From positions 268,217 through 332,216 of the forward strand of contig MU005963.1 in assembly GCA_010093745.1 (NCBI GenBank): a DNA stretch of 64,000 bases, written 5' to 3'. The position numbers were made by a program, and so were the translations under genes. Below, piece by piece: positions 1 through 64,000 of this stretch (position 1 is the first letter of the stretch; every line of letters begins with the position of its first letter). The stretch comes from Piedraia hortae CBS 480.64. Its lineage: Eukaryota. The notes under the pieces are model-generated. The model had not been told where the DNA came from, searched no databases, and worked only from the letters and a program-made list of their open reading frames with translations.

Positions 1-984
1 ACCATCACACCATACCATAATTCAACAACCTATGGGTGCAGATTTCTCTGGTCAGCCACTGTCTAAATTCAAGAATATGTCACTTCACCGAGCTTGCTGA
101 TAGCTATGAACAAAAGACTAACATACAGGAGAAACCAGACATATGCCCTCCATAACTTAAGATATTTTAATCCCCCATCCAATCGAACCAAATCCTCCTT
201 CTCTCGAAGCGTTAAAGCCGTCTTGATCCAGACGAAACGACATTTTTCACAAGATATGCTCGTTTGCGGCTAATTTGTCCACCCGATTGACGTGTATTGG
301 CGGCTGGATATGTCGAGAGCCGTCTGGCACAGGTGTCCTCCAGGAGCTCAGGGATATTGATGGCATTCAGCCGTTCCTGGAAGTGTTCGTTTCTCCTAGT
401 CAACGCCAAAAGCTCGTATATTTCGTTTCTTCCCACGTCGCGCCAAACCGTCTAGACCGACGGTGGTGTTGGTTGAACGTGGCATCTCTTCTCTGATGAT
501 TCGTTCAATGTTTGCGAGTGAGGTTCTTGTTCCACCCAGGGAGAGGATACGATGGTTTGAATGTGTGGCAGGGTTTTGGGCAGTACTCGTTTTCCGCCAG
601 CGTGAACGGAATGTTTCCATTCAGATTGGGATCCAAGAGGAGCTTGTCCGCCTTATCTTGGTCCTTTGATGACATGCGAGCAACGAGGTGGTTTCGCATG
701 TCGGGACCTTTCTTGACGATTGGTTCGGGACTCGATGATTGCATCAAAATATTGAGCGTACCGTGACACCATGATCTAATCGTGGAACTTTAGGATATAG
801 TAGAAAGGAATAAAGCTGTACACCACTATTGATAACAGACAGCAATGTTAAGGCCTCTGCATATAATCTGCATCGTTCATTGTCAGGAGAATGCAACATA
901 ATGACTCAAAGGAAAGATAAGGGGCCAACCCCGCGAAGTCAAACAACCCCCGTCCGTGGGCAGATCAATGCTTTGTGTTCTCTC

Positions 985-1420
985 TCAAAAACTGCCTTCT
1001 AAACGACGGTCTTGCCGAAGACCTTGCTCCACGCCTAGCTTTGGAAAGCCAACTTCCTGGGATTGTTTTTCGTGCTGAACGGTGTCAGCTGCAAGAAGTC
1101 GCCGCACGCGATGACTTGGATACCGCCAAAAACCACGTCGTTTCGGCGAATGACGCGGGCAAGTTCTTCCAGCATCATGAACAATGCACCGTCGATCATG
1201 GAAACCCCGTCTATGACAAGGATCTCCGTAGTCAGCCATTTTCCATGGCCTATCTGCTCCCTTTGATCTTAGCAACAAGACCAGTGACGTCCATATCGCC
1301 GTCACCGCCACGGAGTGCAAGTTTTCCAGTCTCCTCTTGCGACATTTCATGATAATCGCGTTTAGGATTGCCGACTTGCCGGTGCCGGGACCGCCAGTTG
1401 TAAAGACGTTTTCCTTCCTG
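985..1420 (-). pseudogene. Degenerate PIF1/RRM3-family helicase fragment (frameshifted, internal stops)
   Basis: One frame gives Walker A 'ENVFTTGGPGTGKSAILNAII'. After a frameshift a second minus frame reads 'KWLTTEILVIDGVSMIDGALFMMLEELARVIRRNDVVFGGIQVIACGDFLQLTP...LAFQS*AW', the Pif1 motif II/III region. Walker B is DG rather than DE. Weak traces may continue to about 330. Confidence 0.8.
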
Positions 1421-2420
1421 TCCGTGACATGGCGCATTGCCAGTGCTTTTTTACTGCTTAGTCTGAGACAGAATTTCCTCTGCAGCGTTCGTGTGCGCCG
1501 AAGAGCCCCATGGGGCCACTTGTCAAACATGTCGTCCAGCACTTGGACCAGGGGTGCGGTGGAATAGACACACACCGTATGACAAAGAGGGAAGCGGACG
1601 AGGTCAGGATTGAGGGCTGACCATGGCGTAGCCCTTCATCTTCGGGCCAACGGCCACGAAGTGGTGGCCAGATCGATGGAACGTGGCCTATAGTCCCCGA
1701 TTATCAGTTTCACGCCAATATGCCAGGCTAAGGCTTATCTTTCGGGGCAGATCGGCGAACTTGAATGGCCATGCTTCAATGGAGTTCCACCGCTTTCCTT
1801 TGACAGAAATGAGCCCGTCGTTCCAGGAGACAGCGTTCATCTGGGTAGGGCCACAGTCCTTGGCCTCGACGAGCTCCCGAGTCGAATGTGATGTCTGCAG
1901 ATATTGGTGAAAGCCATTCTCCAAGAGCGTTCCATCCTCAGCCATCAGACACCATTACGTGCAGCGCCAGGCTCTCAGGATATCCTCTTGCGGGACACAG
2001 AGGATATTAGACTTGTCGGACAGGTCGGGTGACCCGTCCTCGGCAATCTGGAGCCTGAACACTGGGCGGTTTGTGGCTTTGTTGACACCATCACGGGCGA
2101 TTCATGCACGAGAATATGCATCTCTGCTCCTGGTAGCATGGCTAGTAGAGACCAACAGTCGTGCAGAATTAGTCCCATTCACAGTGGGCTTAAAATTGTG
2201 CTCCAGTTGCTCGTCGTGATGCACGCATCTTGTTCTGAGAATTCGTGTTGATACTGCTGGCATACGAGCCGTGAAAGGGTCGGCTTGATGATTCCCTAAC
2301 ACTGGCTTCCTCGAGATTTACGTGCCCAAAAGCGAAGAAAATGGCGGACGGACTCCGTCTGTACGGGAGTCTCATATCTCCTGAGCATCTGAGCATCTGA
2401 GCATCTCCTGAAAATCAGGG

Positions 2421-2715
2421 TCAACAAAGTGTTTGGCCAAGGCCTCCCAGGCCGCATCTACCGTGGTGGCTCTCCGCCTCAATATCTTTACCGGCGAGCC
2501 AAACACCATGTGCAAGCTCATCAAGAAAACATGACAAAATTATCATCGTCTGTTCTTTATCTCCTAACAACCTCTCCCCGTTGCGAATATAGGCTTTCGC
2601 GGCCTTTACCCAGTCCAAGCAATCCTCATTGCGGAAGCTGTTCTTGAACCGTGTAGGTTCATTGGGCAACTTCGGTATAAGAAACTCTTTGACCAGGCTG
2701 ATTTTCTTGGTGGTG
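2421..2715 (-). mobile_element. Possible decayed retrotransposon gag-like fragment
   Basis: 'PKLPNEPTRFKNSFRNEDCLDWVKAAKAYIRNG...QTMIILSCFL...AHGVW' resembles the P-x-P-x-x-F...W...Y pattern of fungal LTR gag N-termini. No LTR or pol seen. Confidence 0.3.
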
Positions 2716-2870
2716 TCGGACTCTCCTTTTGCAATCCCAGCGGGGAGGGGGTCCGCGTACTAACCCTAAAGCACTCTAAGCGTCAGCGGGGTTACACATG
2801 TCACATTTTCAAAAACCACACCCCACCTTACATCACCCACAAGCAAACAGCACCGAACAGTAAAGAAAAC

Positions 2871-3323
2871 ATGCTGATAAAGTACGCGATTTCCCGTTTC
2901 CACAGGTGAATTAGCTAAAGGATCCAGAGTCCGAACGCTCACGGGCCGCGAGATCGAAATTGAAGTCGACGGAACCGATACGATCAACCACATCAAGGAA
3001 CAGGTTGAAGAGAGAGAGGGAATCCCGCCGCAGCAGCAGAGGCTAATTTATGGGGGGAAGCAGATGTACGTTCTTGCCATCCTGGAGAGGGTATTTATGG
3101 TGCGGGCGGAGAGAGGGCTTGCTTCCGGGAAGGATAGATGACGGCGAGAGGGACGATGCCCTGGGCCCTTCTCTATTTGCTCTTCCGCCCATCCACCCTC
3201 CCACTCTCCCGGTGTGGCGAGAAGCTAACAGATGACAGGAACGACAGCAAAACAGCAAGCGAATACAACCTCACAGCAGGATGCACACTGCATCTCGTCC
3301 TCGCTTTACGTGGGGGTTCATAA
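2871..3323 (+). CDS. RUB1: Ubiquitin-like protein NEDD8/Rub1 (3 exons; introns 2882-2927, 3066-3238)
   Basis: Spliced translation [82 protein letters not shown] start and Ala72 (LALRGG) distinguish NEDD8 from ubiquitin. Confidence 0.95.
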
Positions 3324-3716
3324 TCCTTCCAAATTAATGAGCGGGTTGATGAGAAATACAACGAACCTATTCCAGACACTCCCACCAATAATACTATATC
3401 TCGTTTTCGGTTTACGTGCTTCCAAACCGATGAGCACCTGAACGAACATAATTCACATACTGCTAACTCACTCCATCCTCACTTGTAGGCGTACCTATTC
3501 ACCAACCCAACAAGCAAGTGAAACAATCCACGGCGCAACTACTTCATACACTCCCCTATCAATTATCCCTCATCTTTACTTATTAATCCTCGAAACCCGA
3601 CGAGCGACTGAACAAACAGTCCCACAAACGTAGTGCATACACTCGCCCACCTACTCACCCCTCTCCACAACATCTCCCCCTCCGCCCCCTCCCCCACCTT
3701 CCATTCCCCTTCCAAT

Positions 3717-4562
3717 CTATACTCTCTGAAACTCCCCCATCGTACTCCTCACATTCGAAAACTCCCCCACCCCCAACTTCTCATAAAACAGTGGCTTCGA
3801 GTCCAAAAACCCCAACTTCGTCCACCCCTCCTCCCTCACATGATAAAGATTAACGTACCCCCCCGAATACGCATCCCTGTGCGTCGCCGCTAAAATCGAC
3901 CTCTTTCCAAGCTCAACCGCCTCCTCATCACTCATGTGGAATCTATACTCCGCATCCAGCACGCCATACGCAAACGTCTGTCCACTCCCCACGCAGAACA
4001 AATTCCCCTGTAGCCTCGTCCCATCCGAATCAACATAATACAACGCCGGGCCCTCGGTGGGGGTAACACCCGCGCACATGGTTCCCATACTAAGCCCCAT
4101 CCCTTTATAACTATACACCAAATTCGCTAGGATCTTGCTTGCGGCGGCGACGGAGATGCGGGTCTTGTTGCGGAGTTCGTGGAGACGGCACTGCATGCCT
4201 AGGTAGGCGAGCCAGTATTGGCAGTCTGCGGCTCCGCCGGCCATGGTGCCGAGGAGGCAGGAGTTGATTTCGATGACTTTTTTGACGGTCTGGGATGCGA
4301 TCCAGTCCCCCGCCGTGGCGCGCGAGTCGGTGGCTACGATGATCCCACCGGAGAAGCGGAAGGCCAAAGTGGTGGTGCCGTGGGCGAGCTTGATGGGGCA
4401 GGAGGGATTGATGGAGTCGTCGGTCATGGTGCGGAGCCAGGAGGAGGGGTCGGGCAGGGAAGGGAGGGGAAAGCGCGGGAGGGAGGGCGCTTCGCAAGCT
4501 TCGCGGACTTCGTCCGCAAAGGGCGCAGAGGGCGCGGCGTAGCGCGCGATTAAGGTGTCCAT
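3717..4562 (-). CDS. PRE2: 20S proteasome subunit beta5 (chymotrypsin-like) with propeptide
   Basis: Cleavage site '[12 protein letters not shown]', then 'DSRATAG', '[13 protein letters not shown]', 'HRDAYSGG'. ATG at 4562. Confidence 0.97.
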
Positions 4563-4661
4563 TGTTTGAGGCTGTAGAGTTGTGTGGGTGAGGTGTGGTT
4601 GGAGCAAGGATTACGTAATGGAGCCGGTGGGTTTTATGGGGGTGACGGTACGTTATTTACA

Positions 4662-5705
4662 TCATCCTGGTTTCTGCCTAACTAGGAAATCGCGCGTCAT
4701 CTCAAACGCGAGCCAGGAGGAGGCCATGGAGGGTGCGACCTTAAGGAGGTTAGGTGCGATGCCTTTGTAGAGGCCCTTGAAGCCTTCGTTGCGGACGATG
4801 ACGCTCACGGCGTCCCAGATGCCGCGATATTGGTAGCCCATTCCGCTCATGGTGTTGATTTGGAATCGTCGACGGAGGACATCCAGGGGATAGGTGCACG
4901 TTTGGGCGATGCCGCCGCTGATGGCGCCTGCGCAGAGTTTGCCGAGAGGGCCGGGGTTTGCCTGGCCGTCGGCTGTGAAGAATTGTCGGACGGATTCGTA
5001 GATCATAAAGTTGAGGCCGACGTAGGGTGCCACGCCGGCCACGGTGGGTACGATGCCGCGATACAAAGCCAGAAATCCGCCCTCGGTCTTGTACATGTGT
5101 GCCATGGTCGCCCACATACCCGGCATGGCTCTCGCCTCGGCTTTGGATAGAGACGCAAACGACGCGGTCTGGATGCTGAGCCGCGTGCGCACAATGTCTA
5201 GAGGATAGGTAAATGTGACGGACGTGATGCCTGCGCACGCTCCGCATAGTAGTCGTCGAGTTGGCGACAGCGGCTCTCCCGGCGTTCGCTCAAACGCCTG
5301 TCATCCTGTCTCAGCTTGGTTCAGCTTAGGGATAGCCTTACATACCGGCTTGTAGATGTTGTAGCTCCCGAACTGCACGGCGCTGTAGGGAACGATGCGG
5401 ATGCAATTGGTGCCGTTGCCTGCCATCATGCCCTTGAATCCTTCTTCGCGCCAAATCTTCTTGAGCGCCTTGCCAATCGACATCTTGTACTCGGTGTGGC
5501 CGGTGCTCTGGACTTGAAAGAGGATCTTGAGCCGCTCTAGCGGACTAACGACTGTTCTGCTGACGGCACCGGCGACGCCGCCGGCGATGAAAGACGCGAC
5601 AACGACCTGGCTGACCCAGCCGCGGAAGCGGTAGACGGCCGACAGCGGCACGTCCTCGCGCACGTCGGCGCGCGACAGCGGCGTCTGTTGGTTCGCGCTG
5701 CTCAT
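4662..5705 (-). CDS. Mitochondrial carrier (SLC25), adenine-nucleotide/CoA/PAPS-type subfamily (intron 5298-5345)
   Basis: Three PxD/ExxK/R repeats (PLERLK, PLDIVR, PLDVLR), '[17 protein letters not shown]', 'RRRFQ'. A GTATGT..CAG intron joins the two ORFs in frame. Confidence 0.92.
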
Positions 5706-5792
5706 GGCCTCCTCTTTTTCTCAGCCACGTTCGCTGCGCGCGTCTTGCATCGGGTGTGACTTGAACTTGTCGTGACAGCCCACGGGACTGGC

Positions 5793-5805
5793 GGGGGGGG
5801 GGGGG
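5793..5805. repeat. G13 homopolymer upstream of the mitochondrial carrier
   Basis: Run of 13 G. Confidence 0.9.
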
Positions 5806-5985
5806 CTGAAAATATTTACGAAAATTGTGTGGACCCTCTCTTACCTATCATTGCAGTTCTCACGGCGTCTCTCTACTGTCGTGTTATTACTCCATCCTCC
5901 CCAGGGGAATGCTAGTGGCACATGACAATTTACACTATCCTACCTGACAAAGCCAAGCAGTTACTCCTTTCAGAGTCGCTCGCAT

Positions 5986-8900
5986 CTAAACAGCCACCTG
6001 CTTGTTGTTCAGGCTGTTCATTCGCTCATTCATAAACTCAAAGAAGCTAACCGGGCTCGCCGAGATGCCCATTGTGTAGATGAATCTGCTGGCGAGGAAG
6101 CTGCCAAAGATGGCGCGTAGGTAGTTTTCCGGTACCTAATTCAGTGTTAGCCGCACACACACACACTCTCAGATTATTCCATGCTTCATCTCACCCTTTC
6201 GAGTATCTTGTCCAGTCCAATCTTGTTAAGTAGCAGACTGGGCAGGGCATCCTGCAATACGCTCTTGCGCAGGGCAACATTTGCCCACAGCTCTGTACTC
6301 TGAAGCTCCTCGTCCATTTTGGTAATGGCCAAACTGAGCCGGTCGCTGAGGATGCTCCTCGCCACGCCCGTCTCTTCGTGCTCGCGCCAAATTGCCTCAA
6401 ACTCCAGACGGGCATTGTTCTTGATGATGCTCTGCACCTGCTTGACGTAGTCCTGGTAGAACTGCGGCACGGTGCCGTCCGGCTGCACACACATGTTCTC
6501 GAGGAAGCCCTCGTCGTCAAAAGTCAGCGAGGCAAGGACCTCCAAAGACGAAGACGTGACTCCGCCTTTGTTGGCAGACGCATCCTTGAAAACGATGCTT
6601 CCCGCCTTCTCCAACCGCAGTTTCGCCTCCTGCGTGATGAATAAATTTGCGCCCTCGACAATGTACGGAATGATCGACTTGCCGCCGACGATGAGCTTGC
6701 CCACGGTGCTGAGATCAATAGCCTCCGGTCGCCCACCGCAGGGAACAAACAGATCATACTTCTCCTCGGCGCGGAGGTGGAAGGTGTTGCGGAAGCCCGT
6801 ACAGTCATAGATGACCTCGCCCGAAGGCAACTTGACTGGCCCTTCTTGCTGGACCAAGACACTGTAGCCCGCCTTGGATAGCTTGGCCGTGTCAAATTGA
6901 GAAATCATCTGCCGGCCCTTGGCCAGACGCAGAAGCTCTTGCCTGTCAAGTCCATTGGGATCAACAAGGACACCGGAGCCATCGACAATGGCGCAGTAAA
7001 GTTCCTCGCCGAGGAGGATCTCGTTTGATCCGAGATCTCCATCCGGTCCGCCCGTCTGCAGCATGCGCACCTCGCGCTGGTCGAGCTGCAACTTGCGATA
7101 GATGCCGAGGACGTACTCCCGGACAGAGAGCGTCGTCATACCATAGACATCGTGCGGGATTCCGCCCAGCTTGGGCGACTTGCCAGTGAAGAACGACTTC
7201 CACCACGGCGCTCCTCTTAATCTCGCATGCTCAGTGGCCCAGTTTACGAGTTCAGCCGTGTTCTCATCCGGACCCATGAAGAGAATTTCCTCCTTCCCAA
7301 CCAAGTCAACAATAGGGTCCTTGATTCCGGGACTGGTCGGCGGAAGCAGTAGGTCCAGGATGCTATCAATATATTTTTCAAACGCAACCGTAGCCTTGTC
7401 TTGGTGCTGGATATCCAAAAGAACAACGCCCTTGCTGCCGCCCTCGGGTATGTCCTTGTTCTTCCTCTGCTGAGTATTCGCCAGGTTGTAGTTCTCATCA
7501 AACAGCGACCGCGCGTTGATGGCATAGGCCTCCTGGCTTCTGGACTTGACAATGCGTATGCCGCCCCGAGCAATGTCCCTGAACCGGAGGTGGAAACCTC
7601 TGAATTCAGAACTGATGATGAGGAACATGCCATACAGCGGCTGCGGGTACTCTTCTGGCGGCAAGAAATCTGGGTTCAGCCGGAAGCTCAGAGCGACCTT
7701 GGTCGGCGTGTAGAAGTTGGTCTTGAGCACACTCTTGTTGAAGATGCGGAAAGCAGACATGACCATGTTATGATGCTCGTTGACCGTCGTGCGCTTGATC
7801 AAATCCCGTAGTTCGTCATCCGAAAGGACGCGGTCCAGATTCATCCGGAGATAGGAAAGAGTTGGCTTGAACTCGGATTGCGACTGCACGTAGTGCGTAT
7901 TGGCAAAGTTCAGATAAAGAGAGCGGATGAGTTTCGGATATTCGTGCACAATCTCCCAGATGTAGTCGGCTGTGAATGTCTCCGTTCGGAGACGCTTCTT
8001 CAGCTTGGACAGCAAGTCTGCGTGGACGTTGTTGCTCGAATCCAGAACGGAGCAGAGCGTTGTATACTCCGACCCCAGACGGTTGAGGAAATGCTGGATA
8101 AAGATCCACACGCAGTGAGCGTAGATGGACTCTTGCAGGGACAAGGCACCGCTGATAAAGTGTGACTGGAATTTGTTTTGCGGGATGCAGTAGAGCAAAG
8201 AGACCTCTTTGGTGACCTGATGAATACTTGCTTCGATCGGGGGATGATCCATATGGGAGTTGGGAGCGGGCCGCAGGTAGATGGACAGGATAGTAATTCC
8301 GTTGCTGAACTGCTCGACGTATTTGCGCGAAGACATCAAGCCGTAGTAATGGTATAGATCGCTCATGGCCGAGAAGAGTCCCTGAGCCGAGCCCTGCTTG
8401 AATCCGATGACGAGCCTCTTCTCGCGAGAACCTTCGATATCATAGAGGTCAATAACCGGGCCCGTCCGATTGACTGCGGCATCCATGACATGCTGGTAAA
8501 TATCGCGAGTGTTCTGGGTCGTCTTGAGGAGGAAACGTTCGTCTCCCAACAGATCAACCCTGGTCTCGTTGGGCGCGGGGTCCTTGTTCTTGAAGCTCGT
8601 CTGGTACACAAAGTAACACTTGAGCGACTGCTCATTATTCCCGGCGAGCTTCATGGGCGAGCGGAAGCACTCGACACGATAGCTATCGTCCTTTCTGCTG
8701 CCGTCGAGATACTTTGCCTCGAGTCTGGCTTCGAAGCTGGCTCCGCGCGGCTGGTTCACGCCAGGGACACTGCTCTCAATGTAAACAGCGTGATCCTTGG
8801 CCTCCTTGTCCAGCTTGAGCTCCAACTTGTTATCGTCACGGGCGTAGGCGGCGACCTTGGCGGCATACAAAGAGTGAATAGTGCTCACAATAGCAGCCAC

Positions 8901-9236
8901 GTCTTCGGTCTGGAAGTACATATCATCGATACCGAGACCGTTGTAGAACCATAGAGTCTCCGTTTCCACCAGCTCCGATGGGATGAAGCCCAGTTTGTCC
9001 AGCCTCTCCTGCACCAACTGCACTTGCTCTTCTTTGCCCTCGAACTTGGGCGCAATGTACCCCGAACTGCTGTCGTGCAATACATTATGGGGCTGTCCGC
9101 CGGGAATGCTCAAGTGCGTGGGCTGAGGAGACGGTGATCTGGTCTCTTCCTGGGACGCTCCCAGAAGGTGTTTATTGACAGGCGCAGTGCCATTTGTAGC
9201 AGCAGCGGCAGCAGCAGCAGCAGCTGTATCTGCCAT
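5986..9236 (-). CDS. GDH2: NAD-specific glutamate dehydrogenase (intron 6136-6194)
   Basis: 'FHLRFRDIARGGIRIV', 'KNKDIPEGGSKG', 'GPDENTA', 'QTGGPDGDLGSNE', 'SANKGGVTSSS'. Terminal exon VPENYLRAIFGSFLASRFIY...QVAV*. Confidence 0.97.
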
Positions 9237-9509
9237 CTCTTATCTCGTGTTTTGTAGATCTAACGACGATTTATGTACATTAATTGATTGTACCGGCGCC
9301 CGTGCGGTTATCGTCGCCTTTACTCAAGAACCCTAAACAATATCCACCATTGGATGAATTACCAGACTGGAACACGACGAGGGGTATGTGGGTCTCTGAG
9401 GGGTCCGTTCGCGGCAGTGACTATACCCACTGTGGGGCCCCATGAAACAAAAAAAAAAACACTTTAGCACGCCATGAGATCATGATGAGGGCCTCAGCTA
9501 CCCGCGTGA

Positions 9510-10762
9510 TTACGCAATGTAGTCATGCAGCACCGCCTCCTCGGCGCTGAGGCGCTGTCCAGACTCGTACACGACCAATTTCCTCACAAGGTCGACCGCC
9601 TTTTCATCCGCCCCAGGTAGTAACACATCCCACCCTTTACCTTCATAGCTCGTGAACCTCATCTTCCCCCAATCCGGCATCAACTTCGCTTCGGGCCAAA
9701 TCCCCAAATCCGGCGTCCCCAAATTCTCAAAAATACTCCTAATCAGCGCCAGCTCGCTGCCGAGGTCTCCCGCATCAAACAGCGTCTTCTCATTAAGACA
9801 AACCACCTGTGCAGCCACACATCCCGCAGCCCACATATCAAGCCTAGTCCCATACGCCTGATACCCAAACAACAACTCAACAGGTCTGTAGCACGTCGTA
9901 CCCACCTCCAGTATCTTCCCCTCCACCTTCTCAGACTCAGGATCCCTCGCAGACCACGCGATCCCAAAATCTGCCAAATACGCCGGCCCCGCGGGATTCG
10001 GCAGGAGGATATTCCCCGGCTTGACATCGCGATGTATAATCCCTAGACGATGCAGATGCGCCAACCCTGAAAACAAGTCCCTCAAAACCCTCCGACGCGA
10101 GGAGTCAATCAGCTGGTTGCGTTGTAGAAGTCCATCCAACGCAAACGGCAGGAAGGGAAAAACCAGAACCAAAACCCCCCCCGGCTGGTGGAACGTCTCA
10201 AGCAGCTCAACCACGAATTGCCCCCTTACGGCGTTGAGGATCCGCACCTCACGTCGAGAGTTATGGGGTGGGAGTTCTGCATCCGGACGGGTGAGCTTTA
10301 ACGCGACGCGGCGGCGCAGAGATGTAACATCCGAAGCTGGTTCAACAGCTTCGAAGATTTGGGAGAAGAGCCCGTCGCGGTAGGGTTGTGCATTGGTGTA
10401 CCGGCCGATTTGTCTGTCGTTAAGCAGACTCTCCTCCTTATCACTAACTTCCGTAGAGGTAGGGATACTCCGTAGCAACCCCTCAACTCCTTCTCTACAG
10501 AGGCGGTGATACTCCTCCTTAAAACCAATCAGCCCTACCTAAAACCACTCAAATCAACTCACCGCATCTCGTGCATTAGACCTAATTGTCTCCTCCGTCT
10601 GCTTCGCATACCGTAGTCCCTCTGCCGCGCGGTCGGGATGTGCTTTCTTATATGCATCTGACCTTATCCATTAGCCCTCGCCCCAAAGGTTGTCCCCCAA
10701 ACATACAGCTCCGACACAACCCCAACCCGCTCCCTAAACGTCAACGCAAGTCGAGTCTCCAT
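9510..10762 (-). CDS. CDK-family Ser/Thr kinase, CDK-activating kinase (Cak1/Csk1)-like (introns 10663-10706, 10518-10562)
   Basis: 'VALK', 'PPHNSRRE', 'HRDVKPGN', 'LADFG', 'VGTTCYRPVELLFG', 'DMWAAGC', degenerate Gly-loop. Two short GT-AG introns extend the N-terminus to ATG 10762 (METRLALTFRERV...). Confidence 0.82.
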
Positions 10763-10806
10763 GGCACGCCCCACAAACCCCCCACCCAACAGAAAACCCC
10801 CCCCAC

Positions 10807-10808
<2 letters not shown>

Positions 10809-10862
<54 letters not shown>
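10809..10862. repeat. (CA)27 microsatellite
   Basis: Perfect CA run ending 8 nt before the ADE2 ATG. Confidence 0.97.
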
Positions 10863-10863
<1 letters not shown>

Positions 10864-10870
10864 CAACAAA

Positions 10871-12514
10871 ATGGACCAAAAAATCGCCTGCCTAGGCGGG
10901 GGCCAACTCGGCCGCATGCTCTCGTTTGCCGCATCCCTCCTCGAACTCCCACCCATAATCTTCGCTGACGTCGGCACAAACACCCCCGCGAAGCAGATCA
11001 CCTGCTCTTCAGCAGGACACATCGACGGCTCGTTTCGCGATGCGGCCGTAATCCGCGCGTTATCGAGGCGGTGCGATATTCTTACCGTTGAGATTGAGCA
11101 TGTTGATGCGAAGGTGCTGGAGGAATTGGGGGAGAAGGTCCAGCCGCTTGGCGAGACGGTGGGGATTATACAGGATAAGTTTTTGCAGAAACAGTTTTTG
11201 AGGAAGAGGGGAGTGGGAGTTGTGGAGTGTTGGGAGGTTGGATCCCGGGGCAGTTGGGAGGGAGGGTTTCCGTGCATGTTGAAGAGGAGAAGGGGGGGTT
11301 ATGATGGACGAGGGAATTATGTTGCTAGGGATAAGGAGGGGTTTGAGGAGGGAGTGAGAGCTCTTGGGGGGGAGGGACTATATGTTGAGAAATGGGCGGA
11401 GTTTAGGATGGAATTGGCGGTCATGGTTGTGAAGACGAAGGAGGGGGTGATTGCGTTCCCGACCGTGGAGACGGTGCATGAGGAGAGTATTCTGAAGGTT
11501 ACGTATGCGCCTGCGAGGGGAGTGGGAAGGGAAGTTTGTAAAGCCGCGCGGGAGTTGGCGATGAAGGCGGTGGAGGGGTTCAAGGGAAAGGGGGTGTTTG
11601 GGGTCGAGATGTTCTTGTTGGAGGATGGAACTTTGTTGGTGAATGAGATTGCGCCGAGACCGCATAACTCGGGGCACTATACGATAGAAGGATGTATGGT
11701 GTCGCAGTTTGAGGCACATCTGAGGGCTATATTGGATCTGCCGCTGAAGCAGGAGGATTTGGAGCTCAGAGAACCGTCTATCATGCTGAATATTCTGGGA
11801 GGAGAAGACAAGGATTCGCATAAGAAGGTTGCTGCAGAGGCTACGAAACATCGACGGACAAAAGTCCATCTGTACGGCAAGGGAGAGGCGAGAAAGGGGA
11901 GGAAGATGGGCCATATCACCGTTTGTGCTCCTACCATGGCCGAAGCAGAGGCCATTGTCCAGCCTATGCTTGACTTTGTCAACGGCACAAAGACCCCTAT
12001 AGAGAGTAAGAAGACTCCCACCGTCGCGGTGGTGATGGGCTCCGACTCGGACCTGCCCGTGCTAAAGCCGGGACTCGAGCTGTTGGAGACGTTCAAGATC
12101 CCTTATGAAGTCAGGGTGACTTCTGCCCATCGAACGCCGCGCTGGATGGCGGAATATGCAACTAACGCAGCGTTGCGGGGTACCAAATGCATCATTGCCG
12201 CCGCAGGGGGAGCTGCACATTTGCCTGGCATGGTGGCCGCACACACGCCGCTGCCCGTCATTGGCGTGCCTGTGAAGCCCACCATTGGCGATGGCACGGA
12301 CAGTTTGCTGTCCATCTGTAACATGCCCAAGGGCGTGCCGGTGGCGACGGTAAGCGTCAACAACAGCATCAACGCGGCACTGCTAGCAGCCCGAATCTTA
12401 GGCATCAGCGACGCAGCGATACGGGAACACACAGAAGAGTACATAAGCGAGTCGGATAGGGCAGTAAGGGCCAAGGACGAGCGGCTACAGGCCCAGGGCC
12501 CGTGGGAGTACTGA
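10871..12514 (+). CDS. ADE2: Phosphoribosylaminoimidazole carboxylase (PurK-PurE fusion)
   Basis: 'LGGGQLGRML', 'GYDGRGN', 'NEIAPRPHNSGHYT', 'MGSDSD', 'SAHRTP', 'AGGAAHLPGMVA'. True start MDQK in CAAAATG context. Confidence 0.97.
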   Translation: MDQKIACLGGGQLGRMLSFAASLLELPPIIFADVGTNTPAKQITCSSAGHIDGSFRDAAVIRALSRRCDILTVEIEHVDAKVLEELGEKVQPLGETVGIIQDKFLQKQFLRKRGVGVVECWEVGSRGSWEGGFPCMLKRRRGGYDGRGNYVARDKEGFEEGVRALGGEGLYVEKWAEFRMELAVMVVKTKEGVIAFPTVETVHEESILKVTYAPARGVGREVCKAARELAMKAVEGFKGKGVFGVEMFLLEDGTLLVNEIAPRPHNSGHYTIEGCMVSQFEAHLRAILDLPLKQEDLELREPSIMLNILGGEDKDSHKKVAAEATKHRRTKVHLYGKGEARKGRKMGHITVCAPTMAEAEAIVQPMLDFVNGTKTPIESKKTPTVAVVMGSDSDLPVLKPGLELLETFKIPYEVRVTSAHRTPRWMAEYATNAALRGTKCIIAAAGGAAHLPGMVAAHTPLPVIGVPVKPTIGDGTDSLLSICNMPKGVPVATVSVNNSINAALLAARILGISDAAIREHTEEYISESDRAVRAKDERLQAQGPWEY

Positions 12515-12634
12515 GATCTCTGACGTCGCTAGGGTTAGGCTGAAACCGACGTCACGCGGCTATCAGCCCTCCACCTGATAACGAAGTTTGAGTATAAAAG
12601 CTGTCGCAAGTTGGTTGGAAGCGGTCGCAACACC

Positions 12635-13561
12635 ATGGCCGTTCAATTTTCTCAACAACAGCGACAGCGCGTTCAATCCTCAGTATCCCATCCTCAACCC
12701 GCCGCATCATCTCACCCCCAACCCGCTGCCTCTCCCACCATCCCCAGTCCAACCAAAGAATGGATCCTCTTCCGGCCGCAAAGCCCCGTAGAATCCACCG
12801 ACTCGCTCAGTCTCGTCGACTCCCTCGACGATAGTCTCGACGGCCATCTTCCCGCCTTCGACCAGACCCAAACTTCAGATACCGTCCTCCTCCCCCGCCA
12901 CGACGGACTCGGCACCTTCTCCTCCGCCGCCGTGCAGGAACAGATCTGGCACTTTGAGCCGCATAACCCTCGCAAGAGACATGTCCATGACCTGAGCCAT
13001 TTCTCCTCCCCCAATAACCCTACCGCACGCATCGAAAAATGGCGTCGCGATCACGCGCTTGAACCTCGGTCTGAGGATGCCGTCTCTCTCTCGCCATCAA
13101 CCTGGTGGCAAAGAATAATAACCTACATTGGGCTTGATGAGGCCTTACTATCCCTCATCTTCACCGACCGCCCATCCCCTCTGGAAAAACCCCCCTCTCG
13201 CGTAGCATTCTACTCCACAACCTACGCGCACAAAAGCTGGCGACACATTGACCGGATAATTTCGCGGGAGTTGGGGGTATTAGTCCATCAACTCCTCGAA
13301 GAATCTCCTTCCTGCTCAGCCAAAGTCCACCCAGCGGAGGAGATACAATTCAAACCAACACTCAACCCCGTCGAAGACGACGACGATGACGGGGAAATTG
13401 AGCGAACACTCTACTGGGAGAGAGAAGTTGACGTGGCAATGCTGTTAGCCTACCTCTCCCACAGATTCTCTCCTTTTCGGAGTCGAAAACCTACCACTAC
13501 ACCAGACTCTAGACGTGCGGCGAGGATCAACCATCCACTCATCAAACACACTTCAAACTAA
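12635..13561 (+). CDS. Hypothetical fungal protein
   Basis: 308-codon ORF from CACCATG. Contains 'EWILF', 'LPRHDGLGTF', 'ARIEKWR', 'YWEREVD' blocks that look conserved. No family recognised. Confidence 0.7.
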   Translation: MAVQFSQQQRQRVQSSVSHPQPAASSHPQPAASPTIPSPTKEWILFRPQSPVESTDSLSLVDSLDDSLDGHLPAFDQTQTSDTVLLPRHDGLGTFSSAAVQEQIWHFEPHNPRKRHVHDLSHFSSPNNPTARIEKWRRDHALEPRSEDAVSLSPSTWWQRIITYIGLDEALLSLIFTDRPSPLEKPPSRVAFYSTTYAHKSWRHIDRIISRELGVLVHQLLEESPSCSAKVHPAEEIQFKPTLNPVEDDDDDGEIERTLYWEREVDVAMLLAYLSHRFSPFRSRKPTTTPDSRRAARINHPLIKHTSN

Positions 13562-13618
13562 AAAGCCTGTCTCATCATCCCCAACTGCATAATAAACCCA
13601 CAGCGAATACTTTTATGT

Positions 13619-16600
13619 CTAAAGCCTAGCAACCCGCTCAGCCAGCGCCTTAACCATCTCCTCCTCCGCCTCCAAATCCCTCAACGTAGTCATCTCTTTT
13701 TCCTTCACCTCCTCACTGACGGTATCAGGCAATGCATCGATAACCCTCCTCTGCGCGCTAATCTCCTTCACCACGGCCTCCACTTTCATCGCAATCTTCC
13801 TCCCTTCGCGGGTTGAATCCCACTCCTTAACGACCAAAAACACATTCGCGTCTGCTGAAACGGAATATCCCGCTACATTCTTCCCCTCAGGAACGTTTCT
13901 CCCGACAAAAATCTCAGAAACCTGCTTCCCCGCTAGTGCCTTCACCGCCGCTACATCAATTTCTTGAGTAGTCTGTATAACCGCCCTGCCGCCTTCTTTG
14001 ATTTTGTATTCTTGGACTAGACTTCTGATTCCGCGTGCACAACCCAAAATTCGTTCGTAGGAGGCTTCCGCCTCTGGGTTGTGGAATTTTGGTTGGAAGG
14101 TGGGAAATGGGGCAAGGACGATTGAGGGAGTGACGTCACCTTCCCGACGAGGGAGACGTTGCCAGAGTTCTTCGGTTAAAAACGGCATGAAGGGGTGCAT
14201 TAGACGTAAAGCGCCGTCGAGACCGGTGTAGAGGGTTTGGAGAACGCTTTCGCGTTCGGTTCCCTCGCGGAGGAGGAATTTGCTGTTCTCGATGAAGACG
14301 TCACAGAGCTCGTAGATCCAGTAGTTGTGCACCGCTTGGGTTGCTTGTGCGAACTCCCGCGCGGCAAGGGCGGTGTTGACTTTGCGCGCAGCATGGGTTA
14401 GTTTGTGGAGGAGCCAGCGCTCGGGTAGGGTGGTCCCTTGGGGGGGTTGGGATGCGGGTTGGAAGCTCTCCGGGAGGTTGCCCAACACGTATTTGGTTGC
14501 CTGGTAGATTTTGTTGCAGAAGTTGCGGTAGCTGCGCATGACTTTGACGTCGAAGTTGATGTCCCCTCCACCCGTGGTGTAGTTGATTAGGCTGAAGCGG
14601 AGGGCGTCGGCGCCGCATTCGTCGATTCCATCCGGGAAGGCGCTGCGTTGCCATTTGCTCGCTCGCTCGACTTCTTTGGGGGCGAGATTGCCTTCTTTGA
14701 GTTTTTGGGTTAGTGCGTCTAGGGTGATGCCGTCCATGATGTCTACCGGGTCGATGACGTTGCCGAGAGATTTGGACATTTTGCGGCCCTCGCTGTCGCG
14801 GATGAGGGAGTGGCAGTAGACTTCTTCGAATGGGACTTTGCCCGTTAGTTTGAGCCCGAAGAAGACCATGCGTGCCACCCAGAAGAAGAGAATGTCCCAT
14901 CCCGTTTCCATGAAGGTGGTGGGGTATAATTTTTGGTAGAGCTGGTTTTCTGTGTTGGGCCACCCAAGGGTTGAGAACGGCCAGAGACCAGATGAGAACC
15001 ACGTGTCGAGACAATCAGCGTCTCTCTCCAGGTCTTTGGGCTCGAAGTCTCTGCCAAACTTCTTCTTGGCCTTTTCGAGTGCCTCGGTCTCGTTTTGGGC
15101 ACACACCCAGTGCTTCTCGTCGGCGTCCATCTGGTCGTTGTCCATCTTGACATACCAGGCGGGTATCTGATGTCCCCACCACAGCTGCCGAGACAGGCAC
15201 CAATCATCAACATTCTCCATCCATCGATAGTAGTTGCTCTCCGCCGACTGGGGCTTGATCTTGATCTTGCCCTGCTTGACCACTTCCAACGCAGGCCCAG
15301 CCAGTGGCTTCATGTGCATCCACCACTGGGGCTTCAGGATAGGCTCAATGACGTCCTTGGACTTGGAACACATGGGGATTGACATCTTGTTGTTCTCCTT
15401 TCCCACATACAGCCCGAGTTTTTCCAGCTCAGCAATAACCCCATACCTCACATCGAAACGCTTCTGGCCCTTGAAGATGCCAGCATTGTCGTTCATCGTG
15501 CCGTCATCGTTCAGAATATTGACAAACTTGAGGCTGTGCTCCTTGCCGCGCCTAAAATCGTTAAAGTCGTGTGCCGGGGTGATCTTGACCGCCCCCGTGC
15601 CAAACTCCCGATCTACAGTCTCGTCGCCAAAGATGGGCAACAACCGGTCGACGAATGGATGCTTGACCTTTTTGCCAATAACATCCTTATACCGCTCATC
15701 ATCAGGATGCACAGCTACACCCGTGTCGCCCAGCATCGTCTCTGGACGCGTAGTGGCTACATGGATGGTGCGGTCAGTTCCCTCGACAGGATACTTGAAC
15801 ATCCAGATGCTGCCGAATTCAATCTTCTTGTCATACCCTGGCACGTCAATCTTGGTCGATCCCTCAAGCTCCTTTTGGTCTACTTCTAGATTGGAAAGGG
15901 CAGTTTCCAGCTTACAGCACCAATTCACGAGACGATTAGCACGATAGATGAGACCTTCATCGTGCAACTGCACAAACGTCTGACGCACAGCTGCGGAAAA
16001 GGTGTCGTCCATGGTAAACGCTTCCTGATCCCAATCCACAGACGCTCCCAGTCGCTTAAGAACGCTGTTGATCTTTTCGTGGTAATCCGTCTTCCACTTC
16101 CACACCTCTTGCACAAACTTGGGTCTGCCGAGATCGTGTCTCGTCTGGCCGTTTATCTTGTACATCATGTTCTCGACCACGCTCTGGGTGGAGATGCCAG
16201 CGTGGTCGCAGCCGGGCACATAGAGCACCGTCTTGCCCAACATGCGGTTCCACCGGATCATGGCATCCTGCAAGCTGGTCGCAAGGGCGTGGCCAATGTG
16301 GAGTTTACCAGTGACGTTTGGAGGCGGGATGGTGATAACAAAGTATCCGGCGTCCTTGACGTTGCCGTCTGCCTTGAACTCCGGTTTATGGAAGCCTTCA
16401 TTCTGCCACCAGTCATACCAAGCGCTCTCCACCACCGACGGGATATATGCCTTGTGGTACTGGTCATCGAGCGGCTTCAGCACTTTCTTCTTGGTCGGCC
16501 CAGTCGTTTCTGCCTGATACGGCGGCAACTTTTCCTCGTCCTTTTTCTTCTTTTCCTTGTCTTTTTGCTTTCCCTGTGCCTGGGCTGCTGCCTCCTTTTG

Positions 16601-16750
16601 CTTCTGTTCTTTCAGTGCGAGCTTGGCCATCTTCGCTTCCTTGGCCTTCTTGTTGGCCTCTTCCTTGGCCTTTTTCTTGTCTGCTTTGGCCTTATCCTCG
16701 GCCGAGTCTTGGCCCATTGGGCGCGTGGCCGGAGTGTCTTGAGCGCTCAT
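13619..16750 (-). CDS. VAS1: Valyl-tRNA synthetase (cytosolic start; see finding for mitochondrial extension)
   Basis: 'PPPNVTGKLHIGH', 'GCDHAGISTQ', 'TTRPETMLGD', 'WCLSRQLWWGH', 'DTWFSSGLWP', 'KMSKS'. Confidence 0.98.
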   Translation of the reverse strand: MSAQDTPATRPMGQDSAEDKAKADKKKAKEEANKKAKEAKMAKLALKEQKQKEAAAQAQGKQKDKEKKKKDEEKLPPYQAETTGPTKKKVLKPLDDQYHKAYIPSVVESAWYDWWQNEGFHKPEFKADGNVKDAGYFVITIPPPNVTGKLHIGHALATSLQDAMIRWNRMLGKTVLYVPGCDHAGISTQSVVENMMYKINGQTRHDLGRPKFVQEVWKWKTDYHEKINSVLKRLGASVDWDQEAFTMDDTFSAAVRQTFVQLHDEGLIYRANRLVNWCCKLETALSNLEVDQKELEGSTKIDVPGYDKKIEFGSIWMFKYPVEGTDRTIHVATTRPETMLGDTGVAVHPDDERYKDVIGKKVKHPFVDRLLPIFGDETVDREFGTGAVKITPAHDFNDFRRGKEHSLKFVNILNDDGTMNDNAGIFKGQKRFDVRYGVIAELEKLGLYVGKENNKMSIPMCSKSKDVIEPILKPQWWMHMKPLAGPALEVVKQGKIKIKPQSAESNYYRWMENVDDWCLSRQLWWGHQIPAWYVKMDNDQMDADEKHWVCAQNETEALEKAKKKFGRDFEPKDLERDADCLDTWFSSGLWPFSTLGWPNTENQLYQKLYPTTFMETGWDILFFWVARMVFFGLKLTGKVPFEEVYCHSLIRDSEGRKMSKSLGNVIDPVDIMDGITLDALTQKLKEGNLAPKEVERASKWQRSAFPDGIDECGADALRFSLINYTTGGGDINFDVKVMRSYRNFCNKIYQATKYVLGNLPESFQPASQPPQGTTLPERWLLHKLTHAARKVNTALAAREFAQATQAVHNYWIYELCDVFIENSKFLLREGTERESVLQTLYTGLDGALRLMHPFMPFLTEELWQRLPRREGDVTPSIVLAPFPTFQPKFHNPEAEASYERILGCARGIRSLVQEYKIKEGGRAVIQTTQEIDVAAVKALAGKQVSEIFVGRNVPEGKNVAGYSVSADANVFLVVKEWDSTREGRKIAMKVEAVVKEISAQRRVIDALPDTVSEEVKEKEMTTLRDLEAEEEMVKALAERVARL

Positions 16751-16989
16751 GGCAAGGACGCTATAGAATCGCCTGACTGGAACAAGGCGCCGGAATGGCG
16801 CGTACCGCAGAATGATTTTCTGGTGATGTCGATGGCGCTAAGGCGGACTAGTAACGCTGTCCCCGCGCTAACCTCTTTCGGCTAACATATATCAACCGCG
16901 TGCCCCCGATGGATCACGAATATCAGTGACGATGGCCGTCTGGCCCGTCTCGATGAATGATTCCGTCCAGGTAGCTGCCGTAAACAAAA

Positions 16990-19203
16990 ATGATGTCCTC
17001 ACGCGTCCTTTCGCGGCTGCTGCCAACGGCCGAAGACAACTTCTCCATCCACGTAGACCAAGAGCAAACGGACGTCCATGTAGAGCCATACCACGACGAT
17101 GACCATGTGCCAGAGGACCTGCTCTACGATGCGGACGCCCAGGATAACGCAGATAGACGGCTCGAAAGCGGTGACTGGAGAGACAACGAAGACGTTCCAG
17201 AGTCTTTTCTGCTCGAAACTAACCCAACTACAAGAAAAGATGCAACCTCGCAATGGAGAAGGGCTCAGCAACAGTACAGCATGCACCAGATTTCCCCAAG
17301 AAGACACGCATCCCCAGAAGAAAATGCCCGTGCCAATGCCATGTGGACGTTTACCAACGTTAGCAACCTGGATGCGTTTCTGCGGGAAGTCTACCATTAC
17401 TACGTGAACCATGGCATATGGTCAATTTTCCTCAAACGAACGATAACATTGCTGACCGAAGCCTTTGTCTTTAGCTTTGCCATGTTTCTGAGCACCTGCA
17501 TCGACTATAGCAAGATCCCTGCAGGGAAGAAGATGGAAGACGTCCTCATCCCCAAATGCATGGCCAAGGCATCGTGGATAAAGAATGCAGCAGTCTTCAT
17601 CTTCATCGTCTACTGGTGCCTGAAGCTAGTGTCCAGCTTCAAAGACTGTCGTAGGCTCTACCACATGCACAACTTTTTCCAGCACGTCCTCGGAATCAAT
17701 GACGAGGACATACAAACCGCCACCTGGGTAGAGGTGGTTGACGGTCTAGTGAAGATCAAAGACGCTAACATCGCCACCGCAAAGCCAGGTTCTGCCCGCA
17801 AGTACACCAGATATGCCAAGTCCCAGCAGCGGTTAGATGCCGAGAGCATCGCAAACCGTCTCATGCGGCAGGAAAATTACTGCATTGCAATGTACAACAA
17901 AGACATCCTGGACATGGCACTGCCGTTACCATTTGTCGGGAGTCGCCAATTCTTCTCCAAGAGTCTAGAATGGTGCATCAATCTCTGTCTCACAAACTTC
18001 ATCTTCGACGAGCAAGGTAACATCCGCGCCTTCTGTCTGGACCACAAAAACCGCCATAAACTTGTCCAGACGCTTAAGACTCGTCTACGTTTCGCTGCCT
18101 TAATGAGCGTCATCATCGCACCCTTCAACATCCTCTGCTTCTGCATCTTATTCTTCCTAAAATACTACACCGAATTCACTCGCAACCCATCCAAAGTCGG
18201 AGCTAGGGCATTCACGCCCTTTGCCGAGTGGAAAATCCGCCAATTCAACGAACTCGACCACCTCTTCCAACGCCGACTCCGCATGGCCATGCCCTTTGCA
18301 GACGACTACCTCAAACAATTCCCCAAAAACAAAACCGACCAAATGGCCCGGTTCATCGCATTCATCAGCGGTTCCTTCGCTGCCGTTCTCGCCCTCGCAA
18401 CGCTCTTCGACCCGGAACTCTTCCTAACCTTTGAAATCACCCCCGGCAAGACCGCCATTTTCTACCTCTCCCTAACCCTTGGCACATTCACAGTGGCCTA
18501 CAGCATGGCCACCGAAGAAACCGAAGTCCACGACCCAGTCCTTCACCTCAACAACGTTCTCCTCTACACAAACTACAAACCCCGCCACTGGAAAGGACGG
18601 ATGCACAGCAGCGAAGTTCGCGCAGAGTTCTCGTCAATGTACCAAGTTCGCGTCATAATCTTCCTGGAAGAGCTCCTAAGCCTTATCGTCGCCCCCTGGA
18701 TTTTACTCCGCACGGCAGAGACACGCTGCGAGCGCATCATTGATTTCTTCCGCGAGAATTCCGTCCACGTGGATGGGATAGGTTATCAGTGCAACTTTGC
18801 TGTCTTCAACTTCAAGAAAGACGTCAATGCAGAGGATCCGACTTCTGTCCTCCAGGAGAGGCAGCAGCATTCCGCCCCGCAGGACGATAAGATGGCTTCG
18901 TCGATGCAGAATTTTGCGCGTTATTATGAGAGGAGGGGGGGCAGGGGGAGAAGGCCGCATGAGTGGCAGCCCCAGCCCACGTGGCCTTCGCTACTGGAGG
19001 AGCCGTTGAGGAGGACAAGGGCGGCGGAGCCGAGGTCGGGGAGGGGGAATGGTAAGGCTACTGCCGTGAGTCAGAGTGTTATGACGGAGGAGAGGGAGGA
19101 TAGTGGGAGTGAGGAGAAGGAGGAGGAGGATGTGTTGGGACGGGCAGGTGTACTGGGCATGTTGTATCAGGCGGGAAAGGTTAAGGGGGCTTCGGTTTTG
19201 TAG
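16990..19203 (+). CDS. ATG9: Autophagy protein Atg9
   Basis: 'NVSNLDAFLREVYHYY', 'RLDAESIANRLMRQENY', 'RQFNELDHLFQRRL', 'IIDFFRENSVHVDGIG'. Confidence 0.95.
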   Translation: MMSSRVLSRLLPTAEDNFSIHVDQEQTDVHVEPYHDDDHVPEDLLYDADAQDNADRRLESGDWRDNEDVPESFLLETNPTTRKDATSQWRRAQQQYSMHQISPRRHASPEENARANAMWTFTNVSNLDAFLREVYHYYVNHGIWSIFLKRTITLLTEAFVFSFAMFLSTCIDYSKIPAGKKMEDVLIPKCMAKASWIKNAAVFIFIVYWCLKLVSSFKDCRRLYHMHNFFQHVLGINDEDIQTATWVEVVDGLVKIKDANIATAKPGSARKYTRYAKSQQRLDAESIANRLMRQENYCIAMYNKDILDMALPLPFVGSRQFFSKSLEWCINLCLTNFIFDEQGNIRAFCLDHKNRHKLVQTLKTRLRFAALMSVIIAPFNILCFCILFFLKYYTEFTRNPSKVGARAFTPFAEWKIRQFNELDHLFQRRLRMAMPFADDYLKQFPKNKTDQMARFIAFISGSFAAVLALATLFDPELFLTFEITPGKTAIFYLSLTLGTFTVAYSMATEETEVHDPVLHLNNVLLYTNYKPRHWKGRMHSSEVRAEFSSMYQVRVIIFLEELLSLIVAPWILLRTAETRCERIIDFFRENSVHVDGIGYQCNFAVFNFKKDVNAEDPTSVLQERQQHSAPQDDKMASSMQNFARYYERRGGRGRRPHEWQPQPTWPSLLEEPLRRTRAAEPRSGRGNGKATAVSQSVMTEEREDSGSEEKEEEDVLGRAGVLGMLYQAGKVKGASVL

Positions 19204-21229
19204 GAGATAGGTTTTATTGGAGATGGTGAAGACAGTTCTTAACTGGTTAGTTCGCTTTTTCTCCAGTACATTTGGGAGCGAGCAACAGGCTGACTATGAG
19301 TTGATAAAGAGAGCCGCCTCAACTTCAGGGTCTTCCACCGAGTCGATCTTTTGCCATGAACTTTTGCAAATAGATACGTTACCATTGCTTATATGTACAC
19401 CTGGGCACCCACAATTCATAACCCGACGAGCACGAGTAGTCTCCTCCATCTAGATGGATTTGATAGTTTTCTCCATACTCCAGATTGAGACATGGGCTCG
19501 GTATCAACTTGCTCTGACAAGAAAATCTACCCATCCTTGGATTATTTCAAGGGACGAAACGGTGCGAGATGACTGCAATCTGCTGCTACGTCAATGTCCC
19601 TCAGTGATCATGGTTATCTTAAGCCGAGGAACCATCTCTGGTCGTGTTGATCGAGCCCCGTGGTACCTATTCACCCAGAGATATGCCCGTGGATCGTTCT
19701 AGGGCTCCGGAAACTGCTGTTTGCCTCCAGCTCCGATAATTCCATGACAATATCGGGATTGTCCCTGTATACCTTAATCATGGTCAGGTGGGAAAAGAAC
19801 AAGGATTTTAGTCGATTGCGCATGCTGGTTCTCGGTGAGGTTCTCGAATTATGGGCAATGGCTCGTTTGCAGTACAGCTGATCTCGATTTGGTCCCTATT
19901 TGTGCCGACGAACCGTGTGTCCGGTCTTTGCGCGTTGAGCTTACCCGGGAACTTAACGAGCAGTGCACCAGGCAGGTGGGAGGCAGTTTCTGCAGGCGAG
20001 ATGTCCCAACTTCCCATAGCTTGATATGAGATCTATGCTCAATGCCGCACTGAACAGTAAAGATTTGAAACTTCCTTGCTGGAACCCAGTCCTGCAACTG
20101 CATTGGGAGCGAGTTGCAGGGCCAAACGCCTATTTGCTTTTGTATGGGGACAGCCGGCGTGCTACCTGGTTGTCGTAGCGATCCATGGCGATCTCCTTGG
20201 TCGAATGCGCTGTCATCTTGATGATCTCATCTGGATAATGGTGAGAGCACTGTATTCGCCAGCAGGACCCGCGCGCAGGTCTGTAAACCTACGGTTCCTC
20301 TGCAAATTTTCCATCATCCTATGATTGGCAGTGGAGACGCCATATGCGTAGGACTTGTGCAGGGATGATACCACGTAAAGCGTCGATGAAATCGCGACGT
20401 ATCTACTGCACCCAGCAATTACCACCCTATAGACTGACCATAACCAATAACAAACAAACAACATCCCAATCCCTATGCTACCCACCTCCCATGCGCAATA
20501 GTCCCTTCTTCGCCCACCACCAAACTCCCACCGATGAAACGAAAAAATTCCAAAGATTCCCTGCCGATCCGAAGACTGACGGGAGCGGTCAAACTGTAAA
20601 AGTTTTCAACTAGCAAAAACGCAATCTCGGACGAATCCTCACTGATATGCGTACTGCCCGTGCACTCGGATGGAGAAGGAGAGAAAAGAAGAAGGGGAAG
20701 CGGGGTTATATGTGGGATAACCACGCTAGTAGACGCTAAGGCAAATCAGCAGGGATGGCGGGGTGGCCAATAGTCACGGCGACTTTTTGAATGGAGCAAT
20801 TAGAGGAGGGCTGGGTTTTAGCTACTTGGAGATTTACGGATTGGGCGAATGATTTTGATGAGGGAGTAGGAGAGGATTGGGGGTTCCTGTGTACGCCCCA
20901 GAAACTGTGCTGATGTGGAGAAGAAGGGCTGGATGCACGGTATAAATGACGGATAAACATGAACGGGGTGGGAGAAATGTTCCCGTAAGAGCCAGGGAGG
21001 GTGGCAGTTCCATGGAGCTGTCAAACCGGGGTGGTAACTCCACTGCTAAAGGTAATGACCTCACCTCGTCAGGACTGACTTTGCTCGACCCCAGAGCGGA
21101 GGGTACGTTGGGTCTCCGTTTGCCTTAGGTATTTTGTAGACACTGCGTTCTACACCTTGCTATCATTCTGTGACCATCGAGGCGTAAACCCTCAATACCA
21201 CTGATTTCTACAGATCCCCGAGATTTTTC

Positions 21230-22741
21230 ATGACCATGGACTGTGCAAAGCGCCTGAGGCGTCATCTCACGCGGGCAAAAGCCCGCAGGTCCTCCCGTAG
21301 TACCCTCGACTACCGTTCAGACCACGAGCCTTCCGAGACATTCCAGGACAAGGTTACAGCACTGACGGAGAGCATCGGAGCATTCGACAGCATATTGCTG
21401 CAGCATCGCAAGGGAGGGGGATATAACCGAGTAGTGATTGCCTACTTAAGAAAGAATAATGAGCCTATTGATGGAATCTACCGCATATCACGAGGCAATG
21501 AGAAGCCAAGTGGAATGCCTGTACCTGAGAAGTATCTTGAACATGCGGTTAAGGATCAAGTGGCAGTGCTGCAGCTATTGACAAAACGCAAAATTCCTGT
21601 CCCCAATCTCCTTGCCTTTGATGCAAGCAGAGACAACCCCCTCAACTGTCGCTACACCTTTCTCGAGCTCTCTTCCGTCGTTTGTCTTGAAGACATTTAC
21701 GTCAAAATGACTCTCCCCGAGAGCTTGAATGTCGTAGATGGTGTGGTGGAATACCTACTCGCTGCGGAACGCATCAAGTTTCCTCGCACCGGCACTCTGT
21801 GCGCATCTCAACATCCTGCTGATATGGCGGTCAAGGGCTCGTCCTTTCTTAGCGTCAACCTGCCCGAGTTCCAGGTTGAAGTCAAGGCTTTCGATTCGCC
21901 TCAAGACGTGGAAATAGTAGACTCGTTGGCAGATTGGATATCGAGTATGTTGAAAGCCCAAGTTGATTGGGGACAATATAGAGCGTCCGATTACCGACTT
22001 TCGAATGTCTATGAGATTAACACCGAGATGAAAGCGCACGGCATCTATGGCCTCCGACACAAGACCAGTGTCTCAACCTCAAACAGCATCCTCTACCACT
22101 GAGACCTGTTTCCGCGAAACATTATGGTCGCGCGGCCGAGCTTTCCACAAAACTGGAAAGTCGACATGGTCATTGACTGGGACGTAGTACGGGCTGTTCC
22201 TGCAGTGCTTGCACGACGGCCTCCCATATGGTTACGGGACTCAACAGATGAACATGAAAGAACCCACGTCAGAAGCGACGCCATTGGCATTAGTGACGCT
22301 GATCTCCTTGATCCTTCGCGATACGATCCCGGCAACGGGAGGTTTTTGCCTGACGATCAACAAGTCCGCACCTACTTTGAGGAGCGGCTAATCCAAGGTC
22401 TTGACACCATCTACGAAGGGTACAGCAGGGGTGATTGCTATGAGGAAGCATACGGTAAAGGACGTTGGATTCGTCGCGTCGCTCGCTTCGCCATTCGCGA
22501 TAAACTGGAGTCTATGATCGCTCCAGTCCTCGCGCATCTTGAGGATGACTGGGAAACGTTCAAGAGGGGACACTCAGTGAAACCCCCAAGGTGGCCAATC
22601 TGTGGCATGCCTGGGCCCTGCAGAATGACAGTTACAGAAGCGTGGCGGAAGGAAAATCTTGGCCACGCTGAGCCAACCCGACGAGCCAGACACAACTTCC
22701 CGCTACGGTGGAGATGGCTAGAGAAGCGTGGATTATGGTGA
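21230..22741 (+). pseudogene. APH/choline-kinase-like phosphotransferase with one in-frame TGA (22100-22102) in the catalytic loop
   Basis: 'GGGYNRV', 'QVAVLQLL...IPVPNLLAFDASRDNPL', then 'ILYH*DLFPRNIMV' and 'VIDWD...RRPPIWL'. Both ORFs share one frame. Confidence 0.8.
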
Positions 22742-22939
22742 AGCGAGGCACTGATGTAGGCAGATTTATAAGGACAACGAGCACGAGTGGAAACTGAGCC
22801 TTGGCCAGAAGCTTGAAAACCACGATAATGTTCTCAAGTAGACGCCAAGCTCGTCAGTGTTTGATTTCTCACAAGCTAATACTCCCCTCGCGCACCCTTG
22901 TCTCCTTCTTTCGCCCTTTCCTTGGTATCGAGGTGACCC

Positions 22940-24950
22940 CTTCGAATTAAGACGTTGGGGAGACAAGGATGTCCCAGGGAGATGCAGCCATGGGCGCCGA
23001 CGGACACCATCCAATCATGAATCAACTGTACGTGAATCGCTTAAATTTTTCTCCCACTTCTCCTCTTTTTAATTACCTGATTTTTCAGCGATATAACGAC
23101 ACCAGATCCAGTAAGCAACGGGTCGTGCGCCGCTACCTTCGCCAAAATGGCTGCCTCCGTACGTTTAGAATCGTATTCAGTAAGCCCATACTCGCTATGC
23201 TTTTCTGGCATCCATTTCAAGACCATCGAGACGAGGCGGTCAAAGTCATTGCACATGTGCAGCCTACGGCATTTAGCCATCCTTTGAGCGTTACGCCTAG
23301 CATCTGATCTTAGAAGGCCGAGATGAAGTCAGTAGCAGTGTCCCGCCGATGGTGCACATGGGGGTTCCATGCACGCCACGTCCTTGAACTGCTTCATGGA
23401 CTCTCCTTTTCCCATGGCCTCGCGATCTTGTTTAGAGTGCCAATGGGTCTCGTGAACATAAGTATCGATGGGCGGGCATGCGTTGAGAGTCAGATCCAGG
23501 ACTCCACCATCAACCAGAGTTGCTTCCAGGAGCAGACTGGCCGTGACCGCGGTGTTAAAACTTTGATACACTGTTACTGGCATCTTAGTGCCTATTGGGA
23601 CAAATCAGGGGAGATTTGGGATATACCAGAGCACATGCCGATAAAAGCTCTTCGTCACATATTCATAGAAGTTAGGCGCAACCGCCGGTTTTCTTTCCTA
23701 GCCTACATATCGTCCCGTTTAGCGGTGATCAATGCTTTCAAAACATTGAACACTTGGGTATGTGCCTGCATGTGTAGGCTTCCCGGGCTTGCAGCCGAAT
23801 GTACCATCCTTAGGTATCCGTAACCTATGCCTCCAATTCTAGTTGACGTAGATTGTTCAGAGCGATAAAGCTCTTGCTCGACCTGGCGCTTATTTATGAT
23901 GAGGAAGGTCCACCTCGAAGTCATCCACCATCGACCTCAAGAAAGTGTGTATGGAAGCTCCTTGTAGACGATGCTGATACTTGGCTCGCGCGAGACCAGC
24001 GTTTACCATAGTGAATGGAATCTGCCTTGTCAAACTTGAAGTCCTTCATCTCTGCATTCCATACCGTAATGGCAAGATTGTAGGACTCCGCATTGCTTGG
24101 GAACTGTTTCTCTGCCATCTTGGGCCCAATGGTAGTCGGCTTTCTCATCAGGCTGATAAAAGTCCACATACTCTCAAATGTGTACCTTCATGAATACACC
24201 AGGACCGAACGGCGCATGCCCAATCGATGTGATAGGACATGGCCAGATTCATGGTGAGCGAACGAGGGACAGGGATGGTGTTTTAGCAGCGGTAGCAGGG
24301 TCGTGCTAGAACGATTGCAGAGTTGATCGTAGCAGCGTGGTGCTAAAGACGATCGTTAAGGCGGAAATCCGGGCTCATAACTATGAGAGAGAACAGAACC
24401 AAGTTGTTATACCCGATCCTCCGGGGCATCGGGTCACTATTTGCATGAATCAAAGGTGGGATGTAGGCATCCCACCAGCAGTCCAAGTGTGAGGGAGATA
24501 GGATGTTCTTAGGAGATACAGCCGCCAAGAGCATGGGCGCCGACGGGCACCGTCCTATGTTTCCCCTGTGGTGTGGTCACTGTTAAATGCGATTCGGGTC
24601 GTGCGGGCTGGGGCAGTCTTGGCACACAAGACTTCACACCACTGTCGTTTAACGTTATCACACTCTGTTCACTGTGCCACCTTATCGCGATTCGAGTAAA
24701 ATGAGTGGATTCCTCCCCATTCCGACACATGTCAGGTTGAATCTGGAGGAAGATCTGGGTGATGTGGTGAAAATACCCAACGATAAATCTGGCAGATTGA
24801 ATTTTTGAAGTTTTCGAGCAGGAGAGATTTTGAGAATAACAGAGATGCCGATAGCGTGGCGACACATGTTTTTGAAAGTCTACTGGAATTTTATGCATCG
24901 GACTAAAAGCCGCAAACTCTGATTGTACTTCTTCGTGGATGTTATTCAAT
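22940..24950 (-). pseudogene. Decayed coding sequence of unknown family, apparently two paralogous remnants
   Basis: Short minus ORFs line up, two of them in frame across a stop (23583-23329 and 23280-23041). A ~60-bp segment is shared between ~22959-23012 and ~24494-24555. Confidence 0.35.
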
Positions 24951-25072
24951 GAGATTAATTACTCGACTTTTCTTGCCTCATCCTTTTTACGGGCCTTGAC
25001 CATGCGTGTGCTTCGTGCCTCCTCTATTACATGATACAAATTTCCCATCTGCTCCTGCTGAACGCCCTGTGA

Positions 25073-26629
25073 TTATTTGTTCATTTGATACTGTATCCAG
25101 CCGCTACCATATGGAATCTTTCGCAACTCTCGCACCTCCTCTTGTAGACTCTCAACTTGGCATTGGAAGAACAGGAGTTGTTGTGAAAGTAGCTGATGCT
25201 GGTTATCCGCTTGCTGTTGCACGCGCTCCAGAGTCTGATTCTTTTTCTGTAACTGTTGGCGCAACTCTTCGATTTCTGCGACTTTACTCGCAATCACTTT
25301 GGCATTGGCCTGATTATTCCTTTCAATTTCAGCATCCTTATCCACACGCACTTGCTGAACTTGTTGCTCCAACTTTTCAATCACTTCATCCTTAGTCGCA
25401 ATCACTTTATTGTTAGCCTGGGCGGTAGAGGTAGCGTTGGCGGCAGTCCTTTGTCTCTTGCTAGATGTCGCCTCAAGATGCTCCTGGGTGATGCCCACTT
25501 GTAGATCGGTTGCATCAGACAGTATGTTCACATAATCCAAGATCCTTTTCTTGTGCAAGACACAAAAGTCTGTGTACAGCTCCTGGATAATTGCAGCAGA
25601 TTTACTACTCATCCTGCGATCTGGATGTCTCCCACCCGGGACGCCATAGTCAGGATTCACTTCAAAGTTTTCGCTGACTTTGATGTCGAAAAACGCGTGG
25701 CAATAGTAGTTGATCTCTTCCTTGTTATCATCCTTGAGATTGAAGTGTCCATAGATTTCAATTTTCTCATGGTTATGCAACGTGCCAAAGCCAAGGATCT
25801 GGCCCTGCAGCTGGTTAACCTCATCGGGTTTGACAGCTTCGCATAACTGAACGATTGCGTCAACATAGGTAGCCGCAGCACCAAGCTCCTGTCTTAGTCC
25901 TTCATCCCATTTGCCGTTGAGGGCCTTCACCTCACACACGAAGAATGGGAAAGACAGCCCTTCCGCGAACATTGCTGGTCTTAAGTGATTGTAATTTTCT
26001 AGTCTTCTCAGTTCCGTTACGGTGAAAACTTTCGGCTTTAAATCGAGAGTGATGTCCGGCCTCGGTCATTTTCCATCCGACAGTCTCCATTCCCAGTCAA
26101 CATCAGGATAATCCTCGATGTTCGTCATTCCAGGGCCCTCATCGGTCAGTATGTCAGCGGGGTGTGGCAAGAAGAGTTTGGTCAACTTTTGAACAAGGTA
26201 GGATTCGTTTAAACGACCGAATTTTTCATTCCTCTCGTCCCACGCTTCAGCAGAATCAAGCCCTGTATCCGGAACGGGCAGATAGAGACCGTTCCCATAC
26301 TTGCTGTACTTTTCCAAGTTTTCCCGCTTCATCAAATTTTGGACGTTCGTTGGAAGCTGAACAATAACCTTTTTGTATTCGTTGATCGGGACTGTGGTTA
26401 TAGACTCTGCAGTCCGCTTTCGGGGGTTGGAAGGTTCGCCCATGCTGGATGGCCAGTTGGATGCTAAAACCCAATGAGCAACGGGGTCATCCGGACCGCT
26501 TATATCAAAAGAACGAATCGAAAGACTTGTAGCAAAGCGTTTCGGGGATCTGTCCGACTCTGATAATGCGTCCCCATCGCGCTTCCGTTTGGTACCGACG
26601 ATTGCAGCTATCTGGTCGGATCCTTCCAT
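25073..26629 (-). pseudogene. Fungal PD-(D/E)xK-like (DUF7924-type) protein with C-terminal coiled coil; one in-frame TGA (26066-26068)
   Basis: 'DPVAHW...WP', then 'GK*PRPDITLDLKPKVFT...FPFFVCEVK...Q...A...LHNHEKIEIYGHF'. The two ORFs are in frame with an open 93-nt bridge. Family assignment is from motif memory. Confidence 0.7.
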
Positions 26630-27760
26630 GCGATGTGCCTATTAAGATTTGGGCGTTTAATGATAGGCCACGAGGTTTCGCTCAGGCGCGCACTTCAGCA
26701 CGTTTGGATCAGATGAGATTGAACTGCGACGCGCCGATCGCGCGCGGGTAAAGTGCGCAGCCATTCCAATTGGCGGCACAGACAGCAAACGACCCGAACC
26801 TACTCCACACTACCCCACCTTTATGGACCGGGATCAATCGAGCGCAGCTGCAGTCATTCCCAATTGGATGGGGTGGCAGGATGCAAAATTGAGGCGCGAC
26901 ATTCATCTCAGCCTGATGACTTCAGGTCTAGGCTCATCCTTCATGTAGCTCCGTAACTAAAGAACTAATTCGTGGGAATAAATTCCTACTCCCCACTAGG
27001 GGTTGAAATGACATTCACGCATCAACCAAGACTATCGAATAGGCATGCGAACCTGCTGTAATGCCTGTAGTGTGGTGCAGAAATCGTCCAATAAAGTCTG
27101 ATGTGCAATGAGTTCTTCCAACCTACCTTTGCACTAACGTAGAGACTTGCAAAAAAGATCCCATTGGTAGAATTTCTCATCCCCGAGAATATCTTGCTTG
27201 TCAGTCTCTACGGTGTGATACACCACTGCGTGCACACATTTTGCTAACAACCTCATACTCGAATAACATCACGCACAGCCAATGTACATAGCCATAAAAA
27301 TCAATCCACTGAAGAGCCCATGTTCATACGATCCGTTTCATCTGCGCTCATCTCCCGGGGTCCATTCCAAAAAATGCACATTCGCAAATCTGACGCCAAT
27401 GCATCCTGAGGTTTCTTACCCATCATTAACGAACCAGCTTGAGTGATTGATGAACATTGAGGTGATCTAAATGCAGAATTCTGGTGGTATGAGATATACA
27501 TATGAACCGTCAAAGATGAGCAACCGTGAAGCCAGGCTCAGTCATCTGCATGGTAGTCGCCGAATTCAGAGACCTTGGACCCGAGTCAACAGGTCGCAGG
27601 ATGGTTTTCTCCATGTTCTGACTTGAGCCACCACGAGTAATGTCGGCAGAATGCTTGTCAAATCTTCCCATTGCAGAAGAAGTGCTCTCGCATCTAACTT
27701 TTCACAGGTGCCTTCGCCTCACAGACCTCCTTTGCATCATGAGATAAGTTATCCAACACT

Positions 27761-30148
27761 TCACAGCGGCGGCAACACCTCCCTACAAATCGGGCACTGC
27801 AGACGAAACTTCATCCATCCCTCCAAACAAGCACTATGAAAAATATGGCGACATGGAGTGACCATATAATTCCTCCTCAGCCCCCGGGCCAAAAGCCCAG
27901 TACCCATCCGCGAGCTCTCGGATCCAGATTGAGCCACCGGTACCGCAAACTCCTGCATACAAATAGCGCAGTCAAACACCCTCTCCCCGTTCTTGACATC
28001 TTTAGCTAGGGATGCGCATCTGCCGGTAGCAGCAGGCGTGTTTAGACTTTGCACGGGAGACAGTGGCGTCGATGGGGTAGCATCGGACCATCCCACGGGC
28101 ATCGTCACACCTTCTTCGTCGTCTCGAAGTAGCGGATAATAGTCGTACGCGGGCGGGACCCAAGACTGCTTGACGAGCCAGCGGGGGTCGAGGAGTTCTT
28201 GAGAAGCGAGTAGGACAATTTGAACCCACATCCACAGTGCTAGGAATGCCATCGTCCATGGTCGTGGTTTGGTGAATAAGACGGTTTGAGGGTAGAGGTA
28301 GAAGTAAGCGATGGGGACAAGTCGTAGGACGCTTTGTCCAAGGACAAATTCCCAGGTGAGTGCCCGCCGACAGTTGCGGTATGCGTTTCGGTAGATCTGG
28401 GGAATCCAAAAGGAGAGATAAAGGGTTACCAGACTTGCGAAGAATCTGCTTCGTGGCACGGGAGACCACGAGATGGCGTTCAGGGTGAGGAAAAAGACAA
28501 CTAGTAGCACGAAGTAGAAGCGAGCGTATAACGAGCCGAAGCTTGCTGTACGGGGCGCCACGGTGTCTTCCGGACCAGCATCGGCCGCAGCCACAGGGGC
28601 CAAGCCTTCCTGGTCAGAGGGCATGAAAACAGCTGGTTCATCTTGCTGGTTACTGGGCGAAGGGGATCGCTCGGCTGATTGAGAAGATCCCGATTCTTCC
28701 AACGCAGCTTCCAGCCTCTCACGGCCTTGTCTGATTTCTTCAGCTCGCTCACGAGCACGTCTTTCCCGCTCAGGCGCCTGGGCATTCCAGACTTCCATCA
28801 TGAATCGCATCCCGAAGAAAGCAATGCTGACCAATGCCAGGAAGGCAGCACTAGCTAGGTTGATCCAGACATGATCTAGAAGACTGCTCAGCATGATGAA
28901 AGCAATCGCTGCAAAGCCGTCTCCCATTCCAAGCATAGCAATTGTGTAGTAGCTGATCCGACTCCGCGTTGACGGCGTATTGGCCTCGCGCATTTGACGA
29001 GTCAACAGCACAAGTTGACAGCCGATCGAAGCACCGAATATGAGTAAGTGGTGGCGGCCTCGGTCATACAGTACTTCATTCTTGGCGCCTACAAGATGGT
29101 TCCCTTCCTGAGGCGCAAAACGAGGCTCCCCTTTAGACTCCAACACATAGCCACAATCAGGCGAAAAGGCCAGCATGGAAAAGCGAAGGTCAGGGAGCGA
29201 GGGCATAATTGCGCCCGTCGGGGACCGAAGTTCACTTTCCAGAAAACTGATAGGGACCGTGGTGGTTGTGGTTTGTTGCTGCAAGTACACGATGAGCTCG
29301 CAGTTTGTGCTATCCAAGAAGTTTTCTGTCTCACTGCTGCGAGAAGCCCAAGGATTTATAGAGGTGATCTGGCCACTGTCTTGGGCTTCAACGACTCTAG
29401 AAATGGATACATTCAGCAAAGCACGCGCACCTTCAAACATGGTGCTAGTCAACGCAAAATGAGGCAGCATGAAGATTCCCGCAAATTTATTACTCGTGGT
29501 GCTTAGGATTATTTGCCCAACATCCTTGAAATGAACTCCGTATAGTTGGATGGAATATTCCGGCCCAATATCAGTTTCTTGCAAAGCCATGTCCGCAGTA
29601 ATTCCCGTGACATTTGACCATCCAACCAGTCCTTTTTCCAGGTCTTTCTCATGAAATCGAAAGCGTGCTTGGCCGTAGGAACTGGTCATATTGCGACCGA
29701 GTTTTCGAGGCGAACGATGTTCTTTGGTGCCATAGTGCGTCAAGTTTAGATGTGGAATCGTAATGTTCTTCTGCACGTCTGAGTGTACCCACTGACCGAG
29801 TACATAGCCCGTGATATTGCGGAACAAGGGCGTTTCCGTCTTTCCATTCGCTAATGCTCGTTCGCCATCTGCACCAAGAGCATAAAGGAATTGCTCTTTG
29901 GCCTGTTGGCGGACCTGCGGCATTGCACTCCAGACGTAACCATTGTCTGCTTCCAGGCCCGTCAAGTTTTTCGGTTCGCCATATGTCGCATTCTGTAAAA
30001 GGCCCAGCATTCGCCGCTCGGTCGCGATTACATGTTCGGCCGTTGGTAGATCATCGGTTTGATTGAGTGCGGACTTCCCTCCATTATCCGGGAGAAGAAT
30101 GAATATGAATAGAAGTAGCGCGAGTACAATGGCTCGTCGGTCGGCCAT
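27761..30148 (-). CDS. TUL1: Transmembrane RING E3 ligase Tul1/Dsc1
   Basis: N-terminal hydrophobic segment, luminal domain with 'FSPDCG', multiple TMs, 'SFWIPQIYRN', and C-terminal RING-H2 'CAIC...YMVTPCRHIFHSACLEGWMKFRLQCPICR'. Confidence 0.93.
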   Translation of the reverse strand: MADRRAIVLALLLFIFILLPDNGGKSALNQTDDLPTAEHVIATERRMLGLLQNATYGEPKNLTGLEADNGYVWSAMPQVRQQAKEQFLYALGADGERALANGKTETPLFRNITGYVLGQWVHSDVQKNITIPHLNLTHYGTKEHRSPRKLGRNMTSSYGQARFRFHEKDLEKGLVGWSNVTGITADMALQETDIGPEYSIQLYGVHFKDVGQIILSTTSNKFAGIFMLPHFALTSTMFEGARALLNVSISRVVEAQDSGQITSINPWASRSSETENFLDSTNCELIVYLQQQTTTTTVPISFLESELRSPTGAIMPSLPDLRFSMLAFSPDCGYVLESKGEPRFAPQEGNHLVGAKNEVLYDRGRHHLLIFGASIGCQLVLLTRQMREANTPSTRSRISYYTIAMLGMGDGFAAIAFIMLSSLLDHVWINLASAAFLALVSIAFFGMRFMMEVWNAQAPERERRARERAEEIRQGRERLEAALEESGSSQSAERSPSPSNQQDEPAVFMPSDQEGLAPVAAADAGPEDTVAPRTASFGSLYARFYFVLLVVFFLTLNAISWSPVPRSRFFASLVTLYLSFWIPQIYRNAYRNCRRALTWEFVLGQSVLRLVPIAYFYLYPQTVLFTKPRPWTMAFLALWMWVQIVLLASQELLDPRWLVKQSWVPPAYDYYPLLRDDEEGVTMPVGWSDATPSTPLSPVQSLNTPAATGRCASLAKDVKNGERVFDCAICMQEFAVPVAQSGSESSRMGTGLLARGLRRNYMVTPCRHIFHSACLEGWMKFRLQCPICREVLPPL

Positions 30149-30623
30149 ATACCGCTCATAGGCTAGATGACAGTTGCCGACTACTGACGTCAAACGGGGC
30201 GGCCCGCGTTCGCGGACACTCTGCTCTGTCGGGACTACACGCAGCTGCTCCTACGGCGCCTGATACTCTGTACAAAGGTGCTGAGTGTACAATCGTCCAG
30301 TAAAACGGCTCAGTTAAAGTTGCAAGATAGCCTCATGCATGTCGCAAGGGACGATCTACGATGACTAATCGGTCACATGCCAGGGTTTGCAGACTGCAGC
30401 GAACAACTTCGATGTCACTCGCATGCCGAATCTCTTCTCGGTATTGCTGAGATTGTGAGTGTGCATCTCTGTGTGTGAGGAAAGAAGGATAGTTGGCCTT
30501 TGCTCAAATTCGCTTCTCTTGGCCCTTCGTTCCAAGTCCAAGCCCGATCTGAAACTCCGTCCCAGTCTGGCATCAGAAGCTGAAACAAAGACCTGATGCA
30601 GCAAGTTTGAAACGCAAAAAAAG

Positions 30624-30695
30624 AGCCCACGCACCGGTTCGAACGATGGACCTTAGGATCTGCAATCCCACGCTCTACCACTGAGCTACGAAGGC
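30624..30695 (-). tRNA. tRNA-Cys (GCA), intronless
   Basis: Cloverleaf GCCTTCG-TA-GCTC AGTGGTA GAGC-G-TGGGA TTGCAGA TCCTA-AGGTC-CATCG TTCGAAC CGGTG-CGTGGGC-T. U73 discriminator; followed by a T7 Pol III terminator. Confidence 0.93.
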
Positions 30696-30979
30696 TTTCT
30701 ATGCATGACAAAGTGTAATTTTGGTCTTATATACGTGGAAACACAATTCGAGATGACGCTACGGCGCTCACTATGCTATCCTGATCATCCTGCCACGACA
30801 CGCCTGCTCAGGGGCTTCGACGTCAAGTTACCCTATTCAAAAGTTCTCTTAGAGAAGTCGAGTCGGCTTACGATCACATATGGAAGAAAGCGATAAAAGA
30901 GAGAGACATCAAACCCATAATTCCTACAAGACAAGCCAACGCCTTCATCCTGATCCTGTTAAGAGCGTTTCTCATCCAA

Positions 30980-33900
30980 TTACCTGCCCTTCCTCTTACG
31001 CATCGCAACATTCGCCTCATACTTTGCAATAAGCATTTTCAAACCAACGCCTTTCTCCCCATTCTCCTCCAGCCACTCCTCCATCTTGCCTCTACATCTG
31101 CCCAGGCCGTTTAAGAGAGGCATCTTCCCATTGTCCTCATCCTTGGCAAAACTGAGCGGATTGAGTAGTAGGTCAAACAGCTCACCCCATAAAGCCGTAG
31201 ACCAGTACCTCTTGAGCGACTCTTTGATCTTCTCCCTCCTCTCCCCTCCGAAACCCTCATCGTCCTTTTCTACAACCACTTTCGTCTCAATATACTTCCC
31301 AAACAGAAGCATGTAGATGACACCGGCAAGGGCGTGGTAATCAATCTGCCAAGTCCAGGGCCTCAGCTCTCTCATCTCCCTGCAATCTGCCATTGACGTT
31401 TTCCAATCAGCGACAAACTGCACGTCGGGCTCAAAAGCCCGCATATCAATACTCCTCCCAAAATCAATCAACAAAATCCCTTTACTCGCCCACCCATGCG
31501 CCCCAGAGGGGAAATATCTGGGCGACCAATCGACCTCAGAGCCGGGATCGTTGAAGCGGACGAGGACGTTATCGCCCTTGAGGTCGCCATGGATGATGCC
31601 TTGGCTGTGCAAAGCTTCCACGGTGCGGAGCAGCTCTACAGTCAGGAACATGGCCATGCTCTCGTCGATGCTACCGCTGCCACCTTCACTGCGTGAGCTG
31701 TTAACCAGATCCAGCAGCGTGCCCTGTGACAGATAGTCTTCAATGAGGAAACACTCGTCGGTGAAGGAATGGAACTCGTAGGCAGAGACAATGCTACGCA
31801 TGGACCGTGTCGTGCGTAACCGCTGCGCTGCTTGGCGGAGGATGTAGAATTCCCATGGTGAGGGAGGGTGTTCCATTTTCATGGCCTCGAGGCTGCGTCT
31901 TCTAGAGGTTGTTTGATGAGGGTTTGAATCGATTTCCTCGTCTGGTTGGGGATTTGTGCAGAGGTAGACAGGCGCAAATGTCCCAGCGCCGAGTTCGCGT
32001 TGGATTTTGTAAGGTGCCAAGGCACCTGGGAGGACGATGACGGGTGCGGAAATGGTTGCGTCGCGGTTGGGTTTTTGTTGAGCTTTGATGAACTTCTTGA
32101 TTTCACCGCTGCGGCCGGAGACAGTGTTGTGATGTATGTAACCTGGGTAGGAGGAAAGTGGGGGTTCGATTGAGGAGAGAATGGTTTTATGGATGGCATC
32201 GTCCATCGGATTGCATTGGCGTTCTGTGATGATAGGCTTGGTAGCTTGGACCGGAGCTGGTGAAGATTCAACTGCCATGGTCTGAGACGAAGCGGTCCCT
32301 GCTCCTAGAGCTATGGTCCCTTTGGTGCTTTTCGTGCGGATGGGCAGGAGAATGTTGCGATTTAGTGATGGTAGGGGAACCGTGTCCTCCAAATTGCTGT
32401 CGTCTAATTCGTGTTCTTCAATCACTGGAGCTTGGCTGCGGCTGGGAGTTTTTGAGTCGAGATATTCCTTGTCTACGCGCACCGTAGCTACGCCAAATGA
32501 GGATTCGGTCTGCTCAACAATGGGTGTCAAGTATGTGAATCGTTGATTGGATTTGAGATTTGCATCTCGAACTTGAGTTGCAGGTGGCTCGTAGTCTTCC
32601 GGTGGTATGGCGATTTGACGAGTCTTTGGCTCAACGTCCTGGGGCGTGAGAACTTCTTCTTTTCCTTCTCCTGACCAAGTGCTCTGTACCGTGTCGTCCT
32701 TCAACTTTGGGACGTGTTTGGTTTGTGAAAAGTCAGACCAGCCAGTTACATCTTCGTCTTCATCGTCATCATCATCTCGAGGCTGAGCTCTACCAAGCAG
32801 CTCTCTCTTCGTTTCGTCGCCGTACTCGCTCGTAGCAGTAGACAATTTGCCTGTAGCTGTGCTTTCATCCCCTGTCGTGTAGTCTTCTTCATCGCTGTCT
32901 TCTTCTTCCTGTTGTTGTTCTGCGTGGGATGCTAATGGCTGATTAAATATACCATAAATCTCGTCCATAGCTTCTTTGGTGTTGATGGTCATTGTAGGGT
33001 CTGCACGCTCGGCTGACTTTATCCGCTTCGGCTTCGACCTCGCGGGCGAGTCCATGTTTAGCTGGATAACTTTGGTCTCATTACTGACCTCCATCAGATC
33101 CATCTTGAGCTTACGCGTCCGATTTTGTCGTTCCTCACGACGCAATTGTTTCTTAGAGATGGCATCCCGCTGGGGCGGTGCATTCTCATCGTTTTCGCCG
33201 TTGATTTCTTCCATCAATCCTGCCTTTTCGGCCTGCACTGGCTTAGAAGTCAAGGTTGGATCCTGGAATATGTCAAACCCGCGCCTTTGCTTGGGTTCTT
33301 TCGGAGACCAGTCCTGATCCAACCAGCCGCGATGTTGTGCACGTAATTCTTCGAAGCAGTACTCTCTCCGAGACCCATCGACCTCGGGATACACTGTTTC
33401 CAGGTTGACAAACACACAATCCATCCTACCGGTTTTGGGATTCTGCATGCACTGTGAACTGGGCTTGCCAGACCAAAATTTGGGGACGCGCGAGGCGGTT
33501 TTAGACTGTATACAACGCTATTTAGTCCTGCAGTCGTGAATATGACTGTTGCCATTGATGGGAATGAACCTACCTCGTCTTTGAAAATCATGAGCTTGTG
33601 CATGCCACCGTTCGTCTTGCCTCCCTTGAGCGTTTCTCCAGCCCAAGGTTTGGCTTCAACGCTATTCTCCTTCTTTCGCGAAGCCAGTGTCCCAAGATTA
33701 TCCCAGCTGGCGCCCTCAGTTGAAGCCGGTCTCGATTCATCGCTGTCTGAGAATATGGCCATTTTGGATTTGTTCTTTTTGGGTGCTGGTGCGCGGGATT
33801 GCTGAGGCGCGGCAGGAGATGAGGCAGAAAAAGGGTCGACTTTGGCTGCTAGAGCGGGTCGCACAGTTGGAAGAGCGGGACTCGTTGGCTCTACTATGCC

Positions 33901-34521
33901 GGCTGGCCTGGACTCTTTTCTGCGCTCGAACTCGCCGAATTTGCGCAATAATCGAGCCGTTGGCGTGGCTTCTTTCTCTAGCCCCAACCTGTACACCTCC
34001 TCTGCTTGCTGCCATCGGCCTGCAGTCTCCAGCCAAGAGGCGAACTCTTCATAGTACAACGCCAAATTCTCTCCTATGCCATGGCGCGCCAGAAAGACAA
34101 AGACCTCGCGAGGCGCATCGGAAAACAATCGAATGTAATGAAGCCACAGCTTGAGATAGCGTGGATCATTCTTATAGCGGGCTGATGACTGAAATTCCTT
34201 GGTTCCTCGCTCCAGCAGTGGAAGCAATCGTGATTGCGGCGTTGCCTGTGCCGACGGATAGGCGTCGAGGGTCCATTTGACATAACGATCGTAAAAATCT
34301 AACGGGTCATCCGCCTCATCAATCGTCGCAAGCTCTTGTTCGAACGGAATGCGCGCCGCCGAATTTGCGTCTTGCATCAACGAGGGCGAGGGAGTTGCAT
34401 TGAGCGGAGGGGAGTAGAGTTGAGCAAGAGCTCTTGCGGAACGTCCGCTAGGTAGTGCTTGAATATTCTCCTTGTGCGATTCTATGACGCTGAAATCAAT
34501 TAGGTCTTCCGAATTGGCCAT
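30980..34521 (-). CDS. BUB1: Spindle checkpoint kinase Bub1 (intron 33506-33573)
   Basis: KEN box 'HKENIQALPSGRS', Mad3/Bub1 TPR ('DDPLD', 'YKNDPRYLKLW'), GLEBS-like 'EYCFEELRA', 'PTMTINTKEAMDEIYGIFNQP', kinase 'HGDLKGDN', 'IDFGRSIDM'. Confidence 0.95.
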
Positions 34522-34673
34522 GCTGGAGTGTCGATTGTTCCTTTGCAAACATTCAAGGGATTCAAACGATGCGCGACATGGCGCCTGGTTGCTGGGACAA
34601 CGGCCACGCGGCCCGCGTATAGCGAGCGCATCCACGCCTTCCCGTTTGGTCAAGCTAGATGCAATTCTAGATC

Positions 34674-35570
34674 ATGCAGCAAGAAGTATCGGATGAAGTG
34701 ACTTCGATCAACTCCATCTACGGAGAAGGAACAGTGAGCCAGCTACAAGAAGAATCGTGTATTTTTGCTCTAAAACTTCCTTCACAACCAGATATCAGCC
34801 TTCGATTGAAGTTTCCACCAAAGTATCCTGGTGCCCCACCCTCAATCCTAGGTACTCAGCATGTGGGCTCCGCATTTGCCAAAGGAACAGGTACAGAGGT
34901 GGTTGATCTGGTACGGCGTGTCCTTGCAGAAGTCTACACTGCTGGGGTGCCATGTCTGTACGATCTCCTCGAAGAATCGAGTTCGAGGCTTCAAGACCTC
35001 GTGCAAGAACGGCGCTCCAAAGATGAAAATTCATCCGATGCTCAGAAATTCAACGGTGCGCCCGGATCACCCATTCTCGGGCCAGATTTATCTCATGGTT
35101 CACAGCTTCCTGCAGAGCTTGGCGAAGTGCCGCCTTGGATCTTATCAGACACTGTCATAGAGAAAAAATCAGTATTTCTTGCTCGTGCTGCAGAAGTAAC
35201 TTCGACGGATCAGGCTCGCCGCTATCTTGCGCACCTTCTTACAACGGACAAGAAAGCGGCTAAAGCAACACACAACATCACCGCCTGGCGCATTCGGGGC
35301 GGAAACGGTATTCAATATCAAGATTGCGATGACGACGGAGAAACAGCCGCTGGTGGGCGTGTACTTCATCTGCTAGAGCTTATGGACGTTTGGAATATCA
35401 TGGTAGTGGTAACACGTTGGTACGGCGGTATACTATTGGGGCCCGACAGGTTTCGAATTATCAACCAGACAGCCCGTGATGCAGTTGCCAAGGCGGGATT
35501 GGTACCAGAAACAGGCTTAGGCAAAGGCTCGGGAAAAAAAAGGGATAAAAGAGGTAGAGCCCAAGCCTGA
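34674..35570 (+). CDS. YIH1: IMPACT/Yih1 (RWD + UPF0029 domains)
   Basis: RWD 'EVTSINSIYG...FPPKYP'; 'EKKSVF', 'ATHNITAWR', 'DDDGETAAG', 'VVTRWYGGILLGPDRF'. Confidence 0.93.
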   Translation: MQQEVSDEVTSINSIYGEGTVSQLQEESCIFALKLPSQPDISLRLKFPPKYPGAPPSILGTQHVGSAFAKGTGTEVVDLVRRVLAEVYTAGVPCLYDLLEESSSRLQDLVQERRSKDENSSDAQKFNGAPGSPILGPDLSHGSQLPAELGEVPPWILSDTVIEKKSVFLARAAEVTSTDQARRYLAHLLTTDKKAAKATHNITAWRIRGGNGIQYQDCDDDGETAAGGRVLHLLELMDVWNIMVVVTRWYGGILLGPDRFRIINQTARDAVAKAGLVPETGLGKGSGKKRDKRGRAQA

Positions 35571-36143
35571 CAGGCCCCAAGAAGCTGGCCATCTTAGTAG
35601 ACGATAGAGCTGGGGATGCCTATTGAAGCTGCCCAGAGTGAGAAGAAAGAACATACATTTCTTGTCGCCTCTATCGATGGCCTCCGGGAAGGTGTTCACA
35701 AAGTGCCAAAGTCCACCCACGAAAACGTCGAAGTGTGAGCCGTTGCTCTGGGTTCGCTATGTTAGATTTGATAACCATGGCGAAGGTGGGCAAGGAGAAG
35801 TATGCAAATGATGCCACCAACAGACAATCTAATGGAAAATGGCAGAATGCCTGGGAATCCAGTATACCAGGCTGGGATACTTGACCGAATATAGCAAGTA
35901 TCGCATAGCATAGAGCTGAAATCGGAGTTGAACAAGGACGAGGTTCGTTTAAACTACATATAGCCGTCATCAAAGCTTTCCACGTGTCATATGGAAGGCA
36001 TCTCCTATGCCAAATCGTTTTGACAGGTAATCAGGCTCATATGAAAGCATGCGTCATCAGTGCCCCACGCAACGGATAACGTCATCGTCGTGTACTTCGT
36101 GTAGACACCTTCCATGTACCGTTGAGCTCTCTACACAGGTACA

Positions 36144-38198
36144 ATGAACGTGCTGAAGCTGCAAAAGTGGGATCTCAATACTGACTCGCATCGACAAGGC
36201 TGACAGAGGAGCAGAAAGTATCCGCAGTTCCAACAATCGGACATTTATGGCCTGATCGATTCCTTCCGCAAGCTCGACACCGAGGATCGCGGCTATGTGG
36301 ACGAGGGAACAGCCATTAAGGCGGCCGAGAGTTCGGAGCAGAAACCGTATGATGTGGTGCGCCAGGCATTGAAGGAGGTGGGTCTGGACAGCTCGCGCCG
36401 CGTTGAGTTGGACGATTACGTAGACCTCGTGGCCCGTCTACGTGATAGCAGTGCAGCTCAGCAGCAGATCGGCACGCCACAGAGGGCCCGAGGACTGAGC
36501 AGCGCCGCCACCGGAGGCTCTCCGTCCACTGCACACGCCAGCAAGGGCAGCGTCGGTGGTGGTCGCATCACAGTTGGCGGCGCAACAGGCAGCAGCCAAC
36601 ACACCATTAACGAGGATGAGCGCACTGCTTTCACCTCCCACATCAATGCTGTGCTGGCTGGAGACCCTGATATCGGCCATCTCCTGCCCTTTCCGCTCCA
36701 CACGTTCGAAATGTTCGATGCCTGCAGGGACGGCATGGTGTTGGCCAAGTTGATCAACGACAGTGTGCCAGACACGATTGATGAGCGTATCCTGAACCGT
36801 CCTGGCAAGAAGATCAAGCAGCTAAATGCATTCCACATGACAGAAAACAACAATGTAGTCATCGAGTCGGCAAAGGGCATAGGATGCAGCGTTGTCAACA
36901 TCGGTGCTGGTGATATAATGGAAGGGAGGGAGCACCTGATCTTGGGGCTGATCTGGCAAATCATCAGGCGAGGTCTATTGGGCAAGATTGACATCAAGTT
37001 GCACCCAGAGTTGTATCGGTTGTTGGAGGACGGCGAGACACTCGAGCAATTCTTGAGACTACCGCCGGAGCAGATCCTTCTGCGCTGGTTCAACTATCAC
37101 CTCAAGAACGCTGGCTGGAAGCGCAGAGTCCAGAACTTCTCACACGATGTCAAAGATGGCGAAAACTACACTGTTTTGCTCAACCAGTTAGCACCCTCAA
37201 TTTGCTCACGCAGTCCCCTCCAGACTTCGGATTTGCTGCAGAGGGCCGAGCAGGTTCTGCAGAATTCCGACCGTCTCGATCCTCCTTGCCGGAAATTCCT
37301 GACCCCAACCTCGTTGGTTGCTGGCAATCCCAAGCTGAACCTTGCCTTTGTTGCGAATCTCTTCAACAATCATCCAGGTTTAGATCCCATCACTGAAGAG
37401 GAGAAGCAAGAGATCGAAGACTTTGATGCCGAAGGAGAGCGCGAGGCGCGAGTTTTCACCCTCTGGCTAAACTCACTGGACGTCAAGCCAACTGTGGTTT
37501 CCTTTTTCGATGATCTCAAAGACGGCACCATCTTACTTCAGGCCTATGACAAGGTCATCCCGGGCTCTGTCAACTGGCGTCATGTGAACAAGCCTCCGGC
37601 GAATGCCACCCAGCCCGTTTCCCAAGACCCGGATGAGGCCTATCTGAGCATCAAATCCGGCATGAGCAGGTTCAAGGCCATGGAAAACACCAATTACGCT
37701 GTGGAACTAGGCAAGCAAAACAGATTCTCTTTGGTCGGCATCCAAGGTGCGGATATTACTGACGGCCAGAGAACGCTCACGCTCGGCATGGTGTGGCAAC
37801 TCATGCGAAAAGACATCACAAATACTTTGACATCGCTCGCAAAGCGCATGGGCAAGCGAGAAATCAGTGACTCAGACATGGTGCAGTGGACCAATGGCAT
37901 GGCTGCCAAAGGCGCCAACAAAAGCCAAATTCGGTCGTTCAAGGACAGTTCACTGGCCACAGCTATCCCCCTTCTCGACGTTTTGTCGGGCATGAAATCC
38001 AGCTACGTTGATTACGACCTCGTTGCACCGGGACGCACGGACGATGAAAAATACCAAAACGCCAAGCTGGCTATTTCAATTGCGCGGAAAATGGGAGCTA
38101 CGATCTGGTTGGTTCCAGAAGACATTACCAGCCTTCGCAGCAGGCTTATCGTCACTTTCATTGGCAGTCTGATGGCTACAGCGGAGAAACTAAACTAG
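36144..38198 (+). CDS. SAC6: Fimbrin (intron 36167-36214)
   Basis: MNVLKLQKKYP start. CH-domain motifs 'LAKLINDSVPDTIDER', 'LILGLIWQIIRRGLL', 'EREARVFTLWLNSL', 'AISIARKMGA'. Confidence 0.97.
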
Positions 38199-38485
38199 CA
38201 GGCAAAAGATGTAGGCGTCGTATTCGTGCATGACTCACAATTCACCACTATAGTCCTTGCCTCACCCCGTAACGATAGAGCTGATTGATCGGTAAGGCTT
38301 GGTATCTCGTATGTCGAGCCTGGAGTCACTGTCTGCTGGGCGCTGATTGGCTAATACTGGTCGTACACCAGGTCACCCGCATGACTCCACAGCTCCTTCC
38401 TAATGAGGAAAACCTTGCCCCGCCTACTTGACCGTTAATTTCGCCACTGCATACACAACGCATTGACAATACCTCGAAGCATAAA

Positions 38486-39594
38486 ATGAACACAAGCATG
38501 GATACCGAAGCTACAACAACATCCACCACCGGCGGCAAGGCCTCCGAAACAAACAAAGATGGGCGTCAACCGCTAGTCAACGTCGCACCTCCACAGCGAG
38601 AAGACCTGCAGCCTTCTTATGCGAGAACGATCCAGCCAGATGAGAACGAAGAGGAACAGCATGGCTGGTATGGAGCCATGGTAAATACCATTGGAAACGT
38701 GATCGGTACTATGGGCGTAATCCCATGCTGTATCTGCTTTCCCAATCCATATCGCAGTGGTATGCACTCTTCCAGACTTCCATATCAAAAAATCTTCATA
38801 CTCATCACCACATAGTCGCCCAGGGAAACGTGGGCCTCTTGACCAAATTTGGCCGCTTCTCTCGCGCCGTGGACCCGGGACTCGTCAAGGTCAATCCATT
38901 GAGCGAGAAACTTATCGAAATCGATGTCAAGATCCAGATCTCCGAGGTGCCGCGTCAAGTGTGCATGACAAAGGACAATGTCAATCTGACGCTTACGTCG
39001 GTCATTTACTACCACATCACGTCGCCGCACAAGGCTGCTTTTGGCATCAGCGACATCCGCATGGCTCTCGTCGAACGCACCCAGACGACTCTGCGCCACG
39101 TTATTGGCGCCCGCGTGTTGCAAGACGTGATTGAACGCCGCGAGGAAATTGCGCAGAGCATTAAGGAGATCATTGATGAGACCGCCACGGGATGGGGTGT
39201 GCAGGTCGAGAGCATGCTCATCAAGGACATTCTCTTCAGTCAGGACCTTCAGGACTCGCTCTCCATGGCCGCCCAGAGCAAGCGTACTGGTGAGGCCAAG
39301 GTTATCAGCGCTCGTGCTGAGGTCGAGAGCGCGCGTCTCATGCGCCAGGCGGCAGATATTCTCTCAAGTGCCCCCGCCATGCAGATCCGTTACCTGGAGG
39401 CAATGCAGGCCATGGCTAGGTCCGCTAACAGCAAAGTCATCTTCTTGCCCGCGCCGCATCAGACGATGAGCAACGCCTTGGATGTAGCTGAGAGGAATGC
39501 GGAGGGCCCTTCAGCGTACAAAGAGGATTACACGCTCTCGCTGCCGCAAAATCTTGGTAGTGCGGTGCAGGCAAGGAACGTGGAGCACATGTAG
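38486..39594 (+). CDS. Stomatin-like SPFH/band-7 protein (intron 38760-38815)
   Basis: 'IPCCICFPNPY', 'QVCMTKDNV', 'QTTLRHVIG', 'AMQIRYLEAMQAMA'. Confidence 0.92.
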
Positions 39595-39775
39595 GATTCT
39601 TACAACTGTCCAGAAAACTTTGGTAGCTTTTATCTATTATAATCTGGGATCAAATACGCTATTCTCTGGGACGCATTACTCGGTTCCTCAAGATATGCAT
39701 CATTAAGCATCTAGTCATACACCGCAGCTCTGTGGCCCATTGACGCAGAGACCATGTACACAAAGCTCTTATGAA

Positions 39776-40455
39776 TCACGACTCAGATGACACAAATCCC
39801 ATGGGGGTAAACTTGATCGATCCCACCTTGAGGATGCGAGACACCTCATCGCTATAGTAAGCTGCGACAGACTTAGAGGGATTCTCTTTGTGAAGATCTT
39901 CGGCAAGACGGGCGATGCCCTTGAGGGCGTTAGTCAAGTCTTCCTCTGCGAGGCCTGCCCAGTTACTGAACTCAGGGAAGGAAGATTTTGAGCCCCGATG
40001 AACAAGGGGGTCAGCGGTACTGGACGACTCTGACCAAGTATTAGAATGGGCCTTTGACCAACAGCATGCGTGGGGTTTACGTACCGCTGTTTGTCTCTCC
40101 ACTGATGTAGACAGACTTGTCGAGGCCACGTAGATTCATTGACAGTAACTTTGAATCAACCATGCGAGCACGGTCTTCAGCTTCCGACCTCGTGCGAGGC
40201 GTGTTGGCGGGCGGAGCCGGGTAGTAAAAACTCTCGTCTTCGTCAATACTATCATGAGGAAAGTAGGACGTGGCTGAGTAATTCGAGTCCACATCAGAGT
40301 ATTTGATGTTCACCGGAGAGGATCCGGCCTGAGAAACGATCGAACTGCCTGCCAGATGTTAATGATCCAAGGTCGCGCCCATGGCAGATCACACCTTTAT
40401 GGGCGAACTCCTGACCGTGGTTCGTACCAGTGAGATTGTTGTTGGAACATGGCAT
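39776..40455 (-). CDS. Hypothetical spliced protein (introns 40349-40427, 40030-40084)
   Basis: ACCATCATG start. Two introns (GTACGA..TTAAC..CAG and GTACGT..CTAAT..CAG) join three frames into one ORF: MPCSNNNLTGSSIV...YYPAPPANTPRTRSE...FTPMGFVSSES*. Confidence 0.6.
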
Positions 40456-41500
40456 GATGGTAGGTTCAAATGAATGCATGCGGTTCAAGTGAGCGTGTGG
40501 ATGATGGCGAGAGTTGGTGAGGGAGAGGATGAAGGAGGGAAGTGGAAGGTCGTGTGCCCCAAATCTTTTATGTGATCCCTTCCCCTCCACGTGATGGTGG
40601 TGGCCTCAGCACATGGAGGGGTAGTGGCGGTGGAAGCGTTGGGAAGCTGCCAGGGTGTTGTATCAGATGCTGTTATTGTTTTAATTTTTTCTTTTTTTTT
40701 TCCCTTTTGTGTGTGTGTTGCTATATTGCCCGGATTTTTCCATTCCTAGAACTTCTTCCCACTTTAAGATCAGATTCTGGGATCATGCAGTTTGATGAAA
40801 GAAACAAGAGTTCGGTGTGAGTTCTCATGAGCGTTCGATGTTGTGTTCATGGGTGTTGAGCTCTAATCTTAGCGTGTCTGTCACAATTAGCGTGATGTCG
40901 AAATCTACTGCCACCCACCCTTAACAGCTCGAAACAACAGCTTCTCATTGCTTGATCAGAACCAATTGGAGCCAATCTTTCAACCAGCAAGGAATGGTAA
41001 ATTTCTTCATTACCACTGTAAAATTTTTATCATACGCTGCTTTGGGCATGTGATCGTAAGTGAGCTGCTCTAAGCAACGGGAAATTCTAAGGCGGTATTC
41101 GAATCATCATTTAACAAACTGGCACGGAATGGAGTGGATCAAGCCGATAGCCATGACCTGTAGAATTTCTTCGTGGCACTTTTCGACTGACTCCACAAAA
41201 TAGCATTATTGAATGCAAGGCACGTGAATATGGGGAGGGAGATCTGCGCGGGCCGGACCGTGGCAGAGCACAGCTTGCAGTTCTTTATTTTTTCTGCTGT
41301 TGTTCTTGAACACTCACGCTTCCCAGTAGGGTGCAGGTTCTTTCGTTTCCATATCCTATAACAACAAATCGTTAGTTCGGCATATCCGCCAGCGGGCTCG
41401 AGCGTTGAGGAGCATCTCTGGGGCTTCGGAGGCAGCCTCGAACTGTGCTCCTACACCGCGTTAAGCCGCCAACTGTCAACAACAGCTCCGAGAAGTCGAC

Positions 41501-43175
41501 ATGGCTGAAGCCACTACCCCTTCTGCCATCAAAATGGCCACCATGGGCGCTGGAACAGAAATCAGGAAGGAGAAGGCGGCGCCGGTCAAGCCCGAGCGAC
41601 CCGATGAGGCCCAGTACAAGGCAGAATTGGCAAAAGCCGAGAAAGAGCAGCGCTCTGCTGAGGAGCATCTGGTAGGTTCCTCGTTGACGGGTTCTTGCAT
41701 GCAGACTGACCGGATTAGGAATCTCTAAAATTAAAACTCGACAATGCGCATCCGAGTAACAAGGACTCTCCCGTTGGCAGGCGCCAGCAGCAACTCAGAG
41801 CGGAATTATTACAGATTCGAAGCCAGCAGCAATCGAGCAAGTCTTCCCGTGGTCAGGTGCTTGAGAAAATTAAGCGCCTCGACGATCGTATGAAGGAACA
41901 GCTTGCTAAGCAAAAGGCCGACCGGACCAAACTGCCATTCAAGACTATCGAGGCCATTGAAGCAGAAGTGGCTAGGTTACAAAAAGATGTGGACAGCGGC
42001 AAGATGCGCCTAGTTGACGAGAAGAAAGCGTTGTCGGACATCTCCCAACTCAACAGGCAAAAGAAGAATCTTGCAGCACTCGACGAGGCCAAGGAGGGCA
42101 CTGACGCCATGAAATCGGAGATCGTCTCACTACGCCAGAGCCTTGATGATCCCGAGTCCAAGACACTAAGTGACAGGTACCTGGCCATCACAACCGAACT
42201 AGACAAGATCAAGGCCGATCAAGATGTAGCCTTCAAGAACCTTACTGCACTTCGGGAAGAGCGGTCCAAGGCGTTTGACGATGTGCAACAGAAGAAAGTC
42301 GCTGTCAAATCCATCAAGGACAAGTACTTCCAGGCCAGACGGGCGGCCATGGAGTATGAAAGAGAGGCACGACGCATCCGTGACGAGAAGAGACGCGCCG
42401 AAAACGAAGCTTATCACCGAAACAAGCGACAAGAAGCGGCAAGGGCCAAGTTGGAGGAGGCCAGTGCCCCGGCGTATCAAGATGAGTTGCGCATTGCCAA
42501 CAATCTCCTGGCACGTTTCGATCCCAGCTCCGCAACCAAGCAAGAGGGTCCGGCACCGACAAAGTTCGCCGCTCCAGCAGCACGTACTGTTGATGGTTCT
42601 GATATCAAAGGGCGAGCCCTGAAGAAAAAAGGTGAAGACGACGAAAACTATTTTGTCGGCGGAGGTGGCAAAAAGGGCAAGAAGCGTGGCAATCACGCCG
42701 CCGCCGAAGGAAAGTTCACGTTGGATCCTGGCACTATCGACAGTCTGAATCGTTTGGGCGTTGACCCGCCGATGTCGTCAGCCGACGTTCCTGAGCTGGT
42801 CAAGAAGATCAAGGAGAAGATCTCTTTCTGGAAAGATGACCAGGAGCGCAAGACGCAAGAGGTACGTCTTGACGAATCTGTATGAAGGAGGGACGCTAAC
42901 TAAACCAGAATATTTCCAAGGCGAAAGCGGAGATAGACCGACTGGAGATAGCAGATGCTGGCCGCAAGGCCAAAGAGAATGCTAGAGATACCAAGATAAA
43001 TCGGGAAGCCTCTTCTTCTCCAAGGGAGGACTCCCCGGCTGTCCAGAAGCTACTGACTGCAAAGCAGCCAGCCGCCTTTAATGGCACAGAGGAGCCGAGC
43101 ACTACCGGAGCCGAAGAACACGAAACCGAGAATACCACTGCAGAAGCCCATAAAGTCGAGACCAACGCTTCTTAG
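41501..43175 (+). CDS. BFR1: Nuclear segregation protein Bfr1-like coiled-coil protein (introns 41672-41718, 42862-42908)
   Basis: 'VKPERPDEAQY', 'VDSGKMRLVDEKKAL', 'YFVGGGGKKGKK', 'LGVDPPMS', 'FWKDDQERKT'. Confidence 0.85.
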
Positions 43176-43346
43176 TCTCTGTCCCTTGCACGGAGTTTTT
43201 TCTGCTAGGAACCTAAGTAAACAGTGTAGCTGTTTTAATCAATTTCTATCTGCCATCTACGTGACTTCCCCGTAGGGCGTCGGCTATTCCCGTCTTGTCA
43301 CCAGCACTTGATAACTGCCATTTACCTCGCTCATTTACGGAGCACG

Positions 43347-43849
43347 ATGGCTTTATCCTTTATCCTTGTGCACAACAGGCAGTGTGTCTCCCGTCTGTCC
43401 TGGCTGGAACCTACTGATGCGTGTGTTCCAGGGGCAAAACGCGCCTAGCAAAATACTACTCGGCCTACACGGACGCCGAAAAGCTCGCGCTGAAATCGGA
43501 GATCCACCGACTAGTCGTGCCACGCGCGCAGCGACATACGTCCAACTTTGTCGAATTTCGTGGCTCGCAGCGGATCGTTTACCGGCGGTATGCGGGCCTC
43601 TTCTTTTGCGCTTGCGTCGACGCCAGCGACAACGAGCTCGCCTACCTCGAAGCTATGCACTTCTTCGTCGAAGTCCTGGATTCATTTTTTAGAAACGTTT
43701 GTGAACTGGACCTCGTCTTCAACTTTTACAAGGTCTACGCCATCCTAGATGAGGTTTTCCTCGCCGGTGAGGTTCAGGAGACGAGCAGGTCGGTCGTGCT
43801 GAACCGGTTGGACGCCCTTGATAAGCTCTCCGCTACGCGCGAGCATTGA
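43347..43849 (+). CDS. APS2: Clathrin adaptor AP-2 sigma subunit (intron 43382-43431)
   Basis: 'FILVHNRQGKTRLAKYY', 'SNFVEFR', 'VYRRYAGLFF', 'NELAYLE', 'NVCELDLVFNFYKVYAILDEVFLAGE'. Confidence 0.92.
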
Positions 43850-44341
43850 TGGGTACCTACTGGGCATGGATGCTTTGCAGATGGGGACATGACCGTATGA
43901 CTGTTATGAGTGGTAAGGCGCACGTGCTCATGGTAGAGGTATGTTTCCCCCTTCCATCTAAGATTGTACATTGCTAATCTGAGATGTGAGAGAAGGTTCT
44001 ATGTATGTACAAAACATCGTTTCCTTGTCGACGGTGTACTCCAGAGCATGGTTGGGTAATTCTGCATTGGTGTGACTGCTAATGGTCAGGAGATTGCACT
44101 GTAGAAGTATGACCAGACAGCCTGCTGTTGGAATATAACTCACCCGGTACTTTGCAATCCCAAAGGCTTCAGTCGAAAGCTTCCAGAGGAACTTCCGCTC
44201 CAGTGTCTTGACTTTATTTGCAAGCTGGTCCCTCTAATGACCGACATTTTGAGGCTGGTCTGATCTAAAGTGTGCCTTGCTTGCTGGATTAAGTGCTTGG
44301 GGCGAGATGGGCTCTCAAGTGGGAGCTTTTGCGGTGGTCTC

Positions 44342-46005
44342 ATGAGTGGAACACCACTCACCTTACCGAATTCATCGGGGCTTGCTCTGTATGCAGATCG
44401 TGAGGACAGTCGCTGGCTACTCCTTGGGCTCCAGTCTTGTTCTGCAGTCCGACAACACGCGAAAATGCATTCCACAAGAGTTTTGCCCACCACCACCACC
44501 ACCACCACCAAGAATGCATTTACCAACATCGCGATCTCCTGATCGCCCACCAAGGACCAAACAAACATTAGGATGGAAACCAATCTGTGGGCAGCGCGAG
44601 ATCCAAACGTTCGCCTATCGACCTCACCGGGGCGATCGCCTGTAATCACCGAAGGTCTTCGCAGCCCCGTCCAGAGCTTGCATCCGGAGCTACTTCACGG
44701 GATGGAATCGCTGAATAGCCAAAGTGACTTTGGCATAGCGGTCATGACGGACGTCTTTGACGATGCGCTCGGCGAAGGTGATCAAGCCTACGATAATCTC
44801 ACTGACGTGGACCTGATGGGAGGCCAAAACTCGACCAGCAAGCGATTAAGGTACACTTAAGCCCCCGAAGAAGACGAGAAAGAAGGAACTGGCGAAAGCT
44901 TTCGAGACTCTCGGCCTACAGCATAAGGCTATTAGAGAATAGACACAAGCCCGAATTTCAATGACTCACTGAACGAGATTCTCAACGCTCCCGATAGAGG
45001 AAACCTTCCCTCGCCTTCCTGGCCAACAGTTGCGCACTTTCCCTTTCCACCAGGGATGAACGTGCATAAAAGCGAACGACACATAGCCGCGCACGCGATC
45101 GCTCACGAACTGACCCTCCAAGCCCTGATCCGTGACAAAGTCACCCTGCCAAACTCCCCACAGCCTGTTACGGCCGCGGCAGGCCGAGTGCCAATGCTAG
45201 CCAAAAACATCCCTTCGTTTCCCCATTCGCGCTCAAGCACCACCGCAGCGAAAAGAGTGAGCTTTTTGCCTCCACCGCAGATCGACTCTTTGAGGAGGGC
45301 GGAGCCCATGAAGGAGGTTGTCAGGACGCCGTATCCCTTTAGCCCATCACTCTCGGTCCCTTCAGATGACGGGCGGGTTACCGTTTCTGTTCGTCGGAGG
45401 AGAAGAAAGGGAGAGCGTAGTTTTCCATTCCCAACGCCACGGAATGAGAAAGAGGCCAAGGAGGATGCTGACGATGAAAAGTTCTTCCTCACGCCGTGGA
45501 AGGAATACAAAGCCCTGGCAGGAGTGTGGCCTACCTTTGGTGCGAGGCGACTATTCGCCGGGGAGTTCTACCCCTCTCTACAGCAAGACAAGGGAGATGT
45601 GCTCAAGCATCTGGGGAGGCCGGCACTGGCCAAAGAGAAAAGGGAAAACGCTGCTTGGGCTACTGGTTCAAAGAAACAGGGTGCCTTGGATGAACAGCCT
45701 GCTACGCCGGGGAGCGGAGACACGACGCTTCGCGGTCACAGAAGACTTGAAGTGGCGTAGAGATTCATCCTGCTCTCAGGATGACCGCTTCGCGCAAAGT
45801 CGAATTTGTGTTTGGGTTTTCACGAAGAAGGGTTCTGATAGCAGTGTTTTTTGTCCTGCTTTTGAGTGTTGCCGCGGTACTGCTCTGGACTACTATAGGT
45901 GTGAGCGATGGTGGCAAGCATGGGCTGAAGTTTGCCGGGGATAGGCTTGGTCCTGGAGTTGCCTTGGGCATTTGTGTACTGCTTTTCGGTCTCGTTGCAG
46001 CCTGA
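44342..46005 (+). pseudogene. Disrupted gene for a Pro/Ser-rich protein with two C-terminal TM helices
   Basis: ORFs 44270, 44573 and 45056 share one frame, separated by stops. A frameshift leads to the hydrophobic tail 'VEFVFGFSRRRVLIAVFFVLLLSVAAVLLW...ALGICVLLFG'. I found no convincing introns that remove the stops. Confidence 0.5.
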
Positions 46006-46074
46006 AGGATATGTTCGTGGAATGCGATTTGAGATATCTCCATGGGGTGCAATTGTAATGGATAGTATTCTTCT

Positions 46075-46135
46075 ACATATTCGCTTCGCTTAGATATCTG
46101 ATTCCACATATTCGCTTCGCTTAAGTATCTGATCC
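46075..46135. repeat. Tandem duplication of a ~31-bp unit (ACATATTCGCTTCGCTTA-RR-TATCTGAT)
   Basis: Two near-identical copies, 46075-46105 and 46106-46135. Confidence 0.9.
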
Positions 46136-46199
46136 AAAGGAACTGCTACCGTCACGTTCATAAACGCACAGACACAGACATCTCAAACCAGGCTGTAAG

Positions 46200-46500
46200 A
46201 TGATAAGCCTCCGTTATCGGGGAAAGTCGGGGGAACGGAGATAAGGACAACCAACCAATCACGTTTTGCAATCCTCACCTCACCCTAACAACGACGAGTC
46301 GAATTTTGGATGCCACGCCCTCTCTATGAAGTTGAGATAAGCAAGATGGCAAATTCATCTAGAAGCTGTTCATCCGGTCTCGGCTGCGGCCTTATAACGG
46401 CGAATTCGGCGTAAAAGCACACACCCTTTCGTCTCTCTCCCCCCTACCGTCCCCTCTCTTTCGCGCGCAAGTCCCCACCTTTTTTTGGGCCCTTATCTCG
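46200..46500. promoter_or_regulatory. Cluster of GATA (AreA/Nit2-type) sites upstream of the ammonium transporter
   Basis: GATAAG at 46202, 46240 and 46336; TTATC at ~46214; CTTATC at 46492. Fits nitrogen-catabolite control of Mep/Amt genes. Confidence 0.65.
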
Positions 46501-46671
46501 CTGTGTTGTTTGGTTCGGCTGATTGCGACTGTTGTGTATCTTAGCTCGCTCACTCCGCCACGACCCGGGGAATCTTTTCTGCATTTCTCTACTTGAAACT
46601 CTTCCTCACCCGGGCCTGAGTCTATCCACAGGTGTGCGTGTTTTGCTGTGAACTATTGTTCAAGTACCGGC

Positions 46672-48360
46672 ATGTCGTATGCATGGGTTGGCGCCCCAGC
46701 GCCCTTCAACGGGACAAACGAACACATTGGTGGTGATTCGAGTACGTAGTCGTTCGTCCCTTTCCCCAGGTTCATTGTGCTGAGATGTGACTGTAGGAAC
46801 AACAAATCTCAACCAATGGTTCCAATCAGGAGATCAGGCCTACATCATCGTGGCCGCGGCCATGGTGATGATCATGGTCCCTGGTCTTGGTTTTCTCTAC
46901 TCGGGACTTGCAAGGCGAAAATCCGCCCTTAGCATGATTTGGGCTTGTATGGCCTCATGCTCCATCATAACTTTTCAATGGTATTTCTGGGGCTATTCCC
47001 TGGCCTTTAGCCCGTATGCAACCAACGGTTTTATCGGGGATTTGAGAAAGTTTGGCTTGATGAAGACCCTTGCCGCACCGAGCCCAGGCAGCCCGCTCAT
47101 CCCGGATCTGCTGTTCGCTTTCTATCAGGTATGTGTCTCTGCTTTGCTCTTTGTGGGGCCAAAGGGCTTACAGATAAGTTGCAATTCTGCGCTGTTACGG
47201 GTGCAATTGTGGTCGGCGCTGTGGCCGAACGAGGCCGACTGATCCCCTCAATGGTCTTCATCTTCTTCTGGGCCACGCTCGTCTACTGTCCGATTGCCTG
47301 CTGGGCGTGGAACAGCAACGGGTGGGCCTATAAATGGGGTGTACTGGACTACGCCGGCGGCGGGCCCGTTGAAATTTGCTCCGGCATGTCGGCTCTTGCA
47401 TACTCGATGGTCTTGGGGCGAAGACAGGAAAGGATGATGCTCAACTTTCGCCCGCACAACGTGTCGTTGGTAACGCTCGGCACTGTGTTGCTCTGGTTTG
47501 GCTGGCTGGGCTTCAACGGCGGCTCGGCATTTGGGGCAAATTTGAGAGCCACCATGGCGTGCTGGAACTCCAACTTGACTGCAATGTTTGGCTCAATAAC
47601 TTGGGTGCTACTGGATTGGAGATTGGCACGAAAGTGGTCGATGGTTGGATGGTGTTCAGGAACAATCTCAGGCCTCGTCGCGGCGACACCAGCGTCGGGT
47701 TTTATCCCCCTCTGGGCTTCGGTGGTCTTGGGTGTCATTACGGGTGTTGTGTGCAATTTTGCAACAAAAGTCAAGTACTGGATTCGCATTGACGATGCAA
47801 TGGATGTGTTCGCCGAGCACGGTGTGGCCGGCATGGTGGGCTTGCTCTTCAACGCCTTCTTCGGCGCGAGATACATCATAGGCCTGGACGGCGTCAATGG
47901 CTTAACAGCTCACGGTGGCTGGGTCGATCATCACTGGAAACAAATTTACATCCAGCTGTGTTATATCCTTGCCTGCACTGCCTACTCGTTTGTCATGAGC
48001 GCCATCATTGCATTGGCCATCAACTGGATACCGGGCCTTGCCCTGCGCGCATCAGAGGAGGCCGAGTTACTCGGCATGGACGACGACCAACTAGGAGAGT
48101 TTGCCTACGACTATGTCGAAGTACGTCGGGACTACCTTGCCTGGACACCAGCAAAAGCTGAAGAAGATGGCGTATATTCCGTTCCGCTCGGCGAGCGCCA
48201 CGGCATTCCCCAGCACAGCGAGATGCTGGAAGCGAAGGTCGGAAGCGAGACAGCAGGAAGCGAGCACACTGGCATCGGGGGCGACAGACATGCCATTGGT
48301 ATCGCAGAAGCCAACGCACACCGACGCAGTCAACAGGCCGATGGTGTCTCGGAGAAATGA
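46672..48360 (+). CDS. Ammonium transporter (Amt/Mep family, MeaA-like; introns 46742-46796, 47129-47178)
   Basis: 'GLGFLYSGLARRKSAL', 'FQWYFWGYSLAF', 'GAVAERGR', 'LDYAGGGPVE', 'LWFGWLGFNGGS', 'GLVAATPASG'. Confidence 0.96.
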
Positions 48361-48525
48361 AACCCATCTATGCCATGTACTCAATTTTAATGTGATTTAG
48401 GACATTGAAGAAATGAAAAAACTTGTTTCCGTCAGGGCACTACATCTATGATCAAGAATAATAAAGAAACTCCCAAGCTGTTCAATCTGTTCTTTGCAAC
48501 AAGAGCCAAACACAAGGCCAGACAT

Positions 48526-49152
48526 TTACATCAAAGCGACCAGTCCCAGCAGGCCCAAGATCATGCTTCCTGACCCAGAAACTTTTCCAGCAGCACCGGT
48601 GTAAGTGGCCATGGGCGAAGTCGTTCCATTTCCGACGCCAGTTCCAGAGGGGGAGGTCAGGGTGCCGTTGCTGGCGGGATAAGGCACACCGGCGGCGGAG
48701 CCAGACGTTGAAGGGGAGCCAGAGGCGGCGGCAGGGCTCTGTTCACCGCTAGCAGCAGCAGAGCCGGCCGCGGGTGAGACATCAGTACCAGCGGAGCTAG
48801 CGGCGGCGGGGGCAGCAGCACCGGTAGCTGCGCTGCTACCTGCGGCGGCATCGGCCGTGGCAGAGGAAGAAGCATCCGCGGGGGCACCAGTTGCGGTCGC
48901 CGCGGCGGCGGCAGATCCGGAAGGCGCGGCAGACTTGGTCACGGTGAAAGTTCCGGAGCTCAGGGTCAACATGGTTGGCTCAGAGACGGTGATGGTCGAG
49001 CCTGCATGCGTGACCTCGGTGGCCTTGGGGCACCAGGTTGTGAGAGCCGTGACGACCTCGGTGACATAGACGTCGGAAGAGGACTCGTCAGCGGCATTGA
49101 CGGTGGCAGCAGCAAGGCCGATGACGGCTGCGGTGGTAACGGAGAAACGCAT
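48526..49152 (-). CDS. GPI-anchored Ser/Ala/Thr-rich cell wall protein (Sed1/Ccg-6-like repeat)
   Basis: Signal peptide, 'VTEVVTALTTWCPKATEVTH...TVSEPTMLTL', low-complexity linker, 'YTGAAGK' plus hydrophobic C-terminus. Confidence 0.88.
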   Translation of the reverse strand: MRFSVTTAAVIGLAAATVNAADESSSDVYVTEVVTALTTWCPKATEVTHAGSTITVSEPTMLTLSSGTFTVTKSAAPSGSAAAAATATGAPADASSSATADAAAGSSAATGAAAPAAASSAGTDVSPAAGSAAASGEQSPAAASGSPSTSGSAAGVPYPASNGTLTSPSGTGVGNGTTSPMATYTGAAGKVSGSGSMILGLLGLVALM

Positions 49153-50634
49153 GGTCGGTTTGATATGATATGAAAGCCTGGGCGTTTAGGTCCTCTGGGT
49201 TTGACAATTGATGTTGGTGTGATGGAAAACGAACGTGGTGAATTTGTTAAAAGAACGAGGGGAAAGGGAGCGTTTACTTATTGGAAGCCAACGGGCAAGG
49301 GGAGTTATTTTGAGGAAAAGGGACTGGGTGACCCTTGCGCTATGTACTTGGTCCATGTCGAGTCGAGGTCTTGAAGATCATCTGGAAAGCACTTCTTTTC
49401 TCTGTCTCCCCTGAATTTGCTTCAATATGGAGGCTTACCCACGGTAAACTCATTCGCATCAGAATCATTAATATACACAGAGGTTCCTCTCCAACACAGT
49501 AAGCAGTGAAAGAACAGAAGATAAATTTAAAACATGTCTTACCCAACCTATGAGTCGTTTGCATCTCGAAATAGCCTGAGTCCGAGACATCGAAAAAAGG
49601 AGGTCGGTGCTGTTCAGCCAATCGAGCAAGACGTCCTTGCTAGTTCATTGAAGCGTTTGCAAATCGTAGGACAAGGATCAATTGGTTGACCGAACAGGTG
49701 CCGATCATGTTCTACCAACAACCAACCAATCAACAGCGAGATCCAATCGTGTGTAGTTGTACAACTCGTCTATTGCATTGGTGCAACAAGGCGACCAACC
49801 GTCAGTCTTAGCTTGGAACGATGGCCGGGCACTAAGGTCTAAGCGTTCATGGACATTATCCTGGAATTCCGCATCGTAGTTAACCAAGCTCTTTTGCTCT
49901 CACAGAGCAGACCCTTTTTCGCGGAGCGATGGTACTCATAATACGCCCAGTCATCTTTCGGTGCTTCCTCACAAAAGATCCAATCAGGTACATCAACAAT
50001 TCTAGCTGCCATGTTATGTAGCGTAATTAGCGCAAGAGTCTCCCTCAATAGCAATGAACTTCAGAAGCCAAGTCTCGAGCCCATAAGTAAGGTAAAGCAT
50101 GGTCATATGATACAGACTCGATGCAAAAAAGGAATCATAGTCTCCCTTGCAGTAGGATAATCTAAACGTCCCTGATGGCAGTCACTACAGTTTTGAGGGC
50201 ATCATGCAAGCAATCCCTGAGCCTACAAAATGCTGGACGCTGTGGGCTTGACCTTGCGTCTTCGAATAAAAGCACAGTAAAGTCATGCAAGACTTCCACG
50301 GCGACCTTGTAACATGGGGAAGAGATGCAGGTAGCCTGATATCTAGTAGGCACCCCACTGCGGTCTAGGATCAAGTGCCGCCGCCGCTATCGGACGCATG
50401 ACATCTAGCTCAACGGGTTCCATAGCCAATTCAAATCAGCCACCATCCTAAACTGACCAGCCCTGGATAATCAAAGCTCGTCAAACCAAAAAGGCAGCAG
50501 CCTCACACCCTCTCCACATCAACTCCCCAAATCGTCCAAATCCAGTCACCGTCTCCACCGGCGTTCATCGGCCCGACCCTCCCGCCTAACCTCACCTCCA
50601 AATATACCACCTGTAATCCCATCCCAATCAAAAA

Positions 50635-51207
50635 ATGCGCCGCCAGCTCCTAACAAAACACCGAACGCTGCTCCGTCGACCCTACACCTCCGCCTCCAAG
50701 TCCCCAGGCAAAACCTACTTCACCCTCTTCCCCCAAACCTTCCCCCCTTACAAACGAAACCTTACTCCGGACCTAAAACTCCTACGCAAAGAATTCCTGC
50801 AACTCCAATCCGTCTCGCACCCAGACATCTCCTCTGGCAAAAGCAAACTCAACTCGTCGGTGATAAACGAAGCATACGCCACGCTGCGCGATCCGCTCAA
50901 ACGCGCGGAGTATATATTGTCGCTTCATGGTGAGGCCGGCGCGGATCCAGAGGGGATAAGTGGCGATGATGGGGGTTTGCTTCTCGATGTTTTGCAGGCG
51001 AGGGAGGCGGTTGAGGAGGCCGACTCCGCCGCAGAGGTGGAGAGGTTGAAGAGGGAGAATGATTCGAGGGTTGAGGCCGCTGTGAAGAGGATTGAGGTGG
51101 CGTGTGAGGAGGAGGATTGGGAGGAGTTAAGGAAGCTTACTGTGCAGCTGAGGTATTGGAGGGGGATTGCGGAGTCGTTGGGCGAGAAGGAGGAGGTTGT
51201 TACTTGA
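50635..51207 (+). CDS. JAC1: Mitochondrial Fe-S co-chaperone Jac1/HscB
   Basis: Arg-rich presequence, 'TYFTLFP', J-domain 'LRKEFLQLQSVSHPD', 'INEAYATLRDPLKRAEY', 'LRYW'. Confidence 0.92.
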   Translation: MRRQLLTKHRTLLRRPYTSASKSPGKTYFTLFPQTFPPYKRNLTPDLKLLRKEFLQLQSVSHPDISSGKSKLNSSVINEAYATLRDPLKRAEYILSLHGEAGADPEGISGDDGGLLLDVLQAREAVEEADSAAEVERLKRENDSRVEAAVKRIEVACEEEDWEELRKLTVQLRYWRGIAESLGEKEEVVT

Positions 51208-52618
51208 ATTTATTTGCGTGGGTTGTCGGGAGGGCATGATGGGTGTGGTGATTTAAGGTGAGGGGGGCTGTTGGATTGTGGAGCGAAGGGTCTAGTCTTT
51301 TTTCCTGCGCGCACAGCCTCGAGCCTTTGGCATTCGAATGAGAGCAGACTCGCCATCTGTGGTTGGGACTGCTTGGCCAGCGGTTGCCACAACCGCAACT
51401 GTTTACAGCCATCTAACTGGCTCATGTCCTCTATTTGTTTGAATACGATTTTGGGATCTTTTCAAGGCACTGCAAACAATTAATACGATATTTGTTTCGG
51501 AAGGAAATGCGTCTAATTATTGCCGCATTTCATGATCCCCGAAATGATTTCTCATTGGCAAGGAGCGACCTGTCTTCCTTTCAATACAGCCAAACCTGTA
51601 TATAGCAGACACCGGATCCACCGGGTCTCTTTTTTTTTTTAGCGGACTGTTAGTAACCTCACTTTGGTCTTCGAAAAGGCGAAGCCTCACTATAGCGGAC
51701 AAAGTTTCTTTGCCAGATCGATCCGCTATAACCTGTTTCAACGATAAACCACTTCCTGAATGTTACCACTAGCGTCACTGAAATACAAACGGACATCAGC
51801 CACTTATGATAATACACTCTTCGGCGCAGATATCATCCTTAATTGACGATAATCATTTGAGGCATTAGGCCCTTCCATAAACAATCCACCCCTTGAATGT
51901 TTCCGGACCTAACCACATTCAAGGGAATAGCGAGGAAATATTCACCTCCACCGTACCCAATCGCTAAGTAAAAATTTCCCATGGATAAGGCCCTTGAACT
52001 CCGGCCCGGGCCGCAGACCGTCTTGGCATGTTTGCGCACTTTCCCCTTGAGCTAATATCGGGATGAAAGCTTTCCTTGCGCAACTGTTATATAGAACTCC
52101 TCGCTCGTGGAACTTCTAGCTTAAGGGCTACACTGGCGTAGAATGGAGGATTGCTGGTCGCGTACGTGGCTTGCGAAGTTTGTGATGTATCCTCTCTCCA
52201 AAGGGGATCACTTTTGGGTGTTCTTCATAACGCATTGAGATTGTTGGGGGTGCTCACCATGTTGGATATGTAATGCTGGGAGGTTGGGGTATGAAGCAAG
52301 CAAATGTACAGCTGTCAATTCTGTCCTTTCCGTGGTTGTGCATGTTCTTAGTTCCATTGACGTTGGGCTGTCATCTGTTTTTCCAGGCGCACTCTTGCGA
52401 GATCGCGGGACAGTGGATATAGACTGTTCCATGACTCAAGATGGCATTGATTCAAACTAGGAATTATGGTTTATCACGAATGGGTGAGATGTCAGAGCCG
52501 GATGTCCAGTGGAGCACAGTGGTCCAAAATGTAGGTCTACAAAAATTCGTCCGCCTGCCTGCCACAGCTCATAACCACGTTCCATAACAAACATACCTAC
52601 GTGAGTAATAAGTGTATT

Positions 52619-54994
52619 CTACGCACCCCCAATCGCATCGGTCAAAAGCTCGGCAAGTCGTGTAACCGGATTCTCTGCCACCGTTGCATGAGTAATACAT
52701 TCACACACTTGCTTGACCCCAATGTTCAGCCTATGATCCGCGGGGACCACAGAGGCAATCTCAGCCAGGATTGCTTGAACATCTCTGTCGGAAAATTTTG
52801 TCGTGAGGTTATTTCGGAGAATGTTCCCTAGTTCTTGGGGTGTCTGGACATTGGGAACAGGGACTTGCTTTTGAAAGCCGAGTTCGAGATTTTCGACTGC
52901 ATTGCGGTTCGAGGTCGTAGCAATGACCAAGAGGGAGCGGCCAGGCGGAGGTTTCTTACGCATCGAGCCGTCCACGGTGGCGAGCACGAAGGAGCTGAAG
53001 CGCGGGCCAGTGGAATTCCAGCCGACAAGCCGCTCAATGTCATCGAGGACGAGCACGTTCAGCGGCGACTTGTAAGAGTCGGCGAACGTACGGGTCAGGT
53101 GCTGCACGCGTTCAGCATCGTTCATGCTTGACACGTCGTATCGAGACACCATGCGGATAAAAGGAAAGCCGGACTCCATGGCGATCTGCGCCGCCAGAGC
53201 GGTCTTGCCGCTGCCCGGCGGTCCGTAGAGGATAGCAGTGAGCAAGCGCATTTTGCCGGTGCGCACCTGCTGCACAAGCTCACGCCCATATTCCAGAATG
53301 CTGTCTATTTGTGGGCTGAAATGGATGATACTGCCTTCCACGGCCTCCTTGAACGGTTCATCACTGACACCGAAGAGGGGATGCACATCATCCAGTGCGC
53401 TGATGAGGTCAGCCTGGCAGATTTGCACATTGATGATGTCGTCCTTCAGAGCCGCTTGCGTGCCAACCTTGATATGCCGCTGGATTGCATTCGACTGGGC
53501 TGCCTTTACTAGGCCGTTGAGCTCGGCGCCCGAGAAGTTACGAGTCCGAGCCGCCAAATCAGCCAGGTTCACGTCCTTGGCCAGCATGTTGTTCGCAGCC
53601 ATCTTGGCCGTATGAATCTTTAGAATCTGTTCTCTCCCCGGCTCGTCAGGGAGCGGAATCTCCATCTGCACTTCAAGACGACCCGGACGAAGGAGGGCTT
53701 CGTCTATCAAGTCTTTACGATTCGTCATGCCGATAACGAGGATATTGTTCAGCTGTTCCACACCGTCCAGCTTTGACAAAAGCTGGTTAACAACATTATC
53801 CCCTACACCAGTCCCACCACTCGACCCCGAGCCACGCTGCTTGGTGATCGCATCCAACTCATCGAAGATGATGATATGAAGACCCGACTTATCGCCTTCA
53901 GCCTTCTGCTCAGCTTCTGCGTCCGCGAACAGCTTCCGAATGTTCTCCTCCGACTGGCCCACGTACTTGTTCAGAATCTCTGGCCCGTTCACAATCTTGG
54001 GCTCCCTTGCGTTAAGCATTTTCCCAATCTGACGGGCCATGAGGGTCTTTCCTGTCCCTGGTGGACCAAATAGGAGCAAGCCACGTACATGGTTCAAGCC
54101 CATCTTTGCAGCCAAACCTGGCGGAACCAGTCGAGAGGCAAACGCACGACGAAACACACTGCTAAACTCTTTATCGAGGCCGCCAATGCCTAGGCTCTCA
54201 AACTTGAAGTCCGGCCGCAAGATGCTATTGGTAGGCCCTCGGGTTGTTGACCCCGTGATTTGGATAGGCGATCGAGCGTCTTTGAAGTAATTGACAGCCG
54301 TCTCTAATGTCAGGATGCCCCTCGCCTCGTGATGAGTGGCTCTATGTGCCTCGTTGATTCCTGCACCGCCTTTGAGGGCCGACAAATCGACCAGATCCAC
54401 GGTGCGGACAATCATTCTTAATGGTAAGCTTCTATAATCCATAAGCAACTGCTGGCCGGGCGCAAATATCTGGCTTTGGAAGACATGGGTAAATGCCTTT
54501 GCCAGCTCATCTTGGTCAATGGGCTCGGTGGTGGATTTGCGGCCGGCGAAGCTGACCTCGATGTCCATAGCGCCGACATATGCCTGTTTCCCCTGGGCAA
54601 ACGGATCGTACAGCTGTGCTGTGATGGTATCGGTCAGTGAAGTCCCCATCCACGACCGTTGCGGTTCGCTGAGACCGATTTTACCGCGCTCCATCGATGG
54701 CGCAGGGCGTGCTGTGAGCACGTACAGCCCGTTGATGAGCAGGTAAGCATCCTCTTCCCCAGGGCCGGGAAAGTCATAGGGGTTTATAGCACACACGTTT
54801 CTATAAGTGAATGCATCGTCAGGGCTCTTTGCTGTGCGCAAAGAAATCCCCCTAGCCGGAGCATGGCTTTGGGAAAACGCTGGAGATTTTTCATCTACGC
54901 GGCTCCGAGGGTCTGGCGAGGGCCGTTGTGTTCGTCCTGGAGGACCTGGCTGTCCACCAGGTGCTTGACCGCGATTGTTGAAAAGCCTGTCCAT
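52619..54994 (-). CDS. SEC18: Vesicle-fusion AAA ATPase NSF/Sec18
   Basis: 'GIGGLDKEF...FRRAFASR', 'GPPGTGKT', 'IIFDELDAI', 'ALLRPGRLE', second Walker A 'GPPGSGKT'. ATG at 54994. Confidence 0.97.
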   Translation of the reverse strand: MDRLFNNRGQAPGGQPGPPGRTQRPSPDPRSRVDEKSPAFSQSHAPARGISLRTAKSPDDAFTYRNVCAINPYDFPGPGEEDAYLLINGLYVLTARPAPSMERGKIGLSEPQRSWMGTSLTDTITAQLYDPFAQGKQAYVGAMDIEVSFAGRKSTTEPIDQDELAKAFTHVFQSQIFAPGQQLLMDYRSLPLRMIVRTVDLVDLSALKGGAGINEAHRATHHEARGILTLETAVNYFKDARSPIQITGSTTRGPTNSILRPDFKFESLGIGGLDKEFSSVFRRAFASRLVPPGLAAKMGLNHVRGLLLFGPPGTGKTLMARQIGKMLNAREPKIVNGPEILNKYVGQSEENIRKLFADAEAEQKAEGDKSGLHIIIFDELDAITKQRGSGSSGGTGVGDNVVNQLLSKLDGVEQLNNILVIGMTNRKDLIDEALLRPGRLEVQMEIPLPDEPGREQILKIHTAKMAANNMLAKDVNLADLAARTRNFSGAELNGLVKAAQSNAIQRHIKVGTQAALKDDIINVQICQADLISALDDVHPLFGVSDEPFKEAVEGSIIHFSPQIDSILEYGRELVQQVRTGKMRLLTAILYGPPGSGKTALAAQIAMESGFPFIRMVSRYDVSSMNDAERVQHLTRTFADSYKSPLNVLVLDDIERLVGWNSTGPRFSSFVLATVDGSMRKKPPPGRSLLVIATTSNRNAVENLELGFQKQVPVPNVQTPQELGNILRNNLTTKFSDRDVQAILAEIASVVPADHRLNIGVKQVCECITHATVAENPVTRLAELLTDAIGGA

Positions 54995-55767
54995 AGTGCT
55001 GTTGTTGAGTGCTGCCGTCCTATCATAAGGTACACCCCCGCCATGAACCGAACCCGAACAAGACCCAACATTGGAGACGCCACGTATCACAGATCACGAA
55101 ACGAAGTGGATAAAAACATTCTTTAGCATATTCTGAATAAGACTATCTACTTAAATTTATCGTTTGCGCTCCGAGAAGTGTTTGATATCGGTTCAAAGCT
55201 GGGCTTCGAGGACCCGTGTCGTCAATTGATGTCACGTGACCGCATGCAATCCACATGAAACACTCGTCCAATCGGCGTGGTTGGGCAAGATCAACGAAGA
55301 AAGATGTACGACGCAATCCAGGGCTGCGGACCTTGTGCACCAGAGCCAGTAGCACTAGTAGACCATGCTAGTGTGTCTGAATGACATGTATACTGTGAAG
55401 TATCATAGCAGCATAGAAACCGCACCCGCCTATGTAGAGCTGATGTGGATAACTACACCCGCGGGGTAGTAATCCATCTTGTTGAGTCCTCAAGTCACGG
55501 TGAGCTCATCACTCTGTCCACACAAAGAGAGAGATTATAAACATTTTGGCATTTCAAGGTTGACAAGGCAAACATGTCGAGTCGTGCCTTCCGTTTTCGT
55601 GTATGACAGCGACGAGTCACTCTCCCCACTGATCGTTATTCGTAACCTTTCAGCAACCTAGAGCCCGGATGTTGCACATCCAGGGGGAAACTTCCCTTTT
55701 GGATGCATCACCATCGCTTCGGGAAGTTTTTGCGAGATGGAAAACGACAGGCGCAGTCGGACCAACT

Positions 55768-55783
55768 CCCCCCCCCCCCCCCC
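55768..55783. repeat. C16 homopolymer
   Basis: Run of 16 C. Confidence 0.9.
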
Positions 55784-56003
55784 GGTCGGTCAATATCATG
55801 CGCCTTGACAGATCACCGACCGGGGTCAATGCACACACGAAACTCAAAGGTAAACATCGTAAAGAAGACCATACTCATGAGCATTTATCGTACAAGTCGA
55901 AGTGCTGTCCTACCCCGTAAACACCATTTGTAGCGCCCAGAAAAACAGTTTGAACCCAATCTTGAACCATCAACTCCCCCATTTCCATAAAGCCGCAAAA
56001 GAT

Positions 56004-59000
56004 TCACAGACGAAGAACTTGACCGACTGTACATTGCCAGTTTGTCTCTTGACCCATAAACTCCACGAGCTGTGCGAGCATGTCCAAAGCACGGCGCGCC
56101 TCGCCGATGCTGAGGTGCTCTGCGTCCCAGCTCAGCGAGAGGCAAACGGACTTCTTATCCTCGGCCAGGAAGCCGGTGATAGTCAGCCCGTTGTCCATCC
56201 GCGTGAGCATCTCCTGCATGAGGAGACCCTTGGGATTGGCAGTCGCGTTGGGCGCCGTGGGAAGCCAATTGAAGCTTTGCCGGCGGATGAGCGAGAGGAT
56301 GCTATCTGCATCCCTTTCCCGCTCGGCAAAGGTGCGCGTGTCGTCTGCACTGAGGGGGTCCCGCAGGCGGTCGACAATACGGAAGAATGGGGTATGAACA
56401 AAGGACGAGTTCAGCTCTTCGTCACGCGTGACAAATTGCATGAACGAGGTTACACTCTGTGCGGCGGTGACGGGGATGCGATCAAGCACGTATTCTGTGG
56501 TGCACCCGGAAATGTCCAACGGGTTTCCTCCACCAAATTCAGCCTTCTCGACCGAGCTGTAGTCTGAGGCGAACGGCCATGTACGCGCGGCGTTAATGGT
56601 CCCGAAGATTGCCTCGTGTCCACCCGTCAATTTAACATTGAGGAGCGCAATGGCTGCCTTGACAAGCATAAAGACGGGCACGTTGTAATCCTTCTTGAGA
56701 CGGGCCAGCGATTCGACCGGCACGAGCTTGCGAACGCCTTTCTGCGCCTCACGCTTCTCTGCCATGGGTATAGTCCTTTCGCCCGGCCGCGCTGCGGCAC
56801 CATTCCAACGTCGCCAACCGTAATCCACACCCTTGAACCACTCCGGAGCACGCTGCGGTGGCCAGAGTTCTTTCTCAGAGACCGATCCGATTCCACGCAG
56901 TTTCTTGGTCCAGTACTCAACACCATTGTCCGCCTCTGGTCCATTGCGATGCTCGTAAAAGGCATTCGCATAGTCCCTAAAAAGAACATGAGGCACAGGA
57001 GTGCTCTCACCCGTCAAAAGTGCTGCAACATCGTCGAGCCACAGCTTGGTCATGCTGGCATCGTTTGTCGAATGAGAACCGACAAAAATAAGTCCAGACG
57101 TGTCGTCCTCGCGGCAACGAGCAATGTGAATACGGACCATTGGGCCGGGCATGGATGCGCAATCGAGCTCGGGATGGTCAAGGAGCAACGTCCTCAGATC
57201 TTCACGGGTTGCAACCTCGTGTCCGCTGGTAAATGCGGTGCTCAGCCAGCGCTCGCCGTTGCGCACAGGCACAAGCAGCGTGTCTTCACCGTCTTTCATG
57301 GCCATCGAGCGAAGAGTAGGATGGTGAGACAGAGATTCCATGACAGCCGCTTCCAGACGACGAACGGGGACGGGTGCATGCCAGCTGAAGCGCAAGTTCC
57401 AGGCGCTTGGACGGCTTGGATGGCAAAAGATGGCATCCCAATCCGGGAGAGGAAAGACGTCCTCCACGTCCTCCCAGCGCAACCCATGCTTCTCCAGCGT
57501 GGTCGTTACCAAAGAGCGCGTGGCCTCGAAACGGCTTTCGTCCCCGTGTAGATAGGGCATTTCAGTTATTGTGGGTGGTCCAATGCGTTGAGGACGGGCA
57601 ACACGAGCGTTGGCAGAGGGCTTAGAGTCGATGAGATCTGACTGGTCCTGAATGGTATCGCAACGCTTAAAATCCTCTACGGTAACGTCCTTGCCGAGCT
57701 GCTTCTTGACGACGCTCGACAGTTGCATCATCATAAGTGAATCGGAAAAGGTTTGGATGCCTGAAGCCGGTTGTAGCCCAGAAGTGCCGCTGATGCGCTC
57801 CCAAATCTGGATGAGGGAGTCGACGGTAGAAGCGGCATCAGTCGGAGCCTCCTCGAGCGCACGCACATGCTGCTTAACAGACTCTCGCAGGTCAACCTTA
57901 CGCACCTTGCCTGATGCAGTCTTAGGGAAGTCTTGCAGGCCCAAATCGCTCAGGTTGAGAATCAGCTTGGGGGCGAATGCAGGTCCTAGGTCGTCGGAAG
58001 TGCCACGCTTGAGTTCAGCAAAGTCGACAGCAGCATTGGTGGTGACGATGGCAATGGGAACCTCACCGGCCATCTCGTCAGCCAAGCCCACGACCTGAGC
58101 CTCAGCCACGCCCGGCTGACGCTGCAAATAATCCTCGATGCTAGCTGGAGAGATGTTCTCACCGCCGCGAATGATCATGTCCTTATAGCGTCCGCTAATA
58201 CGGACAGCGCCATCATCGTCCATGACGGCCTGGTCACCGGTCACCGTCCATCTGATGCCTTCCTCGTCGACGTAAAAGTTGTCGCTGGACACGTTGGGAT
58301 CGGCATAACCGTGAATGACCTGGGGCCCACCGCAGTGCAGCTCACCAACCGTGCCACGAGGCACCGGGGAACGAGATTCAGGCTCGCACACCTTGACGCG
58401 AGTGCCGCGAACGGGTTTGCCCGAGTACACCTCGCCGTGGCGCACAACAGCCTTACTGCCATCAGGCCAGATCAGAGTGTTTGGGCTTTCTGTCATGCCG
58501 TAACTGGAGTAGGCGGGACGCTTCATCATGCTGATACAGGCGTCCAGAACAGAGGGAAGGACACCGGCACCGCTGACATCCACGCACACGAGAGAGCTGA
58601 GATCTGCGTGTGTAAAATAGGGATGGGCCATCATAGCCTGGGCTGTGGTTGGGACAAGGCTCATATGAGTGGCATGGAAGCGTTCAAAGCACTCGAGCGA
58701 TGCCTGAGCTTCATAGTTGTAAGAAGGCAGGACAACGGTGCCGCCGGCCAGCCAAAAAGCAAGCGACCAGCCAACGCCATACGAGTGGAAATTGGGCAAG
58801 TGTTGAACCAGACGATGACTTGGAACGAGGCCGCGGGCTTCGACGTTGCCCAAAGCTGCATTTACGCACATGAAGCTGGACAGATGGCACGGCTTCGGTA
58901 GAGATGTGGTGCCACTGGTGAAAAGAATGAGGATTGTGTCATCTGCACCTACGACATCAGGTGTGTCTGGAGGCGTTACGTCTTCAGGGAGGACACTGGA

Positions 59001-59525
59001 CAGAGACGACCAGTCGGACAGCTCCCCTTCAGCGAGCAAATGCAAAGGCACCTTATCTAGCGCGTCTGAAAGGCTGTCCTGGAGCTGGGAAGCGACTGTG
59101 GCATCTGCAGCCAAGATGACCGCCGGTTGCGTCATCTTAAACATGTGCGCGATCTCATCCCGGCGGCTAGCGGTTTTGGGGTTGATCGGGACCAGCGGCG
59201 AGTGCAGATATGCGGCAGTCCAGAAGAAGAGGGCCCATTCGACCTGTGTGTTGACCAACGTCACGATCGGCCGGCGTTCAATATGCGCGCACCTATTGAG
59301 TGCGGTCGCGAGACGTCGGGCAGCGCGATCGAGGTCTGAATAGCTCCATCGCAGGCAGTCAAATTGCTCATGGGGGGTGCCTAGCCATTTGTAGGTTGCG
59401 GCATCTTGATGACGGGCGATCAGAGCAGGGGCATGCGGCTGGGCGGCAACGCGATCCTGCCAAATCTGAAGATGAGAGAGGTTGGTGGATTGAATGGCCG
59501 GGCCCACGGCCACGGAGTCATGCAT
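56004..59525 (-). CDS. Single-module NRPS-like enzyme, A-T-C (acyl/aryl-CoA-ligase-type adenylation, carrier, condensation domain)
   Basis: A domain: 'FTSGTTSLPK', 'LPNFHSYG', 'YGMTE', 'TGD', 'GRYKDMIIRGGENI', 'PKTASGKV'. T domain: 'FSDSLMMMQL'. C domain: 'VEDVFP', 'HPTLRS', 'SHSTNDAS', 'FRDYA', 'AIFGTINAAR'. Confidence 0.88.
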   Translation of the reverse strand: MHDSVAVGPAIQSTNLSHLQIWQDRVAAQPHAPALIARHQDAATYKWLGTPHEQFDCLRWSYSDLDRAARRLATALNRCAHIERRPIVTLVNTQVEWALFFWTAAYLHSPLVPINPKTASRRDEIAHMFKMTQPAVILAADATVASQLQDSLSDALDKVPLHLLAEGELSDWSSLSSVLPEDVTPPDTPDVVGADDTILILFTSGTTSLPKPCHLSSFMCVNAALGNVEARGLVPSHRLVQHLPNFHSYGVGWSLAFWLAGGTVVLPSYNYEAQASLECFERFHATHMSLVPTTAQAMMAHPYFTHADLSSLVCVDVSGAGVLPSVLDACISMMKRPAYSSYGMTESPNTLIWPDGSKAVVRHGEVYSGKPVRGTRVKVCEPESRSPVPRGTVGELHCGGPQVIHGYADPNVSSDNFYVDEEGIRWTVTGDQAVMDDDGAVRISGRYKDMIIRGGENISPASIEDYLQRQPGVAEAQVVGLADEMAGEVPIAIVTTNAAVDFAELKRGTSDDLGPAFAPKLILNLSDLGLQDFPKTASGKVRKVDLRESVKQHVRALEEAPTDAASTVDSLIQIWERISGTSGLQPASGIQTFSDSLMMMQLSSVVKKQLGKDVTVEDFKRCDTIQDQSDLIDSKPSANARVARPQRIGPPTITEMPYLHGDESRFEATRSLVTTTLEKHGLRWEDVEDVFPLPDWDAIFCHPSRPSAWNLRFSWHAPVPVRRLEAAVMESLSHHPTLRSMAMKDGEDTLLVPVRNGERWLSTAFTSGHEVATREDLRTLLLDHPELDCASMPGPMVRIHIARCREDDTSGLIFVGSHSTNDASMTKLWLDDVAALLTGESTPVPHVLFRDYANAFYEHRNGPEADNGVEYWTKKLRGIGSVSEKELWPPQRAPEWFKGVDYGWRRWNGAAARPGERTIPMAEKREAQKGVRKLVPVESLARLKKDYNVPVFMLVKAAIALLNVKLTGGHEAIFGTINAARTWPFASDYSSVEKAEFGGGNPLDISGCTTEYVLDRIPVTAAQSVTSFMQFVTRDEELNSSFVHTPFFRIVDRLRDPLSADDTRTFAERERDADSILSLIRRQSFNWLPTAPNATANPKGLLMQEMLTRMDNGLTITGFLAEDKKSVCLSLSWDAEHLSIGEARRALDMLAQLVEFMGQETNWQCTVGQVLRL

Positions 59526-60424
59526 GGTCGGAATGTCGGAGTGGTGGGGATGTCGAAGAAATATCAACGACAAGCGACAGCAAAATGTCGGCACTGTCCG
59601 GCAAAGCTAATGAAGGTGACGACACAAACGCGGAGGCAACTCAGGGGATGAAGTAGAATGGGATCTGTTATGCCCCTTCTATCTTTAATCAGCCTGGCAG
59701 GGATGTTTGCGCGAGAGCAGCTGTCGGAAGGGGGCGTTTCGGGGGCGATATACGCTTTAGGTTTTGAGCAAGAGTGGCAGCCCGCGGCTTCGTGTCGGCA
59801 CTGGAATTTGTGTGCCCTCTTCTTTCTAAAATTTTTAAAACCCTCCAAAATCCAACACTCGCATATGGCGCATTGGCGGGATTGGCCCAGGGTCGCGGGA
59901 GCGGAGCGGGACACCTCCGGCCCTGACGCAGGTACTGAGGCCAACCCATGTCCGATTGGCTGGTAATAATAACATTCTCGTGTGCATTCCTCGTGTAGAG
60001 ATTGACGCACAAAGTGTGAAAGTCTCTGCCGTACTCGTGACGTAGATCTTTCGCGAGCTTGTGTCCAAGACTGTGGCCGATGCTCGTTTACCGTTCAGCT
60101 CGCAGCTGCAGCTTTATCTTTTGCTGACCCGGACACTGTCCTGGCCCAGGCGAGAATTAGTCGGGCTCCAGACGAGAGTCAATCGGCTGCACCGAAGCTT
60201 CCACGCCGGGTTCTACACATTAAAAACCTGTCCATCTCCACCACGCCAACCACGTGTCGACGCCCGATGGACCTGTAAGACTGTGCAGACCCAACGGCCA
60301 CATCCCTGTCATCGTCATCAGCTATTAAAAGATTTACGTACCACGTGACTTTGCACCTCACTTCATTTTACCGCAACCGTCCGGACGCGCCGCCCGACGC
60401 GCGACGAGCTCGGTCACGGCCAGT

Positions 60425-61840
60425 ATGGAGCCCTTCATGGCCACGGTCCACTCGCACGACTCGAGGAATTCGTTGTATCGTCCAGCTGGTCGTCCGGGCA
60501 CAGGCGACACATGGACCGGTTTCCGTCCGTTGGAGGAGCGGCCCTCCCAGCTATCCTTGGAAGTGCCGCAGATGTCTCCGCCATCGTCGCCCAAGTATTC
60601 GCCAGTTGGACAGCCGCCGCCGTCGGGTCCTCCCAAACCCGCTCCACCTCCGGACGGCGGCCTAACGGCATGGTTGCAGGTGCTTGGCGGATTTTTTCTC
60701 TTCTTCAACACCTGGGGTATGATCAATGCTTTTGGCGTCTTCCAGGCATTTTACCAGGAGAAGCTGCTGTCCAACATGACCAGCTCAACCATATCTTGGA
60801 TCGGCACCATTACTAGCTTCCTTCTGTGCGCCAGCCCGATATCTTGGGGACCCGTTTTCGACAGAGGGAACCCACGAGTCTTGGTTCTCATTGGATCCAC
60901 TTGCGTTGTTCTCGGTGTTATGATGACCAGTCTTTGCCATGAGTACTGGCAGTTGATTCTTGCCCAGGGAGCTCTGGTCGGGGTCGGCGGAGGCTGCTTA
61001 TTCATCACTGCAACATCCATCTTGCCTAGTTATTTTGCCAAGAAGCGAGCCCTCGTCATGGGAATTGCTGCTTCGGGCAGCTCTCTCGGTGGCATCGTTT
61101 ATCCGCTTGCCTTTCACGGCCTCGAGGGGCGTATCGGGTTTGGATGGACCGTACGACTCATCGGCCTGATTGCAATGGTCACTCTCTCAATTCCATGTCT
61201 GGTTATCCGACCGCGTGCACGTCCGCCCGGTAGACGTCGCATATTTGACACAACGATTCTGAAAGAGGTGCCGTTCGAGGTGCTCAACGTGGCCACCTTC
61301 TTCGGCTTTGTGGGCCAGTACATTCCTTTCTTCTTCATGGAGCCCTACGCCGCAACTCACGGCATGTCAAACCCGTTCTACATGCTCATCTTCCTCAACG
61401 CCGGCTCGCTGCCGGGCCGCATTGTTCCGTCGCTGCTCGCCGACAAGCTTTTTCACCCGCTGCACGTTCTTGCCGTTTGCACGGGCGCCGCAACGTGTCT
61501 CGCGTTCTGTTGGACAGCCATCCAACATAGTACAACTGGCCTGATAGTGTGGTGTTTGTTGTACGGCTTTTTCTCGGGAGCCTTTGTCAGTCTCCAAGGC
61601 GCAGCCGTGGCGTCCATGACGACAGATATGCGAACAATCGGCACTCGCTTCGGCATTAACATGTTCGCAGGTGCTCTGGGCATACTGATAGGCTCGCCCG
61701 TTGGAGGAGCCATATTTCCAACGTCGTGGGCCGGCGCACAGCTGTTTTGTGGCTTTACCTTGATGTGCTCCACTCTTGCCATTTTGGGCACGTGGTTCGC
61801 TTACAAACACGACGAACATCGCGGCAGAAGAAAAGGCTAG
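60425..61840 (+). CDS. MFS transporter, monocarboxylate porter (MCT/Mch) family
   Basis: 'PPPDGGLTAWLQVLGGF...NTWG..NAFGVFQ', 'YWQLILAQG', 'YFAKKRALVMGIAASGSSLGG', 'GFGWTVR'; about 12 TMs. Confidence 0.93.
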   Translation: MEPFMATVHSHDSRNSLYRPAGRPGTGDTWTGFRPLEERPSQLSLEVPQMSPPSSPKYSPVGQPPPSGPPKPAPPPDGGLTAWLQVLGGFFLFFNTWGMINAFGVFQAFYQEKLLSNMTSSTISWIGTITSFLLCASPISWGPVFDRGNPRVLVLIGSTCVVLGVMMTSLCHEYWQLILAQGALVGVGGGCLFITATSILPSYFAKKRALVMGIAASGSSLGGIVYPLAFHGLEGRIGFGWTVRLIGLIAMVTLSIPCLVIRPRARPPGRRRIFDTTILKEVPFEVLNVATFFGFVGQYIPFFFMEPYAATHGMSNPFYMLIFLNAGSLPGRIVPSLLADKLFHPLHVLAVCTGAATCLAFCWTAIQHSTTGLIVWCLLYGFFSGAFVSLQGAAVASMTTDMRTIGTRFGINMFAGALGILIGSPVGGAIFPTSWAGAQLFCGFTLMCSTLAILGTWFAYKHDEHRGRRKG

Positions 61841-62312
61841 CAATTTGGCATCGCTCCCTTGTACGACATTTTGCTTTGTCTGGAATGGACTGTCTTCGTG
61901 GGCAGACAGAGCAGCTGATTGGCCGAGGCGTAGAGCCCTAACCAATGATAGGCGGCGACTAAGTTGGGCCTGGCGTGAGTGTGCCAAGAGCCACGGAAAA
62001 GCAGGCCATAGGAAGAACGGGCCACGTCAAGAACGGGCCACAGGAACACAACTTCAACCCCTCCTCGAGGATGTCTACATAACTACTACCACTACTATGC
62101 ATAAATATTTACACTTGAACCCGAACATGCCGACCTCTCCCTCCCGCTAAATTCCGTGGTATATACCCCCTTGTGAACGCCTTTGTTACAAATCCGAAAA
62201 CTGACCCGGTATTCCCCGCCTATGAGATGTCCGTCAGCCTGTCTGTTGTGTCGTTTTCCATCGAACAATTGCAAATCAAAAGGCAAGCGATTTCCAATCA
62301 GCAGCAAGGATA

Positions 62313-62969
62313 TCATACGCGGATCGAATGCCGCGGATAGTCTCCTCCACCAGGCTGAAGAGGGTCTACTGACCTGTAACCGCCCGAGCGTCTGTGAGTT
62401 TTCCTCCTGGGTACCGGTGCACCGCTGACGGAACTTTCGTCCTCGAAAACCTCGACCATGTCATCACCCTCAACCCTCGTCTCGTGCACCGAGTATGCGG
62501 TTGCTTCTCTCGTACGCGATGCTTCCCTCATTATTGGCGTTGGCGGAGCAGCTGCGGCCACCGGCACCGCGGCCGGGGCGGTGGCGTCTCGGACGGTTCT
62601 TATTTGTCGCACGATGCGTTCGGTCCTCGGGGGAGAGCGGTGTCTATGGTGGCGATGGTGGCGACGGTGCTGGCGTCTGGGCCGTGATCGCGACCGAGAC
62701 CGTGATCGAGACCGCTCCCGCCGAACGTAGAGTTCTTCCTCCTCCGTCCCGCCCGAGTTGCGGGAGTTGGTAAGCTGCCAGAAGAGCCATACAAGGAACA
62801 GAAAAGCGAGGATGCTGCCCAGCACGATGCCCGCAACGGCACCCGGCGCTGGACTCGAATTGGAACCGATATAGGTTGTCGGCACGGCACCTTGTTGCTG
62901 CGTCTGCGTTTGTTGGTTGCTGGTGGAGGTAGACGATGAAGACCCGCCTTGTTGCGGAAGAGCGGGCAT
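62313..62969 (-). CDS. Hypothetical single-pass membrane protein with RS/His-rich cytoplasmic part
   Basis: 'PGAVAGIVLGSILAFLFLVWLF' TM followed by 'RSRSRSRSRSRP' and 'VEGDDMVEVFEDESS'. Confidence 0.75.
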   Translation of the reverse strand: MPALPQQGGSSSSTSTSNQQTQTQQQGAVPTTYIGSNSSPAPGAVAGIVLGSILAFLFLVWLFWQLTNSRNSGGTEEEELYVRRERSRSRSRSRSRPRRQHRRHHRHHRHRSPPRTERIVRQIRTVRDATAPAAVPVAAAAPPTPIMREASRTREATAYSVHETRVEGDDMVEVFEDESSVSGAPVPRRKTHRRSGGYRSVDPLQPGGGDYPRHSIRV

Positions 62970-63460
62970 GGCGACGAAGAGAAGCGCAACAACGAACGAA
63001 TGTTGGAAGTATGTATGTGATGCAAGAAGTTTAAATGGCTATGCCATGCAAAGAGAGAAATTCTGGGGACCTCGTCGGGCGTGGCTGGCCGGTGGCGGGG
63101 GAGTGGGCTTCACCACGTCATCCGCTTATCCGTTCGTTGTTGGGGAAATGAGTGATTACATAAGGTTTCATGGGAAATGTCAAGACGATAACGTCTTACC
63201 AGTTGTGCAATTTGATTAGATTGAGTAACTGTCAACGTAAAGTGTTTTGTTGTTTATGTCTTCTCATTGTAGTCTCCTAAACCTCGAACAACAGTCAATG
63301 GTCATGTTGACCCTGACGCTATCTGCAGTGTTGAAGAAGCCTCCATATCTATCCACTCGTGGGTTATTCAAAACCCACTGGAGAGTGTTCTTGGCCATGC
63401 GCAGCTGTAGTTAACTATCCAGGAATTGTTTATTCCAGTGCACACTCATCTGTCGACCAT

Positions 63461-64000
63461 CTATAACAGCGTATCACCAAGAGCACATCGAACAATCGAC
63501 ACACCAGCACTGGTGGTCTCGGCAGCACCGTGTGCCGCCAGTGAGGGATTAACCTCAACCAGATCCAGCGCAACAAGGCTGCCTGATTCATGGACGTACT
63601 CGGCAATGAAATCTCCCTCACGCAATGTGAGGCCCCCACGGACAGCCGTGCCGGTGCTTGGGGCCCAGATGGGGTCTAGAGCATCGATATCGAAGCTGAG
63701 ATGGATCGGTGTATCTCTACCGATCCATCCTAAAGCCATATCCATGACCGTACCAATGCCGTGGCGGTCGACGTCATGCATGCTAAAGGCACGAATGCCG
63801 TGTTCCCGGAGAATAGCCTTTTCACCGCGATCAACGTCTCGGAGACCAATGTAAACGAGCTTCTTGAGATTGATGCGTTGTGCGTCGGTCAGCCAACCAA
63901 ATGGCTTATCTTTTTCTTCCCGTACAAGTCCCGTCAAGAAAGACAGAGGCATTCCATGGACGTTGCCGCTTTCACTGCATTCGGGGGTGTTGATATCAGC
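63461..64000 (-). CDS. CAR1: Arginase, 3' part (5' end lies beyond the window)
   Basis: 'ADINTPE..SGNVHGMPLSFL', 'YIGLRDVD', 'HLSFDIDALDP..APSTGTAVRGGLT.REG', 'DLVEVNP'. Confidence 0.96.
   Translation of the reverse strand, partial: ADINTPECSESGNVHGMPLSFLTGLVREEKDKPFGWLTDAQRINLKKLVYIGLRDVDRGEKAILREHGIRAFSMHDVDRHGIGTVMDMALGWIGRDTPIHLSFDIDALDPIWAPSTGTAVRGGLTLREGDFIAEYVHESGSLVALDLVEVNPSLAAHGAAETTSAGVSIVRCALGDTLL

Follow-up and report, generated by a model that had tools for sequence, protein, structure and literature searches.

The window, a stretch of 64,000 nucleotides of Piedraia hortae CBS 480.64, carries a valyl-tRNA synthetase (ValRS) gene on its minus strand and, divergent from it, the autophagy gene ATG9 on the plus strand. 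The ATG of ATG9 (16990) and that of ValRS (16750) are 240 bp apart. The features considered here are as follows, with the evidence for each in brackets.

13619..16750, minus strand: ValRS coding sequence from the first ATG to the stop, 1043 aa plus stop, the presumed cytosolic isoform (ORF, Pfam, orthologs and RNA contig)
16751..16837, minus strand: in-frame extension of 29 codons without AUG, a candidate mitochondrial presequence (sequence, translation and chance tests)
16760..16774, minus strand: codons for R-R-F-Y-S, a putative processing motif of the R-2/R-3 type (translation)
16808..16816, minus strand: stacked near-cognate codons ATC 16816, ATT 16813 and CTG 16810, the candidate mitochondrial start or starts (codon scan)
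16838..16840, minus strand: in-frame TAG, the 5' boundary of the extension (sequence and translation)
16868..16888, minus strand: in-frame uORF of 6 codons, from ATG 16888 through MLAERG to TAG (ATG scan and translation)
16790..16952, no strand assigned: stretch without any RNA-derived contig between the ValRS and ATG9 transcripts, the presumed bidirectional promoter (contig ends)
16990..19203, plus strand: ATG9 (autophagy protein 9), the divergent neighbour (PF04109, E 1.6e-185)

ValRS is encoded by one unbroken, intron-free minus-strand ORF that runs from ATG 16750 to the stop at 13619. Pfam searches identified the domains tRNA-synt_1 (PF00133, E 7e-152) and Anticodon_1 (PF08264, E 2e-28), and the HIGH (H151/G153/H154) and KMSKS (K657-S661) residues fall in invariant alignment columns. 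The gene is a class I ValRS of the fungal VAS1 type, with both the catalytic and the anticodon-binding domains present.

The open frame extends beyond the first ATG. The stop-to-stop ORF (13619..16837, minus strand) encodes 1072 aa, and the 29 sense codons from 16837 to 16751 contain no ATG and read RHRHHQKIILRYAPFRRLVPVRRFYSVLA in the ValRS frame. This peptide has 8 R/K and 0 D/E, carries RFY|S four residues ahead of the Met, and reaches a maximum hydrophobic moment of 0.60 over 11 residues, as estimated with simple measures. The codons ATC 16816, ATT 16813 and CTG 16810 each have A at -3, and AGG 16774 is the sole further near-cognate codon within the extension. Therefore, this ValRS lacks the two in-frame AUGs flanking a presequence that define a DualAUG gene, and it combines an AUG-less in-frame extension with near-cognate codons in good context. 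An earlier, sequence-only reading of this DNA had described the same anatomy, and each part of it was borne out: the open frame by the sequence, its translation and the stop-to-stop ORF, the basic, acid-free composition and the RRFY|S cleavage pattern by residue counts, and the A at -3 of ATC, ATT and CTG (16816-16808) by inspection of each codon context.

The same enzyme family provides the closest known systems. Yeast VAS1 is one gene that serves both compartments from two in-frame AUGs (PMC2909995, PMC6582344). In Table S5 of Wallace et al. 2020, the DualAUG class includes the ValRS of C. albicans, of two Cryptococcus species, of N. crassa and of S. cerevisiae, so that every dual-localised species in that table has a DualAUG ValRS, and all of the characterised fungal dual-localised ValRS listed there have an N-terminal extension (PMC7049704). 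N. crassa has one ValRS row in this table, and in S. pombe, which has a separate mitochondrial ValRS, the VAS1 homolog is entered as Cyto (PMC7049704). As far as these tabulated data reach, one ValRS gene serves both compartments in fungi by means of an N-terminal presequence, and we strongly expect that a Pezizomycotina ValRS gene must supply the mitochondria. The window gene resembles S. cerevisiae VAS1 and N. crassa cyt-20 (NCU01965), both of which serve cytosol and mitochondria from one gene. It shares with cyt-20, as that gene appears in the same source, a basic extension that directly precedes the cytosolic Met and has an end of the R-x-Y/F-S type (PMC7049704). It differs from both in that theirs carry two in-frame AUGs, whereas its extension has none.

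An enzyme that starts at AUG 16750 could also enter mitochondria with no presequence to be cleaved, by means of an internal or cryptic signal or by piggy-back import, in which case the upstream frame would be irrelevant. Such import would reconcile a single gene with the short transcripts described below. The residues directly after the Met are acidic and Lys-rich (MSAQDTPATRPMGQDSAEDK...), unlike a targeting signal, and the characterised fungal ValRS of Table S5 use an N-terminal extension (PMC7049704). We therefore consider this route improbable.

We asked how often such an extension would arise by chance. That the frame is open says nothing by itself about coding: dinucleotide shuffling of the 87 nt left 10905 of 20000 sequences (55%) free of stops. 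Peptides with at least 8 basic and no acidic residues made up 110 of the 20000 shuffles and 28 of the 1904 stop-free 29-mers drawn from the six frames of the window; when R.[FYL][SAT] within the last 12 residues was added, these counts fell to 8 of 20000 and 4 of 1904. Moreover, of the 19 window ORFs that reach 250 aa or more, ValRS alone is preceded in frame by such a peptide. The composition and motif criteria were chosen post hoc, with the sequence already seen, and these rarity figures are therefore indicative only. Within that limit, the composition and cleavage-type motif of the extension are rare by chance, and they are carried by the window's one gene that is expected to need a presequence.

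These figures bear on the most serious alternative, namely that the extension is an untranslated 5' flank or leader that looks like a presequence by chance or as a recent relic. The gene would then be cytosolic only, and mitochondrial ValRS would come from elsewhere, whether a second gene of the S. pombe kind (PMC7049704) or a paralog retained after a duplication of the genome. The high proportion of open shuffles is in keeping with this alternative, and the S. pombe arrangement provides a precedent for it; the rarity of the composition and motif, on the one gene in the window where they are expected, and the single ValRS row of N. crassa in Table S5 (PMC7049704) argue against it.

Relatives of the protein were collected by full-length and N-terminal searches of a protein collection, which gave 242 proteins in total. 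The best full-length matches are Dothideomycete ValRS with at most 70% identity (82% at best over the conserved part). All 120 full-length matches listed are ValRS of the same type and at least 56% identical, which argues against a second source of the mitochondrial enzyme. In a tree of 40 rows hand-picked from the 242 proteins, chiefly those with a species name together with the unnamed P0029 and P0032, the window ValRS nests with Friedmanniomyces and Neophaeotheca (SH-aLRT 95). Its identity to Dothideomycete ValRS and its placement in the tree mark it as an ortholog of the fungal dual-localised ValRS. Its terminal branch measures 0.47 substitutions per site against a median of 0.14 (3.4-fold), although it is nested in a well-sampled clade. 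In addition, it lacks the N-terminus of about 45 aa (MALNAASHN...) common to almost all relatives, and nothing like this segment was found in the other frames of the 240-bp spacer.

The long branch and the missing N-terminal segment would also fit a specialised cytosolic paralog, and such subfunctionalisation is what the untranslated-leader alternative would lead one to expect. The same branch length can be read in the opposite direction. Over 0.47 substitutions per site an untranslated relic should decay, and therefore the presequence-like character of the extension suggests ongoing selection.

Presequence-like extensions appear at the same place in other members of the class. The MAxN start motif was present in 136 fetched proteins, of which 124 start right at the motif and 12 are extended in front of it. 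In P0029, P0032, P0069, P0121 and P0200, the extension starts with M, is basic and ends in [RK]-x-[FY]-[ST] 2-4 residues before the cytosolic Met. An R-x-Y|S-like motif, likewise 2-4 residues before the cytosolic Met, is also present in P0127 and at the loci L002 and L003. The presequence of P0127 is close to those of P0029 and P0032, but it has V at the position of their starting M. In the Pleosporales-like P0169, P0170 and L001, an in-frame ATG lies about 60 codons upstream of the usual start.

The loci came from a metagenome scan for ortholog DNA, in which 583 of 590 matched stretches proved to be ValRS relatives and 80 were kept. Only L001-L003 among the kept 80 are fungal-like (56-67% identity), and the other 77 (37-46%) were left unused. 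In these three fungal loci, the upstream frames are open for 82, 88 and 91 codons. An ATG occurs at -60 in L001 and, in weak context, at -56 in L003, which also carries an ATA at -23. L002 shows no ATG in its 88 open codons, and its ATA, likewise at -23, has A at -3. A frame that stays open for so long (L002, 2172-2435) is unlikely by chance. Separately, a short intron follows the first nine or ten codons (MALNAASHN) in two distant relatives, at about 2466-2519 in L002 and about 1430-1491 in L003.

Judged from these sequences, presequence-like extensions at exactly this position appear to be common in the class, both with and without an AUG. The order of residues is another matter. Against shuffles of its own residues, the window extension showed no significant order-specific similarity to any of nine ortholog extensions: the best three ranked 69, 218 and 270 of 5000, and the other six at least 723 of 5000. 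What the window extension and the ortholog presequences appear to have in common is thus position and character, with no demonstrable sequence homology. The ortholog comparison proposed by the sequence-only reading therefore gave a divided answer, in which position, character and the coexistence of AUG and AUG-less forms are shared and residue order is not, the latter being in keeping with an untranslated leader.

L001 (2497-2676), P0169 and P0170 have a long basic extension that begins at an upstream ATG, while the models P0111 and P0122 of related species start downstream. AUG-started ValRS presequences may thus be missed by annotation too, as in P0111 and P0122, which begin at the downstream Met.

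RNA evidence came from the assembled contigs of one public run, X1, the only RNA-derived assembly used. We judged X1 to be RNA because one contig splices out a 45-nt GTGAGT...AG intron (10518-10562, minus strand) of a minus-strand gene (ORF 9510-10538) and keeps the ORF in frame. The ValRS contig spans 14132-16789 with 0 differences and a k-mer depth of about 620. Its 5' end, which is neither a joint nor a loose end, lies 39 nt upstream of the ATG, and another 19-27 nt would be needed to reach CTG, ATT and ATC. The contig of ATG9 begins at 16953, and 16790-16952 is without any contig; the depth of 407.9 in the bin 16538-17004 is the contribution of the ValRS and ATG9 contigs alone. A comparable uncovered gap (20673-20846) is present at another divergent gene pair. 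The gap of just 163 bp between the ValRS and ATG9 contigs suggests a very compact bidirectional promoter. A TATATG element occurs on the ValRS strand at about 16890-16885.

The contig end indicates that the bulk of ValRS mRNA begins near 16790-16810, inside the presequence-coding part, although it is only a hint because contigs cannot fix a 5' end. It likewise hints that transcripts including 16808-16816 are at most a small minority in the X1 sample, and a minor class of this kind is compatible with the contigs. Since the contig stops at 16789, initiation by simple leaky scanning is improbable for the bulk mRNA, and a minor class of longer transcripts would be needed. A contig end downstream of every usable near-cognate codon is also what an untranslated leader would give. 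The sequence-only reading had proposed that one gene supplies both isoforms by leaky near-cognate initiation. The gene identity, the ortholog presequences, the lack of an upstream AUG and the rarity of the extension support that proposal in part, and leaky scanning in its simple form on the bulk mRNA is the part that is unlikely. The same reading had named transcription starts that all lie downstream of 16808 as an outcome that would count against it, and the data go part of the way towards this, with the sole ValRS contig ending at 16789 and 16790-16952 uncovered.

Yeast VAS1 reportedly has two transcript classes (Chatton 1988). The contig pattern of the window gene resembles them, and a 5' end inside the presequence-coding part would match this arrangement. 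The pattern fits equally well a gene that has no mitochondrial form any more.

The spacer was scanned for conventional starts. The only minus-strand ATGs between 16995 and 16700 are 16888, 16750 and 16717, and no ATG in any frame was found on the minus strand from 16887 to 16751. The in-frame ATG 16888 is separated from the extension by two stops. No GT..AG pair with a canonical (GTRNGN) donor was found in the spacer upstream of 16805. Scanning to AUG 16750 is thus unobstructed, because 16887-16751 contains neither an ATG nor a canonical-donor intron. The uORF at 16868-16888 is relevant only for transcripts that begin beyond 16888. A functional hairpin downstream of the near-cognate codons was considered and rejected: a GCGCC/GGCGC stem lies 13-16 nt past AUU/AUC, and its folding is no better than that of shuffles (z -0.67 and -1.26).

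These scans bear on the idea that an upstream AUG exon is spliced onto the extension and that the mitochondrial isoform starts conventionally. Introns near the 5' end do occur in the family, as L002 and L003 illustrate with an intron right after the first nine codons. In the window, only 240 bp separate the ValRS and ATG9 ATGs, the sole ATG between them opens a 6-codon uORF, no canonical donor is available, and the RNA contig shows neither a joint nor a loose end at its 5' terminus. A hidden intron or upstream AUG exon was thus rejected, and we regard it as highly improbable; the sequence-only reading had named such an exon as a refutation, and none emerged from the scan of the 240 bp for canonical donors and ATGs. 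Even taken together, mechanisms other than a non-AUG isoform or an untranslated leader seem unlikely.

Taken together, we propose a non-AUG-initiated mitochondrial ValRS isoform made from a minor long transcript as the somewhat better supported explanation of this locus. The frame anatomy, the composition, the codon contexts and the lack of an AUG or canonical-donor intron upstream are direct observations, and the proposal would further entail that the extension is translated and imported, that it is cleaved at the site given below, that the long transcripts exist and that the organism has no other ValRS gene. In this model, the 29 codons upstream of the ValRS AUG would be a mitochondrial presequence that lacks its own AUG. 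Where a transcript starts upstream of about 16820, some of the scanning ribosomes would initiate at CUG 16810, AUU 16813 or AUC 16816. The product, roughly MLRYAPFRRLVPVRRFY|S..., would be imported and cut at R-F-Y|S. Ribosomes that pass the near-cognate codons, together with all of those on the shorter, dominant transcripts, would start at AUG 16750 and produce the cytosolic enzyme. The evidence against this isoform is that the contig ends short of the candidate codons, that significant sequence-level conservation was not detected, and that the long branch and altered N-terminus may mark a specialised paralog. An untranslated leader, with which these points agree, is a lesser but still substantial possibility.

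Non-AUG initiation of this kind has been reported for other synthetases (aaRS). Near-cognate starts are known for mitochondrial forms of other aaRS in fungi (PMC7049704). Yeast ALA1 starts at ACG and GRS1 at TTG (PMC2909995, PMC6582344). In yeast ALA1 reporters, activity relative to ATG was about 50% with CTG or ATT and about 20% with ATC, and redundant non-AUG codons outperformed one alone (PMC2909995). The window gene is like ALA1 (redundant ACG ACG) and GRS1 (UUG) in having an in-frame extension without AUG through which a cytosolic aaRS would gain a targeting signal, and like ALA1 in its adjacent redundant near-cognate codons with a favourable A at -3 (PMC2909995, PMC6582344). In contrast to ALA1 and GRS1, which are other synthetases and experimentally verified, it is a candidate from sequence whose RNA contig falls short of the start codons.

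A further group of examples is the "DualNCC" genes, including Cryptococcus LeuRS (ACG) and ArgRS (AUU) and S. pombe GlyRS, in which the mitochondrial aaRS form likewise comes from a near-cognate codon (PMC7049704). According to the same source, weak AUGs and near-cognate codons have been swapped repeatedly among fungi, and a similar exchange is suggested here by P0029 and P0032 against P0127, L002 and the window. The DualNCC genes differ from our case in that they are backed by TSS and ribosome profiling, and ValRS itself is DualAUG in that table (PMC7049704). A full-text literature search brought up no fungal ValRS isoform with a non-AUG start, and a term search of Ivanov et al. 2017 gave no mitochondrial or aaRS case (PMC5487733).

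We tentatively hypothesize that, in Dothideomycetes and lichen-forming relatives, AUG and near-cognate codons have replaced one another repeatedly as the start of the ValRS presequence. The series behind this idea consists of CUG/AUU/AUC in the window, AUA in L002 and GUG in P0127, versus the AUG of P0029, P0032 and P0069. Were such turnover real, most public models, of which 124 of 136 start at the cytosolic Met, would miss the mitochondrial isoform, and the mitochondrial supply in this lineage would depend on both a rare long transcript and the efficiency of near-cognate initiation.

If the non-AUG isoform exists, annotation based on AUG starts cannot see an essential mitochondrial enzyme of this fungus, and ValRS joins the fungal aaRS that use near-cognate starts. 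AUG, GUG, AUA and CUG/AUU/AUC at comparable positions would then form a natural series in which to follow the evolutionary exchange of weak starts. Such an isoform would involve no new mechanism, and specialists would be little surprised, because the principle is already well established for other aaRS.

Two further features of the X1 assembly were observed. The ValRS contig is broken at 14102-14161 by two alternative 60-nt contigs (depth 883 and 8.6), one of which differs by one letter; these alternatives are a minor variant or a sequencing-error bubble. Elsewhere, one contig joins 11212 to 19111, skipping 7898 nt with GT..GT ends and 22 nt on the short side, and this join is probably a chimeric or repeat-driven assembly artefact.
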